Below the pieces are notes generated by a model. It saw only the letters and a list, made by a program, of their open reading frames with translations, did no database searches and had not been told where the DNA came from. 64,000 nt of DNA, taken from contig CALVWG010000080.1 of the NCBI GenBank assembly GCA_944364655.1, positions 2,634-66,633 of the forward strand, written 5' to 3'. Position 1 is the stretch's first letter, and every line of letters begins with the position of its first letter. Positions 1-64,000 of this stretch are shown in pieces. The position numbers and the translations under genes are program-made. Source of the stretch: an uncultured Bacilli bacterium (lineage in GTDB: Bacteria > Bacillota_I > Bacilli_A > RF39 > UBA660).

Positions 1-550
1 CAATATCATCTTTAGCTTGAGCTCCTTGAACTAAAGACGGAAATAGGATTGTTTCACAGACTGGAAAACGTCTAGCAATGGTACTTAAAATGTCTTTTAT
101 TGCTGCTCCGGTTGGGGCCGTAACAATACCGATTTTTCTAGGAAATTTTGGCAAAGGCTTTTTATGAGCTGGATCAAATAAACCTTCTTGTTGTAATTTC
201 CTTTTTAATTTTTCATATTCAATATATAAATTGCCTAGACCATCTTGTTCCATTTTATCAATATAAATTTGATAATTACCGCCAGCTGGATAAACGCTAA
301 TTCTACCCTCTACTAAAACGTTCATACCATCTTCTGGATTAAAATTAAGCTTAGAAGCCATACTTTTAAACATAATAGCGCTAATTCTTGCTTCATCATC
401 TTTTAAAGTTAAGTATAAATGTCCTGAAGTATGTCTTTTAAAGTTGCTTATTTCCCCTTTTAAGTATACTTTTTGCAAATATGAATTACCATCAAAAAGC
501 ATTTTAATAAAATTATTTATTTGCGAAATTGTAATGTATTTTTGATTCAT
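1..550 (-). CDS. xseA: exodeoxyribonuclease VII large subunit, N-terminal ~183 codons (gene runs off window start)
   Basis: Reverse-strand translation from ATG at 548-550 gives MNQKYITISQ...GEISNFKRHTSGHLYLTLKDD...GNYQIYIDKMEQDGLGNLY...KKPLPKFPRKIGIVTAPTGAAIKDIL. This matches the OB-fold and catalytic N-terminus of XseA. Sits next to nusB as in Bacillus. Confidence 0.85.
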   Translation of the reverse strand, partial: MNQKYITISQINNFIKMLFDGNSYLQKVYLKGEISNFKRHTSGHLYLTLKDDEARISAIMFKSMASKLNFNPEDGMNVLVEGRISVYPAGGNYQIYIDKMEQDGLGNLYIEYEKLKRKLQQEGLFDPAHKKPLPKFPRKIGIVTAPTGAAIKDILSTIARRFPVCETILFPSLVQGAQAKDDI

Positions 551-1461
551 AAACTTCTACCCTCTTTATTTTTGCTTTTTTTAATAATTTCTAAAAGAAT
601 TTGATAATGCTCACTATAATCTCTAATAATATCCATAGCTAACTTTTTGTCGTCAATACCTAATCTATTTAATAGCTGGTAGCAATAATTTTCGATTATA
701 ATTTGAGAGTATTTTTTTACTAAGTCATCAAACGCTTCTTTTGTAGATATATCAACTTGTTCTAAAAAGTAAGAAATCTCTTCATATGAAGACATATGAA
801 CACATTCTTCATCATAGCTAAGCTTAATCAAAAAAGAATTTAAATTGGCATTAGGAAATTTCTGCATTTCAGCATATTGATAGTTTTTTAAAGACTTATT
901 AGAATCATATATCGGTGTTATACCAGCAAAATTATTATGTTCGTCAACAAATACTTCCCAATTATTAGTAGTTCGATCGTTTTGCATAGTTAATAAATCT
1001 ATCATGTATCTTTTTAAAAATTCTGACATTAAATTATCCAATTGTTCTTCTTTTAAGTCAAAATAATATTTTAAAGCTTTTCTTATTGTTTCAAGATTAT
1101 TCGGTTTACTAGGAATTGGAAAATTATTTTTGGCAAGAAAATTTTTATAAGCATTTATTATAGTTGTTCCATTTACTGCTTTTTTACCATCTTTTAAAAA
1201 ACTTGCGGCAAGTTCACCATAATATTTTCCAAATTGAACATACTTAGTATCAACAGTTTCAATTCCTTCATTTTGGGCAATCATTTCAACAATTTTTTCT
1301 TTAAGATAATAAGAAATATCAATGTCTTCTTTAAAATAATATTTTTTATTAATGATGTAAGCATGATCTGCACTGCTAAAATAATTCGGTTCTATAAAAC
1401 CTTTAGCTATTGCTTTATCAAAATTTTGAATATTTAGTTCATGCAAAATATTTTTAATCAT
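547..1461 (-). CDS. hypothetical protein (304 aa), no recognisable motif
   Basis: Long uninterrupted ORF with ATGA overlap to xseA start and 4-nt overlap with nusB. Codon usage like neighbours. Confidence 0.55.
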   Translation of the reverse strand: MIKNILHELNIQNFDKAIAKGFIEPNYFSSADHAYIINKKYYFKEDIDISYYLKEKIVEMIAQNEGIETVDTKYVQFGKYYGELAASFLKDGKKAVNGTTIINAYKNFLAKNNFPIPSKPNNLETIRKALKYYFDLKEEQLDNLMSEFLKRYMIDLLTMQNDRTTNNWEVFVDEHNNFAGITPIYDSNKSLKNYQYAEMQKFPNANLNSFLIKLSYDEECVHMSSYEEISYFLEQVDISTKEAFDDLVKKYSQIIIENYCYQLLNRLGIDDKKLAMDIIRDYSEHYQILLEIIKKSKNKEGRSL

Positions 1462-1856
1462 AATTCTTCCTTCATAAATTTATCTAAAACGGCGTTAATC
1501 ATTTTTACTAAATCTTCATCGGTGTATTTTTTAGCTAATTCAATGGCTTCGTTAATTACAACTATAGCTGGAGTATCCATATATTTTAATTCATATATAG
1601 CCATTCTTAAAATAGCGGCTCCAGGGCTATCTAAGCGATTAATATTCCAATCTTTAAGATATTTATTAGCAATTTTGTCAATTTCTTCTTCGCTTGTTAC
1701 AACACCATAAACTAAATCTTTGACAAATTCGTTATCTACCTCTAAATTTTCTTTTATAACTTCTTCTGGATTATATGTAATATTATTTTGTTTTGCGATA
1801 TCAATTTGATATAAACATGTCATTACTATTTTTCTTAATTCACTACGACTTTGCAT
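1458..1856 (-). CDS. nusB: transcription antitermination factor NusB
   Basis: 132 aa. Motifs LYQIDI, AILRMAIYEL and VVINEAIELAKKY match the NusB family. Confidence 0.85.
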   Translation of the reverse strand: MQSRSELRKIVMTCLYQIDIAKQNNITYNPEEVIKENLEVDNEFVKDLVYGVVTSEEEIDKIANKYLKDWNINRLDSPGAAILRMAIYELKYMDTPAIVVINEAIELAKKYTDEDLVKMINAVLDKFMKEEL

Positions 1857-1890
1857 TAATTCATCACCAAAAATATTGTATCAAAAAAAA

Positions 1891-2478
1891 CTAGGTTAGG
1901 CTAGTTTTTTGTTCAGGTTTTCTGGCTAGTTTAATAGGTTTTTTAATTTGATAATAATCGATAACCCATCTGTAGCAAAAATCATTTGCTAAAACATCAT
2001 AGAATTCTTCTAAAGTAGTTATATCTTCTTCTCTAATAGCTCTATTTATTTCTTCATAAATTTTTTTCTTTTGATGAAATAAATCATTTATAAGTATATC
2101 TCTTTTTATAGTAGATAAAGGTATTTCAGTTTCTACATCCAAAAGTTCTTTTTTATTATTAATTAAAAATACTTTTTCACCGGAAGAATTTTTCGAAATG
2201 CCCATGATCACTTCAAATTTAGCTATGACATATCTTTTCATTTCTTCTTTAACTCTTTTTAAAACTGGATGATCTTTTATTTTAATCAACTTGCCATTTT
2301 TAACAATTGGTTTTTCCATATATTCATTAATCCAAGATTTTGAAATGCAATTTTCCATATCTAAATATGCTTGAATTACCTCTTTGATATTGTTTGCAGT
2401 AAAAATTCTTTGAACATAATAATCAACTGTTTGACGTTTTTCTTTTGTAGTGTAATAAATTTTTGTATTGTCTTTCAT
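1891..2478 (-). CDS. hypothetical protein (195 aa)
   Basis: ORF only, lysine-rich. No motif recognised. Confidence 0.45.
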   Translation of the reverse strand: MKDNTKIYYTTKEKRQTVDYYVQRIFTANNIKEVIQAYLDMENCISKSWINEYMEKPIVKNGKLIKIKDHPVLKRVKEEMKRYVIAKFEVIMGISKNSSGEKVFLINNKKELLDVETEIPLSTIKRDILINDLFHQKKKIYEEINRAIREEDITTLEEFYDVLANDFCYRWVIDYYQIKKPIKLARKPEQKTSLT

Positions 2479-2730
2479 ATTAAATTTTTATAATCAACCT
2501 TATAGAGTACAAATTCTATAATTGATTAATTCCTTTCTATATTATTTTTTGATACAGCTAGTCATAATTATTTGATTTTGATAACACTTTTTAGTTACTA
2601 ATAATATTGCTTTTATAAAACAATTACTATTAAAATTTGTGGTTCTCAAAATTCAAACTTACTATATCATATTTATTCATTAAAATCATTATGTCTTTTT
2701 AAATGATGTTTTAAAAGTTTTAATATTTTT

Positions 2731-5274
2731 TTAATTTTTTTGATTAATATCCATTTTTAATTCATAAAGGGCATTTAAAGCTTCCATTGGTGTCATTCTT
2801 AATGGATCTAATTTTTCTAATTTTTCTTTCAATAAATCTTTTTTCTCGTCTGGAAATTCCATAACTAGTTGTAATTGTTCATCATGTTTTTGACATTTAG
2901 GCTTTTTTTCATAAATTGCTAATGTTTTTAAAGCATCATTAATAACTTCATCTGGAAGGCCAGCTAATTTAGCGACGTGAATTCCGTAGCTTTTATCAAC
3001 GGAGCCATTTTTTATTTTATGTAAAAAAGTAATCTTGCCATCTTCTTCGATCGCGCTAACATGAACATTTTTAATTGCAGGAATTGAATTTTCTAAAACA
3101 GTTAATTCATGATAGTGAGTTGAAAATAGTGTTTTACATTTAATATGGGTGCTAACATATTTTAAAATGGCTTCAGCTAAACTCATTCCGTCATAGGTCG
3201 CCGTTCCTCTTCCTAATTCATCAAATAAAATCAAACTATCTTCAGTAGCGTTACAAATTGCATTTTTGGCTTCTTTCATCTCAACCATAAAGGTTGATTC
3301 TCCACTTACTAAGTCATCGCTGGCACCAATTCTTGTAAATATCTTATCAATAATTGGTAAATTTGCTTTTGAGGCTGGAACATATGATCCCATTTGGGCC
3401 ATGATAATTATGATAGCAAGCTGACGCATATAAGTTGATTTACCACTCATATTAGGGCCTGTTATTAAAAGAGTATTAATGCTACCATCCATGACACAGT
3501 CGTTTGCAACGTAATCCATATTACTAACTCTTTCTATAACTGGATGACGGCCATTTTTAATATCAATAACGTGTTCATGATTAATAGTTGGTCTTACAAG
3601 TCTATATTCTTCAGCACAGACAGCCAAAGCTGTTATTGCATCAATTTTAGCTATACATGTTGCAGTATCTTTTAATTCCAATATTTGTTTTTTAATAATT
3701 TCTTTAATTTCAACAAATAAGTTATATTCTATATCAATAATTTTTTCTTCAGCATTTAATATTAAAGCTTCTTTTTCTTTTAATTCAGGACTAATATAAC
3801 GTTCTGCATTAGTTAAAGTTTGTCTTCTTTCCCAATGAAAGTCTTCAGAAACATTAGCTATTTGGCCTTTAGTAACTTCAATGTAATAACCAAATACCTT
3901 ATTGTAACCAACTTTTAAGTTTTTAATGCCTGTTTCTTCTTTTAATTTAGCTTCAAAATTAGCAATAAATTCTTTCCCACCACTTCTTATATCTTTTAAT
4001 TCATCAAGCTCGGCATTATAACCTTCCTTGATTAAAAAACCTTCTTTTATGGTAACTGGCGGATTTTCATAAATAGCTTTTTCTAATAATTCAAAAAGAT
4101 CTTGATGAGTATTAATTTTTAAATCAAAATGTAGTTCTTGAATAATTCTAGCAATATCTGGTAAAACCTTTAAGCTAGCTTTTAATTGTAATAAATCACG
4201 GGCATTTAAATTACCACAGGAAATTTTGCCACATAATCTTTCTAAATCATATATTTGATATAAATTATCTCTTAGTTGTTCTTTTAAAATAAATTCATTG
4301 TTTAATTTTTCAATTTTATTATAACGATCAATTATTAATTCTTCTTTTTTTAAAGGGTTCATTAACCAATTTTTAAGCATTCTTGAGCCCATACTTGTTT
4401 TTGTTTTGTCTAAAAGCCATAAAAGAGAAAAAGTTCTTTCTTTTAGTCTTAATGTTTCTATTAACTCTAGATTTCTAACTGTATGAACATCCATTTCTAA
4501 ATAATCGTCTGGATAAACTATAGTTGCTGGTTTAAAATGACTTAAATCTTTTAATTCTTTGACAACTAGATAATAAAGTAAATTTTTTATAGCAAGAATA
4601 TAATGCTCATCTTCTAAACTAGCATAGATTTCTTCATATTGTCCTTCTAAATAATTATTATTATAAGATACTTCTATACCATAAGTTCCTTTTAATAAAG
4701 AGACTAATTCTAAATTTTCATTATTTTCTAAAACAATTTCTAGAATACCTAAATTTAAAATAGTACTAATAAGTTTATCTATATGATGAGGAATTATTGA
4801 AACAAAAATAGAACCAGTTGAAATATCGGCATAACAAATTGTATAAATATAATTAAAATCTAATACGGAAGCAATATAATGATTATCATGTTCATTTAAT
4901 AATTCTAAATCGACAACTGTTCCTTTACTTACAACTTGGACAACGCCCCTTTTAACCATTCCTTTAGTGTTTTTAGGATCTTCTAACTGTTCACAGATGG
5001 CTACTTTATAACCTTTATTAACTAATTTTTCTAAATATGGTTTAACAGAATGAAAAGGAACTCCACACATAGGAATTCGTTCGTCTAAGCCGGCATTTTT
5101 ACCAGTCAATGTTAATTCAAGTTCTCTTGAAGCAGTTATTCCATCTTCAAAAAAAAGTTCGTAAAAATCTCCAATTCGATAAAACAATAATTCTTCTTCA
5201 TAATCTTTTTTAATATCTAAATATTGTTTCATCATTGGACTTAGATCATCATAATTTACTTCACTACGCTTCAT
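2731..5274 (-). CDS. mutS: DNA mismatch repair protein MutS
   Basis: 847 aa. Walker A GPNMSGKSTYMRQ, the conserved STFMVEM and DELGRGT motifs, and the N-terminal mismatch-binding region (MMKQYLDIK...GDFYELF). Confidence 0.95.
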   Translation of the reverse strand: MKRSEVNYDDLSPMMKQYLDIKKDYEEELLFYRIGDFYELFFEDGITASRELELTLTGKNAGLDERIPMCGVPFHSVKPYLEKLVNKGYKVAICEQLEDPKNTKGMVKRGVVQVVSKGTVVDLELLNEHDNHYIASVLDFNYIYTICYADISTGSIFVSIIPHHIDKLISTILNLGILEIVLENNENLELVSLLKGTYGIEVSYNNNYLEGQYEEIYASLEDEHYILAIKNLLYYLVVKELKDLSHFKPATIVYPDDYLEMDVHTVRNLELIETLRLKERTFSLLWLLDKTKTSMGSRMLKNWLMNPLKKEELIIDRYNKIEKLNNEFILKEQLRDNLYQIYDLERLCGKISCGNLNARDLLQLKASLKVLPDIARIIQELHFDLKINTHQDLFELLEKAIYENPPVTIKEGFLIKEGYNAELDELKDIRSGGKEFIANFEAKLKEETGIKNLKVGYNKVFGYYIEVTKGQIANVSEDFHWERRQTLTNAERYISPELKEKEALILNAEEKIIDIEYNLFVEIKEIIKKQILELKDTATCIAKIDAITALAVCAEEYRLVRPTINHEHVIDIKNGRHPVIERVSNMDYVANDCVMDGSINTLLITGPNMSGKSTYMRQLAIIIIMAQMGSYVPASKANLPIIDKIFTRIGASDDLVSGESTFMVEMKEAKNAICNATEDSLILFDELGRGTATYDGMSLAEAILKYVSTHIKCKTLFSTHYHELTVLENSIPAIKNVHVSAIEEDGKITFLHKIKNGSVDKSYGIHVAKLAGLPDEVINDALKTLAIYEKKPKCQKHDEQLQLVMEFPDEKKDLLKEKLEKLDPLRMTPMEALNALYELKMDINQKN

Positions 5275-5337
5275 ACTACACCTCTTGTTAATCGTAAATT
5301 TATTATATCACAAATTAGGAAAATAACTAAAAAAACA

Positions 5338-5952
5338 TTATTTTATTATGTCATCAGTAATAAAATAACTATTTTTATAAATATTCATATCTTTTTTTAA
5401 ATTATGAATACCATAAATCATAACTTCTTTTTGCTTTTTTATAAAAAAATCTTCTAATTTTTCACTCATAATATTTTCTAATAAACATATAAAATCATAA
5501 TTATCATAATTTTCTTCACTATTTAAAACATAATTTAAAACACCAAGTTTTTCATTTTTTTTATTTGAATACATTTTTTTAATAACAGAATTGAAAAAAC
5601 TCATTATATAAACGTTTTTATTATTATATTTTTGGATTAGATTTTGAAATTTTTTTATATCAATGTTATTTTCTTTAATTTCAAGTAAAATTATTTTAGA
5701 AGTATTTAGTTTTAAAACATCTTCTAATGTTATTGTATTGTATTTTTGCTTTAATGTTTTATAATCAGTTAGTGAAATTATATCTAAATCAATCATTGGA
5801 TTATGATTAACTATAAATATTTTATCTTTAGTTGTTCTAATATCACACTCAAAGCCAGCATAATTATCGTTTGCAATAGCTTCCTTAAAAGCTGAAATAG
5901 TATTTTCTTTCGAATCGTTTTTTAAACCTCTATGCGCTATTAATTTTTTCAT
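5338..5952 (-). CDS. glycerophosphodiester phosphodiesterase family protein
   Basis: N-terminal HRG...ENT...AF...A...G....ECDIR...D....V.HN signature of GDPD/UgpQ-type enzymes. Confidence 0.65.
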   Translation of the reverse strand: MKKLIAHRGLKNDSKENTISAFKEAIANDNYAGFECDIRTTKDKIFIVNHNPMIDLDIISLTDYKTLKQKYNTITLEDVLKLNTSKIILLEIKENNIDIKKFQNLIQKYNNKNVYIMSFFNSVIKKMYSNKKNEKLGVLNYVLNSEENYDNYDFICLLENIMSEKLEDFFIKKQKEVMIYGIHNLKKDMNIYKNSYFITDDIIK

Positions 5953-6002
5953 ACTAGATTATATGAAAAAAGATATTTATTTTAACATTTTTAAATATCT
6001 TT

Positions 6003-6617
6003 TTATAAATTTTTTCTGGTTCTTTTAAATTCTGAAGCAAAAGGCTCAGTCTTTTTTAATGTTTGTAAGCCATTATAAATTCTTAATTTAACGGCGTCAA
6101 ATGTTAAGCCTAAATCACTAGCAATTTTAGTAGTGTTTTCTTCATTTATGATAGAAGCTATTACTGCTTGCTTTTCTTTTTTCCCTAATTTAGCTTTTTT
6201 TAACCAATAAACTATATCTAAACATTCATTTATTTTTTCTAATTTGACACATTCTATTTCGTAAGAGTCTGATAAAGCCAAAAAATCGCTAGTTAATACT
6301 TGTTTTAATTTTCTTAAATATTGATAATCTTCAAAACTTAAGTCAAAATATTCTAAAATTTCAGAGGAATTTAATGAATAAATATCATTTAAAAGAAACT
6401 TATTAATTCTAATAAATTTTAAATCTTTTTTATTTAAACCTAAAAGAATACCTAATCTTTGAAAGAATTCTTGATAAAATGAATTGATGTTAGTTCTTTT
6501 TTTGGCTTTCATTTCTAAAATACAAAGTTCAACTTCTTGAAGTAAATCTTCTTCTTCCATTTTGATTTTATAATTATGCAAAATGCTTTTAGCTATTAAA
6601 ATATATTTTTCTTTCAT
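6003..6617 (-). CDS. putative sigma-70-family (ECF-like) RNA polymerase sigma factor
   Basis: 204 aa. The C-terminal helix-turn-helix (TKIASDLGLTFDAVKLRIYNGLQTLKK) resembles sigma region 4 and the N-terminal acidic/aromatic stretch resembles region 2. Weak. Confidence 0.4.
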   Translation of the reverse strand: MKEKYILIAKSILHNYKIKMEEEDLLQEVELCILEMKAKKRTNINSFYQEFFQRLGILLGLNKKDLKFIRINKFLLNDIYSLNSSEILEYFDLSFEDYQYLRKLKQVLTSDFLALSDSYEIECVKLEKINECLDIVYWLKKAKLGKKEKQAVIASIINEENTTKIASDLGLTFDAVKLRIYNGLQTLKKTEPFASEFKRTRKNL

Positions 6618-6670
6618 ACTTACACCTTTTAGTAAGATTTTAAAGAACTAAGATATAATTGTCAACTTTT

Positions 6671-7609
6671 TTAACGTTGATCACTAATAGTTGCATTGCT
6701 ATTACTTGCTGATAAAGCTGTTAATGGATCATATGGAGCACCAGAAGTTGTTCCAGAAAGTAAGGCAATATCTACGGCATTTTCAGGTATACCCCATGAA
6801 TTACCAGAAAAGACAAATATTGCTCCATCAACTACAAATCCTCTTGTATTATAGGTAACGTTATTCATAATTGTACCAGTTGAATTAGGATTTAAATATG
6901 CAGGTTGACGAAGAGAATAAAAAATATTTTCTTTTACCAATAAATTTGTGGCACTTCCTTGGGTTACAAATCCTCGGTTTACTACCCAATTTGATGAATC
7001 GCCTGCTTGAGGTGGTCCATAAATTTCACAATTAATTATTTGATCATTTGTCCCGGCAACTTGAATAAATTCGACTGGATAAGGGATATTACTAGTTATA
7101 TTTAAACCATCAATAGTAACGTCATTTCCTGTTATTAAAAAAGGAATAATTGAATTTTCTAAGACAATATTGGCACCTCTAGTTCCTTTTAAGGTTATTC
7201 CGGATGTATTCAAAACTAATTGATTATTTAAGGGATAAGTCCCTGGTAAAACATTAATTATTCCATTAGGTTCTACAACATTTAGAGCCTCTTCAATTGT
7301 TTGATATGGAGAAATTTGACTTCCATCTCCTCCTGGGGCGGCCGATGATTCTACATATAAATTATATGGATTTGGCTCGACACTGCCAGTAGCTCCTTGA
7401 GGTCCAGTAGGTCCCGTTGGACCCGTTGCTCCATCACTACCTCTTATACCTGTTGGTCCCGTTGGTCCAGTAGCACCTGGGATACCATCAGATCCTTTTG
7501 GGCCCGTAGGTCCAGTTGGTCCTGTTGCACCTTTAGTATTTGGAATCGGATAAACATAGACATAAGATGGACAGATATTTTTCTTATTATCATTTTTATT
7601 ACAATACAT
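6671..7609 (-). CDS. collagen-like (GPT/GXT triplet repeat) surface protein with C-terminal right-handed beta-helix (pectate-lyase-like) domain; BclA-like
   Basis: About 60 aa of uninterrupted Gly-X-Thr triplets ([28 protein letters not shown]...). C-terminal repeats of the type N..L.GT..L...GITL.G and TIDGLNIT are typical of parallel beta-helix proteins. Short N-terminal targeting-like segment. Confidence 0.8.
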
Positions 7610-7664
7610 TACTATCCTCCATTTTTTCCATATATTATATGAAATTTAGAGGCCCTTAATTACT

Positions 7665-8147
7665 TTATGCTTTTTTTAACTTTTTTCTTTTTTTAAAACC
7701 AATAACTAAAATTTTAAACAAAATTAAAATTATTAATAGACACCCTAGAGCAACATAATATTTTAAATAAGGAATTTCTTTTACTTCACTAACATTATTT
7801 GTTAAAAGGCTTTCATTAAATACTGGTGTTGTTTCTTCTTTTTCTAAATAAAAAGTATAAGATTCTTCTAAACCATTGCTATTTGTAACTAAAAGAGTGG
7901 CAACATTTTCACCATTTTGAACATATTCATTATTTAAAAAACTAACTTTTGCATCTTTATCTTTTAATTCATAATTTAATTTTAAAGAAGTTTCATTTTC
8001 GTTTAAAACAACTGAGTAAACATTGTTTGCACTTTCAAATTTTCTGGATAAAGTTCCATTTAAAACTTCTAAATTTTGAATAGAATCCGCAGAAACATAC
8101 AAGACGCCAATAAAGAAAAAACAAAGAAAAAAGAATATTTTTTTCAT
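7665..8147 (-). CDS. secreted protein with cleavable signal peptide and C-terminal membrane anchor (160 aa)
   Basis: MKKIFFFLCFFFIGVLYVSA signal. C-terminal hydrophobic helix followed by KKRKKLKKA. Confidence 0.5.
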   Translation of the reverse strand: MKKIFFFLCFFFIGVLYVSADSIQNLEVLNGTLSRKFESANNVYSVVLNENETSLKLNYELKDKDAKVSFLNNEYVQNGENVATLLVTNSNGLEESYTFYLEKEETTPVFNESLLTNNVSEVKEIPYLKYYVALGCLLIILILFKILVIGFKKRKKLKKA

Positions 8148-8155
8148 ATCATCAC

Positions 8156-9238
8156 CTAGATCATTTTAAGTAATATTTCATTCATTACGTATAGTTTGTC
8201 CCGTGATATAAAAATATATTCTTTTTTTTCTTCTAAATCACCATTTTTTAAAAGCGGTTTAATTGGATAAGCATCTTCCATTTTTATATGATATTTTTTT
8301 TCAAATTCTACTCTATTAATTCCGGCAATTTTTCTAAAACCAAGCATTAGTTCATTATCCATTATATCTTTTTTAGTTAAAAGTTCTTCATTAGCCCGAT
8401 AATCACCTTTTAAATATTTATTTAAATTTTTTGTATTACTATATCTTATTTGATCTAAGTAACCTGAAGCTGACAATCCAAAGCCATAATATTCTTCATT
8501 ATTCCAGTATGTTAAATTATGAATCGATTCTTTATTATTTTTAGCAAAATTGCTAATTTCATAATGTTTAAAGCCTTTTTTTGATAATTCTTTACAAATA
8601 TAAAAATACATTTTCGCATCTAATTCTTCAGAAATAGATGAAGTCCCTTTTAACCATAATAATGTATTAGGCAAAATCATTAAACTATAGGTACTTATAT
8701 GATCAGGATTTAGTTTTAAAAAAAGTTTTAGGTCTTCTTTTAGCATTTTTAAAGTTTGTCCTTTGACAGCATATATTAAATCTAAATTAACATTTTTAAA
8801 GCCAAAACTTCTAATTAAGGCCATTTTTTCTTTAGCTTCTTGAAATGTATGATTTCTACCTAAAACATTTAATATTTCTTTTTGAAAGCTTTGAATGCCA
8901 ATACTTAATCTATTAACTTTATTTTGTTTTAAAACAGTTAGTAATTCCTCATTAATATCATTTAAATTGCATTCAAAAGTAAATTCGAAGTTTGAAGTTG
9001 TTTTGAATGTTTTAATAATATTCATTAAATATTTAATTTCATTTATATTTAAACTAGAAGGAGTTCCGCCACCAATATAGATACTTTTGATTTCATCACC
9101 ATCATACAAATCTTCTATTTCTTCTTTTAATTTTATTAAATACTTAGAGCTCCATCTTTCATAATAAAACATTTTGCAAAAATCACAGTATGAACAAATT
9201 GTTTTACAAAAAGGAATGTGAATATATACTGCTCTCAT
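8156..9238 (-). CDS. hemW: radical SAM heme chaperone HemW (HemN-like, oxygen-independent coproporphyrinogen III oxidase family)
   Basis: YIHIPFCKTICSYCDFCK CxxxCxxC motif and GGGTPS. Position downstream of lepA as in Bacillus. Confidence 0.85.
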   Translation of the reverse strand: MRAVYIHIPFCKTICSYCDFCKMFYYERWSSKYLIKLKEEIEDLYDGDEIKSIYIGGGTPSSLNINEIKYLMNIIKTFKTTSNFEFTFECNLNDINEELLTVLKQNKVNRLSIGIQSFQKEILNVLGRNHTFQEAKEKMALIRSFGFKNVNLDLIYAVKGQTLKMLKEDLKLFLKLNPDHISTYSLMILPNTLLWLKGTSSISEELDAKMYFYICKELSKKGFKHYEISNFAKNNKESIHNLTYWNNEEYYGFGLSASGYLDQIRYSNTKNLNKYLKGDYRANEELLTKKDIMDNELMLGFRKIAGINRVEFEKKYHIKMEDAYPIKPLLKNGDLEEKKEYIFISRDKLYVMNEILLKMI

Positions 9239-9241
9239 TTC

Positions 9242-10090
9242 TCACCTATTTTTCTTATTAGGTTCAGAATAAGACTTAGATTCTATAACATTAGCTTCAT
9301 CTAAATTATCATTTATTGAATCATCAATTGACTTTTCAAAATATATTGATCTATTTGATGAATAAGTAAGTTTATTTCGATCACGATTATTTTCTGTTCT
9401 TTCACATCGTTTTTCTATTATCATTTTCATGGTTGTTTTGCCAAAAAGTAAATATCCTAATTTTTCTTCATCTTTTCCTCTTAAAACTTCAGAAACAAAA
9501 GAAGGGCTAACACCACAAACTTTTGAAATATATTGATCAGTTGCTGTAAAGTTTGATTCTAATAAAATTTCTATTATTCTTCTAGCATTTTGTTTTCTAT
9601 AAAATTTCTTAACGATGGAAGCTTTAGAAATTTTGGTAATATTTACTCCAGAAGTAACTAAGCCATTAAATTTTTTAAATAATTCACTTTCGCTTTTTTT
9701 CATATTTTTGCTATTATTTAAAATTAACTGGCAATAGAAATCCGGATTATAAATTGAACTAGATTTCTTATTATATAAATCTAAAGCATTTAAAATAAAA
9801 CTTTCTGTAGTATTAAATAACGCGGCTATTTCAATAAAAGTCATTCCTTTTGAAGATAGATTTACAATATCTTCTAAAAAGTCTTTATCTATGAAATTTT
9901 TCATATAATTTCTTTCAAAGATAATTTTATTGTATAAAGCTAAATTATAAAATTCTGCTGAAGGCTTTTTTAATTCATTTATCCATTTATTTACTAAGCT
10001 TTTATCTAAAGACAGAATATCTGCTATTTCTTGATCTGTTTTATGCTCATTTGCCGCTAAATAATATACTTTTTCTTTTAAAGTCTCCAT
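9242..10090 (-). CDS. hypothetical protein with two helix-turn-helix-like segments (282 aa)
   Basis: ORF tightly packed between lepA and hemW. Segments DQEIADILSLDKSLVNKWI and ISKVCGVSPSFVSEVLRG look like DNA-binding HTH motifs. Confidence 0.5.
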   Translation of the reverse strand: METLKEKVYYLAANEHKTDQEIADILSLDKSLVNKWINELKKPSAEFYNLALYNKIIFERNYMKNFIDKDFLEDIVNLSSKGMTFIEIAALFNTTESFILNALDLYNKKSSSIYNPDFYCQLILNNSKNMKKSESELFKKFNGLVTSGVNITKISKASIVKKFYRKQNARRIIEILLESNFTATDQYISKVCGVSPSFVSEVLRGKDEEKLGYLLFGKTTMKMIIEKRCERTENNRDRNKLTYSSNRSIYFEKSIDDSINDNLDEANVIESKSYSEPNKKNR

Positions 10091-11904
10091 TACTTTTCAT
10101 CTCCACTCAAAATACTTAAAAATGCTTCTTGAGGCACTTCTACATTGCCAACCATTTTCATTCTTTTTTTACCTTCTTTTTGTTTTTCTAATAATTTTCT
10201 TTTTCTTGTTATATCGCCGCCATAACATTTAGCTAAAACATTTTTATGCATAGCTGAAATAGTTTCCCTAGCGATTACTTTAGATCCTATGCTTGCTTGG
10301 ATTGGTATTTGAAATAATTGTCTTGGAATTACTTCTTTTAATTTATTAACTATTGCTTTTCCTCTTTGATACGCAAAATCTTTATGAACAATGATTGATA
10401 AAGCATCTACTATTTCACCATTTAATAAAATATTCATTTTTACTAAACTACTAACTTTATAGCCACATATTTCATAATCAAAAGATGCATAGCCTTTTGT
10501 ATAACTTTTTAGTTTATCAAAAAAATCGTAAACAACTTCGGATAAAGGAATTTCATAATGAATATTTACTCTTGTTTCATCAATATATTCTAAGGATTTG
10601 TAAATTCCTCTTTTATTTTGACAAAGTTCCATTATTGAACCAATATAATCACTTGGAACAATGATATTAGTATAAATAAATGGTTCTTCTATTTCTTTTA
10701 TTTTTACTGCTTCAGGCATCTTATTTGGACTATCAACTTCTATTTTTTCACCATTTGTTAAAGTTACATGATAAACAACACTAGGACTTGTTGTAATAAC
10801 TGGTATGCTAAATTCTCTATCTATTCTAGTTGTTATGATGTCCATATGTAAAAGGCCTAAAAAACCAACTCGAAAACCAAAGCCTAAGGCATCGCTAGTT
10901 TCTGGTTCAATTGTTAGGGCTGCATCATTTAATTTTAGTTTTAAAAAGGCTTCTTTTAAAGCTCCATATTTATTTGGTTCGACTGGGAATATTCCAGAAT
11001 AGACCATTGGTTTCATTGGTTTATAGCCGTGAATTGGTTCGCTTGCTTTGTTATTTACAAGAGTAATTGTATCTCCGACATGAACTGATGAAATATCTTT
11101 TATAGCGGCAACAACATAACCAACATCACCACAAACTAACTCTTTTAAATGTTTTTCTTTAGGGGTTCTAACACCTAACTCTGTTACTTCAAATGATGTG
11201 TTAGTTGCCATAAATAAGATTTCATCTTTTTCTTTCAAGGAACCGTCAACTACTTTTACTAATGCAACAACGCCTTTATATGGATCAAAATAAGAATCAA
11301 AAATTAATGCTCTTAAAGGCTTATTGTTATTGATTTTAGGAGCAGGAACTTCTTTTATAATTGTTTCTATTAAATCTTTAACACCCTCACCTGTTTTACC
11401 ACTACAAAGGATGATTTCTTCTTCTTTAAATCCTAAAACTTTTTTTAACTCTTCTTTAACTTTAGGGATATTTGCATTAGGTAAGTCTATTTTATTAATA
11501 ACGGGAATTATTTTTAAATCAGCATTCATTGCCAAATATAAATTGGCAAGAGTTTGAGCTTCAATTCCTTGAGTAGCATCGACAACTAAAATTGCTCCTT
11601 CACAAGCTGCTAAACTACGGCTAACTTCATATGAAAAATCGACATGACCTGGAGTGTCAATTAAATTTAAAATATATTCTTCATCATTTAAATGATAATT
11701 TAATGAAACAGCATTTAATTTAATTGTTATGCCTCTTTCTCTTTCTAGATCCATACTATCTAGTACTTGGTCAACCATCTCTCTTTTAGATATTGCCCCT
11801 GTGATTTCTAAAATACGATCTGCTAAGGTACTTTTACCATGATCTATGTGAGCAATAATGGAAAAATTTCTAATGTTTTCTTGTTTAATTTGTTTAGAAT
11901 TCAT
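10090..11904 (-). CDS. lepA: elongation factor 4 (LepA)
   Basis: 604 aa. N-terminal G1 motif [11 protein letters not shown], then DTPGHVDF and NKID G motifs, and the LepA-specific C-terminal domain. Confidence 0.95.
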
Positions 11905-11973
11905 GTAAATTCACCTAAGTATTATTATACAAAATAAAAAAGATGAAGTAAACTAAAAATCATCTTTCGTTTT

Positions 11974-12306
11974 TTAAGTAAATAAAGCTTTGAAAACATT
12001 AATCATGCCATCAATTCCTTTACTCATTACGGTTTCAATTGCACTAGAAAACATTACGCCAGCTTTAGTTGTTTGGTTAGAATAATCTTGTTTAATATCG
12101 GTAACATAATCTTTTATATCCACATCTAAACCGTTTCTTATATCTTCTTCAAATTGTTTCATTTTTTCATCGGTTATAGTTGTTTTTTCACTTAATTTGG
12201 CTTCATAATAGCCAGTTGAAATAGCTATCGTTAATGAAATATAGACAACAAACAAAATGCCAAGTGCTTTTAAAATCCAAGAGCCTTTGGCCTTTTTTTT
12301 CTCCAT
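11974..12306 (-). CDS. small membrane protein (YqxA-like position)
   Basis: 110 aa with one N-terminal TM helix. Lies between lepA and the spoIIP-like gene, where yqxA sits in Bacillus. Confidence 0.45.
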   Translation of the reverse strand: MEKKKAKGSWILKALGILFVVYISLTIAISTGYYEAKLSEKTTITDEKMKQFEEDIRNGLDVDIKDYVTDIKQDYSNQTTKAGVMFSSAIETVMSKGIDGMINVFKALFT

Positions 12307-13223
12307 TAAGAGTTGATCACCTCTTTTAAAGCAAGTGATAATACATTGATTGTATTATTTACTTCACTTATTTTATTATATTGTCCTCCTAGTTCAATTA
12401 GAATAGTATTTGCAGAAAAATCTTGATTGTAAATTCCATTAACACCATTGCCACCTTTTTTCATAATTCCTCTTGATATATTGGGTACTTTTTGATTTAA
12501 AACTTGAGATAATTTTTCAGCTAAATTTAAATTTTCTAAATATCCTTCATGATCAACACCAATAACAAATAAAATTTTGGCATAGGTTTTACCATTATAT
12601 TCTAAAATTGAGCTTTCATACGGTATAGCATCTCGATGAATGTCAATAAAGTATTTTAAAGTTGAAAATTTATTTAATGCATCATTTAATAAAAGTTTGC
12701 TTGCTTGGTAACTTGATGCATAATTCCAATTATTGATTTTTAAAACTTCACTTATTTTGTTAGTTTCAACCATCGTATTAATTCCTTCATTATTTAATGT
12801 TTCTCGTAGACGATATGCCGCTAACATAACTGTTGGAACAAGATCGTGTTCTGATAAAACATCGCCATTATATTCCTCACCTTGATGAGTATTATATAAA
12901 TAAATAACAGGGCTACTCGCATTTTCACTAGGGTTAGGATCAGGAGTATATTCGGCTTTAGATTCTTCTCCATTATAAATTTCATCTTGATATTCTTGCT
13001 TGCCAATTGTGTAATCTAATAAAAAATCAAAAACATCAGTTTCTACTTCACTGCTATCCGTTAGAAGATTACTTTTTAATAAAAAATCAATTATTTTATT
13101 TTGCGTTAAAAAAGAAGAAAAAAACGACAAACAAGTAGCAAAAGAAATAACTATTAAACTAATTATTAAAAAAAATTTTAATCTAAACTTAGTCTTTTTT
13201 TGACTGATAAATCTTTTGCGCAT
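12306..13223 (-). CDS. spoIIP: stage II sporulation protein P-like (SpoIIP family)
   Basis: N-terminal TM anchor. The IYLYNTHQGEEY motif resembles the SpoIIP (I)YHTH..E.Y signature. Conserved position between the gpr-like gene and lepA. Confidence 0.6.
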   Translation of the reverse strand: MRKRFISQKKTKFRLKFFLIISLIVISFATCLSFFSSFLTQNKIIDFLLKSNLLTDSSEVETDVFDFLLDYTIGKQEYQDEIYNGEESKAEYTPDPNPSENASSPVIYLYNTHQGEEYNGDVLSEHDLVPTVMLAAYRLRETLNNEGINTMVETNKISEVLKINNWNYASSYQASKLLLNDALNKFSTLKYFIDIHRDAIPYESSILEYNGKTYAKILFVIGVDHEGYLENLNLAEKLSQVLNQKVPNISRGIMKKGGNGVNGIYNQDFSANTILIELGGQYNKISEVNNTINVLSLALKEVINS

Positions 13224-13275
13224 ATAATATCACCTAGTGTCATTATATATAAATTAAGACAAAAAAAATGTCGTT

Positions 13276-14019
13276 TTAAGACATTATTATTTTATTAATT
13301 GATTTAGAGATTATTTTAGTTACAATATCTAAATCTTCTTCTAAATTAAATTTTTCTAAATATGTTTTGTGATGTTTTAAAAGAGTTGGAAAGCCAATGG
13401 CTAAAACTGGAATATTAAATGTAGATTTCGAAATTGTTTTATTACTTCTTATTTGATCAGCAAAGACCATACCACAGTCATTTAGTTCAATTGTTCGATT
13501 CAAAAATTTACTCTGATTTGTTACAAAACTATCTAATAAAACTATTACATCTGGTTTTAAATCTTTGACAACCATTTCAATTAATCTAAATGATGATATG
13601 CCTGTTTTGTTAGTTGTTTCAGGACTAAATAAGGCCACTTTTGGGATGGTTAAAAAATCATTATATTGATTAGTGGCAATTAAGCTATTTAATACTTTTG
13701 GTCCAAAAGAATCTCCTAGTATTGAAGAATTACCTAGACCAATAAAAAGTATCGTTCCACCTTTATGATATTTTGTTAAAAAGGTTTTAAATGTTTTTTG
13801 AAAAATTCTTTCTAAAACATTTTGATTTTCATATAATACTTGATCATCAAAAGAAATAGTAAAAAAATCTCCTTGTCTATTATGATATATTTTAGCGTCA
13901 TTTTCATTTAAAGCATAATGTTTAATTAATACATTTTTTTCACGTTTTTGATTAACTAAATGGTCTTTTTCTAAAGATACCCCTGCATCTAATAAAAGAT
14001 TTTGCTTCATAATAATCAC
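13276..14019 (-). CDS. GPR/YyaC-family endopeptidase (germination-protease-like, short form)
   Basis: ILFIGLGNSSILGDSFGPKV matches the GLGN..GD..GP motif of GPR and hydrogenase-maturation-protease fold proteins. Occupies the gpr position. 247 aa is shorter than canonical Gpr. Confidence 0.5.
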   Translation of the reverse strand: MIIMKQNLLLDAGVSLEKDHLVNQKREKNVLIKHYALNENDAKIYHNRQGDFFTISFDDQVLYENQNVLERIFQKTFKTFLTKYHKGGTILFIGLGNSSILGDSFGPKVLNSLIATNQYNDFLTIPKVALFSPETTNKTGISSFRLIEMVVKDLKPDVIVLLDSFVTNQSKFLNRTIELNDCGMVFADQIRSNKTISKSTFNIPVLAIGFPTLLKHHKTYLEKFNLEEDLDIVTKIISKSINKIIMS

Positions 14020-14054
14020 CTTTTACTATTATGAAACAAATTTTTAAAATCATG

Positions 14055-14309
14055 CTATTTAATAAAAAAATCTCCTTGATATTTTCTTATATAATCTTGT
14101 TTCATTTGGTTTAAAAAATGACGATTGTGAAAAATACGATGATGATTTTTAATAACAACTCGGTCCACTCCATAATCATCCACTATTCTGAAAACTCGTT
14201 TTTTTAATGCTTCATATTCTTCTAAGTCTAAATCATTTATTAACTCTATATAAAGAGTTTCATTTAAGTAATATAATTCCATACTATTCACCCATTTATA
14301 ATTTAACAA
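14055..14309 (-). CDS. hypothetical protein (84 aa)
   Basis: ORF only. Confidence 0.35.
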   Translation of the reverse strand: MLNYKWVNSMELYYLNETLYIELINDLDLEEYEALKKRVFRIVDDYGVDRVVIKNHHRIFHNRHFLNQMKQDYIRKYQGDFFIK

Positions 14310-14359
14310 AACATCAAAAAAAAAGATATCATTTCGACAAAATATATCTTTTTTTATTA

Positions 14360-14806
14360 TTAGTTTAATTTTTCTTTAACTTTTTTACTAACTAATGACA
14401 TGTCTGCTACAGTGCCAATTTTTGCAGTTAATATTTTCATTATTTTACCCATGTCTTTTATACTTGTAGGTTTTTCATTAGCAAACACTTCATTAATTGC
14501 TTCATCTATTTTTTCTTCACTTAGTTCTTCTGGTAAATATTTTTGTAAAATATTAATTTCATTTTCTAAATTTTGAATTTCGTTTTCTTTGTTAAATTTT
14601 TGATATTCAGCAATAGAATCTTTTCTTTGTTTAACATTTCTTTTAATGACACTGATTACTTCTTGGTCAGATAAATCTTTTTTTAAGGAAATGCTTTCTA
14701 GTTGAAGGGCACTTTTTAACATTCTCAAAACTGATAAAGTAAATTTGTCACCACTTTTCATGGCATTTTTTAAATCGTTATTAATTTGTTCTAACATAAT
14801 ATTCAT
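14360..14806 (-). CDS. yqeY: GatB/YqeY domain protein
   Basis: 148 aa with close motif conservation to Bacillus YqeY (KNAMKSGDKFTLSVLRMLKSALQ...KQRKDSIAEY...YLPEQLSEE). Downstream of rpsU as in Bacillus. Confidence 0.85.
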   Translation of the reverse strand: MNIMLEQINNDLKNAMKSGDKFTLSVLRMLKSALQLESISLKKDLSDQEVISVIKRNVKQRKDSIAEYQKFNKENEIQNLENEINILQKYLPEELSEEKIDEAINEVFANEKPTSIKDMGKIMKILTAKIGTVADMSLVSKKVKEKLN

Positions 14807-14846
14807 CTCCTAAAATTATTATAACGTTAATGAATTAAAATTTAAA

Positions 14847-15431
14847 CTATTTTTTTAAAATTAATTTCATAACGTTGTCCAATTGCTTTTCCGTTTCCAT
14901 CTGAGTTCCGTTATTATTGATAATATACGGATTATACAAATCTATTTCTTTTTCAGTAAAATCTTTGGAATCGGCAAGAAAACGCCGACAATATTCTTCA
15001 TAATTTGGTTTGGCTTGTTTTCTTTCTCTAGCTAAAGCTCTTTCTAATCTAATATCATCATCAACTTGAAAATAAATTGGAATTATAACTGATTCTCCAT
15101 AAAAATTTATATATTTTTTGTAAGCTTCCCAAGTATTTGAAACTAAATAGTTTTTAGATATATCTATATTTTCACTATTGGTTGCATATGACCAAATACC
15201 ATTTATTGTCTGATAGTTTCTTCTTTCAACTAGTTTTCCTTCTTTTTCTAATAAATCCATTTTTTCTTGACTAATAAAATAATAAGTTTTTTTATCTATT
15301 TCACCAACTCGCATAGGTCTTGTTGTTGAAAGAATTATAGGGTTTAAAGAATATTTTAAGATGGTTTTATAAAAGTAAGTATCTTTTCCTGAACTACTCG
15401 GTCCGATAAACATTGCTATCATAAAGTTCAC
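14847..15431 (-). CDS. guanylate-kinase-like P-loop kinase
   Basis: P-loop GPSSSGKDT followed by ILSTTRPMRVGEIDKKTYYFIS, which resembles the Gmk S.TTR.PR.GE.DG.DY.F motif. Confidence 0.5.
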   Translation of the reverse strand: MNFMIAMFIGPSSSGKDTYFYKTILKYSLNPIILSTTRPMRVGEIDKKTYYFISQEKMDLLEKEGKLVERRNYQTINGIWSYATNSENIDISKNYLVSNTWEAYKKYINFYGESVIIPIYFQVDDDIRLERALARERKQAKPNYEEYCRRFLADSKDFTEKEIDLYNPYIINNNGTQMETEKQLDNVMKLILKK

Positions 15432-15467
15432 TTCCTTAAATATAAAAAGAATACATGGTTAGTATTC

Positions 15468-15659
15468 TTAGTAATTACGATGTTTTCTAGCGTTTCTAAT
15501 GTTTTTCTTTTTTTCTTCTCTTCTTTTTACGCCAGGTTTTTCATAATGTTTTCTTTTCTTTAGTTCTGAAGGGACACCACTTTTGGCAACAACTACTTTG
15601 AATCGTCTTAACGCCTTATCAATATCGCCATCTTTGACAACAACTTTATTTGAATTCAT
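15468..15659 (-). CDS. rpsU: 30S ribosomal protein S21
   Basis: 63 aa, basic. [16 protein letters not shown]...[13 protein letters not shown] matches S21. Confidence 0.9.
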
Positions 15660-15756
15660 CTATACTTCCCCTCCCTTCGTCATCTACAACTGATTATATC
15701 ACTATAAAACTAAGTAACGCAAGAAAAATTGTTCAAAAAGGCAAAAAAAAGCCGAA

Positions 15757-16284
15757 TTAAACGGCCATTAACTCTGTTTCTTTTTGCTTTTGTTTCTCAT
15801 CAACAATTTTATTGTATTTAGTAATTAAATCTTGAACTTCTTCTAAGCTGCTTTTTTCTTCGTCTTCTGATAATTCCATTTTTTTAATTTCGTTATTTGC
15901 ATCTTGACGAACATTTCTTAGAGCAATTTTAGCTTCTTCGCACACAGCTTTAGATTGTTTAACATATTCTTTTCTTCTATCTTCGGTAAGCTCTGGGATT
16001 GTTAAAATGATCATTTCACCATTATTAACTGGTGTAATTCCTATATTAGCTTCATTTATAGCCCTTTCAATATCTTTTAAAACGCCACGATCAAATGGTT
16101 TGATGAATAATTGTCTTGCTTCTGGTACGGTAATATTAGCAAGAGATTGAATAGGTGTTGGAGTGCCGTAATATAAAACCATTATGCCATTTAACATGCC
16201 AGGATTAGCACGTCCTGCTCGAATAGTTAATAATCTTTCATCTAAATTTTCTAAAACTTTTTGCATTCTTTTTTCTGTATCCAT
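15757..16284 (-). CDS. frr: ribosome recycling factor
   Basis: 175 aa. RAGRANPGMLNGI, NITVPEARQL and TEDRRKEYVKQ match Frr. Confidence 0.9.
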   Translation of the reverse strand: MDTEKRMQKVLENLDERLLTIRAGRANPGMLNGIMVLYYGTPTPIQSLANITVPEARQLFIKPFDRGVLKDIERAINEANIGITPVNNGEMIILTIPELTEDRRKEYVKQSKAVCEEAKIALRNVRQDANNEIKKMELSEDEEKSSLEEVQDLITKYNKIVDEKQKQKETELMAV

Positions 16285-16297
16285 AATTTCCTTCTTT

Positions 16298-16861
16298 CTA
16301 TATTTTATTTGCCTCTAAGTTATTTCTTAGGACAAATTCTTCTACTTCATTTCTTTTTTTGCTGCCAACTAACTCGTCTACTAAAACTCCATCTTTAAAA
16401 GTCATCACGTAAGGTGTATATTGAAGATTTTTGTTTAATCTTTCATCTAAACTCATAAATTTAACAAAATTTTCATTATCACGATCATATAGACTTCTGT
16501 TAATATAATAAGCTTTTATTTCATATTTTGCAAACATTTCTTTTAAAATTGGAATATACAAAGTACAAGTGTGGCATGAATTTCTTGATGAAATTAATGT
16601 AAAACTTTCTTTATTTTCAACTTTATTTAAAACTTCTTCAATAGATAATTCATCTAAAAAATCTATTATATAATCTGCAGGCATATCACTACCAAAGACT
16701 TTATTATTATCATTTGGCACTTGATCAATAAAATGAATGACAATTCGATCTCCACACATTAATAAAATTAAAGCGAGTACAACACAAATGGCATACAAAT
16801 TTTGTTTCTTTTTTTCATCTAAATTAATCTTTAATAAATGACTATTTTTATTTGTTTTCAT
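16298..16861 (-). CDS. membrane-anchored thioredoxin-fold protein (CxxC)
   Basis: N-terminal TM helix then a thioredoxin-like domain with a CHTC motif. Start moved to MKTNK; the ORF-track N-terminus overlaps the upstream paralog. Confidence 0.5.
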   Translation of the reverse strand: MKTNKNSHLLKINLDEKKKQNLYAICVVLALILLMCGDRIVIHFIDQVPNDNNKVFGSDMPADYIIDFLDELSIEEVLNKVENKESFTLISSRNSCHTCTLYIPILKEMFAKYEIKAYYINRSLYDRDNENFVKFMSLDERLNKNLQYTPYVMTFKDGVLVDELVGSKKRNEVEEFVLRNNLEANKI

Positions 16862-17468
16862 TTGAGTCCTCGATAAATTTTTGAAAATAAACACCAAGTG
16901 TTACTTTTTTTTCATTTTCTTTTTCTTTAGTCCAATAATCAGCTACTGTAATATCACCATGACTAATACTTGTTTCATCATCGTAGAAAATTATTTCACC
17001 ATTCTTTACAAAAATAACAGTTGGCGCGTAAATATTTTTAGTGCCATTATCTAATACTGGTAAAAATGAAGATAATTTATTAACTATATTTTCATAATAA
17101 GAATTATTGGCATTGCGATCATTTTTAAAATTATAATAATATATTTCTTTAATTCCATAATATTTAGCTACTTCGTTTAAAATCTCAGCATAAGGTCTAC
17201 TCCATTCATTTTCTGGAAAACCAAAAAAGATAACTGCAGTGCCTGTATTAATTGTTTCTAATATTTCTTTACCAGTTTTATAATCAAAAATGTTATCACT
17301 AGTTATACCAAATTCTTTTGTAAAGCTTTCCTGATCTGTCATTTTTTTAATCGGTGCATTATAGTCTTTTGTTCCTAAATAGATAAATGCTCCTACTAAA
17401 AACACAAAACTCAAAATGTAAAAAACTTTCTGCCATAAAGGCATAGGTGCTTTTTTAACTTTCATCAA
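16848..17468 (-). CDS. membrane-anchored thioredoxin-fold-like protein (paralog of adjacent gene)
   Basis: N-terminal TM helix (VFYILSFVFLVGAFIYLG). Similar length and architecture to its downstream neighbour. Confidence 0.45.
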   Translation of the reverse strand: MMKVKKAPMPLWQKVFYILSFVFLVGAFIYLGTKDYNAPIKKMTDQESFTKEFGITSDNIFDYKTGKEILETINTGTAVIFFGFPENEWSRPYAEILNEVAKYYGIKEIYYYNFKNDRNANNSYYENIVNKLSSFLPVLDNGTKNIYAPTVIFVKNGEIIFYDDETSISHGDITVADYWTKEKENEKKVTLGVYFQKFIEDSNENK

Positions 17469-17507
17469 AAATCACTCCCATTTAAATTATAGCAACTATT
17501 TTATTAG

Positions 17508-17537
17508 AAAAAAAGACACTTAACAAAAAAAGTGTCT
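17508..17537 (-). terminator. putative rho-independent terminator downstream of pseudopilin gene
   Basis: AGACACT ... AGTGTCT inverted repeat with an A-run on the + strand (T-run on the - strand). Confidence 0.45.
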
Positions 17538-17560
17538 AAAGATTGTTAAAATGTAAAATT

Positions 17561-17926
17561 TTATTCTTCATACGTACATTTTTTTACTTTATTTTCATAT
17601 GTAATTAAAATTCTTTTTGAAGTTGAAATCATTTGATTAGTTTGGGGATCTTTTAAATCGTTGTCTTCAATTAAGCCTTCTTTTAAAATGTCATCAACTA
17701 ATACGGTACATGATCCGCTACTTTGACAACTTTGCTTTAAAGTTTTATTCATATTTAAATCAATGTAAGTACATGCTGCATTTTCTAATGTTTTTTTAAA
17801 ATTTTCATATTGCTCATCTTGTTCTTTTGTATAAGTAGCAGATAAATTACTAACAATAACAGTTCCAATTAAGGCAATTAAACCAATAGTTATAATTATT
17901 TCTATTAATGTAAAACCTTTTTTCAT
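17561..17926 (-). CDS. type IV prepilin-like protein (ComGC/PulG-like pseudopilin) with class III signal
   Basis: MKKGFTLIEIIITIGLIALIGTVIV is the canonical KG|FTLIE prepilin-peptidase site plus hydrophobic helix. Four Cys in the C-terminal domain. Confidence 0.75.
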   Translation of the reverse strand: MKKGFTLIEIIITIGLIALIGTVIVSNLSATYTKEQDEQYENFKKTLENAACTYIDLNMNKTLKQSCQSSGSCTVLVDDILKEGLIEDNDLKDPQTNQMISTSKRILITYENKVKKCTYEE

Positions 17927-18969
17927 ATTTTCTTTTCCTTTCTAATCTTAATTGCTTTTTTGCGTTTAATAAAATGAAATATTAAATAAAAGATAAAACT
18001 AAAGATAACTAATAAATAAAAACTAATTCCTCTTAATAAAATCATTCCAGAAGTGGCTAATGTTTTACCATATATTAATTGATTAGCTTCTAATAGTAAT
18101 CCTTCACTTACCCCTACACCACCTGGAAATGGCATGAAATCAGCTCCTAATGTTATACAAATTTGAAAAGCCATTACTAAAGACAAACTATTTTCATTTA
18201 AGCCAAAAGATCGATATATGACATAACTAATTGCCAAAATGCTAATTCGTTGGCATAGCAAAATTAAATAGGCTTCTAAAAGAATCAACGGGTGTTTTCT
18301 AGTAAATTTAGCACATTCTTGATATTCTTTTAAAGATTCATTTAATTTAGCTTCTTTTTCAGCGATATTTTTAAAATGTAATTTTTTCATTAATTTAATC
18401 ACTAATTTAACTATTTTATACATGATATTTTTGGAATAAATTAAAATAACAAAACAAATCATTAATAAAATTGTTGTAACAAATCCTAAAATTACTAACC
18501 AATTAAATAGTGTGTTAAATGAAAAAAGTTGATCATAAAACAGAATAAAACCAAGGATTGCCAAGGTAATTAAAGCTAATTTATATATTAGCGTATTTAA
18601 TAAAATAACTACACTGTTAACTCGGTACGGAATATCATCATGACTCATTTCCATCATTTGCATAGGTTGGCCTCCCATGCTACTAGGAGTTATGGCTGAA
18701 TAATAAACTTCTGTAAAAACGTAACCAAACGCTTGATAAAAATTAATTTTATATCCCAAATGTTTTAACATTCTTTTTAAATACAAAGCATGAAAAAAAG
18801 CATACGATGCTAATAGGCCAAAAGCTAGTAAAATAATTTCTGGACTACAGTGAACTAAAGAATTTAAAAATTCATTAAAAGAATAATCTTTTAAAATAAA
18901 ATAATAAGTTCCAATAATAAGTAAGACAAATAAAAGAGCTGATAATGCATATTTTTTTTTGTTTTTCAT
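17923..18969 (-). CDS. polytopic membrane protein, flippase-like (UPF0104 / LPG-synthase TM-domain-like)
   Basis: 348 aa with about 8 TM segments. Stop/start overlap with the pseudopilin gene. Confidence 0.45.
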   Translation of the reverse strand: MKNKKKYALSALLFVLLIIGTYYFILKDYSFNEFLNSLVHCSPEIILLAFGLLASYAFFHALYLKRMLKHLGYKINFYQAFGYVFTEVYYSAITPSSMGGQPMQMMEMSHDDIPYRVNSVVILLNTLIYKLALITLAILGFILFYDQLFSFNTLFNWLVILGFVTTILLMICFVILIYSKNIMYKIVKLVIKLMKKLHFKNIAEKEAKLNESLKEYQECAKFTRKHPLILLEAYLILLCQRISILAISYVIYRSFGLNENSLSLVMAFQICITLGADFMPFPGGVGVSEGLLLEANQLIYGKTLATSGMILLRGISFYLLVIFSFIFYLIFHFIKRKKAIKIRKEKKI

Positions 18970-19077
18970 ATATTCACCTACCTTGTTAATTGTATCATAC
19001 CAAAATAAAAAAAGCCACGAATATAAACCAAAATAATATTACAATAATATTACAAATTTATCACAAAGTAAATTATC

Positions 19078-19115
19078 AAAAAACTAACAGCCACCTGTTA
19101 CTGTTAGTTTTTTGT
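19078..19115. terminator. bidirectional hairpin terminator
   Basis: AACTAACAG ... CTGTTAGTT stem with a nested AACAG-CCAC-CTGTT hairpin. A-run upstream and T-run downstream. Confidence 0.5.
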
Positions 19116-19187
19116 TTTTGGACAATTTTTTATTAAACACTAAAATTCTACTTTCATAATTTCCTACTTGTTTTTTATTTTTTAAAG

Positions 19188-19580
19188 TCAATTATTAAAT
19201 CTTAATAAATAACCATCTGGATCTTGTACTAAAAATTCGATATCTTCATAAATTATCTCATTTACTTTATATTTATTAATCATTAATTCTTTAAAAAAAG
19301 AAATATTTTTGCTTTTTAAATTTTCATAATATTTTTTGACATTAGAGACTGTCATGCTAATATTTATTCCTCTTCCAAAAGGATACTCTAAAATGCCGGT
19401 ATTCCAATTATCATTAATTTCTTCAATCATTAGTTGATTTCCTTTCATTTCTAAAAAGCAAAATTTATCATCTTTTCTTTCATACATAATTTTAAATCCT
19501 AATTTTAAATAAAATTCTTTGCTTTTTTCAATATCAGTAACACTTAATTCTGGGATAAGTTTATTAAATTTCATACTCAT
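19188..19580 (-). CDS. VOC/glyoxalase-bleomycin-resistance family protein
   Basis: 130 aa with a beta-alpha-beta-beta-beta module pattern and conserved E/H positions typical of the VOC superfamily. Confidence 0.55.
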   Translation of the reverse strand: MSMKFNKLIPELSVTDIEKSKEFYLKLGFKIMYERKDDKFCFLEMKGNQLMIEEINDNWNTGILEYPFGRGINISMTVSNVKKYYENLKSKNISFFKELMINKYKVNEIIYEDIEFLVQDPDGYLLRFNN

Positions 19581-19624
19581 AAATCCTTTCTAAAAAAGCT
19601 AACAGTTAAAACTGCTAGCTTAAA

Positions 19625-22141
19625 TTATTTTAATTTGGCTAATTTTTCTTTTTCTAAAGCTAATTTTTCTTTTTCTTGTTCAACTAAACTTGCTGGAGCT
19701 TTGTTAATAAAGTTTTCGTTTGCTAGTAAATTTTCTCTTTTTAAAATACTTTTTTCCAAAAATTCAATTTCTTTTTTGATATTTTCTATATCTAAAGTTG
19801 TTTCTTGTTCATTAAATAAAGTAACAGAATAATTTTTATATTCAATTAAAAATTTTGGATAATTTATTTCTTTTTCAATAATAAGGTCGTTCCATTTAAG
19901 CATTTTTTTAATTAATTCGTAATCTGTATTATTATTTAAAAGAATTTTATAATCTTTACCTATTTTAAGTTCAGCTTTTTTATTTCTAAATATTTTTACA
20001 AATTCAATTAAATCATCTATTTCTTTTTCTTCTTCATTGTAAATATATTCTTTTTGATATTTTGGATAATCGCTTAAAGCAATAAATCCTTCTGTTAAAG
20101 GCATTTTGCTATAAATTTCTTCTGTAACAAATGGCATAAATGGATGAAGCATTTTTAAAATATTTTTTAAAACATAATATAATGTTGCCTTTGTGCTTGG
20201 TTGTTCCATATTAAATTTAGACATTTCAATGTAAGAATCACAAAAATCTTCCCAAATAAAATTATATAAAACACTGTTTACATTTTGAAATTCATATTTA
20301 TCCATATATTTAGTAACATCTTTAATCGTTTTTTCTAATTTTGTTAAAATCCATTTATCAATGTTTGTTAAATTATTTAAAGATGTATCTTCGATATTTT
20401 CAATGTTCATTAAAACAAAACGTGATGCATTCCAAATTTTGTTAATAAAATTCCAAGAAGAACGTACTTTTTCTTCATCATAACGTAAATCTGTTCCTGA
20501 TGAAGTTTGGGTTGTTAAATAATATCTTAAGGCATCGGCACCATATTCTTTAATGACGTCCATTGGATCAACGCCATTACCTAAAGATTTACTCATTTTA
20601 CGACCAATTTTGTCTCTAATTAAACCATGAATATAACAATACTCAAATGGTCTTTTACCCGTAAAATGAAGTCCTTGAAAAGTCATTCTGTTAACCCAAA
20701 AAGGAATTATATCATAACCTGTTACCAAAACATTAGTTGGATAATATTTTTGATAGTCTTCGGTAATATTTGGCCAACCTAAAGTACTAAATGGCCATAA
20801 AGCACTGGAAAACCAAGTATCTAATACGTCTTTATCTTGAGTCCAACCTTCTTCTTTAGGTGCTTCCATGCCAACATATATTTCATCACCTTTATACCAA
20901 GCTGGTATTTGATGGCCCCACCAAAGTTGTCTGGAAATACACCAGTCATACGTAATTTCCATCCAGTGATTCATTATTTTTTCATAACGAGCTGGTAAAA
21001 ATTTAACTTTAGTTTCCTTATTTTTTTGATTTTCTAAAACTTTATCAGCTAAAGGACGCATTTTAACAAACCATTGTTTAGATAAGTAAGGTTCTACCAT
21101 TGCATCAGTCCGTTCAGAATGGCCCACACTATGAATAATTTTTTCGACTTTTAATAAGTAGCCTTTTTCTTCTAATTCTTTTACTAATTTTTCTCTGGCT
21201 ACAAAACGGTCCATTCCTTGATAATGAAGAGCATTTTCATTCATTGTTCCATCTGGATTTATGACTACTATTTTTTCTAAATTATGCCTTAGACCAACTT
21301 CATAATCGTTCGGGTCATGGCAAGGGGTAATTTTTACTACACCAGTTCCCTTTTCAGGATCAGCATGCATATCAGCAACAATTGGAATTTCTCGGTTAAC
21401 AATTGGTAATATGGCTTTTTTACCTATGAATTTTTGATACCTTTCATCATCTGGATTAACTGCTAATGCTGTATCACCAAACATTGTTTCAGGTCTAGTC
21501 GTAGCTACATCTAAAAATTCATCACTATCAACAATTGGATATTTTATATGATAAAAAGCTCCTTCAACATCTTTATAAATAACTTCTTCATTAGATAAAG
21601 CTGTTTTGGCTTCAGAATCCCAGTTAATCATTCTTTCACCGCGATAAATTAATCCTTCGTTATAAAGTTTTACGAATACAGTTCGAACCGCTTTACTTAA
21701 TCCTTCATCTAATGTAAAACGTTCTCTGGAATAATCTAAGCTAAGTCCTAATTTAGCCCATTGATTATGAATATTTTCGGCATATTCTTTTTTCCAATCC
21801 CAAGCAACTTTTAGCCAATCTTCTCTTTTCATCGTTCTTGGCTCAATACCCATTTCTTTTAATTTTTTATCAACCTTAGCTTGAGTGGCGATACCAGCAT
21901 GATCCATTCCAGGTATCCATAAAGTATCATACCCTTGCATTCTTTTATAACGAATCATTATATCTTGTAAAGAAACATCCCAAGCGTGACCTAAATGTAA
22001 TTTTCCAGTGACGTTTGGTGGTGGGATAACGATACAAAAAGGTTTACCATCTTTTTTACCTGCTTTAAATATTTCTTTTTCTTTCCAAATTTCATATTTA
22101 TCTTTTTCAACTTCTAAATGATTATATTTTTTTTCTAACAT
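19625..22141 (-). CDS. valS: valine--tRNA ligase
   Basis: 838 aa. PPPNVTGKLHLGHAW (HIGH), KMSKSLGN (KMSKS) and the C-terminal coiled coil. Confidence 0.95.
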   Translation of the reverse strand: MLEKKYNHLEVEKDKYEIWKEKEIFKAGKKDGKPFCIVIPPPNVTGKLHLGHAWDVSLQDIMIRYKRMQGYDTLWIPGMDHAGIATQAKVDKKLKEMGIEPRTMKREDWLKVAWDWKKEYAENIHNQWAKLGLSLDYSRERFTLDEGLSKAVRTVFVKLYNEGLIYRGERMINWDSEAKTALSNEEVIYKDVEGAFYHIKYPIVDSDEFLDVATTRPETMFGDTALAVNPDDERYQKFIGKKAILPIVNREIPIVADMHADPEKGTGVVKITPCHDPNDYEVGLRHNLEKIVVINPDGTMNENALHYQGMDRFVAREKLVKELEEKGYLLKVEKIIHSVGHSERTDAMVEPYLSKQWFVKMRPLADKVLENQKNKETKVKFLPARYEKIMNHWMEITYDWCISRQLWWGHQIPAWYKGDEIYVGMEAPKEEGWTQDKDVLDTWFSSALWPFSTLGWPNITEDYQKYYPTNVLVTGYDIIPFWVNRMTFQGLHFTGKRPFEYCYIHGLIRDKIGRKMSKSLGNGVDPMDVIKEYGADALRYYLTTQTSSGTDLRYDEEKVRSSWNFINKIWNASRFVLMNIENIEDTSLNNLTNIDKWILTKLEKTIKDVTKYMDKYEFQNVNSVLYNFIWEDFCDSYIEMSKFNMEQPSTKATLYYVLKNILKMLHPFMPFVTEEIYSKMPLTEGFIALSDYPKYQKEYIYNEEEKEIDDLIEFVKIFRNKKAELKIGKDYKILLNNNTDYELIKKMLKWNDLIIEKEINYPKFLIEYKNYSVTLFNEQETTLDIENIKKEIEFLEKSILKRENLLANENFINKAPASLVEQEKEKLALEKEKLAKLK

Positions 22142-22144
22142 ATT

Positions 22145-22534
22145 CTAACCTCTATTTCTAACCATTCTTTCATCTATTTTTGATAACATCTCGTCATAAT
22201 TAGCTTTTTGATCTTCATTATCAATTTCTTCATATGTCCCATCTTCTTTTTCTAAGTATACTCTATAACGCATTTTTTCTTCATAAGGCATCAACATACC
22301 TAGTGATCCTTTTTGGTAATCATGGGTTGCTTTAGGAACAAAAATTGTACATTCGGAATTTCTTTTAAATTCAAATATTATTACAGCTTTATGTAAATTA
22401 GGGACATTGTTGCTAATCCTACATAATATTTCATTATGTTGCTCGTATCTATTTTCAAGAGAAAGCCACCTAGCCCACTCGATAATAGTTTCATCTTCAT
22501 AAATTAAAATAACTTTTTTTTCGTTTATATCCAT
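22145..22534 (-). CDS. hypothetical protein (129 aa) co-transcribed between T-box leader and valS
   Basis: ORF track gives 163 aa, but the first 34 codons are the T-box leader. Real start MDINEKK sits behind GAAAGGAAG. 4-nt gap to valS. Confidence 0.5.
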   Translation of the reverse strand: MDINEKKVILIYEDETIIEWARWLSLENRYEQHNEILCRISNNVPNLHKAVIIFEFKRNSECTIFVPKATHDYQKGSLGMLMPYEEKMRYRVYLEKEDGTYEEIDNEDQKANYDEMLSKIDERMVRNRG

Positions 22535-22745
22535 ACAGTTCTTCCTTTCTAAATTAAAAAGGATGATACCAAAGAAGTCTATATTAGACGGTACCATCCT
22601 TAATTTTACTTTGTTTGATATAGCAGAATTCTGCATTTAAACTCCCTTGCAACCTTCTAAAAGCAATTTTATTTGTTTTCACCAACCACAAACTCTCTAT
22701 AAAAAATTAACTTTTATACTCCTCAAGTTCATAATTTAAACATGA
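22535..22745 (-). promoter_or_regulatory. T-box riboswitch leader (probable Val specifier) controlling orf129-valS
   Basis: Minus-strand sequence AAAATTAAGGATGGTACCGTC matches the T-box consensus (AATTAGGGTGGNACCGCG). Terminator AAGGATGGTACC...GGTATCATCCTTTTT overlaps it, giving the antiterminator/terminator alternative. AGAGAGUUUG region upstream is a candidate specifier loop (GUU). Confidence 0.75.
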
Positions 22746-22749
22746 TATA

Positions 22750-22778
22750 ATTATATAGCCTATCAAATAAATTTGCAA
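22750..22778 (-). promoter_or_regulatory. sigma-A promoter of T-box/valS operon
   Basis: TTGCAA (22773-22778), 17-nt spacer, TATAAT (22750-22755) on the minus strand. Confidence 0.6.
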
Positions 22779-22820
22779 GTAAAACAAATTTAGAGTATTA
22801 ATAATCTAAAAGTGATTTAT

Positions 22821-23786
22821 TTAAGAAATAGTTTCTACAACTTGATCATTAATAGATATTACGACATTATTATTCGTATCAACATCAGTTAAAATTTCAT
22901 CATTAGCAGTTATATCATAAGTTTCACTGGCAATTTTTTTATTAGCTAAATCATATAAATAAAATGTATTATCTACAGTTGTACAGCTTAAATATTTGTC
23001 TATAAAAGATAAATTAGCAAAATCATCTGTTAAAATAGCTTCATTGTTATAATTTATAAGATGATATATTTCTTGGTTGTTTTTAGTAATTATATACGTT
23101 CCTGTATAATCAATTATTGTATCAGCAATATCTACTGTTAATGTAGCGCCATTTTTGTCAGTTAAATTCCAATTACCATTTTTTAAAGTAATAAAGTAAT
23201 CAGTTGCTAATTTGCCCTCGCTATTGACTTCATTTTTTAAACCAATAAAATCATATTCAAATGGTAAAACTATTTCAATAGTATCGGCTAACTTAATAAC
23301 GCCATATTTTTGAGCACTATTTTTAACTATTAGCATATTATCGGCTAAACCAACGCCATAATCTTTAGCACTTACATAAGCAGCCATTTTATATGATGTA
23401 TTATTGACTATATCATAAACAAAAGCTTCTTCACTGGTTTCATTATCATTTAAAATAGCATATCTATTATCGATAATTTTTATTCTTTCGTCCTCATTAC
23501 TTTCGAAAGAATCTAAGCCATAATTGGAATCATCGACCGTATTTAATGCATAATTACAATTTTTAGTAGTACACTCATATATACCTAATAAACTACCATC
23601 TTCTTTGTAAAACCAAAGTTTATTATCAAAGAAAAATTCTTTTCCAACATTTTCTTTAACTGGACTTTCTACGGGACCAGAAAAGCGAAAATAAAGGCCT
23701 AAGCAGGCTAAAGGAACAAAAATAATTAATAAAATGATTATTAATATTAATGCACCTTTTTGTACTTTTTTATCCATTTTAATCAC
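22821..23786 (-). CDS. membrane-anchored extracellular repeat protein (YD/WG-like repeats), 321 aa
   Basis: N-terminal TM (LILIIILLIIFVPLACLGLYF). Recurring KYGVI..LAD / YDL(I/A)NKK motifs and a CxxxC motif shared with the upstream paralog. 8-nt overlap with the upstream gene. Confidence 0.55.
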   Translation of the reverse strand: MIKMDKKVQKGALILIIILLIIFVPLACLGLYFRFSGPVESPVKENVGKEFFFDNKLWFYKEDGSLLGIYECTTKNCNYALNTVDDSNYGLDSFESNEDERIKIIDNRYAILNDNETSEEAFVYDIVNNTSYKMAAYVSAKDYGVGLADNMLIVKNSAQKYGVIKLADTIEIVLPFEYDFIGLKNEVNSEGKLATDYFITLKNGNWNLTDKNGATLTVDIADTIIDYTGTYIITKNNQEIYHLINYNNEAILTDDFANLSFIDKYLSCTTVDNTFYLYDLANKKIASETYDITANDEILTDVDTNNNVVISINDQVVETIS

Positions 23787-26064
23787 TTTCCTTTACTTTA
23801 GGAAAGCCCACTTTATCTGTATATGTGTTATTAGAATTACCTATTTCAACATAAACATTTTCTGAATCAAAAGTTACTCTAAAAGCTTTTGTTCCTTCAC
23901 CATAATAATTAGTAATATTTAATGTCAAACCACTATCATTTTCTTCAGTGATAGTAACTTCTTTATTGTTATAATCATATACATGAACTTTATTATTTAA
24001 AACAGCCGCATAGTATTCATCATATAATTCAATATAATTATATGAATTACTTGAAACTTCTTTGTCATAAGTATGAACAAAATACATTCCATCTTTATAA
24101 GTCTTTAAGTATTTATGAGTGCTATCGACTTCTAAATAATCAACTATGCTACTATTTTTATCAGCAGTTATTTTTTCGCCTTCAGCATCGTATAAAGCAT
24201 ATCCATTATCGCTTTCGACAACATAGTATTTACCTAATTTTTTAATGCTTTTAAAATCAAAAGATAAAACAGGTACTACTTCACTAGAATTAATACTTGC
24301 AATACCAAATTTACCACTTGATTTAGACTTGGCAATAAACATTAATTGATTAGTATTTACAAAGCTTAAACTATTCATGCTTGTATAAGAAGATGTATCA
24401 ACGCTTTCATAAGTAGCTAATTCTTTTTTATTGATTAAATCATATAGAACAATTTTATCACCATCGGATACAAAGACAAATTGTTTATTAATCAAAGGTA
24501 TTGCACCAACATTTTTGCTTTGATCTTTTTCTTTATTGTTGCCAATTGTTTCAGCAAAAAATGAATCATTTGCTAATTTACAATTATTTAAGGTAGAAGA
24601 ATTACTATCAACTTCATTATGATTAGTACAAGGATAGCTACCAATTAAAGTTTCTTTCTTTTCATCAGCGTAAAAATATAAATTTCCTTTAAAATAACTC
24701 ATAAATGCTAATTTGCTTGATAATTTTCCTTCAGATAGATTGATTGAATAGTTTTCAAAATCATCACCATTATAAATATTAATATTTAGTATATTATTAT
24801 TTAATTCATAATCATAAGCTTTTTCAGTTTTAACTAATTTATAATCTTCATAAGTTAATTTTGGATTATAATTTTGATTTTTTAAAGCTAAGCCTTCATA
24901 GCTCATTAAATTGCCTTCATAATCACTTACGAAAAGTTGATTATTAATAACATAAATTAATACATCACTTAAAAGTGTTACATAATCATAGTCTTTATTA
25001 GTTACTTGACTTGCGTTGTAATCATAAACGTTATAAGTTTTGGCAAGAACTTCTAAAACAACATGTTTATCATCAGCCGCAACGATAGGACTTGTAAATG
25101 CTTTAGTTAATATTTTATTATTTAAATCAGTCAAATAATAATTATTGTCTTTTCTAACAGAAATCAACTTTATTTCCTCTTGATTTGGTAAAATTCCTAA
25201 GGAATCATAATTATAAGGAATTACCGTTTCTAATTTATCATCACTAAATTTTTCTAAGCCATACAAACTTTCTTCATTTTTTAAAACAACATAATCAGCA
25301 TATTCATCATAACTTTTAAGATCAAAAACAGTTTTTAAAGTTTTGTTTTCAATTAAATCATACAATTTAATACTTTTATCATTCTCATCTTTATGGTCTA
25401 CAATAAAAACGAATCTTTCTTTGTAAATTTTGGCTGGAACAACTAATTTCTCGCCTTTTTCATCAACATTTATTGGTCCTAAGAAATTGTCACTGTTATT
25501 AACATCCGCCATTTTGCAAAGATTTTCATCTTTATTTTCACATTCATAAGTTCCTAATTCTTTGTCGTTTTCAAAAAAAACAAGTTTACCATTTTCATAT
25601 TTGTAATTATCCATCATTAAGATAACATCTGGTTCATTTTTTTCTAAAGTTTTATCTTTTTTTAATAAGAAAAATAAACCAACACTAATTAATATTAATA
25701 ATAAAACTATCCCACTTATAATTAAGACCTTTTTTTTCTTAGTTAAAGAATTCCATTTATCTTTTAGATTTTTAAAAAAATTCTTTTTATTTTTTTTATT
25801 AGAAGAATCATCATCTTCAACTATTATGGTTTCATCTTCTTGATTTTCTTTTTGTAATTCTTCTTTAGTATTTACAACTGTTTTGAATATTAAATCCGAA
25901 TCATTCATTTGATCATCAAATTCGTTTTGATATTCATTATATTCTTGTTCAATATTATTTAATGCTGCAATGGACAAATCTTTAAGAGTTCCAACTTCTT
26001 TAGTTGTTTCGAGCGTTTCTAGCTCATCCGTTTCATTAAACTCTTCTTTGTTCATTTTTTTCAC
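23779..26064 (-). CDS. large membrane-anchored extracellular repeat protein with acidic cytoplasmic N-terminal tail, 761 aa
   Basis: About 110 aa D/E-rich N-terminus, one TM helix (VLIISGIVLLLILISVGLFFLL), then about 600 aa with periodic (V/L)YD(Y/L)(N/I) motifs suggesting a beta-propeller or WG-like repeat fold. Confidence 0.6.
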   Translation of the reverse strand: MKKMNKEEFNETDELETLETTKEVGTLKDLSIAALNNIEQEYNEYQNEFDDQMNDSDLIFKTVVNTKEELQKENQEDETIIVEDDDSSNKKNKKNFFKNLKDKWNSLTKKKKVLIISGIVLLLILISVGLFFLLKKDKTLEKNEPDVILMMDNYKYENGKLVFFENDKELGTYECENKDENLCKMADVNNSDNFLGPINVDEKGEKLVVPAKIYKERFVFIVDHKDENDKSIKLYDLIENKTLKTVFDLKSYDEYADYVVLKNEESLYGLEKFSDDKLETVIPYNYDSLGILPNQEEIKLISVRKDNNYYLTDLNNKILTKAFTSPIVAADDKHVVLEVLAKTYNVYDYNASQVTNKDYDYVTLLSDVLIYVINNQLFVSDYEGNLMSYEGLALKNQNYNPKLTYEDYKLVKTEKAYDYELNNNILNINIYNGDDFENYSINLSEGKLSSKLAFMSYFKGNLYFYADEKKETLIGSYPCTNHNEVDSNSSTLNNCKLANDSFFAETIGNNKEKDQSKNVGAIPLINKQFVFVSDGDKIVLYDLINKKELATYESVDTSSYTSMNSLSFVNTNQLMFIAKSKSSGKFGIASINSSEVVPVLSFDFKSIKKLGKYYVVESDNGYALYDAEGEKITADKNSSIVDYLEVDSTHKYLKTYKDGMYFVHTYDKEVSSNSYNYIELYDEYYAAVLNNKVHVYDYNNKEVTITEENDSGLTLNITNYYGEGTKAFRVTFDSENVYVEIGNSNNTYTDKVGFPKVKESD

Positions 26065-26179
26065 TCTCCTACTCTAGTCCATTATACCAATATGTAGAAA
26101 TTTTTACAACCCAAAAAAATTTAGTTTTTACACATATTTTAGAAAAAAAATGATATGATGTAATAAAGGAGATATAGAT

Positions 26180-26506
26180 ATGCAATTAAAGTTAAATAAT
26201 CAGAAATTAAACGTTTTAAATGCTAATTCTTTTAAATTAAGACTATTTGGATTAATGGGTAAAAAAAATATTGATTATGGAGTCATTTTTCCAAATTGTA
26301 ACGCCATACATACATTTTTTATGCAAGAAGAAATTGATGTAGTTGGTTTAAATGCGGATAATCAAGTTATTTATATTTATCGTAATGTACCTAAAAATAA
26401 AATAATTAAAATAAGTGGTAAAAATAAAAAAACTAGTATCTTAGAACTTCCTAAAAATACTAGTAAATCTTTAACTATTGGTTCGGTTTTAAAATTTGAA
26501 AATTAA
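26180..26506 (+). CDS. DUF192-family protein
   Basis: 108 aa. LRLFGLMGKK...NCNAIHTFFM pattern resembles the DUF192 (COG1430) GLM / HT..M signature. Confidence 0.5.
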   Translation: MQLKLNNQKLNVLNANSFKLRLFGLMGKKNIDYGVIFPNCNAIHTFFMQEEIDVVGLNADNQVIYIYRNVPKNKIIKISGKNKKTSILELPKNTSKSLTIGSVLKFEN

Positions 26507-26745
26507 AGTTTTATTGATTTAGTAATAAATCTTTTTTTCTTTAAAGATAAAACAAAGTAAACATATTTTAATAAAGCATTATCAATTCCTGGATCAATAC
26601 CGTAATAAGCATAAAGATAATGAAAAAATTCAGTACTTAAGGTATCAAAACCATCTTCATCAATAACAAGTAATTTTGCTATATAATCATTACTTTTATA
26701 TTTTATTTTTTTTAACCATTCTTTTTTAGTTAATTTATCAGCCAT
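26503..26745 (-). CDS. hypothetical protein (80 aa) upstream of obg
   Basis: ORF only, in the position where spo0B sits in Bacillus. No similarity recognised. Confidence 0.35.
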   Translation of the reverse strand: MADKLTKKEWLKKIKYKSNDYIAKLLVIDEDGFDTLSTEFFHYLYAYYGIDPGIDNALLKYVYFVLSLKKKRFITKSIKL

Positions 26746-26747
26746 AT

Positions 26748-28031
26748 TTACTCCTTAAATTCAAAAATATAGTCTAGTATCTGTACTTCGTCTCCTCTTT
26801 TAGCGCCAAGTCTTTCTAATTCTTCTTCAACACCCATTCCTTTTAATCGACGGCCAAATCTTAATACTGCTTCTTCTTCGTTAAAGCGAGTCATTTTAAA
26901 TAGTTTTTCGATTTCATCGCCTTTTAATACCCATATACCATCTTCTTTTGTAATGGTATATGGTTTTTCATTTTTAAAGCGATAGATAATTGAACTTTCG
27001 TAATCTTCATCGTTATAAATATTTTCTTCTTTAATTTCATCCAATATATCACGAAGTCTAATTAGTAATGGCTCAATACCTTCTTTTGTTATGGCACTAA
27101 TAGGATATATTTCTTTATCAGGATATTTCTTTTTAAAACGGCTTAAATTTTCAGCAAAACCTGCAACATCACTTTTGTTAGCTATAATTACTTCTTTTTT
27201 ATTAGCAAGAGAATCGCTATATGAAACAATTTCTTTTCGAATAATTTCATAATCTAGAATTGGATCTCGTCCTTCCGTTCCAGCCATGTCAATTACATGA
27301 GCTAAAATACGGGTTCTAGAAGCATGTTTTAAAAATTTAATTCCTAAGCCAACGCCTTCGCTTGCGCCTTCGATCATTCCTGGCAAGTCTGCTAATACAA
27401 AACTTCTTTGATCTTTTAAAGTAACTACACCTAAGTTTGGACTTAAAGTTGTAAAGTGATAAGGAGCAATTTTAGGGTTGGCTGATGAAACGGACCCTAA
27501 AAAAGTACTTTTACCAACGCTTGGCATTCCAATAAGACCTACATCAGCTAAAACTTTTAATTCACATTTAATGTATCTAATTTCGCCAGGTTCACCTAAT
27601 TCAGAGAATGTTGGTGCTGGTTTTTCTTGAGTAGCAAAAGCAGTATTTCCTCTTCCACCTCGACCACCATGGGCTACAACAACACTTTCTTTATCTTTTG
27701 TTAAATCTGCGATAACAAGTCCTGTATCATCATCATAAATAGTTGTTCCAGCAGGTACTTTAATAATAATATCTGGAGCGTTTTTTCCACGCATGTTTTT
27801 CCCTTTACCATTTTCGCCTTTACTAGCTTTCATAATTTTATGAAATTTTAAGTCTACTAAAGTTGTAAGGCCACTATCAACTACAAAAACAATGTCGCCA
27901 CCTTTACCACCTGAACCGCCATCAGGTCCTCCCATAGGCACATATTTTTCACGACGAAAAGAAGTACAACCATCGCCGCCTTTACCTGCTACTAACTCCA
28001 TTTTAACTTCATCTATAAACATGTGCATCAC
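26748..28031 (-). CDS. obg: GTPase Obg
   Basis: 427 aa. Gly-rich N-terminal Obg fold (GGKGGDG, GGRGG), G domain (GMPSVGKST, DLPG, NKSD) and C-terminal TGS-like domain. Confidence 0.95.
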   Translation of the reverse strand: MMHMFIDEVKMELVAGKGGDGCTSFRREKYVPMGGPDGGSGGKGGDIVFVVDSGLTTLVDLKFHKIMKASKGENGKGKNMRGKNAPDIIIKVPAGTTIYDDDTGLVIADLTKDKESVVVAHGGRGGRGNTAFATQEKPAPTFSELGEPGEIRYIKCELKVLADVGLIGMPSVGKSTFLGSVSSANPKIAPYHFTTLSPNLGVVTLKDQRSFVLADLPGMIEGASEGVGLGIKFLKHASRTRILAHVIDMAGTEGRDPILDYEIIRKEIVSYSDSLANKKEVIIANKSDVAGFAENLSRFKKKYPDKEIYPISAITKEGIEPLLIRLRDILDEIKEENIYNDEDYESSIIYRFKNEKPYTITKEDGIWVLKGDEIEKLFKMTRFNEEEAVLRFGRRLKGMGVEEELERLGAKRGDEVQILDYIFEFKE

Positions 28032-28092
28032 CTACTAGTTATTTTACCAAAAATTATGAAAAAAAACCAGATTATCTAAAAAAAGAAAGCAT

Positions 28093-28809
28093 TTAGCTTT
28101 CGTTATATAAATCTTTAAATTTTTTGAATAACTTATCACAGCTATTTTGATCCATTTCTGGCGTCTTTATTAATGGATTTTTCAAACCTAATTTCTCATA
28201 TTTAGCAAATCCTAAATGATGGAAAGGTAAAAATTCAATTTTTTCAATATTTTTAATCTTTTTTAAATAATTACTTAAAGACAAAATATATTCATCAGTA
28301 TCAGTAATTCCTGGAACTATTACTTGTCTTATCCAAACAGGTTTATTGCTTTTATTTAAAAAAGTGATAAATTTTTCGACTTCAGTAATTTCTTGCCCGG
28401 TCATTTTTTTATAGCCTAAATTATTTGTGTGTTTAATATCTAAAATAACTAAATCAACTAAATTTAAAATTTCAGAATATTTACCTATACCAACACCGGC
28501 GGTATCTAGGGCAATATGAATGTTTTCTTTTTTTAATTTTTGACATACATCAAGTAAAAAATCAATTTGCAGTAATGGTTCTCCACCAGAAAAAGTAACA
28601 CCACTATTGTTTCTTTTAAAATATGGTTTATTACGAATAATTTTTTTTACTAATTCATCACTTGTAATATTATTTTCCTTTTTTTGAAACATTTCTGGAT
28701 TATGACAAAATAAACATCTTAAGCGACAGCCTGATAAGAAAACTACAGTTCTAATACCAGGGCCATCGACAAGACCAAATGTTTCAATTGAATCAACGCT
28801 TCCCATCAT
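28093..28809 (-). CDS. pflA: pyruvate formate-lyase activating enzyme
   Basis: [10 protein letters not shown] radical-SAM cluster motif near the N-terminus. 238 aa. Overlaps the pflB stop. Confidence 0.9.
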
Positions 28810-31037
28810 AGTTTCTCATGGAAAGTTCTTGCAATGACTTCCTCTTGTTGTTTACGAGTTAAACGATTAAAACGAACAGCATAACCTGAAACACGGATAG
28901 TAAGTAATGGATATTTATCAGGATGCTCCATCGCATCAATCAAGGTTTCCCTGCTTAATACATTTACATTCAAGTGATGGGCTCCTTGAATGAAGTATCC
29001 ATCTAATAAGGAAACTAAATTTTCAATTTGTTCTTCTTTAGAGTGACCCAATGAAGAAGGAACAATACTAAAGGTATTTGAAATTCCATCACGGCAACAA
29101 TTTGGATAATCAAGTTTTGCAACTGAATTTAAAGATGCTATTGCCCCACTTTCATCTCTTCCGTGCATTGGATTAGCACCAGGAGCAAAAGCAACTCCTT
29201 TTTTACGACCATCAGGAGTAGCGCCAGTTTTGCTGCCATAAACAACATTTGAAGTAATAGTTAAAACAGATAAGGTTGGAATGGCATCACGATAGCATTT
29301 ATGTTTAGAAAGTTCAGCATAAAATTTTTCCAAAACTTCTTTAGCTAAATCATCTACTCGGCCATCATCATTGCCATATTTAGGAAAATTTCCTTCAATT
29401 TCAAAATCAATAGCAATACCTTCTTCATTCCGTATTGGTTTTACTTTAGCATATTTTATAGCAGACAAAGAATCAGCAACAACGGATAAGCCAGCAACCC
29501 CATAAGCCATTAAGCGTCTTACATAGGTATCATGTAGGGCCATTTGACCAGCTTCATAAGCATATTTATCATGCATATAATGAATAACATTCATGGCATC
29601 ACTATAGATTGCGGCAATTTTCTCTAATATTTTAAAATATGCATCATGAACTTTTTGATAATCTAAAATTTCATCAGTCATTTTAGGAAAACCATCAATA
29701 ACTAAATCGCCTTTTATTTCATCAACTCCACCATTGATTGAATAAAGTAGTGCTTTGGCTAGATTACAACGAGCACCAAAAAACTGCATATCTTTTCCTT
29801 CACGCATAGCTGAAACGCAACAAGCGATAGCATAATCATCCCCATAAATTGGCCGCATTACATCATCATTTTCATATTGAATAGAATCTGTTTCAATAGA
29901 AAGTTTTGCACAATATTTTTTAAAATTTTCAGGTAAATGTTCGCTCCACAAAACAGTCATATTAGGTTCTGGGGCGGGATCTAGATTAGTAAGCGTATGT
30001 AAAATACGGTAAGAAGTCTTTGTTACCATTGATTCACCAGTTTCACTAACGCCACCAATTGCACAAGTAACCCATGTAGGATCTCCTGAAAATAATTCGT
30101 CATAATCTGGAGTTCTTAGATGTCTTACTAAACGAAGCTTAATAACAAATTGATCGATTATTTCTTGAATTTCTTCTTCAGTAATTGTACCATTTTTTAA
30201 ATCACGTTCAAAATAAATATCAAAAAAAGCATCAACACGTCCTAGACTCATGGCTGCTCCATTATTTTCTTTAACCGCCGCTAAATAGCCAAAATAAGTC
30301 CATTGTACAGCTTCACGGCTATTTTTTGCAGGTTTAGAAATATCAATACCATAAGTAAGAGCCATTTTTTTAATTTCTTCTAAAGCTCGATATTGCATTG
30401 AAACATCTTCTCTTAATTGAATTAGTTCATTAGTCATTGGACCAACTAAAACTTCATCCCAATCTTTTTTCTTTTGTTCCATTAAATAATCAATACCGTA
30501 TAAAGCAATTCTTCTGTAGTCACCAATAATTCTACCACGACCATAGGCATCAGGTAGACCTGTTAAAAGACCAACATGTCTTGCTTTTCTAACACTTTCG
30601 GGATAGGCATCAAAAACACCTTGATTGTGTGTTTTACGAAATTCATTAAAATATTTATCAACCATTTCATTTAACTTATAACCATAAGCATCTAACTCTT
30701 GATAAACCATTCTAATGCCTCCATAGGGATTAACTGCTCTTTTTAAAGGCTTATCAGTTTGTAAACCAACAATGACATTATCATCATCACAAATGTAACC
30801 TGGAAAAAAAGCATTAATTCCAGACATATGGTCGACATCAATATCTAAAACATATTTTTTTAATTCTTCTTTTAATAAATCATTTACTTCTTTTAAAACT
30901 CTTTTTGTTTTATCAGTAGTTCCAGATAAAAAACTTTCATTATCATCATATTTTTGATAATTTTTCAAAATAAAGTCGGAAACATTAATTTCATCCGTCC
31001 AAACTCCATTTTTAAATCCATTCCATTCTTCTTTCAT
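28806..31037 (-). CDS. pflB: formate C-acetyltransferase (pyruvate formate-lyase)
   Basis: Start set at [13 protein letters not shown]. Catalytic Cys-Cys ([10 protein letters not shown]) and C-terminal glycyl-radical motif RVSGYAVRF. Confidence 0.95.
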
Positions 31038-31128
31038 TCTATTACCTCCGCTATTATAGTGTAGCATGAAAAGCAAATATAAAAAAGTGTTGTATGCAAC
31101 ACTTTATAAAATTTATAAAAATTATTTT

Positions 31129-33072
31129 TTATGGTGTTAAAACAACGCGGAAAGTGCTAGCTCCATAGGCCTGCCCTTCTGTTGGAGAAAATGCAAAGAT
31201 GCCAGCATCTGTTCCATCTGTATATGCATTGCCTCTATTAATCCAAGGTCTACTACTATATAGTAATGCTGCATTATCAAAATGCCAGCTTCCAATTGGA
31301 ATTGTTACTGCCAAATATGTTTTATTATTAAACGGACCCAGTTCGCCGGTAGCATCTCCCAGAATTCTTCGCTGATATTGTTCATCCAATGTTGAATATG
31401 TATAAGTATCATAATATTTTTTATCTGGAAAATCATAGCCCGTTGTTAATTCTATTAAACCTGATGTATCATTTTCTGATGTTGGATAGCCAAAAGTTCC
31501 ATTAAATCCAGAATTTTTCATACTATTTTTTCCACTCATGGGTTTATTGCTTTGATCTAACATAACTCCCATTACATATTCCCAATTACCTCCTGCCATA
31601 TCGTATATTCCTGTTATATTTCCTGTTGTGCTTGCTAATATGCTATCTGGATATGCTATATTACAAGAATAATCTGAGCACCATATATTACACTTTTCAT
31701 TAGTTTGTGTGTAACCACACGTTGGTTCATTATTGGCTGCATATCCTGTTAGATTGGATGAATTATTGTTTATTCTAACGCTTGTTAAACTTCCATATTT
31801 ACTGTGTTGTAAATAGGCTACTGCTCCCCATTCGGTATTCTTCATCATGTGACTATCTAAATTTCTTTTGTAATCATACGATGTATAAAAGGCGTTGGCT
31901 ACTTGAATATTTCGCCATGAGCTTACATTTGGTTTGATTTGAATGGCTTCGCTATTTCTAACGTTATAGTCTGATGTTAATGTTGTTCCCGTTTCAAACT
32001 TACCTACCCAAAATCCTGTACTTGGTATACTTAAAAATGCTGGATGAGTCATGTAATCTCCTACTTGACAGTTTCCTGTCGCACCACTTTCCATTGGTGT
32101 TGTACATTCTCCATCTATTGAATCACTTGTATTATAATCACCAAAGATAATTGGTATTTCATGAACTTTACTTTCATCTATTTCGGTTAAATCTTGATAC
32201 TCACCTAAGTCCCATAATTGATATCGATATTTTGGTATCCACACAAAGTATGATTCTATTGCATCTTCTGGTATTGTTGAGCCTACACTGTAATTAGTTA
32301 TTGAACTTTCATCTTTTAAAATAATTGCATTTGCCCATTCTTTGTTTTCATAGTTATACCATTCTTTTTCTAGATCAGCTCTTTTTACTGTGCCATCATT
32401 GTCGATTGTTACAGCTATTAATGTATCTTTTAATACTGGGTCTGCTCCATTTAATAACGTTTCTTTATAATTATTTGTTTTTGTTGCTGTTGATATAACA
32501 TTTATGCTTCCTTCAAATTTTGTGTTCATGGCTTCATTTCCTGTTGCCTCATCCATCCATAAATAAAAATTGTATGTTTCACTTTCATTTTGTTTTAATT
32601 TTCCACTTGCTATTATTATTGATTCATCTAAATTAGTTATTTGTAATTCTTCTGTTGCGGTATTAAAATTACTTACTGTTCCTAAATTTGTTCCTGTTGC
32701 TGGTTTACTTTCTGTACTTTTATATATGGCATATTTTAACCATTTTTTTTGCATTGTATTTGTTGTTAATGTATTTAATGTTACATTATATGCTGCATCA
32801 TTTGTACATGTATTAGTAATTTTAAATGTATATGGTGTTGCTGATAATCCTTTTTGATCACTTACAGGATAAGTATTATGTAATTCTACTGAAGAAGAAA
32901 GTTCTTCAAATTCAACACTAAAGCATCCCACTTCAACGATATTTTCTCCTCCTGTATAACTTGCTACCCATAAAGCATAACTTTGATAGGCCATTAAGCA
33001 TATTCCTATTCCAACTGTTATTATTGCTAACAATATTTTATATTTTAATTTCATCTTTCTCACCTCATACAT
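31129..33072 (-). CDS. secreted/membrane-anchored protein, paralog 1 of a three-member family with C-terminal FGE/SUMF1-like (C-type-lectin-like fold) domain
   Basis: N-terminal signal/anchor MKLKYKILLAIITVGIGICLMAY and a variable about 200 aa beta-rich module. The about 400 aa conserved block has PNVSSWRNIQVANAF, MMKNTEWGAVAY, ITGIYDMAGGNWEYVMG and RGNAYT, which parallel the FGE-sulfatase family motifs (..SW.dA.a.., ..eaEWeyAar, GlyDMsGNvWEW, RGGSW). Cys-rich. Confidence 0.7.
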   Translation of the reverse strand: MYEVRKMKLKYKILLAIITVGIGICLMAYQSYALWVASYTGGENIVEVGCFSVEFEELSSSVELHNTYPVSDQKGLSATPYTFKITNTCTNDAAYNVTLNTLTTNTMQKKWLKYAIYKSTESKPATGTNLGTVSNFNTATEELQITNLDESIIIASGKLKQNESETYNFYLWMDEATGNEAMNTKFEGSINVISTATKTNNYKETLLNGADPVLKDTLIAVTIDNDGTVKRADLEKEWYNYENKEWANAIILKDESSITNYSVGSTIPEDAIESYFVWIPKYRYQLWDLGEYQDLTEIDESKVHEIPIIFGDYNTSDSIDGECTTPMESGATGNCQVGDYMTHPAFLSIPSTGFWVGKFETGTTLTSDYNVRNSEAIQIKPNVSSWRNIQVANAFYTSYDYKRNLDSHMMKNTEWGAVAYLQHSKYGSLTSVRINNNSSNLTGYAANNEPTCGYTQTNEKCNIWCSDYSCNIAYPDSILASTTGNITGIYDMAGGNWEYVMGVMLDQSNKPMSGKNSMKNSGFNGTFGYPTSENDTSGLIELTTGYDFPDKKYYDTYTYSTLDEQYQRRILGDATGELGPFNNKTYLAVTIPIGSWHFDNAALLYSSRPWINRGNAYTDGTDAGIFAFSPTEGQAYGASTFRVVLTP

Positions 33073-33074
33073 TT

Positions 33075-33776
33075 TTATTTTTTTGATTGAAATAAAGTTA
33101 TAGCAACTAAAATAAATACTACTACTATTAAACCAATTATAATATAATTAATACTTTGGGGATTATTAACCGCGTCATTAACAACGGCCGCGGTCAAAAA
33201 ATAATCAGAACAATGATCAATTTGAAATTCGACATAACCATTTTTAACTTGAACGCCATGATCGATATATTCAATTTGATCTAATTCTGGATTATAATAA
33301 TATAAATACAGCTTTTCGCCATCTTTAAACTTATTTTCAACATTCAGTTTAACTGTTGTTTCTAAAGGTAATGCGCCATGATAATCAAAAGTTATAATTA
33401 ATTTGTCTTGTATAACTTCTTCATTTATTTTGGCAGTATCCTTAGTTGTTGCGTCTATTGAAAGCCTTAAATCCTCTTCAATAAACAAACTGTCTTCAAC
33501 AGAAATATCTTGATTTTTGTCTTTTAAAAATTTCCATGAATATTTTAAATCTCTTTCATAATCTTCAATTTCATAAAAATAATAATCTTCTGTTTCAGTT
33601 TTTGTCATTTTTGTTTTTTTGCTTTCCATAGCAATAATTTTATCGTCTAATTCATCTATTGTAACAATTTTTTCGCTTTTTGGGAGAAATATTTTGCCAA
33701 TGCTTATACCACAAAAAACAATTATAAAAACAATGCTACAAAATATTATAATATCTTTTATGTATTGTTTTTTCAT
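33075..33776 (-). CDS. bitopic membrane protein (N- and C-terminal TM helices, extracellular middle), 233 aa
   Basis: Hydrophobic helices at both termini. Stop 3 nt before the paralog 1 start. Confidence 0.45.
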   Translation of the reverse strand: MKKQYIKDIIIFCSIVFIIVFCGISIGKIFLPKSEKIVTIDELDDKIIAMESKKTKMTKTETEDYYFYEIEDYERDLKYSWKFLKDKNQDISVEDSLFIEEDLRLSIDATTKDTAKINEEVIQDKLIITFDYHGALPLETTVKLNVENKFKDGEKLYLYYYNPELDQIEYIDHGVQVKNGYVEFQIDHCSDYFLTAAVVNDAVNNPQSINYIIIGLIVVVFILVAITLFQSKK

Positions 33777-33801
33777 ATATTCTCCCTTTCTTTTCTTTTT
33801 T

Positions 33802-34470
33802 TTAAATTCCGCTAAGTAAGATAATTAATGGTATTAAATTATAAGCAAATTTAGTCATCATAACCAATATTATATTGCGTTTATTTTTAATATATATGAC
33901 ACCAAATAATAATGCTGGTAAAAAATAAGCCAATATTTGAGATATACTAAAAGTTGCAGTTGTAAAAACAAAATTCATTGCTGTATAAATAATAGCAGTA
34001 ATTAAAACAAATAAAATATTATTATCAATAACTTCATTTAATGATTCTCTAAATAGTAATTCTTCAGCAACAACACCAAAAATCATAGTTTTAAAAATTG
34101 TATAAATCATGGATAAACTTGCTAAATTTTGAATCGACTGAGTATTTTGATCCATATTTACGTCACTAAATAATAAAGTACCCAGTGCAGCTATTACAAC
34201 ATTTAATAAAACAATAGATAAAAAACCCAAAAATATAATTTTTATTATTCTTTTAAAACTATATTCTTTCTTGATTTTTTCAAAATCAGCTTTTAATGTT
34301 TTCTTATACGCAATAATTATGCCAATTAAAAATAAAACGTCTAAACCAAGCATAACTAAATTGTTATCAATATTTTTAAACAAAATGCTTATGTAACCAG
34401 CAAAATATGTGTATAAAAAATAAATTAAATACAATGATGTGGCTTTAAGCAAGACTCCGCTTTTTTTCAT
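33802..34470 (-). CDS. CPBP-family (CAAX protease / Abi-like) intramembrane metalloprotease
   Basis: Polytopic. Motif VAEELLFRESL is the conserved EExxxR motif of the CPBP family. A later conserved His region is also present. Confidence 0.6.
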   Translation of the reverse strand: MKKSGVLLKATSLYLIYFLYTYFAGYISILFKNIDNNLVMLGLDVLFLIGIIIAYKKTLKADFEKIKKEYSFKRIIKIIFLGFLSIVLLNVVIAALGTLLFSDVNMDQNTQSIQNLASLSMIYTIFKTMIFGVVAEELLFRESLNEVIDNNILFVLITAIIYTAMNFVFTTATFSISQILAYFLPALLFGVIYIKNKRNIILVMMTKFAYNLIPLIILLSGI

Positions 34471-34555
34471 ATAACTAACTCCCTACCTTTATTTAATTTT
34501 AACATATATAAATATGTTTTGAATAAATTTATTATACTTTTACGCATTTTTTACA

Positions 34556-34586
34556 GAAAAAAAGCCGAATATACTCGGCCTTTTTC
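34556..34586. terminator. bidirectional rho-independent terminator downstream of rpmA
   Basis: AAAAAAA-GCCGAATA-TACTCGGC-CTTTTT: GC stem flanked by an A-run and a T-run. Confidence 0.75.
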
Positions 34587-34780
34587 TATAATTAATCATT
34601 AGTAGAAAATTCTAAAAATCCACCACATAAATTCCACTTCCCTTCTATCACTACTTGTCATATTTATTATACCATATCATTTTTTAAATTTCTAGTCTTT
34701 TATAATAGCTTTTTTGCCATATTTTAACATTTTGTTTATTAATTTTAAAATAATTGATTTTTAAATCATTAAAAAAGTGC

Positions 34781-35062
34781 TTACGCTTTTACTTCGTAAA
34801 CACTTACTTTCTTTTTATCTCTTCCTAATCTCTCAAAACGAACAACACCAGTTATTTTTGCAAATAAAGTGTGATCTTTACCCATTCCAACATTTGTTCC
34901 TGGATAAATTTTTGTTCCTCTTTGACGATATAAAATGCTTCCAGCTGAAACAGTTTCGCCATCAGCAGCTTTAGCACCTAATCTACGTCCAGCAGAATCT
35001 CTACCATTATCAGTAGAACCCTGAGCTTTAACGTGAGCGAATAATTGAAGATTTAAAAGCAT
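34781..35062 (-). CDS. rpmA: 50S ribosomal protein L27 with Firmicutes-type N-terminal propeptide
   Basis: MLLNLQLFA|[14 protein letters not shown]... is the Prp cleavage motif and L27 core. Start moved to the internal Met of the ORF-track model. Confidence 0.9.
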
Positions 35063-35063
35063 T

Positions 35064-35384
35064 CTATTCATTTTTCTCATCCTCTCTAATCGTTATATTT
35101 TCCGGATAATTTTCTTTAAGTTCATAAAAAAGTTCAATCATATTATTTAAAAGATTTTTAGTAATTAAGTCATTTTTTAAAATTTTTAATTCTACTTCAT
35201 CTTTTTTTTGATTTACATTTAAGGCATTTTTATCAAATTTTAAAATACCATTAACAGAAGTTATCAAAATACTTGATACTCCAGCACATACAATGTCTTT
35301 ACCATAATCATCATACATTGCATGTCCTTTTAAAGTAATAGTAATAAAATTATCCTTTTTCTTTTTAATATCAATACGTATCAT
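35064..35384 (-). CDS. prp: ribosomal-processing cysteine protease Prp (YsxB family)
   Basis: 106 aa between rplU and rpmA. GHA and DIVCAGVS catalytic His/Cys context. Confidence 0.85.
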
Positions 35385-35683
35385 TAACCAACAATACTCT
35401 TAATCGTAACTTTTGTATAAGGTTGCCTATGTCCTTGTTTTTTACGATATTTTTTCTTTGGACGATATTTAAATACAATAATCTTTTTTTGTTTACCATG
35501 TTTTTCAACAGTACCAACTACTTTAGCACCTTTAACAGTTGGATTTCCAGATTTACCATTTACATATAAAACTTCAGTAAATTCTACATCACTACCAACT
35601 TCATTTGGCAATTTTTCAACATAGATTGTGTCGCCTTCAGAAACATAATATTGTTTTCCACCAGTTACAAATATAGCTTTCAT
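35384..35683 (-). CDS. rplU: 50S ribosomal protein L21
   Basis: [25 protein letters not shown]...[23 protein letters not shown] matches L21. Confidence 0.95.
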
Positions 35684-35790
35684 TTCTTACCTCCTTTATA
35701 ATTTAAGACGCGCCATTAAGGTACGAATATTCGTTTATAACCTTTTTTGTGCGGTTTTGATAAAAGCTAATTGCTTTACAAAACAAATAA
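35684..35790 (-). promoter_or_regulatory. 5' leader of rplU operon with perfect 12-bp palindrome (possible L21-leader autoregulatory structure)
   Basis: About 100-nt UTR between the mapped promoter and the rplU ATG containing ACGAATATTCGT. Ribosomal-protein leader RNAs are known upstream of rplU in Bacilli. Confidence 0.4.
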
Positions 35791-35819
35791 ATTTTACCAA
35801 AAAAGGCCTTTATTGTCAA
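35791..35819 (-). promoter_or_regulatory. sigma-A promoter of rplU-prp-rpmA
   Basis: Minus strand TTGACA (35814-35819), 17 nt, TGgTAAAAT extended -10 (35791-35798). Confidence 0.65.
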
Positions 35820-35870
35820 TTATTTTGAAAATTATATCAAGAAAATTATTTTGAAAATTATCTCAAGAAA
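35819..35870. repeat. 26-bp tandem direct repeat x2 (25/26 identical) immediately upstream of rplU -35
   Basis: attattttgaaaattatatcaagaaa / attattttgaaaattatctcaagaaa. Each unit on the minus strand contains cTTGATATAAT (an extended -10-like element). Confidence 0.8.
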
Positions 35871-35907
35871 AAGGTAAAAAATTAATTAAAATAATAAATA
35901 TAATGGC

Positions 35908-37497
35908 TTAAGGGGTTAAAACGGTGCGAAAACCCATAATTAAATCTGCGTGGCCTCTTACAAAGTAAAAACTAAAAATACCTGCTACTGTGCCACTTGT
36001 AAATAAGCTTCCTCTTACAAACCATGGTACTGATAAATTTATAAATGTTGAATTATCAGCATACCAGCTTCCTACTTGTGCAATTTGATTATAATATTCT
36101 GCGGTATTAAATGGCCCCATTTCGCCTGTTGCATCGCCTAATATTCTTCTTGAAAAATCCGTACTGTTTTGACTATAGCTATATACATCATAATACTTTT
36201 TATCTGGCCAATTATAGCCACTAGTTAATTCTGTTAGACCTGATGTATCACTATCACAGTTTGGGCAGCCAAATGTTCCATTAAATCCAGAATTATCTAC
36301 ATTATGTCTTCCACTCAATAAATTTCCATTTCTATCAACAGTTACTCCCATGACATATTCCCATGATCCGCCTGACATATCATAGATTCCTGTTATATTA
36401 TTTGTTGTACTTGCTAATACACTATTTGGATATGCTATATTGCAACTATCATCATTACATTGTTTATTACATTCTTCATTAGTATTTGTCCAACCACATG
36501 TTGGTTCGTTATTGGCTTGATAACCTGTTATATATGATGAATTATTGTTTATTCGAACACTTGTTGCTGAACCATATACACTATGTTGTAAGTAAGCTAC
36601 TGCTCCCCACTCGGTATTCTTCATCATGTGACTATCTAAATTTCTTTTGTAATCATACGATGTATAAAATGCATTAGCTACTTGTATGCCTCGCCATGAA
36701 CTTACATTTGGCTTGATTTGAATTGCTTCGCCATTTCTGACATTGTAATTTGCTGTTAATGTTGTTCCTGTTTCAAATTTGCCGACCCAAAATCCTGTAC
36801 TTGGTATACTTAAGAATGCTGGATGTGTCATGTAGTCACCTATTTTACAATTGCCTGTTGCGCCACTTTCCATGGGTGTTGTACATTCATTTTCTTTATT
36901 ATCACTTGTATTGTAATTGCCAAAGATAATTGGTATTTCATGAACTTTACTCGTATCTATTGTTGTTAAACTATTATATTGACCCAAATCCCATAATTGA
37001 TATCGATATTTTGGGATCCATACAAAATAACTTTCAATTTTATCTTCTGGTATCACTTCGCCAGCTAAATAATCTTCTGTTTCATCTTTTAATATTATGG
37101 CATTGGCCCAATTCTTTTTTTCGTAGTTATACCACTCACTTCCAATGTCGGCTTTTTTGACTGTCCCATCACTATCTATTGTTACTGGTATTAGTTCATC
37201 TTTAATTATTGGATCTGTTCCGTTTAATATTGCTTCACTGTATCCTTTTTTAAAATATAAGGTACATTTTGTTAAACTTGTAGTTACATTTTTGACTATT
37301 GGACTCCACGACTCATAGTCCCATATTATATAAGCACCATTTGTACAACTGCTTTTTGTTTCATCAAAAATATTTTCTCCTTTTGTTGGAATAGTTTTTG
37401 TTTTTTCATTATTTACATATATTGCTAATTTTATATTTTCAAGATTATCTAATTGTTTCTGAGTTTCTTTTTTATTCAATATACCCCCCCAGAACAA
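35908..37497 (-). CDS. paralog 2 of FGE/SUMF1-like-domain family; main ORF lacks signal peptide because of +1 frame offset at G7 tract (phase-variable gene or frameshifted pseudogene)
   Basis: The 529-aa ORF begins at TTG with no signal. The conserved C-terminal about 420 aa is 85-95% nt identical to paralogs 1 and 3. See the upstream signal-peptide fragment. Confidence 0.65.
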   Translation of the reverse strand: MFWGGILNKKETQKQLDNLENIKLAIYVNNEKTKTIPTKGENIFDETKSSCTNGAYIIWDYESWSPIVKNVTTSLTKCTLYFKKGYSEAILNGTDPIIKDELIPVTIDSDGTVKKADIGSEWYNYEKKNWANAIILKDETEDYLAGEVIPEDKIESYFVWIPKYRYQLWDLGQYNSLTTIDTSKVHEIPIIFGNYNTSDNKENECTTPMESGATGNCKIGDYMTHPAFLSIPSTGFWVGKFETGTTLTANYNVRNGEAIQIKPNVSSWRGIQVANAFYTSYDYKRNLDSHMMKNTEWGAVAYLQHSVYGSATSVRINNNSSYITGYQANNEPTCGWTNTNEECNKQCNDDSCNIAYPNSVLASTTNNITGIYDMSGGSWEYVMGVTVDRNGNLLSGRHNVDNSGFNGTFGCPNCDSDTSGLTELTSGYNWPDKKYYDVYSYSQNSTDFSRRILGDATGEMGPFNTAEYYNQIAQVGSWYADNSTFINLSVPWFVRGSLFTSGTVAGIFSFYFVRGHADLIMGFRTVLTP

Positions 37498-37540
37498 CTA
37501 GACTGGTTAGGAGGATTAAAAATGTTATTCTTTTTTTCAT
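37472..37540 (-). CDS. out-of-frame signal-peptide fragment of paralog 2 (MKKRITFLILLTSLVVLGGYIE*)
   Basis: ATG 13 nt downstream of AGGA. Classic n-region plus hydrophobic core. Terminates 8 codons after the G7 tract; removing one G joins it to the 529-aa ORF. Confidence 0.6.
   Translation of the reverse strand: MKKRITFLILLTSLVVLGGYIE
37484..37490. repeat. G7 (C7 on + strand) homopolymeric tract at the signal-peptide/mature-domain junction of paralog 2
   Basis: Only G/C homopolymer longer than 5 noticed in this AT-rich window. A G6 or G9 tract would fuse the upstream signal-peptide ORF in frame. Confidence 0.8.
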
Positions 37541-37595
37541 CACTTTTATTCCTACTTTCTACATATTTTAAATATATCATTTTTGAAAATCTTTT

Positions 37596-38384
37596 TCAAT
37601 ATTTTAGAGAAGAGAATATTGACTTTGATAACATTTCTTTTTCAGATAAATAATGATTGTTTTGATAAAAAAAGTGTCTAGTTTCTTTTTTTAAAGAAGA
37701 AATATTGTTATCAAAATTGTTTTCGATTTTTTTATAGGGAAAAGAATATAACATTCTTTCTAAATAAAAGCGATTAAGTAAATATTTTTTGTTTTTTAAA
37801 ACGATTAAAAATTGAATTAATAAAACTATACATATAAAATAATTATCAATTGGATAAAATATGTTGTAAATTAAAAAAAGAATAAAAAAGCTAAATGATA
37901 TTAGTTGATAAAAGAAAAATGCTTTTTGATAAGAAAAAAATTTTTCTAAAAATGTATGCATTATTATACTGCCATCTAAAGGAATTATTGGTAATAAATT
38001 GAAAAGAAGAATTATATTGTTATAAGTATTGATTAAGATATAGTCATTTGGTTTAAAATAAATTAAAATTATAGCTAATATAAATTGGATAGTAACTCCT
38101 GAAATAGCAATTATAAACTCTTTATTAATAGAAGAATTTATTGGCTTATCTATTTTAGTTATTCCTCCAAAAGGAAATAGCTCTACTTGAATCACTTTAT
38201 ATTTAAAAAATTTAATAGCTAGGACATGACCTAGTTCATGTAAAAAAACAATTAAAAATATATATATTACATTTTTAAAATAACCGCATAAAAAAGCTAA
38301 AAGAAAAAAGCAATAAGTAGTAATATTTATTTTAAATTTCTTTTTGATATTCTTCATAAGTAATAAACTCGCCATCTTTAACAA
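37596..38384 (-). CDS. spoIVFB: M50 site-2-protease family intramembrane metalloprotease, SpoIVFB-like
   Basis: HELGH (HExxH) in a TM helix and LPIIPLDGS (LDG motif) downstream. Sits in the conserved position before rplU. Confidence 0.6.
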   Translation of the reverse strand: MLKMASLLLMKNIKKKFKINITTYCFFLLAFLCGYFKNVIYIFLIVFLHELGHVLAIKFFKYKVIQVELFPFGGITKIDKPINSSINKEFIIAISGVTIQFILAIILIYFKPNDYILINTYNNIILLFNLLPIIPLDGSIIMHTFLEKFFSYQKAFFFYQLISFSFFILFLIYNIFYPIDNYFICIVLLIQFLIVLKNKKYLLNRFYLERMLYSFPYKKIENNFDNNISSLKKETRHFFYQNNHYLSEKEMLSKSIFSSLKY

Positions 38385-38955
38385 AGGCTAAATAATAGTA
38401 GTTATCAGTGGTATTACCTATAACTGTTCCACTTTCGATATAATCATATAATTTTAAGTTGGTGTTATTAATATTACCATACCAAATATCGATTCCGTTA
38501 ACACCTTGAACGATGTAGACATTGCCATAGCCTTCTTTTTCACCTTGAAAAACAAATAAACCGCTTTCTAAAACTGATATAGCACTATCTTTTGTGGTAC
38601 TAATTTTATAGCCGTCTAAATATTTTTCTTTGTTTAAAATTAAATCGTTATTGGAAACTAATTGCTCAGTTGGTTCAGTAACACTGGGTAAAATATTTCC
38701 AAATGAATTATGGTACCATTCATTAATTTTGGTAAAGGTTAAATTGCTTTGCAAAACTGTATTTTTAAAGTTAGCTAAATTATCTGGACTTAATTTAATA
38801 TAAATTGTACAACCTAAAACTAAAATGACACTTAGTAATACTTTAGTAAATATTTTGCTGATTTTTTTATCGTCTTTTTTTGTTTCTGAAAATTCATTTT
38901 CTCTTCTTTTTTTATGTCTTAATGCGATCATTTCTAGTTCATCCATATTATTCAC
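38332..38955 (-). CDS. spoIVFA: degenerate LytM/M23-domain membrane protein, SpoIVFA-like
   Basis: N-terminal TM. C-terminal GYGNVYIVQ...IDIWYGNI...LAFVKDG aligns to the M23 GYGN.V.I.H / ..Y.HL / HLHFE motifs with the catalytic His replaced, as in SpoIVFA/SpoIIQ. Upstream of the M50 gene as in Bacillus. Confidence 0.55.
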   Translation of the reverse strand: MNNMDELEMIALRHKKRRENEFSETKKDDKKISKIFTKVLLSVILVLGCTIYIKLSPDNLANFKNTVLQSNLTFTKINEWYHNSFGNILPSVTEPTEQLVSNNDLILNKEKYLDGYKISTTKDSAISVLESGLFVFQGEKEGYGNVYIVQGVNGIDIWYGNINNTNLKLYDYIESGTVIGNTTDNYYYLAFVKDGEFITYEEYQKEI

Positions 38956-39011
38956 CTAAATAAGTATATGTAATTAAATAAAAAAAAAGAATTTTCTTTT
39001 TTGGAAAATTC

Positions 39012-39473
39012 TTAATTTTTGTCTGTTGAACCGAAGCCACCAGTTCTTACATTTTCTTCTGGTTGATCATTGTCAGTAATTAAGTATTTTTGGAAAATCA
39101 CTTGACCAATAACGTCGCCTTTATGGACAACTAGATCTTCACTACCACAGTTAAAGTATTGAAAGTAGAAGTGACCATCATTTCCTTCATTGTTGTAATA
39201 GTCATGATCAACTATGCCAATACTATTAGCCATTAAAAAGCCTTTTTTTGGACCACTACTGCGATTTACTAACATGTAAAATTCGTCTTCTTCACAGTAT
39301 GCTTTTAAACCAGTTGGAATTAAAGTTGGTTTAATTCCTGGATGATAAACCGGTATTACTACATCTTCAGCTGCTTCAACATCATAACCAGCAGAATATT
39401 TAGTTTTTCGAACCGGTAAATTAATACCTTTATCCTCATAACCTTTAACTATTTCAAATCCACGTTTTCTCAT
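39012..39473 (-). CDS. dut: dUTP diphosphatase (trimeric dUTPase)
   Basis: 153 aa. SAGYDV, a GLKA-type motif, RSSG-like motif and C-terminal GGFGSTD. Confidence 0.85.
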   Translation of the reverse strand: MRKRGFEIVKGYEDKGINLPVRKTKYSAGYDVEAAEDVVIPVYHPGIKPTLIPTGLKAYCEEDEFYMLVNRSSGPKKGFLMANSIGIVDHDYYNNEGNDGHFYFQYFNCGSEDLVVHKGDVIGQVIFQKYLITDNDQPEENVRTGGFGSTDKN

Positions 39474-40009
39474 TATTCTTCCTCCAATTTTCTATTATCA
39501 ATATATAAAACTATTTTTTTGTTTTGTAAAGTTTTTGGAACATCAATTATTCTTTGATTGCGACTTCCAACATAATGAATTTTTTCATCAGCTTCTTGTA
39601 ATATAAATTTACCATCTAATAAAACATCTATATTATTTAAGATTGTTGTTAAAAATTTGTCTTTTTTGCTTTCTTTCGTTAATTCTTCCCAAACATATCC
39701 TGTATAACACCAGATGGTTTTATTTGGATATTTTTCTTTAACTTCTTTGACTAGTAAAGCAATTGTTTCTCTATTTAAAGGGAACAACGGATCTCCTCCT
39801 GATAGAGTTAAACCACTACACCAATCATTATTTAATTCTGTAAAAATTTCTTCTTTAGCAGTATCATCAAATAAAAGGCCATTGTTAGCATTCCATGTTA
39901 TTTGGTTTTGACACCCTGGGCAAGCATGATTACATCCGCTTACCCATAAAACAACTCTTAAACCTTCACCATTTAACATATCAGCTTTGGTGATGTTATG
40001 ATATTTCAT
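39473..40009 (-). CDS. nrdG: anaerobic ribonucleoside-triphosphate reductase activating protein
   Basis: VSGCNHACPGCQN radical-SAM motif. 178 aa. Sits in the nrdD operon. Confidence 0.85.
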   Translation of the reverse strand: MKYHNITKADMLNGEGLRVVLWVSGCNHACPGCQNQITWNANNGLLFDDTAKEEIFTELNNDWCSGLTLSGGDPLFPLNRETIALLVKEVKEKYPNKTIWCYTGYVWEELTKESKKDKFLTTILNNIDVLLDGKFILQEADEKIHYVGSRNQRIIDVPKTLQNKKIVLYIDNRKLEEE

Positions 40010-40326
40010 AATTTTTTGTGTCCTCCTTTACTATAAAAGAATATAACTTTTTTTAATAATTTAGCGTAATTTAATTGCTTTTTAGTTGATGGACCAATGT
40101 AACCGTTTTCATCAACAACTAAAACTATATCACTTATTTGAACTTTTTGCATTTGAACATCATCTAATATTTTTTTGCAGTCCATACCACAATCAGGATT
40201 TAAACCGCTTTGGGTGTAAACAAGTGGTGATAGAACTATATATCCTTTTTTAGACAACTCTGTCTCTAATTGTCGAAAAATATTTTCAAATTTAGTACTG
40301 CCAATAAGGCAAATTTTGGCATGCAT
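40006..40326 (-). CDS. hypothetical protein (106 aa) inserted between nrdD and nrdG; possible flavodoxin-like / nucleoside 2-deoxyribosyltransferase-like fold
   Basis: Overlaps the nrdD stop by 1 nt and the nrdG start by 4 nt, indicating translational coupling. N-terminal KICLIGSTKF resembles a Rossmann-like beta1-loop. Confidence 0.5.
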   Translation of the reverse strand: MHAKICLIGSTKFENIFRQLETELSKKGYIVLSPLVYTQSGLNPDCGMDCKKILDDVQMQKVQISDIVLVVDENGYIGPSTKKQLNYAKLLKKVIFFYSKGGHKKL

Positions 40327-42467
40327 TACATTGATTTCCTTTCAGCTATTTCAGCCATCTTGGCGTGATTTAATCTTGTTTTTCCATGAACTCTAGAATA
40401 TGATAAGTAACCGTTCATACGATCAATTTTAACTAAGTCGCTGCTGCCACATTTAGGACAAACATCCATATCTAACTCTTCATGGCCACATTTATTACAA
40501 TATGACAAAGATAAATTTACTCCTTCATAGAATCCTTTTTCCATTGCTCTTTCAATATAGGTGCGCATAGCTTCTTTATTATAATTCAAATTGTATCTAA
40601 CATATTGAATTCTTCCACCTCTAAATAAATCCCAGAATCTTTCTTCTAAATCTTGTTTTTCTATACCAGTAATGTCTTCCCAAACACCACAGTGGAAACT
40701 ATTAGAAACATATTCTCTTGAACTAACTCCTTCAACTATGCCATATTTTTTTCTAAATTGTTCAACTTGTAAACCACATAAGCTTTCAGCTGGTGTACCG
40801 TATATAGCATAAAGACGATGATCTTCTTCTTTAAATTCGTTTATTTTTTTATTAATATATTTCATTACTTCTAAAGCAAAGGCTCCGTCTTCTACAAGTG
40901 ATTTACCATTATATAATTCTTGTAGTTCATTTAAAGCAGTAATTCCAAATGATGCTGTTGCACTTTCTAGTACTGGTTCTATCGCATCGTTTGGTTTTAG
41001 ATGTCCTTTATAAAAACCACCTTCACAGTAAGCAATAGGATTAGTACTAGCTTTTCTTTTTCCTAAATATTGATAAGTTCTTAAATGAATTTTTCTAATC
41101 ATCTCTAAATAATAATCTAAAACTTCATAAAAATCTTTTTGTTCTTCTCTTGCTTTAGCCAAAATCATCGGCAAGTTTAAAGAGATAGCTCCAATATTAA
41201 AACGGCCAATAAAAACTGGTTTATCTTTATCATCAGCAGGTTTCATTCCGCCTCTTTCATACCAAGGTGATAAAAAGGCACGACAACCCATAGGACTTAC
41301 TACTCTTTTATATTTTTTATACATTTCAGGAACGTATCCTTCGCCGGTTAAAGATAAATAATCGGGATACATTGTTTTAGCACTGCACTTTAGGGCTGTA
41401 TCAAAACTATCAGCTAAAGGTTTTTCTTTTTGGTGTAAATTTTTATCATACAAGAAGACTAGTTTAGGGAAAAGTGTTGGCTTTCTAAATCCAGGTTTTC
41501 CTTGGCCTTTACGATGAGTATTTAAAATTGTTTTAGTTATCATTTGACCAAAAGGATCTTTTTCAATACCAAAAGTAAAAGTAACAAATGGATAATCACC
41601 TCTAGATGAGCCAATTGTATTTAATTTATATTCTATTCCTTGATATCCTTGTTCACATTCTCTGATTGTTTTTTTCCAAGCATATTTATCAGCTTCACCA
41701 TCAACGTCTTCTTTGATGCCTTTTATTTCTAAATATTCTTTAAAGTGTTCATCATAACTTTTTTTAGCATAAGGCGCTAAAATGGTATCAACTTCTGGAA
41801 CAGTAAAACCACCGTATTGCATAGCGGCTGTATGGATTACTACATCCCCCATTACACTGAAAGCGGTAATTAAACTTTTGGGCTCATTATACCAAATGTT
41901 ACCCATTTCAAAACCATCTTTTAAAACAGCACCAATATCGCATAAACAACAGTTCATTGTATCTCTTCTAGCACTCATATCATGAACATAAATATAGCCA
42001 TCTTCACATGCTTCGATTTCTTCTTTGGTTAAAAAAAATTTTTTATATAACTCTTTATTTAATGCCCCATAAGTTAAACTTCTTTGAGTAGCAACTAAGG
42101 CACTATCAGTATTAGAGTTTTCTTTGTCACCAATATAATTAATAGCTTGAGCTTTTTGATAAACTTTATCAAGAATATGAACAAAATCTTTTTTATAATT
42201 TCGATATTCTCGATAGCTTTTGGCTACTAATGGATTAACTTGCTCTAAGGCTGCCTCCACACAATTATGAATTTGACTAACTTCTAAATCACTTGTTCCA
42301 GATTCAACATAATCTAAAACAATTTTAACGACTTCATTTTCGGCTTCTGGCGTTAAATTTATCATAACTCTTTCAGCACTTTTTCGGATAGCAATCTTGA
42401 TTTTTTCAGGATTAAAATCTTCTTTGTTACCATTTCTTTTGATAATTTTTATTTTTCCTTCTTTCAT
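40326..42467 (-). CDS. nrdD: anaerobic ribonucleoside-triphosphate reductase (class III)
   Basis: 713 aa. C-terminal Zn-ribbon CNKCGHE...CPKCGS and glycyl-radical motif RMNGYLSYSRV. N-terminal ATP-cone. Confidence 0.95.
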   Translation of the reverse strand: MKEGKIKIIKRNGNKEDFNPEKIKIAIRKSAERVMINLTPEAENEVVKIVLDYVESGTSDLEVSQIHNCVEAALEQVNPLVAKSYREYRNYKKDFVHILDKVYQKAQAINYIGDKENSNTDSALVATQRSLTYGALNKELYKKFFLTKEEIEACEDGYIYVHDMSARRDTMNCCLCDIGAVLKDGFEMGNIWYNEPKSLITAFSVMGDVVIHTAAMQYGGFTVPEVDTILAPYAKKSYDEHFKEYLEIKGIKEDVDGEADKYAWKKTIRECEQGYQGIEYKLNTIGSSRGDYPFVTFTFGIEKDPFGQMITKTILNTHRKGQGKPGFRKPTLFPKLVFLYDKNLHQKEKPLADSFDTALKCSAKTMYPDYLSLTGEGYVPEMYKKYKRVVSPMGCRAFLSPWYERGGMKPADDKDKPVFIGRFNIGAISLNLPMILAKAREEQKDFYEVLDYYLEMIRKIHLRTYQYLGKRKASTNPIAYCEGGFYKGHLKPNDAIEPVLESATASFGITALNELQELYNGKSLVEDGAFALEVMKYINKKINEFKEEDHRLYAIYGTPAESLCGLQVEQFRKKYGIVEGVSSREYVSNSFHCGVWEDITGIEKQDLEERFWDLFRGGRIQYVRYNLNYNKEAMRTYIERAMEKGFYEGVNLSLSYCNKCGHEELDMDVCPKCGSSDLVKIDRMNGYLSYSRVHGKTRLNHAKMAEIAERKSM

Positions 42468-42682
42468 TTTTTACTCCCTCTCTTATCATGAAATGATTAT
42501 ATCAAAAGCTGCAAAAAAAACTGTGTGACTTTTGCAACAACATTTAAAATTTTGATTTTTAAATTAGTTTTTTGTAAAACTATTGACACTTAAAAATTAT
42601 CCCCAACATTAGAGCAAAGTTATATGTGATAATTGCAACATTTATTTATATTTGATATAATCAAGTTACAAGGGAGGGTTAA

Positions 42683-43282
42683 ATGATGGAAGATAAAGAT
42701 ATGGATACTTTCATTTTAGAACTCTTTCAAAACGCTAAAACATTAACGTTTAAAAAAGGCGAATTTATTCCTCTGTTTCAACGTAATAAAAAAGAAATTG
42801 CCGTTGTTAAAAGTGGAGATATTGCTTTAATGAAATCAGATTTTAATGGCAATTTAATATTTATTGATCATTTTACAACAGGTAACATAATTTCTAAATT
42901 ATGGATTTATAATGAGGAAAACGACTTGTTTCTTGTTGCTAAAACAAAAGTTGAAATAATATTTCAAGATTATCTTTTTTTCTTTCAATCTAATAATTAC
43001 CGAGCAATTTCATTATTAACCGAAAAATTTATTAATTACTCTATTCATTTAAATCAAAAAATTGCTGTTTTACAAAAAAGAAATATGGAAGATAAAATTT
43101 TAGCTTATTTTCATATTCTTGCTAAAAAATACAATTCTAATAAATTTGAACTTCCTTTAACTTATAAAGATTTAGCAGATTATTTAGGTGTTGATCGTAG
43201 TAGTCTGATGCGTAAATTAAGTGAATTAGAAAAAAATAAAAAAATTAAAAAACAAGGTAAAACTATTTTTTTGAAAAATTAA
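42683..43282 (+). CDS. CRP/FNR-family transcriptional regulator (no FNR Cys cluster; CRP-like)
   Basis: N-terminal cNMP-binding-like beta-roll and C-terminal HTH YKDLADYLGVDRSSLMRKLSELE. Divergent from nrdD. Confidence 0.7.
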   Translation: MMEDKDMDTFILELFQNAKTLTFKKGEFIPLFQRNKKEIAVVKSGDIALMKSDFNGNLIFIDHFTTGNIISKLWIYNEENDLFLVAKTKVEIIFQDYLFFFQSNNYRAISLLTEKFINYSIHLNQKIAVLQKRNMEDKILAYFHILAKKYNSNKFELPLTYKDLADYLGVDRSSLMRKLSELEKNKKIKKQGKTIFLKN

Positions 43283-43646
43283 GTTTTCCTTGTTTAAAAA
43301 TTATTATTGTAAATAAACTATTCCAAATTAAACTACTCACTATTAAATAATAATTAATATTTTGATTAATAAGCATTAAAATGAATAAATATAAAAATGT
43401 GTTAAGAAAATTTTTTAAAAGAAAATATTTTAAATTATATTTATGATGCCAAGATACATTTAAAATAAATAAAATAATTATTAATAGTAAATGTATAAAA
43501 TTAAACGGATATACAATTGCTGAGATAAATAAAGCCGCAAATAAAAGGAATGGCAAAGTATTATAATTACTAAATGAAAGCAATGTTAAATAAAAATAGA
43601 TTGGCAAAAACTCATTCATAATTGACAGCCTTTCTAACAACAACAT
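43263..43646 (-). CDS. mreD: rod-shape protein MreD-like small polytopic membrane protein
   Basis: 127 aa with about 4 TM segments, immediately after mreC. Confidence 0.45.
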   Translation of the reverse strand: MLLLERLSIMNEFLPIYFYLTLLSFSNYNTLPFLLFAALFISAIVYPFNFIHLLLIIILFILNVSWHHKYNLKYFLLKNFLNTFLYLFILMLINQNINYYLIVSSLIWNSLFTIIIFKQGKLNFSKK

Positions 43647-44277
43647 AGTTTAAATTAAATAAGTCGGCGGCTGGTTCAACAACAACTTTTTGCTCTAATT
43701 CATCTTTGGTCACTTCAACTACTTTCCCGACTAATATTTCACCTGGGATATTAGTAAAATTTGATGTATAAACTAAACTATCTTTAGCGATTTCTTCTTT
43801 ACTCACTATATTACTAATTATAAGTTGATTGCCGCTAGCTTTTAATATGCCATAACTATTTTGAACTTTTACAGAAAAAGATATACTAGTATTAGTAAGT
43901 AATTTAACCTCACTAGAGTTAGCTAAAACTTTAGTTACTTCGCCTACTAATCCTTGTTCATTTACAACTACATCGCCTTTTTTTATCCCGTCATTTTGAC
44001 CTTTTAAAATAGTTACTTCGTCAAAAAAAACATATGGATCATGAATTATTACTTTGGTAATAATTCCATCGTTTTTAAATGAATCTATTAAATTATTTTG
44101 TTCTAGTAACTCATTATATTCATATTTAATTCTTTCATATTCATCAGTTAATACTAGATTTTTAGTTAAATTAAAATCTTTATTAATTAAATAAGAGCAA
44201 ATAAAATCTTTTCCATAAAAGAAAAATAATAACAATAAAAATAATGATACATAAATAAAATATTTTTTCATTTCCAA
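43612..44277 (-). CDS. mreC: cell-shape-determining protein MreC
   Basis: N-terminal TM, coiled coil, then beta-rich domain GILKASGNQLIISNIV...VYTSNFTNIPGEILVGKVVEV typical of MreC. Confidence 0.7.
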   Translation of the reverse strand: MEMKKYFIYVSLFLLLLFFFYGKDFICSYLINKDFNLTKNLVLTDEYERIKYEYNELLEQNNLIDSFKNDGIITKVIIHDPYVFFDEVTILKGQNDGIKKGDVVVNEQGLVGEVTKVLANSSEVKLLTNTSISFSVKVQNSYGILKASGNQLIISNIVSKEEIAKDSLVYTSNFTNIPGEILVGKVVEVTKDELEQKVVVEPAADLFNLNYVVVRKAVNYE

Positions 44278-44957
44278 ATATCCTTTCTATTTTCTAAAAA
44301 GCTAAAATATTTATCACGGCCGATTATAACATGATCTAATAGGGATATGCCGACCATTTCTCCTATCTCTTTTATTTTTTTGGTAAATAGTTCATCAGCT
44401 AAACTAGGTAAAACATTACCACTTGGATGATTATGAAGACAAATTATTCTAACAGCATTATTTAACATCGCCTCTTTAAATATATCTCTTGGATGAACAA
44501 GACTTTGATTAGCTGTACCTATAAATAGCTTTTTCTTATTTATAACTTCATTTTTAGAATTTAAAAATAAAGTGTAAAATATTTCTTGATCAGAGTTAAA
44601 AAACAAGAAACGAAAATAATTATAAACATCTTTACTTTCTTTAATTTGGACTAATTCTTTAATATTATTACATTGAAATCTTTTTCCCAATTCTAAACAA
44701 GATAAAATAGTTATAGCTTTCACTTTACCTACACCATTTATTTTTTTTAAATTTTCTAAACGAGCATTTTTTAAATCATATAAACTACCAAATTGATTAA
44801 TTATTGTTCTACTTAAATCTATGGCTGAAACATTTTTGGTTCCAGTTCTTAAAATAATTGCTAATAGTTCAATGTCAGTTAATGATTCAAATCCATATTT
44901 TAGTGCTTTTTCACGAGGCTTTTCTTCACTAATTAAATCTTTAATTAAATAACTCAT
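44268..44957 (-). CDS. radC: RadC-like JAB/MPN domain protein
   Basis: HNHPSGN JAMM motif. Helix-hairpin-helix-like N-terminus. 229 aa. Confidence 0.85.
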   Translation of the reverse strand: MSYLIKDLISEEKPREKALKYGFESLTDIELLAIILRTGTKNVSAIDLSRTIINQFGSLYDLKNARLENLKKINGVGKVKAITILSCLELGKRFQCNNIKELVQIKESKDVYNYFRFLFFNSDQEIFYTLFLNSKNEVINKKKLFIGTANQSLVHPRDIFKEAMLNNAVRIICLHNHPSGNVLPSLADELFTKKIKEIGEMVGISLLDHVIIGRDKYFSFLENRKDIWK

Positions 44958-45382
44958 ATTTTAGCTACCTTTGTTAAAATTTGTTTATTTATTTCTAGGA
45001 TCACTTGATCATCAGTAGCCCGCTCTAAAAGCATATTATATTTATAAATTAAATCATTACTAGAAACACTAACATTTAATGATTTTTGATAATAATGAAT
45101 ATTTTTGGAAGTTAAAACTTTAGCGATTTTGGTAATTCCTTCTTCAGAAGTTGCTGCTCCGACTAAAACACGATATAAATCACCATCTTTTAAAATAACG
45201 GCATCAGAAAATTTTTCTTTATTTGCTAAAGCATTTTCATACGATGAATATGCTCCTGTTTGAAAGACTGTAAGCTTACTATCTTCTGCATTTTTTAAAG
45301 GTTTTAAATAAAATAATGTAATAAAAGATAAAAAAGCTCCAATACATATTGCAAGTAAAATAATGATAATTTTTTTGGACAT
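44954..45382 (-). CDS. SPOR-domain membrane protein
   Basis: N-terminal TM. TVFQTGAYSSYENA...YRVLVGAATSEEGITKIAKVL fits the SPOR repeat pattern (F.VQ.GAF....A......YRV.VG.F). Confidence 0.5.
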   Translation of the reverse strand: MSKKIIIILLAICIGAFLSFITLFYLKPLKNAEDSKLTVFQTGAYSSYENALANKEKFSDAVILKDGDLYRVLVGAATSEEGITKIAKVLTSKNIHYYQKSLNVSVSSNDLIYKYNMLLERATDDQVILEINKQILTKVAKI

Positions 45383-45433
45383 AATACCACCGATTTAAAT
45401 ATAACAAAAATAAAAAGTAAAAGTTGTCGAATT

Positions 45434-46081
45434 TTATATTTCACTTTTCTTTATTATATAAATTTTTTTGTTTTTATAAAAAGCATAAAAAATATTTTTA
45501 ACTTCTAAATTCTTTTTGCTTAGTTCTTCTTTTAACCAAATTTTATCTTTTTTTATAAAATCTAATGTTTTTTTATTAATTTCACCATCTAGTATTAAGG
45601 GCATCGGATAACTTGAAGCAAGCCGAAATGGTCGATATGGAAAAATGGATAATTTACCGTTTGGTTCAAGAAAAGCATATTCTATTTCTTTTAAATCATG
45701 GATACTTTTTTGGCGCATGCTTAAAAGTAAATCGTCCATGCTATACCGTTGTTTAATCATTTCTTTATAATTTACTTTACCATTACAAATAATTAAGGAA
45801 GGTTTACCGCCAAAGATAGTTCTGAATGTTCTTGATTTTATTCCAACAAACGCTAAGACTATTTCTAAAAGTCCCAAAACACTTAAAGGAATAATTGTTT
45901 GCCATAAGCTGTTTTCAGTATTTTCAATAGAAATTGCTACTAATTCAGCCATTAATATCGAAACTATCAAATCAATAATTCCTAATTGGCCTATTTCTCT
46001 TTTCCCCATAATTCGATAGAGCATTACAATAAAAAAATAGAAGAAAACGGTTCTAAAAACGACACTTAAAATAGATTCCAT
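45434..46081 (-). CDS. DUF421 (YetF-like) membrane protein
   Basis: Two N-terminal TM helices, RIMGKREIGQL...DLIV motif and a YetF-type C-terminal domain. Confidence 0.55.
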   Translation of the reverse strand: MESILSVVFRTVFFYFFIVMLYRIMGKREIGQLGIIDLIVSILMAELVAISIENTENSLWQTIIPLSVLGLLEIVLAFVGIKSRTFRTIFGGKPSLIICNGKVNYKEMIKQRYSMDDLLLSMRQKSIHDLKEIEYAFLEPNGKLSIFPYRPFRLASSYPMPLILDGEINKKTLDFIKKDKIWLKEELSKKNLEVKNIFYAFYKNKKIYIIKKSEI

Positions 46082-46146
46082 AACATCACCTATTATTGTT
46101 ATGTTTTAAATTCTATTTTTTTAAACATTAACATATATAATATTAG

Positions 46147-46521
46147 GTGATTTTAATGAAAACTTTAAAGAAATATGGAAAAACTTTAGGATTATTTTTA
46201 TTAGTTATTATTATTTTAACTAGTATTTTATCATTATTTAATTTAGGTAATATTTTTTATACTAAAACAACTGATATAATTATTATGGTTGGAATGATTT
46301 TAATATTTGCAATAATTGGTTTTCAATATGGTAAAAATGCTTTAAATAAGGGATTTTTGGAAGGCTTAAAAATTGGAGCATCTTTAATTTTTCTTTTAAT
46401 TATAATTAATTTACTTTTTTATCAAACAGGTTTTTCAATATCTAGATTAATTTATTATATTGTTTTAATTTTAACAAGTACTCTAGGAAGTATGATTGGC
46501 ATAAATAAAAAGGGCAACTAA
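46147..46521 (+). CDS. small polytopic membrane protein (124 aa)
   Basis: Four hydrophobic helices. One of only three + strand genes. Confidence 0.4.
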   Translation: MILMKTLKKYGKTLGLFLLVIIILTSILSLFNLGNIFYTKTTDIIIMVGMILIFAIIGFQYGKNALNKGFLEGLKIGASLIFLLIIINLLFYQTGFSISRLIYYIVLILTSTLGSMIGINKKGN

Positions 46522-46547
46522 TGTGTCCTTTATTTAAATTTTGATTT

Positions 46548-47994
<1,447 letters not shown>

Positions 47995-48063
47995 TCATGT
48001 TTTTTAATTTAAATAATTTATTTTTTTTGCATTTTTAAACATTTTTTGGTAAAATAACCTGCG

Positions 48064-48543
48064 GTGATGAAAATGAAAGCAAAAATTGCTACACAAAAAT
48101 ACAATTTTGATAATACTCTTTTTTATAAGAAAAAATTTTTTGAACGAGAGGAAGAATATACAGAATTTGCAGGTATTGATTATGAAAAAATAAACGAAGT
48201 TAATAATTTTGCTTTGTTTTGGCAACAAAGTCCTGATTTTATAAATTCTCCAAGTTTCTTAAATAGACTTAATAAAACATTTTTTTATGCAAATGAATGT
48301 TTAATAGGTACATTTGATGAGAAAGCTTTATTTTTAATATTGGCACTTGATCCAAAATTACATATGCTTCGAACATATAAGTTATATAGTTCTAATAAAG
48401 ATCAACTTAAAACTGCTTTTCAACAAAATTTTGGAGTTTATTCGCCTAAAATAATCAAATTAGAAAATTCTTATGCAAAAAGGTACTTAAAACTTAGAGA
48501 AAATGAAAACCAATTAATGGAAAGAAAAAAAAATCAACTTTAG
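48064..48543 (+). CDS. hypothetical protein (159 aa)
   Basis: ORF with RBS-like GGTGATGA context. No motif recognised. Confidence 0.4.
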   Translation: MMKMKAKIATQKYNFDNTLFYKKKFFEREEEYTEFAGIDYEKINEVNNFALFWQQSPDFINSPSFLNRLNKTFFYANECLIGTFDEKALFLILALDPKLHMLRTYKLYSSNKDQLKTAFQQNFGVYSPKIIKLENSYAKRYLKLRENENQLMERKKNQL

Positions 48544-48584
48544 TTTTAAAACAATATCAAAAACAAAAGAAACAAAATTAAGTT

Positions 48585-48619
48585 AAAAAAGAAAAAGTTA
48601 TTAGCTTTTTCTTTTTTTT
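48585..48619. terminator. bidirectional terminator between convergent orf159 and queA
   Basis: AAGAAAAAG-ttattag-CTTTTTCTT perfect 9-bp stem flanked by A6 and T6. Confidence 0.55.
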
Positions 48620-48645
48620 AATTCTTTCTTTAGAAAGATAAATAA

Positions 48646-49677
48646 TTAGTCTCTTTTTATAAACATAGCGTCTCCAAATGAAAAGAAACGATATTCATTT
48701 TTTATAGCTTCATTATAGGCATTTAATATTTTTTCTTTAGATGAAAATGCACTAACAAGCATAACCAATGTACTTTTTGGTAAGTGAAAATTGGTTATTA
48801 AGCAATCTATAGCTTGAAATTCAAAACCAGGATAAATAAAAATATCTGTATTACCATGACATTCTTTAAAAGTATGGTATGTATGCATGATTGTTTCTAA
48901 AGTTCTTGTTGAAGTTGTTCCAACAGCGATAATTCTTCTTTTTTCTTTTTTAGCTTGATTTAATATATCAGCTGTTTCTTTACTCATTTCGTAAAACTCA
49001 CTATGCATATGATGTTTGGTTACATCATCGACTTCAACTGGTCTAAAAGTTCCTAAACCTACGTGTAAAGTTACATTTGCTATAATTACGCCTTTATTTT
49101 TGATTTTTTCTAATAATTCTTTAGTAAAGTGAAGGCCCGCAGTTGGAGCAGCAGCACTTCCAATATTTTTGGCATACACAGTTTGATAGCGATTTTTATC
49201 TTCTAATTTTTCATGAATGTAAGGTGGCAGTGGCATTTCTCCTAGTTTATCTAATATTTCTAAGAAAATACCGTCATATAAAAATTTAACAATTACAATT
49301 CCTTCTTCTTTTTTTTCAATAACTTTAGCTTTTAATAAACCATTACCAAAAGAAACAATTGTTCCAACATGTAATCTTTTAAATGGCCTTGATAAACACT
49401 CCCATTCATCACTTCCAAGTTCTTTTAAAAGTAATAGTTCTATTGTTGCTTTCGTTTCTTCTTTTTCACCAATTAATCTTGCTGGAATCACTTTTGTATC
49501 ATTGATAACTAACACATCACCTGGCACTAAGTAATCAATAATATCGTTGAAATGTTTATGTTCAAGTTTTCCACTATCACGATTCATTACCAAAAGTCTT
49601 GATGCACTTCTATCTTTTAGAGGTGTTTGAGCGATAAGGTGCTCTGGTAAATCATAATTAAAATCTTCTGTACTCAT
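48646..49677 (-). CDS. queA: S-adenosylmethionine:tRNA ribosyltransferase-isomerase
   Basis: 343 aa. N-terminal [19 protein letters not shown] and internal PLPPYI motif. Confidence 0.95.
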
Positions 49678-50243
49678 TTTATCACCATTATTTCTTTTAT
49701 TTTTTGATAAGATGTATCAAAATCATCCATTGAAAGACGAACGACTTTAATTTTGTTTTCCGGATTATTTTCGATTTCATCACACATTTTTAAATATTCA
49801 TTTTGTTGAGCCACACTACTATCTAAACTAAAACTTTGATAATTATGATGATACTCTCTAGCTAATCTTTTATTAAAGATATTTGGATCTTCTAAATATA
49901 AAACTATAAAATATATTTCATAATTTAAAGAGTTTAGTTTTTCAAGTAAAGATGTATAAACATCGGTAAAAGAGTATTCTTTATAACCTAATCGGCAATA
50001 AATTTCTTCAGTAAAAAAAGTTCTGTCAAAAATAATGTCCATTGGAATATTTTGCATAACATTTAAATAATCTAAAAGAGCTTTATACATTGTTTCACTT
50101 AATTTTTTTCCATTTAAAGTTTTATCTTTTTGACCACTTAGTCGATAAAGATTAGAACTAGGAATATTTTCTCTTAAAAAATTAGTTAAGTTCGTTTTTC
50201 CTGTTCCTTGGGGACCTTCAACAATAATTAATCTATTTTTCAT
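49674..50243 (-). CDS. P-loop nucleoside/nucleotide kinase (deoxynucleoside-kinase/dTMP-kinase-like)
   Basis: [14 protein letters not shown] Walker A. 189 aa. Inserted between queA and glyA. Confidence 0.45.
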
Positions 50244-50253
50244 ATTTTACCTC

Positions 50254-51474
50254 TTAATTAAATTGACTAGTTAAATTTAAAACTTGTTGTTTTAAATCAT
50301 TTAAAATATCTTCATTATCTTTATTTTTTAAAGCTTTGCTTATAATTTGGCCGACAATCGTAAATTCTTTTTCTTTAAATCCTCTAGTAGTCATGGCAGG
50401 CGAACCAATTCTAATACCGCTTGTTACCATTGGACTTTCTGTTTCATTAGGAATAGTATTTTTGTTAACAGTTATATGAATGCTATCTAATATTTTTTCA
50501 GCATCTTTACCAGTTAAACCAACAGATGACTTAACATCCACTAGAATTAAATGATTGTCTGATCCTCCAGAAATAATTGAAAATCCTTCTTCTTTTAAGG
50601 TTTTAACTAACGCTTGCATATTTTTTAAAACTTGTTTTTGATAATCTTTAAATTCAGGTTTTAATGCTTCAAAAAAACACTGGGCTTTCGCAGCAATTAT
50701 ATGTTCTAATGGGCCACCTTGAATTCCTGGAAAAACTGTTTTGTTTATTTTTTGGATAATTTCTTCGTTGTTAGTTAAAATAATGCCTCCTCTTGGGCCT
50801 CTTAAAGTTTTATGAGTCGTTGAAGTTACAACGTCAGCATACAAGCAAGGATTAGGATGAAGTCCAGCTGCAACCAAACCCGCTATATGAGCCATATCAA
50901 CAAATAAAATTGCTCCAACTTTATCAGCTATTTCTCTAAATTTTGAAAAATCAATTATTCTTGAATAAGCACTTGCTCCAGCAATAATCATTTTTGGCTT
51001 TTCCTTTAGAGCTATTTTTTCAATCTCATCATAATCAAGAAGTCCTGTTTCTAAATCAACATTATAAGAAACTATTTCATAATCTTCTCCAGAAAAACTC
51101 ATTTTGTGACCATGAGTTAAATGTCCACCATGAGATAAATTCATGCCCATTACTTTATCGCCTTTATTTAAAAGAGCTCGGTAAACAGCCATGTTAGCAC
51201 TAGAACCAGAATGGGGTTGTACATTAGCGTGTGATACATTAAATAATTTACAAGCATATTTAATTGCTAAATTTTCCATTTCATCTATAAATTCACAGCC
51301 ACCATAGTATCTTTTACCAGGATAGCCCTCAGCGTATTTATTAGTAAAAATACTTCCTTGTAATTCTCTAACATATTTTGATGTGTAATTTTCTGAAGCA
51401 ATTAACTCAATATTTTCTTGCTGCCTTTTCTCTTCTTTTTGTAAAATTTCTTTTATTAGTGGATCCATATTCAT
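50254..51474 (-). CDS. glyA: serine hydroxymethyltransferase
   Basis: 406 aa. PLP-lysine context [12 protein letters not shown] and the characteristic SHMT N-terminus. Confidence 0.95.
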
Positions 51475-52319
51475 TTCCTTTCTCTATTTAATGCTAAATT
51501 ATAAATATTTTCTAAAAGCGAAACTATAGTCATTGGCCCTACACCACCTGGAACAGGTGTGATAAATGAAGCTTTTTCTTTAACATTAGCAAAATCAAAA
51601 TCACCAACGACATGACCTTCTATTCTAGAAATACCAACATCGATACAAACAGCATTTTTTTGAACCATATCTTCTGTAATAAATTTAGGTTTACCCACGG
51701 CTGAAATTAAAATATCGGCAGTTTTAGTTATATCTTTTAAATTTTTAGTTTTGGAATGAGCAATAGTTACAGTCGCATCACGATTTAAAAGCATTATTGC
51801 CAAAGGTCTTCCTACAATTTGACTTCTCCCAACAACGACAACATGTTTGGAAGCAATTGGAATTTCATATTTTTCTAATAAATGAATAATTCCTAAAGGT
51901 GTAGCAGCTAATAATTGTTCTTGATTCGCTAACAAGTGTCCTAAGTTATTAATTCCAAAACCATCAACATCTTTACTTCCTAAAATAAATGAAACAATTT
52001 TTTCTTCATCTAAATTTTTAGGTAATGGACTTTGAACTAATATGCCATCAATCATTTTATTTTTATTAAAATCGATAATACTATCAATTATAACTTGCTC
52101 ACTCTCATTATCATTAAAATGCTTTTCTATTGCCTTAATTCCTACCTCTTCACATGCCTTCAATTTATTTCTAACATAAATTTCGCTAGCAGGATCATTT
52201 CCAACACGAATAATTGCTAAGCCAGGAACAATTTTTTGCTTTTCTTTTAAATTTTGTACTTTCTTTTTTAGTTCTTCTCTTTTTTCTTTAGCTAAAGCTT
52301 TTCCATCTAATAAAATCAT
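51471..52319 (-). CDS. folD: bifunctional methylenetetrahydrofolate dehydrogenase/cyclohydrolase
   Basis: 282 aa. [13 protein letters not shown] and [10 protein letters not shown] motifs. Confidence 0.95.
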
Positions 52320-52473
52320 ATTTATTCCTCTTTCTTAATTACATATTAAAAATCTGTGGTAATTTTTTTAAAAATAAATGAATAAACTATTTTTTTATAA
52401 AATTGATCTAATTCATAATGAGGTATTTCATATTCTATATTAGCAAGACTAACTACTACGCAATTATAATTTT

Positions 52474-53490
52474 TCAAAATAATGTTCCTTGCCTACCTAT
52501 TTTTAAATGCTTATAAGCTTTTTCACAGGCAACTCTACCTCTTGGCGTTCTTTTAATAAATCCTTCTTGTAATAAAAATGGTTCAACTACATCTTCTAAG
52601 GTAGATGGTTCTTCGCCAATTGAAGTAGCAATTGTTTCAACACCAACTGGGCCACCATTAAATTTAGTAATAAGACTAGTTAAATATTCTATATCAATCG
52701 CATCAAGTCCAAAATCGTCAACTTTTAATCTTTTTAAAGAATCATCAGCAAGATCATAATCTATTTCTTCTTTTCCACTTACTAAAGCAAAATCTCGAAC
52801 TCTTTTAAATAGCCGGTTAGCTATTCTTGGTGTTTTACGACATCTTTTAGCAATTAGCCTTGCTGCATCTTTAGTAATTGGCATATCGAAAACTCGGCTT
52901 GTTCTTTCAACTATTTTTAAAAGTTCATCTTCTGAATAATAATTCAACTTTGAAACTATCCCAAATCGATCTCTTAAAGGGCTTGAAATATCACCTGCTC
53001 TTGTTGTTGCGCCAACTAAAGTAAAAGGCGGTAAATCTATTTTTAAATTTCTACTTTTACCATCACTATTTAAAACTAAGTCCATCTCAAAATCTTCCAT
53101 TGCCGGATATAAAATTTCTTCAATAAATTTGGGCATACGATGAATTTCATCAATAAATAAAACATCGCCAGGTTCAAGCGTTGACAAAATTGCCGCTAAA
53201 TCACCACTTTTTTCAATAGAGGGACCACTAGCTGTTTTAATTGATACACCAAGTTCATTCGCAATAATATGAGCTAGCGTAGTTTTACCAAGTCCAGGAG
53301 GACCATATAGCAAAACATGATCTAAAGATTCGTTACGAATTTTAGCAGCTTCAATGAAAACTTTTAAATTGCTAGTTATTTCTTCTTGACCAACATATTC
53401 TTTTAAACTTTGCGGTCTAATATTGGCTTCAAAAGAATCAACTTCTTGTTCTTCAGCATCTAATATTTTTTCATCTTCCATTAAAACCAC
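52474..53490 (-). CDS. ruvB: Holliday junction branch migration ATPase RuvB
   Basis: [11 protein letters not shown] Walker A, sensor motifs and C-terminal winged helix. Confidence 0.95.
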
Positions 53491-53495
53491 CCTTT

Positions 53496-54053
53496 CTATT
53501 TAAGCATTAATTTTAACGCCTCTTTAACTTGATCTTCAATTTTTAAACTGTTATCAATATTTGGTAAAACTTTTTTAATATCACTAGTTTTATAACCTAG
53601 TCCTTCTAAAACACTAACTAGTTCATCAAAGCCACCTATGCTAGGAGCATTATCACTAACAGAAGTCAATTTTCCTTTTAAATCTAATATAATTTGTCTG
53701 GCTACTTTGTCTCCTACTTTTGGAAATTTTTTTAAATATAAAATGTTTTCTCGGTCAATTGCATCAATTATTCCATTAACACTTCCGGTTGCAAGCATTG
53801 GCATTATTAATTTAGGACCAACACCTTTGACATTTAATAGTCTTAAAAATAAATCTTTTTCAGCTTTTGTACTAAAGCCATATAAAGAATGTTCATCCTC
53901 TCTAATATAATCATAGATATATATTTTAGCTTCATCATTTATATTATATTGAAAAGGATTTGCTACGAAAATATGATAACCTATACCATTATTATCTAAT
54001 ACAACATAGTTAGATTCTTGGTCTTTAACTATCCCGCTTATGTAACTATACAT
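53496..54053 (-). CDS. ruvA: Holliday junction DNA helicase RuvA
   Basis: Start moved to [13 protein letters not shown] fold, two HhH motifs (GVGPKLIM...) and C-terminal domain III. Confidence 0.85.
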
Positions 54054-54106
54054 CATTATCACCAAAACAATAATATCATACAAACGTTTAAAAATAAAGT
54101 TATATC

Positions 54107-54132
54107 AAAAAAATCTTTCAAAGAAAGATTTT
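54107..54132 (-). terminator. rho-independent terminator ending the Tad-locus transcript
   Basis: AATCTTTC-aaa-GAAAGATT perfect 8-bp stem with A7 on the + strand (T7 on the minus strand) between the pilin gene and ruvA. Confidence 0.55.
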
Positions 54133-54745
54133 AAACTAATCCAATATAGTAAAATTCTAAATCATCAATATCATTTTCATCGCTTCCGGTAATTGCTGGT
54201 ACAATAACTCTAATGGATTTATAATTTGAACATGATCGAAAAGAATTATTTAATGTTCCTTTTTCTGATTCATCTAATATTCCATTATTATTGGTATCGC
54301 AATTATAATTACAAATGCCGTCACCATTACTATCAATATTTAATTCATATGAGCAATTATCTGCGCTAGATTTTGAAATCTTAATATTTTCAAAATCATA
54401 ATAAGCCTCATCATTACCATTTGTTTCAATCGGCCAAGTCTCATTACCATAAGTAATACTATCTTTATTAACCACCATTGTTGAAACAAAATTTTCAAAT
54501 ATAAAATTTATTGAACTTGTGTTTGCATTGGTAGAAATTGATACATCATTTAATTTGTTATTTAATAAGTCTTCTTGAACCGTTTTTATAATAGTAGCTC
54601 GATTTACTTGATTTTCTTTTAAATATGAAGCATGTTTATTTTCGTATTCTATGTCAATTAATAGACTGAAAAGAAAAAGCATTACTATAGCAATTAAACC
54701 AACACTGATAATAACTTCAACTAATGTCATACCTTTTTTATTCAT
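54131..54745 (-). CDS. type IV prepilin-like protein (class III signal G|MTLVE) with Asp/Asn-rich Ca-binding-like loops
   Basis: MNKKGMTLVEVIISVGLIAIVMLFLF is a canonical type IVa-type prepilin N-terminus. DSNGDGICNYNCDTNNNGILDESE resembles DxDxDG Ca-binding motifs. Four Cys. Confidence 0.7.
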   Translation of the reverse strand: MNKKGMTLVEVIISVGLIAIVMLFLFSLLIDIEYENKHASYLKENQVNRATIIKTVQEDLLNNKLNDVSISTNANTSSINFIFENFVSTMVVNKDSITYGNETWPIETNGNDEAYYDFENIKISKSSADNCSYELNIDSNGDGICNYNCDTNNNGILDESEKGTLNNSFRSCSNYKSIRVIVPAITGSDENDIDDLEFYYIGLV

Positions 54746-54779
54746 ATTAAATCATTCCTTATATTTTTATTTATAAACA

Positions 54780-56660
54780 TTATGGCGTTAGAATTAGGCG
54801 AAAACTTACCCACATGTCCATAGTTCCATAAGAGTTACCAACTCCAAATAATCCAGCACCTAAGCCACTAGTATAAGCAGCACCTCGTAAAATAAACGGA
54901 AAATTTGTCCAAATAAAATAACTTTCATCACTATACCAGCTACTTATACTTCTATTTTGAGACAGAAATTGAACTAAATCAAACGGGCCAATCTCACCAA
55001 CGGCATCACCTAATATTCGTCTTGAAAAATCGTTTTGATTAATAGAAAAATTATAAATATCATAATATTTTTTATTCAGAAAATCATAATCAGCTATTAT
55101 TTGGTCATTTTCATCTAGCATAACTCCCATTACATATTCCCATGCACCACCACTCATATCATATATGCCTGTAATATTTCCAGTTGTACTGGCTAATACA
55201 CTATTGGGATAAGCTGTATTACAACTATTATCATTACAATAGCGATTACATTCTTCGTTTGTTCCTGTATATCCACATGTTGGTTCATTGTTCGCGGCAT
55301 ATCCGGTTATATAATCCGAATTATTATTTATTCTAACACTTGTGGCACTTCCATAGGCACTATGTTGTAAATATGCTACTGCTCCCCACTCGGTATTCTT
55401 CATCATATGACTATCTAAATTTCTTTTATAATCATATGATGTGTAAAAGGCATTAGCTACTTGTATACTTCGCCATGAACTTACATTTGGTTTGATTTGA
55501 ATAGCATCTCCATTTCTGACATTGTAATCTGAAGTTAATGTTGTACCTGTTTCAAATTTGCCGACCCAAAATCCGGTACTTGGGATACTTAGGAAAGCTG
55601 GATGGGTCATGTAGTCTCCTATTTGACAGGAGCCTGTTGCTCCACTTTCCATTGGTGTTGTACATTCATTTGCATTGGCATCATTTGTGTTGTAATCGCC
55701 AAAGATTATGGGTATTTCATGAACTTTACTTTCATCTATTTCAGTTAAATCTTCATATTGTCCTAAATCCCATAATTGATAACGGTACTTTGGTATCCAA
55801 ACAAAGTATGATTCAATTGCTTCTTCTGGTATTACTGAATCTACTTCATAATTGCTTGCTGTACTTTCATCTTTTAAAATAATTGCATTTGCCCATTCTT
55901 TATTGGCATAACTGTACCATGGTTTGGTTGTGTCGGCTTTTTTTACTGTTCCATCACTTTCTATTGTGACGGCTATTAATTCATCTTTGATTATTGGATC
56001 TGCTCCATTTAATATTGTCTCTTGATATTTATTTGTATTAATACTTTGACTTTCATGAACTAGTCCTGTTCCTTCTATTTTATATGATACTACTTTATTG
56101 GTATCTTCTTCTGTTACTACACTTTCATCTATTATAATACTTATACTATATACCTCTGTACTGTTTACTTCCATTTCTGCTTCACTTATAAGTGTTCCAT
56201 CTGTTAATTCACTTAATGTTTTTCCATTTTCATAACGACTTACTATTTCTAATGTTTCGCCTACTTGATGTCTTAACACTACTTTTACTTTTGTATTTTC
56301 TAATGTGTTTTCTTCATTGGCTATTAACTTTATTGTGTAACTTCCTTTTAAACTTCCTGTATTTCTAACACTTAATTTATAATCACATTCTCCTAAATAT
56401 AAACTATTTTCTTCTACTGTCATGGGTGTAAAACAAACACTTTTTTCTGTACTTGTTATCGTCCCAGATGAATTTTCATATGTAAAAACTAAGTCTCCTG
56501 CTTCTACAACTTGATTTTTACTATTTCCATCTATTTTAAAAAACATTGCATATGATAAACTTAAGACTACTATTGTTAAACATATTATTATATAACTTGC
56601 TAGCTTTGTTTCTCTTTTAAAAATATTTTTAAAACTTAAGTTATTTTGCATATATTTCAC
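54780..56660 (-). CDS. paralog 3 of FGE/SUMF1-like-domain family, N-terminal signal-anchor plus variable beta-rich module; appended to Tad pilus operon
   Basis: 626 aa. KLASYIIICLTIVVLSLSYAMF anchor. Conserved C-terminal block near-identical to paralogs 1 and 2 (same SWR/EWGAVAY/GIYDMSGGAWEYVMG motifs). Confidence 0.7.
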   Translation of the reverse strand: MKYMQNNLSFKNIFKRETKLASYIIICLTIVVLSLSYAMFFKIDGNSKNQVVEAGDLVFTYENSSGTITSTEKSVCFTPMTVEENSLYLGECDYKLSVRNTGSLKGSYTIKLIANEENTLENTKVKVVLRHQVGETLEIVSRYENGKTLSELTDGTLISEAEMEVNSTEVYSISIIIDESVVTEEDTNKVVSYKIEGTGLVHESQSINTNKYQETILNGADPIIKDELIAVTIESDGTVKKADTTKPWYSYANKEWANAIILKDESTASNYEVDSVIPEEAIESYFVWIPKYRYQLWDLGQYEDLTEIDESKVHEIPIIFGDYNTNDANANECTTPMESGATGSCQIGDYMTHPAFLSIPSTGFWVGKFETGTTLTSDYNVRNGDAIQIKPNVSSWRSIQVANAFYTSYDYKRNLDSHMMKNTEWGAVAYLQHSAYGSATSVRINNNSDYITGYAANNEPTCGYTGTNEECNRYCNDNSCNTAYPNSVLASTTGNITGIYDMSGGAWEYVMGVMLDENDQIIADYDFLNKKYYDIYNFSINQNDFSRRILGDAVGEIGPFDLVQFLSQNRSISSWYSDESYFIWTNFPFILRGAAYTSGLGAGLFGVGNSYGTMDMWVSFRLILTP

Positions 56661-56705
56661 CCTTTTCTTTTTTTATTATAACAAAAATCCCTTTTTCTTT
56701 AAAGT

Positions 56706-57407
56706 TTAGCCTATAAAAAAGTCTATTACAACTGGGGCTAGAATAACTATCAAAATTATTGGAATAAAAAATATGACTGATAAAATACTGATTTTTGTTG
56801 GTAATTTACCAATTTGACTTTTTATTTCTAATAGTCTTTTATCTCTTAAAAAATCTAATTGATTATTTAAAGATTCTTCAATATTATTACCAAATACACT
56901 TGATTGAACAATATTTAATAAAGCATTATTAATCGTGTCGCTTGGAATTCTTTGCTTCATATCAGTAATAGCTTCTGGAAAACTTTTGCCTAAACTCATT
57001 TCTTGTAATGATTTTTGAAATTCTTCGGAAAGCTCTGATTGAATATTTTTAGAAGTAATACGTAAAGATAAAGTTAGATTACGACCGCTTTCTAAAGTCA
57101 AAGACAAAACTTCAAAAAAGAATATAGCTTCTTCTTCTAATTTTTTTTCTCTTTTTTTTATTGGATAATCTAAAACGATATATTCACTTAAATAATGAAA
57201 AATTACGACAGCAATTGGGGCAATAATATAGCCGTTTTTATTAAAAGCTAAAAATAAGAAAAAGATAGCTAAACTAATTAATAAACGATAATTCAATAAA
57301 TCAATTGCTTTATAATGACAATGCAATCCTAGTAATTTTATTTTTTTATCAATTCTTTTAATTGATTTTTCTGAATAAATTTTTCTGACTAAACTTTTTT
57401 CATTCAT
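56706..57407 (-). CDS. tadC: Tad pilus assembly inner-membrane protein TadC (T2SS-F-like)
   Basis: 233 aa, polytopic. Follows tadB with a stop/start overlap. Confidence 0.6.
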   Translation of the reverse strand: MNEKSLVRKIYSEKSIKRIDKKIKLLGLHCHYKAIDLLNYRLLISLAIFFLFLAFNKNGYIIAPIAVVIFHYLSEYIVLDYPIKKREKKLEEEAIFFFEVLSLTLESGRNLTLSLRITSKNIQSELSEEFQKSLQEMSLGKSFPEAITDMKQRIPSDTINNALLNIVQSSVFGNNIEESLNNQLDFLRDKRLLEIKSQIGKLPTKISILSVIFFIPIILIVILAPVVIDFFIG

Positions 57408-58414
57408 TAAATCTTCACCTTTAATACTTTCTTAATAACCATAATATATAATGTATATAATAAAATTACTAAAACTAAAATCATTTTGCCAAGCGTTGTT
57501 GTAAATATTGGGGCAAAATAACTTGGATTTAATATATATATTGCCAAAATAAATAATAATGGTAAAAAACATAAAGTTCTAAATACAAAAATTGAAGCAC
57601 TTGTTAAGCTTTGCATTTCTTGTTTTAGTTTCTTTTTATCAAAAAATGATCTTTCAATAGTACCAAAAACTTTAACTATATTTCCGCCTGTTTTATTTAA
57701 AAGGGTTAAAGAACTTGTAATGTATTTAGCGTCATCTAATTTAACTCGGTTATAAAAACGATCAAAAACAACTTCAATACTTAAACCGTATGTCATATCT
57801 AAATAAATTTTTTTAAATTCATCGCTAATTGGGCCTTCTAGTTCTTCTTTAACAATTTGGACAGCTTGCATTATATTTCTTCCAGATTTAAAGCTGTTAT
57901 TCATAATTATAATTGCTTTTAATAAATCTTCTTCAACTTTCTTTCTTTTCTTTTGATATTCGATATTAATAAATATATCCGGAATAAAAAAGCCTATTAA
58001 AAAAGATATTAAAAAACTCATTAAAGTCATTTCCATTACTTGGAACATAAATGTTAAAATATTAAACAGAATAAATGAGAAGCCAACAATAAATTTTATA
58101 GAAATGTAATCCATGCCACTTATACTATCTTTATCTTCATATTTAATGTGTTTTTCATATTTTAAACCATACTTTTTTAAAAAAACACTTTTACTTAATA
58201 AAGAAGATAATTTATGAACAAATTTCCATAAATAATCAGTAATTGTTTCAAAGAAAGATTTTTCTTTATCATGGATACTTATCAAAGCAAAATCTTCAAA
58301 TCTTTTTTCAAGTTTAATTATTCTTTTTTGTCTGATTAAGTAAATAATAAGCACGATAAGAATTAGGATTACAATACTTTGGGTTATTAAAATTTGCCAA
58401 GAATAATTTTCCAT
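57407..58414 (-). CDS. tadB: Tad pilus assembly inner-membrane protein TadB (T2SS-F-like)
   Basis: 335 aa with N- and C-terminal TM clusters and a cytoplasmic GspF-like domain. Follows tadA. Confidence 0.65.
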   Translation of the reverse strand: MENYSWQILITQSIVILILIVLIIYLIRQKRIIKLEKRFEDFALISIHDKEKSFFETITDYLWKFVHKLSSLLSKSVFLKKYGLKYEKHIKYEDKDSISGMDYISIKFIVGFSFILFNILTFMFQVMEMTLMSFLISFLIGFFIPDIFINIEYQKKRKKVEEDLLKAIIIMNNSFKSGRNIMQAVQIVKEELEGPISDEFKKIYLDMTYGLSIEVVFDRFYNRVKLDDAKYITSSLTLLNKTGGNIVKVFGTIERSFFDKKKLKQEMQSLTSASIFVFRTLCFLPLLFILAIYILNPSYFAPIFTTTLGKMILVLVILLYTLYIMVIKKVLKVKI

Positions 58415-58430
58415 GTTTATCTTCCTTTCT

Positions 58431-59774
58431 TTAATTTTTTTTGTTAAACATAAAGTCGATATCGGTTATACCTTTAGTTGCAATTTTATTATATACTTTT
58501 GGAACTTTATCGTTGTACAAAAAGTATTCACCATCAACTTCACCATTTTTGGTTAAACCATTTTGCTTAAAAGCAAAAATTTCTCTTAATTCTAATTCTC
58601 CCTCATGAAAGTTTTCTAATTCGGCAATAGACGTTATTTTTCTTTTGCCATCACTCATTCTATCAATATTAACTACAAGATCAATAGCACTAGCAATGTA
58701 TTCACGAATGGCTTTAATTGGAATATCCATTCCACTCATTAAAACCATTGTTTCTAGTCGATTCAAAGCATCTTTTGGTCCGTTTGCATGAAGTGTTGTT
58801 AAAGATCCTTCGTGACCGGTATTCATAGCTTGTAACATATCAAAAGCTTCTTTGCCACGAACTTCACCAACGATAATGCGATCTGGACGCATACGAAGAG
58901 CATTTATTACTAAATCTCTAATGGTAATTTCCCCTTCATTATCATAATTGGTAACTCTAGTTTCTAGTGATATTACGTGTTCTTTTTCTAATTTTAATTC
59001 GGCAGCATCCTCTATAGTAATAATTCTTTCATTATCTGGAATAAAACTGCTCAAAATATTTAAAAGAGTTGTTTTACCAGAACCAGTACCACCGCAAACA
59101 ATAATGTTACATTTTCCTTTTACTGCTGCTTCCAAAAACGTTGCCATATATGGGGTCATTGAACCAATTCTAATCATATCGTCAGCACTAGTCATTTCAC
59201 TTCTAAATTTTCTGATTGTTATAACTGGTCCTTTTGTTGATAAAGGAGGAATAACAGCGTTTATTCTTGAACCATCTTTTAACCTGGAATCGACCATAGG
59301 ATTAGTTGCGTCAATTGTTCTTCCCATTGGTCCAATCATTCTTTCAATTGTTCTGATGATATGTTCATCGTTAATAAATGATACACTTTCATCTTTAATG
59401 ATTTGGCCATCTATTTCAATATAAATTTCTTTGGGACTATTAACCATTATTTCAGTAATGTTTTTATCTTCCAATAATTCTGTTAAAGGACCATAGCCAT
59501 TAATTTCATTATCAATTAAATTATATAAATGACTTCTTTCCAAATTAGATAAATCATAACCTTCTATTGTTTTATCGATTTCGTCATTAATAAATTGATT
59601 TAATAATTTATCTTCAGGAATTTCTTTATCAATTAAATTTTCAACTATTTTAGTTCTTAATTCATCTAAAAGTTTTTTATCAGGAAAGATTTCATAATCA
59701 GAAACATAATGAACTTTATTAGGTTTTCTTTCAATATTAAACGCTTCAACTAAGCTCTTCTTCATGTTCGTCAT
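58431..59774 (-). CDS. tadA: Tad/Flp pilus assembly ATPase CpaF/TadA (VirB11-like secretion ATPase)
   Basis: Walker [17 protein letters not shown], Asp box, Walker B and His box of type II/IV secretion NTPases. 447 aa. Confidence 0.9.
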
Positions 59775-60534
59775 CTTCCTTTCCTAAAATATCTGTGGCA
59801 ATTTTCATCATGACTGTGTAATCTTTATTAAAAATTGAGGCTGCTTTATTTTGAAGGGTTATTATCTCACCATTCATAACATAATTATCAATATTTTTAA
59901 TGTAAAATTCTTCGGATATGATGTAATCTACATTAGCTTTTAATATGTTTTTTATATCAAAAAGACTAAAATATTTTTTCATTGGTTCACGAGAATTATT
60001 TAATATTATATTATAATTGTTTTTGTTTAAATCTCTAAAAATCGAAAGTAAACTTTTCATGTTTTTAAGATCTAACGGATCATTTGTCATGATAAATAAA
60101 ATATTTTTTACTTCATCTAAGATAACTAGATTTGTTTCATTTAAATTATGATTAGTATCTATTAAAACAACATCATAAAAATATTCGGCTTTATCAATTG
60201 CTATTTCAATGTATTTTGAATCTATTTTTGATGCTTGTCGAGGATCTTTAGGACTAGCTAATACGTCAATGTTTTCACTATATTTAGTTATGTAATCATT
60301 AAAATTATGAAAGCGATTGTTATTATAATCATCAACTAAATTATAAATCGTTTTATCAAAGGGTTTATTAATCGCTAAAGAAATTCCGCCACTGGATAAA
60401 TCTAAATCCATTATGAGTACTTTTTTACCAATACTTTGATAAATGCCAGCAAGATTTAAGGTAAATATTGTTTTACCAACACCACCTTTACCAGAAAATA
60501 TACATATGCTTTTTCCTGTTTTCTTTTTCATCAC
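59746..60534 (-). CDS. tadZ: CpaE/TadZ-like ParA/MinD-family ATPase (no receiver domain)
   Basis: Deviant Walker A FSGKGGVGKTIFTLNLA. 262 aa. Confidence 0.7.
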   Translation of the reverse strand: MMKKKTGKSICIFSGKGGVGKTIFTLNLAGIYQSIGKKVLIMDLDLSSGGISLAINKPFDKTIYNLVDDYNNNRFHNFNDYITKYSENIDVLASPKDPRQASKIDSKYIEIAIDKAEYFYDVVLIDTNHNLNETNLVILDEVKNILFIMTNDPLDLKNMKSLLSIFRDLNKNNYNIILNNSREPMKKYFSLFDIKNILKANVDYIISEEFYIKNIDNYVMNGEIITLQNKAASIFNKDYTVMMKIATDILGKEDDEHEEELS

Positions 60535-60914
60535 TAAGTCTCCTTTTTTTCTATTATGATATTGCCATCTTTTATTTTTCCAATTCGGTTTACATTTATT
60601 TCATAATCATTAATATTGATTAGTTTGCCAAATATGGAATCTATTTTAGATTTAACTAAAACTGTTACTGTATCATCTTCAACTACAATTTCATAGTTTT
60701 CTTTAGGGATCATATTATATGAAAGAGTTTTTTCTAATGAATCAGTACCATTATTCAAAAAAAACTCTTTTATACTTTCATCGACAATTCCTTTGTATTT
60801 TTGATAACTATGCTCAATAATTCCTACATCAACTATTATGGCAGTTAAAATCAAAAAAACAGGAATTAAAATGATAAACATAATTAAAGTTTGACCTTTA
60901 TTATTCATAACCAA
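60534..60914 (-). CDS. TadE/TadF-like pseudopilin
   Basis: MVMNNKGQTLIMFIILIPVFLILTAIIVDVG is a TadE-family N-terminus (processing site after G, hydrophobic helix). Confidence 0.6.
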   Translation of the reverse strand: MVMNNKGQTLIMFIILIPVFLILTAIIVDVGIIEHSYQKYKGIVDESIKEFFLNNGTDSLEKTLSYNMIPKENYEIVVEDDTVTVLVKSKIDSIFGKLININDYEINVNRIGKIKDGNIIIEKKET

Positions 60915-61251
60915 TCACTCTTTTTACTTCAACTGGATAAGGATTTTCAAATATGATATTTAACCCTGGCGTAATTATTTCGATGTTTTTTGTTAAATAA
61001 AAGGTTACTTTTTCATTATCATCATTTTGAATCTCTAACTCTACATCTTTATCATTTATTTTGACGTCATTTAAAATATCGTTATATGTTTTTTTATTTC
61101 GATATAAATCAATAACGTCACTAAGTTCATTTTCTAATTCATTTCTTATATAAATAATTTTACCAATATCAATAATTGCCAGCACCATAAATACAAAAAT
61201 TGGCAAAATTATTACAAATTCGACTAATGCTTGACCCCTTTTTTTATTCAT
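60901..61251 (-). CDS. tadE: TadE-like pseudopilin
   Basis: MNKKRGQALVEFVIILPIFVFMVLAIIDIG matches the TadE motif G.ALVEF..L.P. Confidence 0.65.
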   Translation of the reverse strand: MNKKRGQALVEFVIILPIFVFMVLAIIDIGKIIYIRNELENELSDVIDLYRNKKTYNDILNDVKINDKDVELEIQNDDNEKVTFYLTKNIEIITPGLNIIFENPYPVEVKRVIGYE

Positions 61252-61257
61252 TAAACG

Positions 61258-61473
61258 TCATTCCTTTTGTAATTCTAATTCTTCTTCACTCATACACGTA
61301 GCTTCACCAGGTTTATCTCCCTCAACATAAACTTTATCAGCTATACTACAAGATGATTTAGTAATCGCGTCTTTTAAATAACCGCCAAAATAAGATACTA
61401 TACTTATAGTAATAACACTAATTAAAGCAATTATTAAAACATATTCAACTAACGCTTGACCTCTATTCCCCAT
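61258..61473 (-). CDS. flp: Flp-family type IVb pilin
   Basis: 71 aa. MGNRG|QALVEYVLIIALISV is the Flp motif (G/xxxVEY plus hydrophobic helix). First gene of the locus. Confidence 0.7.
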   Translation of the reverse strand: MGNRGQALVEYVLIIALISVITISIVSYFGGYLKDAITKSSCSIADKVYVEGDKPGEATCMSEEELELQKE

Positions 61474-61496
61474 AATTCTACCCCTACTCTTTAATA

Positions 61497-61525
61497 ATTA
61501 TACCAAAAAAAAAATGAGATAACAA
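61497..61525 (-). promoter_or_regulatory. sigma-A promoter of flp-tad operon
   Basis: Minus strand TTGTTA (61520-61525), 17 nt, TGgTATAAT extended -10 (61497-61504), about 25 nt upstream of the flp RBS GAGTAGGGG. Confidence 0.55.
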
Positions 61526-61535
61526 TCCAAAAACG

Positions 61536-62057
61536 TTATTTTTGAATTGCTATCACATTAAATAAAAAGATTAACCAAATGCCAATAGCCATTTGAGCTT
61601 TATAACGGTACATTTCGTGAGATGCGACTATTTTATCTGAAAGAGTCACTATCCAACTTTCTTTGTATTTAGGAATTATGTTACTTACAGGAAACATATG
61701 TGCTTCAATCATATTTGCCTGTTTTTTGTCAATGTCAAAATATTTTTTGGCATTAATCAAAGCTATTTTAGGATGAACTTTAAAAGTTTCTTTAGTTGTA
61801 TAGCATTCTGTATCTTTATCTATAAAGAAGTCATGTAATAAGGCTGCCCTTGTTGCTCTTTCATAATCTAAGTGCATTTTCTTAGTCATCATATATGTCA
61901 TTTTAGCTACACGCATTGAATGTTCATAGCGACTAATTCCATGATGTAACTCATGCTTTAAAGCTAAAAATTTTTCGTTATTTATAATATCATCGACGAT
62001 TTGTAAAAACTCAGAAGTTTTTTTCAAACTCATATTTTTCACCTCGGACCCTAACAT
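61536..62057 (-). CDS. HD-domain phosphohydrolase-like protein
   Basis: H...HSMRVA...LLHD spacing typical of the HD superfamily. Short C-terminal hydrophobic tail. Confidence 0.55.
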   Translation of the reverse strand: MLGSEVKNMSLKKTSEFLQIVDDIINNEKFLALKHELHHGISRYEHSMRVAKMTYMMTKKMHLDYERATRAALLHDFFIDKDTECYTTKETFKVHPKIALINAKKYFDIDKKQANMIEAHMFPVSNIIPKYKESWIVTLSDKIVASHEMYRYKAQMAIGIWLIFLFNVIAIQK

Positions 62058-62104
62058 TATATCATATTCTTTTTAAAATGCAAATATGATTTTGTTGGCC
62101 TAAA

Positions 62105-63322
62105 TTAGCAACTTTTACCCGCCTTTATTCCACTCATAAAAGCAAAGCCTAAGTTATAGCCACCACAGTTACCATTGACATCTAATATTTCACCGGCAAA
62201 GTATAGATTTTTTACTTTTTTTGATTCCATCGTTTTCATATCGATTTCTTTTAATGAAACACCACCACTAGCACACTGAGCCTCATTAAAAGTTAAAGTA
62301 TCAACTATTTTAAGTGAAAAATCGGTAAGTGTTAAAATAAGTCTTTTTTGATCATTATAATTTAATTTTTGCCAAGTTAGTTCTTTTTTTATTTTTGCTT
62401 CTTTTAATAAAACATCTACTAATTGGTAAGGAATTAATTCTTCTAACATTTCATCAAGTGTATTTCTTGAAAATTCTTGACTTCGATCATTAAAAAAAGT
62501 AAATATTTCTTCAAATGTTTTTTGACTTAAAAATGGCAAAAAATTAATATGTAAGAAAATGTTTTGCTTTTTTTCTAATAACTTGGGAACCAAGTAACTA
62601 ATATTAAAAACACATATTCCACTTACACCATAATCAGTTAGTTGAATTTCACCACGATCTTTTGTTAACTCTTTATTTTCATCATAAAGCTTTACTAAAG
62701 CTTCGCATCTGATTTTTGCCCAGCGTTTTAGGAAATTAGCATCACTAACTAATTGAACTAATGCTGGTCTTGGTTTAATGATTTTATGTGAAAAAGAAGC
62801 TGCTAGCTGATACCCTAACCCGTCTGAACCTGTTTTTGGAGCGCATTTTGAACCACTAGTAATAATAACTTTGTCAAATTTAAGGTTCTCATTTTGAGGA
62901 TTAATAAAAAATGAATCTTCTTTTTTGATAATATCTGTTACCAAAAAATCTTTTTTTATTTCAACACCACACTTTAAAGCAGTTCTTTCTAAAGCATTAC
63001 GAACACTTATAGCTTGTTTAGAATAAGGATAATAATAACCATCTTTAATAAAAGGTATTAAGCCTATTTTTTTGAAAAAAGCTTTAGTTTCTTGAAAAAT
63101 ACGATCATCAAAGAAATTATTTAATTGTTCTGGATCATCACTATGATAATTAGATATGTCTTGATTTTCATTCCAATAATTACATTTACCATTACCAGTA
63201 ATAGTTATTTTTTTACCACAAATGCTGTTTCTTTCAAAAATTGTCACTTGATTATTTTTAGCGGCATTAATGCTAGCAGTTAAGCCAGCAGCACCGCCTC
63301 CTATTATTGCAATTTTGGCCAT
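62105..63322 (-). CDS. HI0933/BaiN-family NAD(FAD)-utilising dehydrogenase
   Basis: KIAIIGGGAAGL dinucleotide-binding motif. About 405 aa and C-terminal GEILDVNGNCGGYNLGFA characteristic of the family. Confidence 0.8.
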   Translation of the reverse strand: MAKIAIIGGGAAGLTASINAAKNNQVTIFERNSICGKKITITGNGKCNYWNENQDISNYHSDDPEQLNNFFDDRIFQETKAFFKKIGLIPFIKDGYYYPYSKQAISVRNALERTALKCGVEIKKDFLVTDIIKKEDSFFINPQNENLKFDKVIITSGSKCAPKTGSDGLGYQLAASFSHKIIKPRPALVQLVSDANFLKRWAKIRCEALVKLYDENKELTKDRGEIQLTDYGVSGICVFNISYLVPKLLEKKQNIFLHINFLPFLSQKTFEEIFTFFNDRSQEFSRNTLDEMLEELIPYQLVDVLLKEAKIKKELTWQKLNYNDQKRLILTLTDFSLKIVDTLTFNEAQCASGGVSLKEIDMKTMESKKVKNLYFAGEILDVNGNCGGYNLGFAFMSGIKAGKSC

Positions 63323-63332
63323 TAAAATTCAC

Positions 63333-64000
63333 TTAACTTTCTTTAAAGCCACATGATTGACATACAACTTCATCTTTTTTTTCGACCATTATCCCTTCAC
63401 ATTTCGGACATAATTTAACTGGCTTATCCCATGACGCAAAATCACATTTAGGGTAATGATTACAACCGTAAAAAATCTTGCCTCTTTTTGTTTTTTTCTC
63501 GACAATCATGCCATCACATTTAGGACAAGGCATAATATTTATTTCTTCTTTGGCTTCTTTTTTAATATATTTACAATTTGGATAATTAGAACAAGCGATA
63601 AATTCTCCGTATTTTCCTCTTCTTTTAACTAGTGGACTATGACACATTGGACACTCTTCACCAGTTTTTTCAGCTTCCTTTTTTGCCATATTTTTGAAGG
63701 CATTTTCCACCATTGGTTCGAATGTATTATAGAAATCTTTTAAAACAGCAATATTATTTTTTTCACCTTCAGCAATTAAATCTAAATCAGATTCCATTTT
63801 AGCAGTATATTTTACATTAACTATATCACTAAAAAATTCGGCTAATTTATCGGTTGTTTCGATTCCTATTTCTGTTGGCACAAATTTTTTGTCTTCCATT
63901 GAAACGTAAGCTCGATCTTTTAGTGTTTGAATAATTGGAGCATATGTACTTGGTCTTCCTATTCCTAGGCTTTCCATTTCTTTAATTAATGATCCTTCAG
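63333..64000 (-). CDS. topA: DNA topoisomerase I, C-terminal Zn-ribbon region (gene continues beyond window end)
   Basis: IGRPSTYAPI (TOPRIM/domain IV region) followed by three CxxC...CxxC zinc-ribbon repeats. The ORF-track Met is internal. Confidence 0.85.
   Translation of the reverse strand, partial: EGSLIKEMESLGIGRPSTYAPIIQTLKDRAYVSMEDKKFVPTEIGIETTDKLAEFFSDIVNVKYTAKMESDLDLIAEGEKNNIAVLKDFYNTFEPMVENAFKNMAKKEAEKTGEECPMCHSPLVKRRGKYGEFIACSNYPNCKYIKKEAKEEINIMPCPKCDGMIVEKKTKRGKIFYGCNHYPKCDFASWDKPVKLCPKCEGIMVEKKDEVVCQSCGFKES

Follow-up and report, generated by a model that had tools for sequence, protein, structure and literature searches.

A Tad pilus operon followed by conventional minor-pilin genes and a variable surface-protein slot in an uncultured gut Bacilli lineage

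The minus strand of the window (the whole 64-kb stretch of DNA that was analysed) carries a Tad adhesion-pilus operon, followed by conventional type IV minor-pilin sequence and a swappable surface-protein gene. The question raised by this locus is what such genes have to do with the pilus. The preferred reading, given a probability of roughly 0.5, is that the tip of this Tad pilus bears a chimeric set of minor pilins, which would display, or help to export, the protein encoded between tadC and the pilin gene. This position is referred to as the slot. All features described below lie on the minus strand unless only a position in the window is given, and arrows mark signal cleavage positions.

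The Tad core and its boundaries

An earlier note had listed nine ORFs between 54131 and 61525 and proposed a monoderm Tad/Flp locus. All nine were present, and the order flp-tadE-tadF-tadZ-tadA/cpaF-tadB-tadC was supported by Pfam, NCBIfam and PDB matches, which establish the gene identities. The pilus encoded by this operon is of the monoderm Tad (type IVc) kind, and the host belongs to an uncultured 'Bacilli' lineage of the gut that forms spores and has a low GC content. The flp gene (61258..61473) encodes a 71-aa Flp-type major prepilin (MGNRG↓QALVEY). It matched Pfam Flp_Fap with an E value of 5.8e-6 and 26.4 bits, which falls short of the gathering score (32.2), and its position is kept in relatives at 66-83% identity. 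The 116-aa pseudopilin TadE (60901..61251; MNKKRG↓QALVEF) matched Pfam TadE over the cut-off (E 2.7e-10). The tadF-like gene (60534..60914) encodes a 126-aa pseudopilin (KG↓QTLIMF) without Glu at +5; it reached 22.8 bits against the same profile (E 1e-4, cut-off 22.9) and is conserved in position in relatives. The tadZ-position gene (59746..60534) encodes a 262-aa ParA/MinD-family ATPase with AAA_31, CbiA and ParA matches, no N-terminal receiver-like domain, and MinD as the closest solved structures (2e-15). The 447-aa secretion ATPase TadA/CpaF (58431..59774) matched T2SSE (E 6e-61) and the TadA-family model TIGR03819 (E 3e-96), with CpaF as the closest solved structures (7e-99). The platform proteins TadB (57407..58414) and TadC (56706..57407) each have a single T2SSF domain (Pfam).

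A terminator scan placed a hairpin with a U-run at 61518..61554, ending the upstream HD-domain gene. The hairpin folds at -24.4 kcal/mol (z -6.05), none of 200 shuffles was equally stable, and it insulates the tad operon from that gene. Directly after it lies a promoter-like site (61497..61525; TTGTTA-17-TATAAT) which agrees with 10 of the 12 consensus positions and has a TG upstream of the -10 element. The extended -10 promoter proposed earlier for the tad locus was thus found as a consensus match; such matches were unenriched overall (69 found against 61.7 expected). At the other end, 3' of pil204, the hairpin that had been called a terminator (54107..54132) is real but weak. It consists of 10 bp with a T-run at 54107..54131, folds at -7.6 kcal/mol (z -2.4), and contains too few G-C pairs for the consensus scan to have detected it. 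Folding analysis gave no hairpin in the gap between tadC and the 623-aa gene or in that between the 623-aa and 204-aa genes.

Conventional prepilins downstream of tadC

The last gene of the region, pil204 (54131..54745), encodes a 204-aa GFxxxE-type prepilin (MNKKG↓MTLVEV). The class III (GFxxxE/N_methyl) assignment held, with N_methyl at 24.9 bits (cut-off 21.2) and TIGR02532 at 19.7 bits (cut-off 16.3), and residues G5, T7 and E10 are invariant in the family. The protein is a putative minor pilin. It contains an insert with four Cys that are nearly invariant across the family. Within the insert lies an EF-hand-like loop, DTNNNGILDESE (54263..54298, residues 150-161). It agrees with the EF-hand pattern, 14 of 18 family members retain it, and 1% of shuffled sequences produce a match; the DxDxDG calcium-binding-like loop suggested previously therefore stands as a pattern.

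In relatives pil204 is usually paired with a second prepilin, pil190 (KG↓FIFIET), and G(-1) and E(+5) are invariant in both. The pil190 gene is absent from this locus, having been lost in this genome, which the earlier note had overlooked.

The signals of the five prepilin-like proteins found here are built alike, with a short basic leader ahead of G and xxLxE, so that a single peptidase could process them all. In line with the earlier claim, a motif scan found no prepilin peptidase in the window, nor was one found in any related Tad locus. Under the preferred reading a peptidase encoded elsewhere would cut Flp, TadE, TadF and pil204 after the conserved Gly. Flp would then be polymerised by CpaF, TadB and TadC, and TadE, TadF and pil204 would form a priming or tip complex.

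The attachment of pil204 to the tad genes was examined in the converse direction, using TadC as the query across related loci. A pil204 orthologue follows tadC in all eight lineages with TadC identity of at least 70% and visible downstream DNA (window/L001/L046; L047; L012; L008; L006; L050-52; L015/17/53-55; L056). This conserved synteny bears out the assignment of the 204-aa prepilin to the tad operon. The layout of the lineage is a Tad core followed by the conventional GFxxxE-type minor-pilin genes pil190 and pil204. The distance from tadC to the pilin is 3-19 nt, or the genes overlap, in L008, L012, L015, L017, L053 and L055, and the genes further downstream of the tad-pilin block vary between lineages.

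The mixing of Tad and conventional prepilins is real. The pilin pair also occurs in PilC/PilD/PilB-type clusters of distant relatives. This raises the alternative that pil204, with pil190 in relatives, provides minor pilins to a PilB/PilC/PilD-type (T4aP- or Com-like) system whose genes lie in another part of the genome, its place 3' of tadC being lineage-specific synteny without shared function. The pair adjoins a GspE/PilB-type ATPase in L025, L026, L027 and L035, lies in a pilC-pilD-pilin-...-pil190-pil204 cluster with a 1355-aa pilin in L030, and occurs without tad upstream in L005, L010, L013 and L043. The pilin signals are of N_methyl type, and a lone ComGC-like pilin gene at 17561-17926 of the window suggests that a second filament system of type IV may exist. 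Against this stand the closeness of the pilin gene to tadC in several lineages (3-19 nt, or overlapping), the unlike downstream contexts of the tad-pilin block (L006 versus L008), and the L015 group, where the order of pil190 and pil204 is swapped and attachment to tadC is kept. Additional minor pilins, TadG among them, are also known from other Tad loci. A separate machine was considered improbable.

The slot and its 623-aa protein

Across relatives the slot between tadC and the pilins holds zero to four genes for large secreted proteins; in this species its occupant is the single gene for a 623-aa protein. The ORF (54780..56660) spans 626 aa, and the likeliest start is the ATG at 56651, which is preceded by the ribosome-binding site AAGGGTGA and agrees with the starts of orthologues. 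The protein has no prepilin signal and instead begins with a Sec-type signal peptide (56547..56651) with a basic n-region, a 16-residue hydrophobic core and the ending SYA↓MF. An ending of the form (S/T)(Y/F)A↓x(F/W) is common to most members of its family. One weak match was to TIGR04089 'exp_by_SipW_III' (E 0.017).

The signal is followed by a beta-rich N-terminal domain, N626 (56028..56546). By hhalign N626 was related to sister-clade N-domains with 96% probability (E 4e-9) and to that of the 647-aa paralogue with 82%, and the sister-clade member P0189 matched Peptidase_M73 at 26.5 bits, over the Pfam cut-off of 22.5. N626 is probably a distant camelysin/TasA-type module; for the window protein itself this homology is weak and runs through intermediates. 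The Sec-type signal and this N-domain had both escaped the earlier note.

The remaining ~415 aa (54783..56027) form a C-terminal payload, made up of a small beta domain and a Cys-rich, faintly FGE-sulfatase-like domain. The previous labels 'FGE-like' and 'lectin fold' were not sustained, resting on a sub-threshold Pfam match of the 626-aa ORF to FGE-sulfatase (E 0.044; 13.9 bits, cut-off 23.3). PF03781 reached just E 0.007-0.044 in a few payload family members, with every match under the Pfam cut-off.

Slot proteins in general are Sec-exported and combine a camelysin/TasA-like N-domain, of one superfamily by hhalign, with an exchangeable payload. In the preferred reading the 623-aa protein would leave via Sec and then be held at the filament tip, or be helped by the tip through the thick wall. 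Analogues for such display or export would be PilY1 with the T4aP minor pilins, TcpF with TcpB, and BsaC with PilA3 of Clostridium perfringens.

The proposed physical link between this protein and the pilus was weighed against the possibility that the gene is a chance passenger, a copy of an abundant, strain-variable, often phase-variable surface-protein family functionally unrelated to the pilus. The gene would have landed between tadC and the pilin, deleting pil190 and bringing its own promoter, and pil204 would be the only true Tad accessory. The family is huge, with poly-G tracts in many members; searches of two clades gave more than 6,800 database clusters with its payload in one and more than 7,900 in the other. 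Two further paralogues in the window (31129-33072 and 35908-37497), predicted previously and confirmed here, share 68-71% payload identity with the slot protein and lie amid housekeeping genes. With three copies in 64 kb, and many loci having more at a distance of 5-10 kb from their pilin genes, the family is so abundant in these genomes that chance adjacency to pilins is not rare. The slot gene is 86-90% identical at the nucleotide level between strains while its neighbours are 96-99.8% identical. The slot is empty, or holds a different or non-family gene, in L006, L008, the L015 group and L056. An FGE-type gene is missing from this position in most related Tad loci, and the large protein is no conserved part of the Tad operon.

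Just 5' of the 623-aa gene is a promoter-like box (56675..56703; TTTAAA-17-TATAAT, TG upstream). A TATAAT box at equal spacing to an AGGTGA ribosome-binding site precedes the orthologues in L043 (two copies), L045, L046 and L047, whichever gene lies upstream. The slot gene's own conserved box leaves uncertain the proposal that the tad transcript continues into it; co-transcription across tad, the slot gene and pil204 may nevertheless occur.

Other findings speak against a passenger. N626-type genes were found beside the pilin pair only (window, L043, L044, L045, L046 and L047), even without tad upstream; L043 has two tandem copies with unlike payloads and L047 one with a different payload. In close relatives this synteny may be plain inherited gene order. 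Payload domains are also fused to pilin N-termini in several lineages. Two genes of L026, and clusters P0158-P0167, join an FGE-like payload to a pil190-like N-terminus. The '449C' payload is joined to the N-terminus of pil190 in L014 and L025 and to that of pil204 in L023. In L030 three tandem family genes, encoding proteins with TasA-like N-domains, come straight after the PilC/PilD/pilin cluster. The fusions of matching C-terminal domains to pil190/pil204-like pilins lend support to the adhesin or minor-pilin module suggested earlier, and the passenger reading was judged possible but less likely.

The slot protein might instead polymerise on its own through donor-strand exchange of its TasA-like N-domain, giving payload-bearing matrix fibres to which the neighbouring pilins are irrelevant or merely co-regulated. 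The link of the N-domain to camelysin/TasA would fit this, as would the signal ending and mature N-terminus, which are like those of SipW substrates. The best Foldseek matches of an N626 model include donor-strand pilins (bundling pilus 7ueg, 7pnb and Fim/Pap subunits), but the model is of low confidence. The transitive homology also counts against such fibres, a motif search of the window and the loci gave no SipW-like match, and the payload fusions to type IV pilin N-termini would be left unexplained. Separate fibres are an unlikely explanation.

Comparison with known systems

The locus resembles Gram-positive Tad/Flp (type IVc) loci such as Bifidobacterium breve tad2003 and that of Bulleidia extructa (PMC12786226) in its short Flp-type pilin, TadE/TadF pseudopilins, ParA-like ATPase, CpaF/TadA ATPase, two single-domain platform proteins and lack of a secretin. 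In several of these, as proposed here, the prepilin peptidase is encoded apart. The locus differs in its extra GFxxxE/N_methyl pilin genes, which in other settings are part of PilB/PilC/PilD-type clusters, and in the variable slot that accommodates large Sec-exported proteins. There is no TadG-type gene here and the TadZ-position protein is without a receiver-like domain.

The payload motifs GIYDMSGGAWEY and NTEWGAVAYL resemble those of the FGE-sulfatase/C-type-lectin-like fold family (PF03781), and the few payload family members with weak matches align to one same part of the profile. The payload did not match the sequences of solved FGE, EgtB or PvdO.

For the Myxococcus Kil pilus, TadE/F/G have been described as Tad tip complexes that bear modular domains (PMC12075869). 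The idea of Tad-tip minor pilins that prime assembly and bear variable functional domains is shared, and an organism has several alternative tip sets. The variable domains of the Kil pilus are within TadG-like pilins, whereas the payload here is mostly on a separate Sec-signal protein, being pilin-fused in some relatives.

PilY1 (with the T4aP minor pilins) and TcpF (with TcpB, toxin-coregulated pilus) provide a parallel, each being a non-pilin that has an ordinary signal peptide and whose gene accompanies those of minor pilins. PilY1 and TcpF are displayed or released via the pilus tip. They have no sequence or domain similarity to the slot protein and belong to another machinery class, and the corresponding link here is drawn from gene context.

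In Clostridium perfringens, BsaC from the TasA-like sipW-bsaA-bsaB-bsaC operon is secreted in a T4P-dependent manner (PMC11580942). This too ties a Gram-positive type IV filament to the export of large TasA-like-associated proteins, with a proposed role in passing folded proteins across the thick wall. In C. perfringens, pilin and bsa genes occupy separate loci and the machine is of the PilB/PilC type, whereas here the genes are adjacent, the machine is Tad and sipW was not seen in the vicinity.

Modular type IV pilins are found in Streptococcus sanguinis, where PilB has a vWA module and PilC a lectin module. The window protein is not itself a fusion, and the modules of its relatives are FGE-like or '449C'; the fusions in L026, L014, L023, L025, L016 and L019 likewise graft a module onto a pilin N-terminal domain.

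Tad core genes and operon borders

All genes of 54131-62057 lie on the minus strand, and the GC content of the window is 27%. The complete Tad core claimed in the earlier note was confirmed by profile searches, which identified flp, tadE, tadF, a gene for a ParA-like ATPase, tadA/cpaF, tadB and tadC. The Flp-like prepilin (71 aa, MGNRG↓QALVEY) matched Flp_Fap with an E value of 5.8e-6, below the gathering score (26.4 bits vs 32.2). The TadE pseudopilin (116 aa) scored 40.7 bits against the Pfam TadE cut-off of 22.9, and the TadF-like pseudopilin (126 aa) was borderline at 22.8 bits vs 22.9. The protein in the TadZ position (262 aa) has a ParA/MinD-type ATPase domain only and lacks a receiver-like domain. 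Its best solved relatives were MinD, and no TadZ structure was matched at E <= 0.001 in the solved-structure search. The CpaF/TadA ATPase matched T2SSE (E 6e-61), and its best solved relatives were CpaF (7e-99) and then archaeal GspE/FlaI. It matched TIGR03819 with an E value of 3e-96 but scored 322.6 bits against a cut-off of 373. The platform proteins TadB (335 aa) and TadC (233 aa) each contain one T2SSF (PF00482) stretch. Tad operons are already known in Gram-positives, including Erysipelotrichales, and a published phylogeny derives Tad from an archaeal system.

The upstream border of the operon is a strong hairpin with a U-run (-24.4 kcal/mol, z -6). A TG-extended promoter-like match to the consensus follows directly, in agreement with the promoter previously proposed for the tad genes. 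At the downstream end the hairpin and T-run described earlier as a terminator are present but weak (-7.6 kcal/mol, z -2.4). The Rfam scan of the window predicted no riboswitch near the Tad operon. Its sole match was a ribosomal protein L21 leader (RF00559, 39.6 bits; 35696-35766, minus strand) upstream of an rplU-like gene. Directly upstream of flp, a gene at 61536-62057 (minus strand) encodes a 173-aa HD-domain protein with a hydrophobic C-terminus. The same gene precedes flp in most of the related Tad loci, which were fetched from metagenomes (L006, L008, L012, L047, L048, L050-52, L056). It is separated from flp by the strong terminator and could be a conserved regulator or a mere neighbor.

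A motif scan found no GxGD(x)K-type prepilin peptidase motif in the window, as the earlier note had stated, nor in the related Tad loci with up to 10 kb of flank. Matches among the fetched loci were confined to L028, which is unrelated, and L030. The five prepilins encoded here have leaders of one format, which means that a single peptidase could process the whole set.

Prepilins downstream of tadC

The 204-aa protein encoded at 54131-54745 (pil204) has the signal MNKKG↓MTLVEV. Its assignment as a class III prepilin was borne out by matches to PF07963 (N_methyl, 24.9 bits vs 21.2) and TIGR02532 (19.7 vs 16.3). G5, T7 and E10 are the same in all 18 relatives compared, and the family has four nearly invariant Cys and an EF-hand-like loop. 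The family is modest in size, with 37 clusters in a word-indexed search; an exhaustive search returned 929 representatives at E <= 1e-3 and 325 at E <= 1e-10. When the pil204 profile was compared to the sequences of all solved structures, nothing matched beyond the N-terminal helix of pilins. In relatives the usual partner of pil204 is pil190, a prepilin of ~185 aa with an invariant KG↓F(I/V)F(I/V)ET and four Cys. A search of the whole window showed pil190 to be absent.

The DNA around pil204 relatives was inspected, followed by a converse search starting at TadC. The pil204 gene was found after tadC in every lineage with TadC of at least 70% identity and visible downstream DNA. The order after tadC was pil190-pil204 in three loci (L006, L008, L012) and pil204-pil190 in five (L015, L017, L053, L054, L055). 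In five others (L047, L050, L051, L052, L056) a variable slot stands between tadC and pil190-pil204. In the window, L001 and L046 a slot gene is followed by pil204, where the sequence extends that far, with no pil190. The mixing of pilin types in one operon remarked on earlier is real and conserved across related lineages.

The pilin pair occurs without tad upstream in L005, L010, L013, and L043. In more distant relatives it lies beside PilB/GspE-type ATPases (L025-27, L035) or inside a pilC-pilD-pilin cluster (L030). A rival explanation is thus that the pilins serve a PilB-type machine encoded elsewhere. The genes from tadC through the pilin pair are closely packed (in L008 a gap of 18 nt and an overlap of 1 nt; in L015 gaps of 3 nt and 10 nt), and the genes downstream of the pair vary by lineage, being ruvAB in L008 and others in L006. 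Both features argue for a tad-pilin functional unit. The PilB and pilC-pilD settings of the distant relatives suggest that minor pilins of T4aP/Com style became attached to a Tad core in this clade.

Modular pilins seem common in the pil204 family. Fusions of pil204-like N-termini to other modules include a 922-aa protein with Listeria-Bacteroides repeats (L016, 9986-12751) and a 481-aa protein with an ALK/LTK glycine-rich domain (L019, 10001-11446), and several family representatives are 467-880 aa long. Modular minor pilins as such are already known. Elsewhere in the window, a lone ComGC-like prepilin of 121 aa (17561-17926, minus strand; MKKG↓FTLIEII) scored 21.0 bits against the N_methyl cut-off of 21.2. 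Its gene lies downstream of the gene for a 348-aa membrane protein, in surroundings that lack assembly genes, and over the first 50 nt it shares 82% identity with the start of pil204. Its presence hints that the genome encodes a second type IV filament system.

The slot protein: domains, transcription and variability

In the window the slot is occupied by a gene whose ORF is listed as 626 aa. The start is most likely the ATG at 56651, behind the ribosome-binding site AAGGGTGA, giving a protein of 623 aa. Two further paralogues are encoded in the window, as claimed in the earlier note. The family was found in metagenomes only, with >6,800 related clusters and >7,900 for a sister clade 33-39% identical. 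The C-terminal ~415 aa are conserved and the N-terminal ~200 aa are variable.

The label "FGE-like" previously given to the family proved weak: PF03781 was matched below the cut-off (E 0.044, 13.9 bits vs 23.3), and only 2/60 and 2/28 relatives matched FGE-sulfatase, at E values of 0.007-0.021. No match, and thus no solved FGE, EgtB or PvdO, was obtained when the family profiles were compared to all solved-structure sequences. AlphaFold models had low confidence for the whole protein (60-sequence alignment, mean pLDDT 47.8) and for the C-domain (109 sequences from two clades, mean pLDDT 54.2, core < 50). Foldseek comparison of the C-domain model to the PDB gave noise only. A remote FGE or lectin-like fold of the C-domain is plausible, judging from motifs such as GIYDMSGGAWEY. 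The lectin-fold label had also prompted the idea of a DGR target, which was rejected. Such a target would come with a template/variable repeat (TR/VR) pair and a reverse transcriptase nearby. No such repeats were found, and long direct repeats in the window are limited to the cores of the three paralogues, which are ~79% identical.

The protein begins with a Sec-type signal ending in SYA↓MF, and most family members have (S/T)(Y/F)A↓x(F/W). A pilin-like N-terminus was rejected: the Gly(-1)/Glu(+5) signal is missing, and a standard cleavage site (SYA↓) comes after the hydrophobic core. The N-domain is homologous across subfamilies (hhalign probability 82-99%) and to the N-domains of the sister clade (96%, E 4e-9). 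The window protein itself had no direct Pfam match to Peptidase_M73 (camelysin/TasA). The sister-clade member P0189 scored above the cut-off of that family (26.5 bits vs 22.5), 3/12 members matched, and Peptidase_M73 is the only family matched by several members. The link of the window N-domain to camelysin/TasA is therefore transitive, running through the sister-clade N-domains. Comparison of N-domain profiles to solved-structure sequences found nothing. The full low-confidence model had no PDB match at E <= 0.001 by Foldseek; donor-strand pilins were among the top entries and serve as a lead only. The signal end resembles those of SipW substrates. An NCBIfam search for SipW-type signals (TIGR04089) gave one weak match in one relative (E 0.017), and a motif scan of the window and loci found no type I/SipW signal peptidase motif. 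Taken with the Sec-type signal, the N-domain homology, the Peptidase_M73 match and the Foldseek lead suggest an order of signal peptide, TasA-like module, small beta domain and Cys-rich C-terminal payload.

The earlier note had placed the tad genes, the slot gene and pil204 on a single transcript. The folding scan found no hairpin in either internal gap (tadC/623-aa gene and 623-aa gene/pil204), which fits that claim, but the slot gene has a conserved promoter-like box of its own. A second TG-extended promoter match lies in front of it at 56703-56675, and in orthologues a TATAAT box stands at a fixed distance from the ribosome-binding site, regardless of the upstream gene. The slot gene is therefore likely to be transcribed on its own, whether or not tad transcripts also read through into it. 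The slot gene is also a divergence hot spot. Between the window (54780-56651) and L046 (8699-10063) it has 85.8-90.5% nucleotide identity, compared to 96-99.8% for the tad and flanking genes in the same conspecific comparison.

The third paralogue (35908-37539, minus strand) has a frameshift at a G7 run (37484-37490) inside its signal-peptide codons. From the ATG at 37539 it reads MKKRITFLILLTSLVVLGGYIE followed by a stop; G6 would give ...LGGILNKKETQ, as in intact homologues. Possible explanations of the split are a phase-variable OFF state, a pseudogene and an assembly error. Across ~850 kb of fetched loci, all G runs of at least nine lie at or just upstream of the 5' end of genes of the secreted TasA-like-N/"449"/FGE-like family (L005 10258-10267; L007 46-57 and 12447-12456; L012 10728-10737; L014 6006-6015; L020 17493-17503; L050 8364-8372; L052 12187-12195). 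Some are between a TTGAC and a TATAAT-like box; others are in the coding sequence, up to about codon 20. By chance, about 0.1 would be expected, and from the placement of the runs slipped-strand mispairing seems to make the family phase-variable. Upstream of the 647-aa paralogue, two genes (33075-34470, minus strand) encode a 233-aa protein with hydrophobic segments at its N- and C-terminus and a 222-aa multi-pass membrane protein with an EELLFRE motif, which looks CPBP-protease-like.

Possible association with the pilus and parallels in known systems

In the loci inspected, genes with the N-terminal domain of the 623-aa protein (N626) stood beside the pilin pair in every case (window, L046, L047, L044, L045, L043), and that of L047 carries a different payload. 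Two tandem N626 genes were present in L043 (4902-8525) with no tad upstream. Their signal and N-domain are 75-76% identical to those of the window, and their payloads differ, one being FGE-like (660 aa) and the other similar to a second payload type, 449C (481 aa). In this tandem pair, then, payloads have been swapped while the N-module stayed the same. In L007, L010 (a remnant), L014 and L050-52 the slot is filled by other family members, L012 has a family member after pil204, and L030 has three family genes directly after its pilin cluster. Payloads are also fused to pilins. A pil190-like N-terminus is joined to an FGE-like payload in L026 (two genes) and five clusters, and 449C is joined to pil190 in L014 and L025 and to pil204 in L023.

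Against a link, many related Tad loci have an empty slot. One rival explanation is that the slot gene is a chance passenger. The family is dense in these genomes, making chance adjacency to pilins not rare, and synteny among close relatives may be inherited. A further rival is that the slot protein is a self-polymerizing TasA-like fiber. From the gene arrangements, the odds that the slot protein is functionally linked to the pilus are put at about even.

The same locus was present on several gut-metagenome contigs, with nucleotide identities of 99.9% (L001) and 96.5% (L046). The relatives are MAGs of human (Hadza), ruminant and rabbit gut origin that carry the label "uncultured Bacilli bacterium", and the host belongs to an abundant but uncultured gut lineage. 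Apparent sporulation genes are among the neighbors in the window and related loci, as read from translations and precomputed Pfam labels. The window also encodes a 312-aa protein (6671-7609, minus strand) whose translation shows collagen-like GPTGPTG/GATGPTG repeats and, after them, a C-terminal region without repeats. Given its great size, its variation between strains and its apparent phase variation, the payload family may be a major determinant of colonization or antigenic variation.

In the literature no description was found of a Tad core conserved with GFxxxE minor pilins and a variable slot for TasA-like-domain proteins, nor of a payload swap between a TasA-like module and a pilin module. 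Everything past gene identity and synteny is inference. The boldest reading, to which we give a probability of roughly 30%, is that in this clade a Tad motor (type IVc, of archaeal derivation) captured a T4aP/Com-type minor-pilin pair as an adaptor tip. This tip would display, or push through the thick wall, a phase- and strain-variable set of payloads. Each payload could ride on one of two filament modules, the TasA-like donor-strand one or the type IV pilin one. If true, pilus-dependent, T2SS-like secretion would have a Gram-positive counterpart hard-wired in the genome. In the best-supported model, a peptidase encoded elsewhere would mature Flp, TadE, TadF and pil204, and CpaF, TadB, and TadC would build the Flp fiber. 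TadE, TadF and pil204, plus pil190 in relatives, would form a priming or tip complex. The Sec-exported slot protein would then dock on the tip, or the tip would help it through the wall.

Tad pilus specificity is a current question, and it was not until recently that minor-pilin tip complexes carrying exchangeable domains were demonstrated, in Myxococcus (PMC12075869). The locus suggests a different tip solution in monoderm gut bacteria, with a Tad core, borrowed GFxxxE minor pilins and a swappable, separately encoded payload. It also bears on the open question of pilus-assisted secretion in monoderms. The physical adjacency of genes for TasA-like-domain proteins and type IV filaments gives genomic support to a still tentative idea from Clostridium perfringens, that Gram-positive type IV filaments aid the export or display of large matrix or adhesin proteins. 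The docking or export step proposed here from gene content resembles three known cases. These are the Tad tip complexes with modular minor pilins (PMC12075869), PilY1 and TcpF, which work with minor pilins (PMC12075869), and BsaC of C. perfringens, which comes from a sipW/TasA-like operon and has T4P-dependent secretion (PMC11580942).
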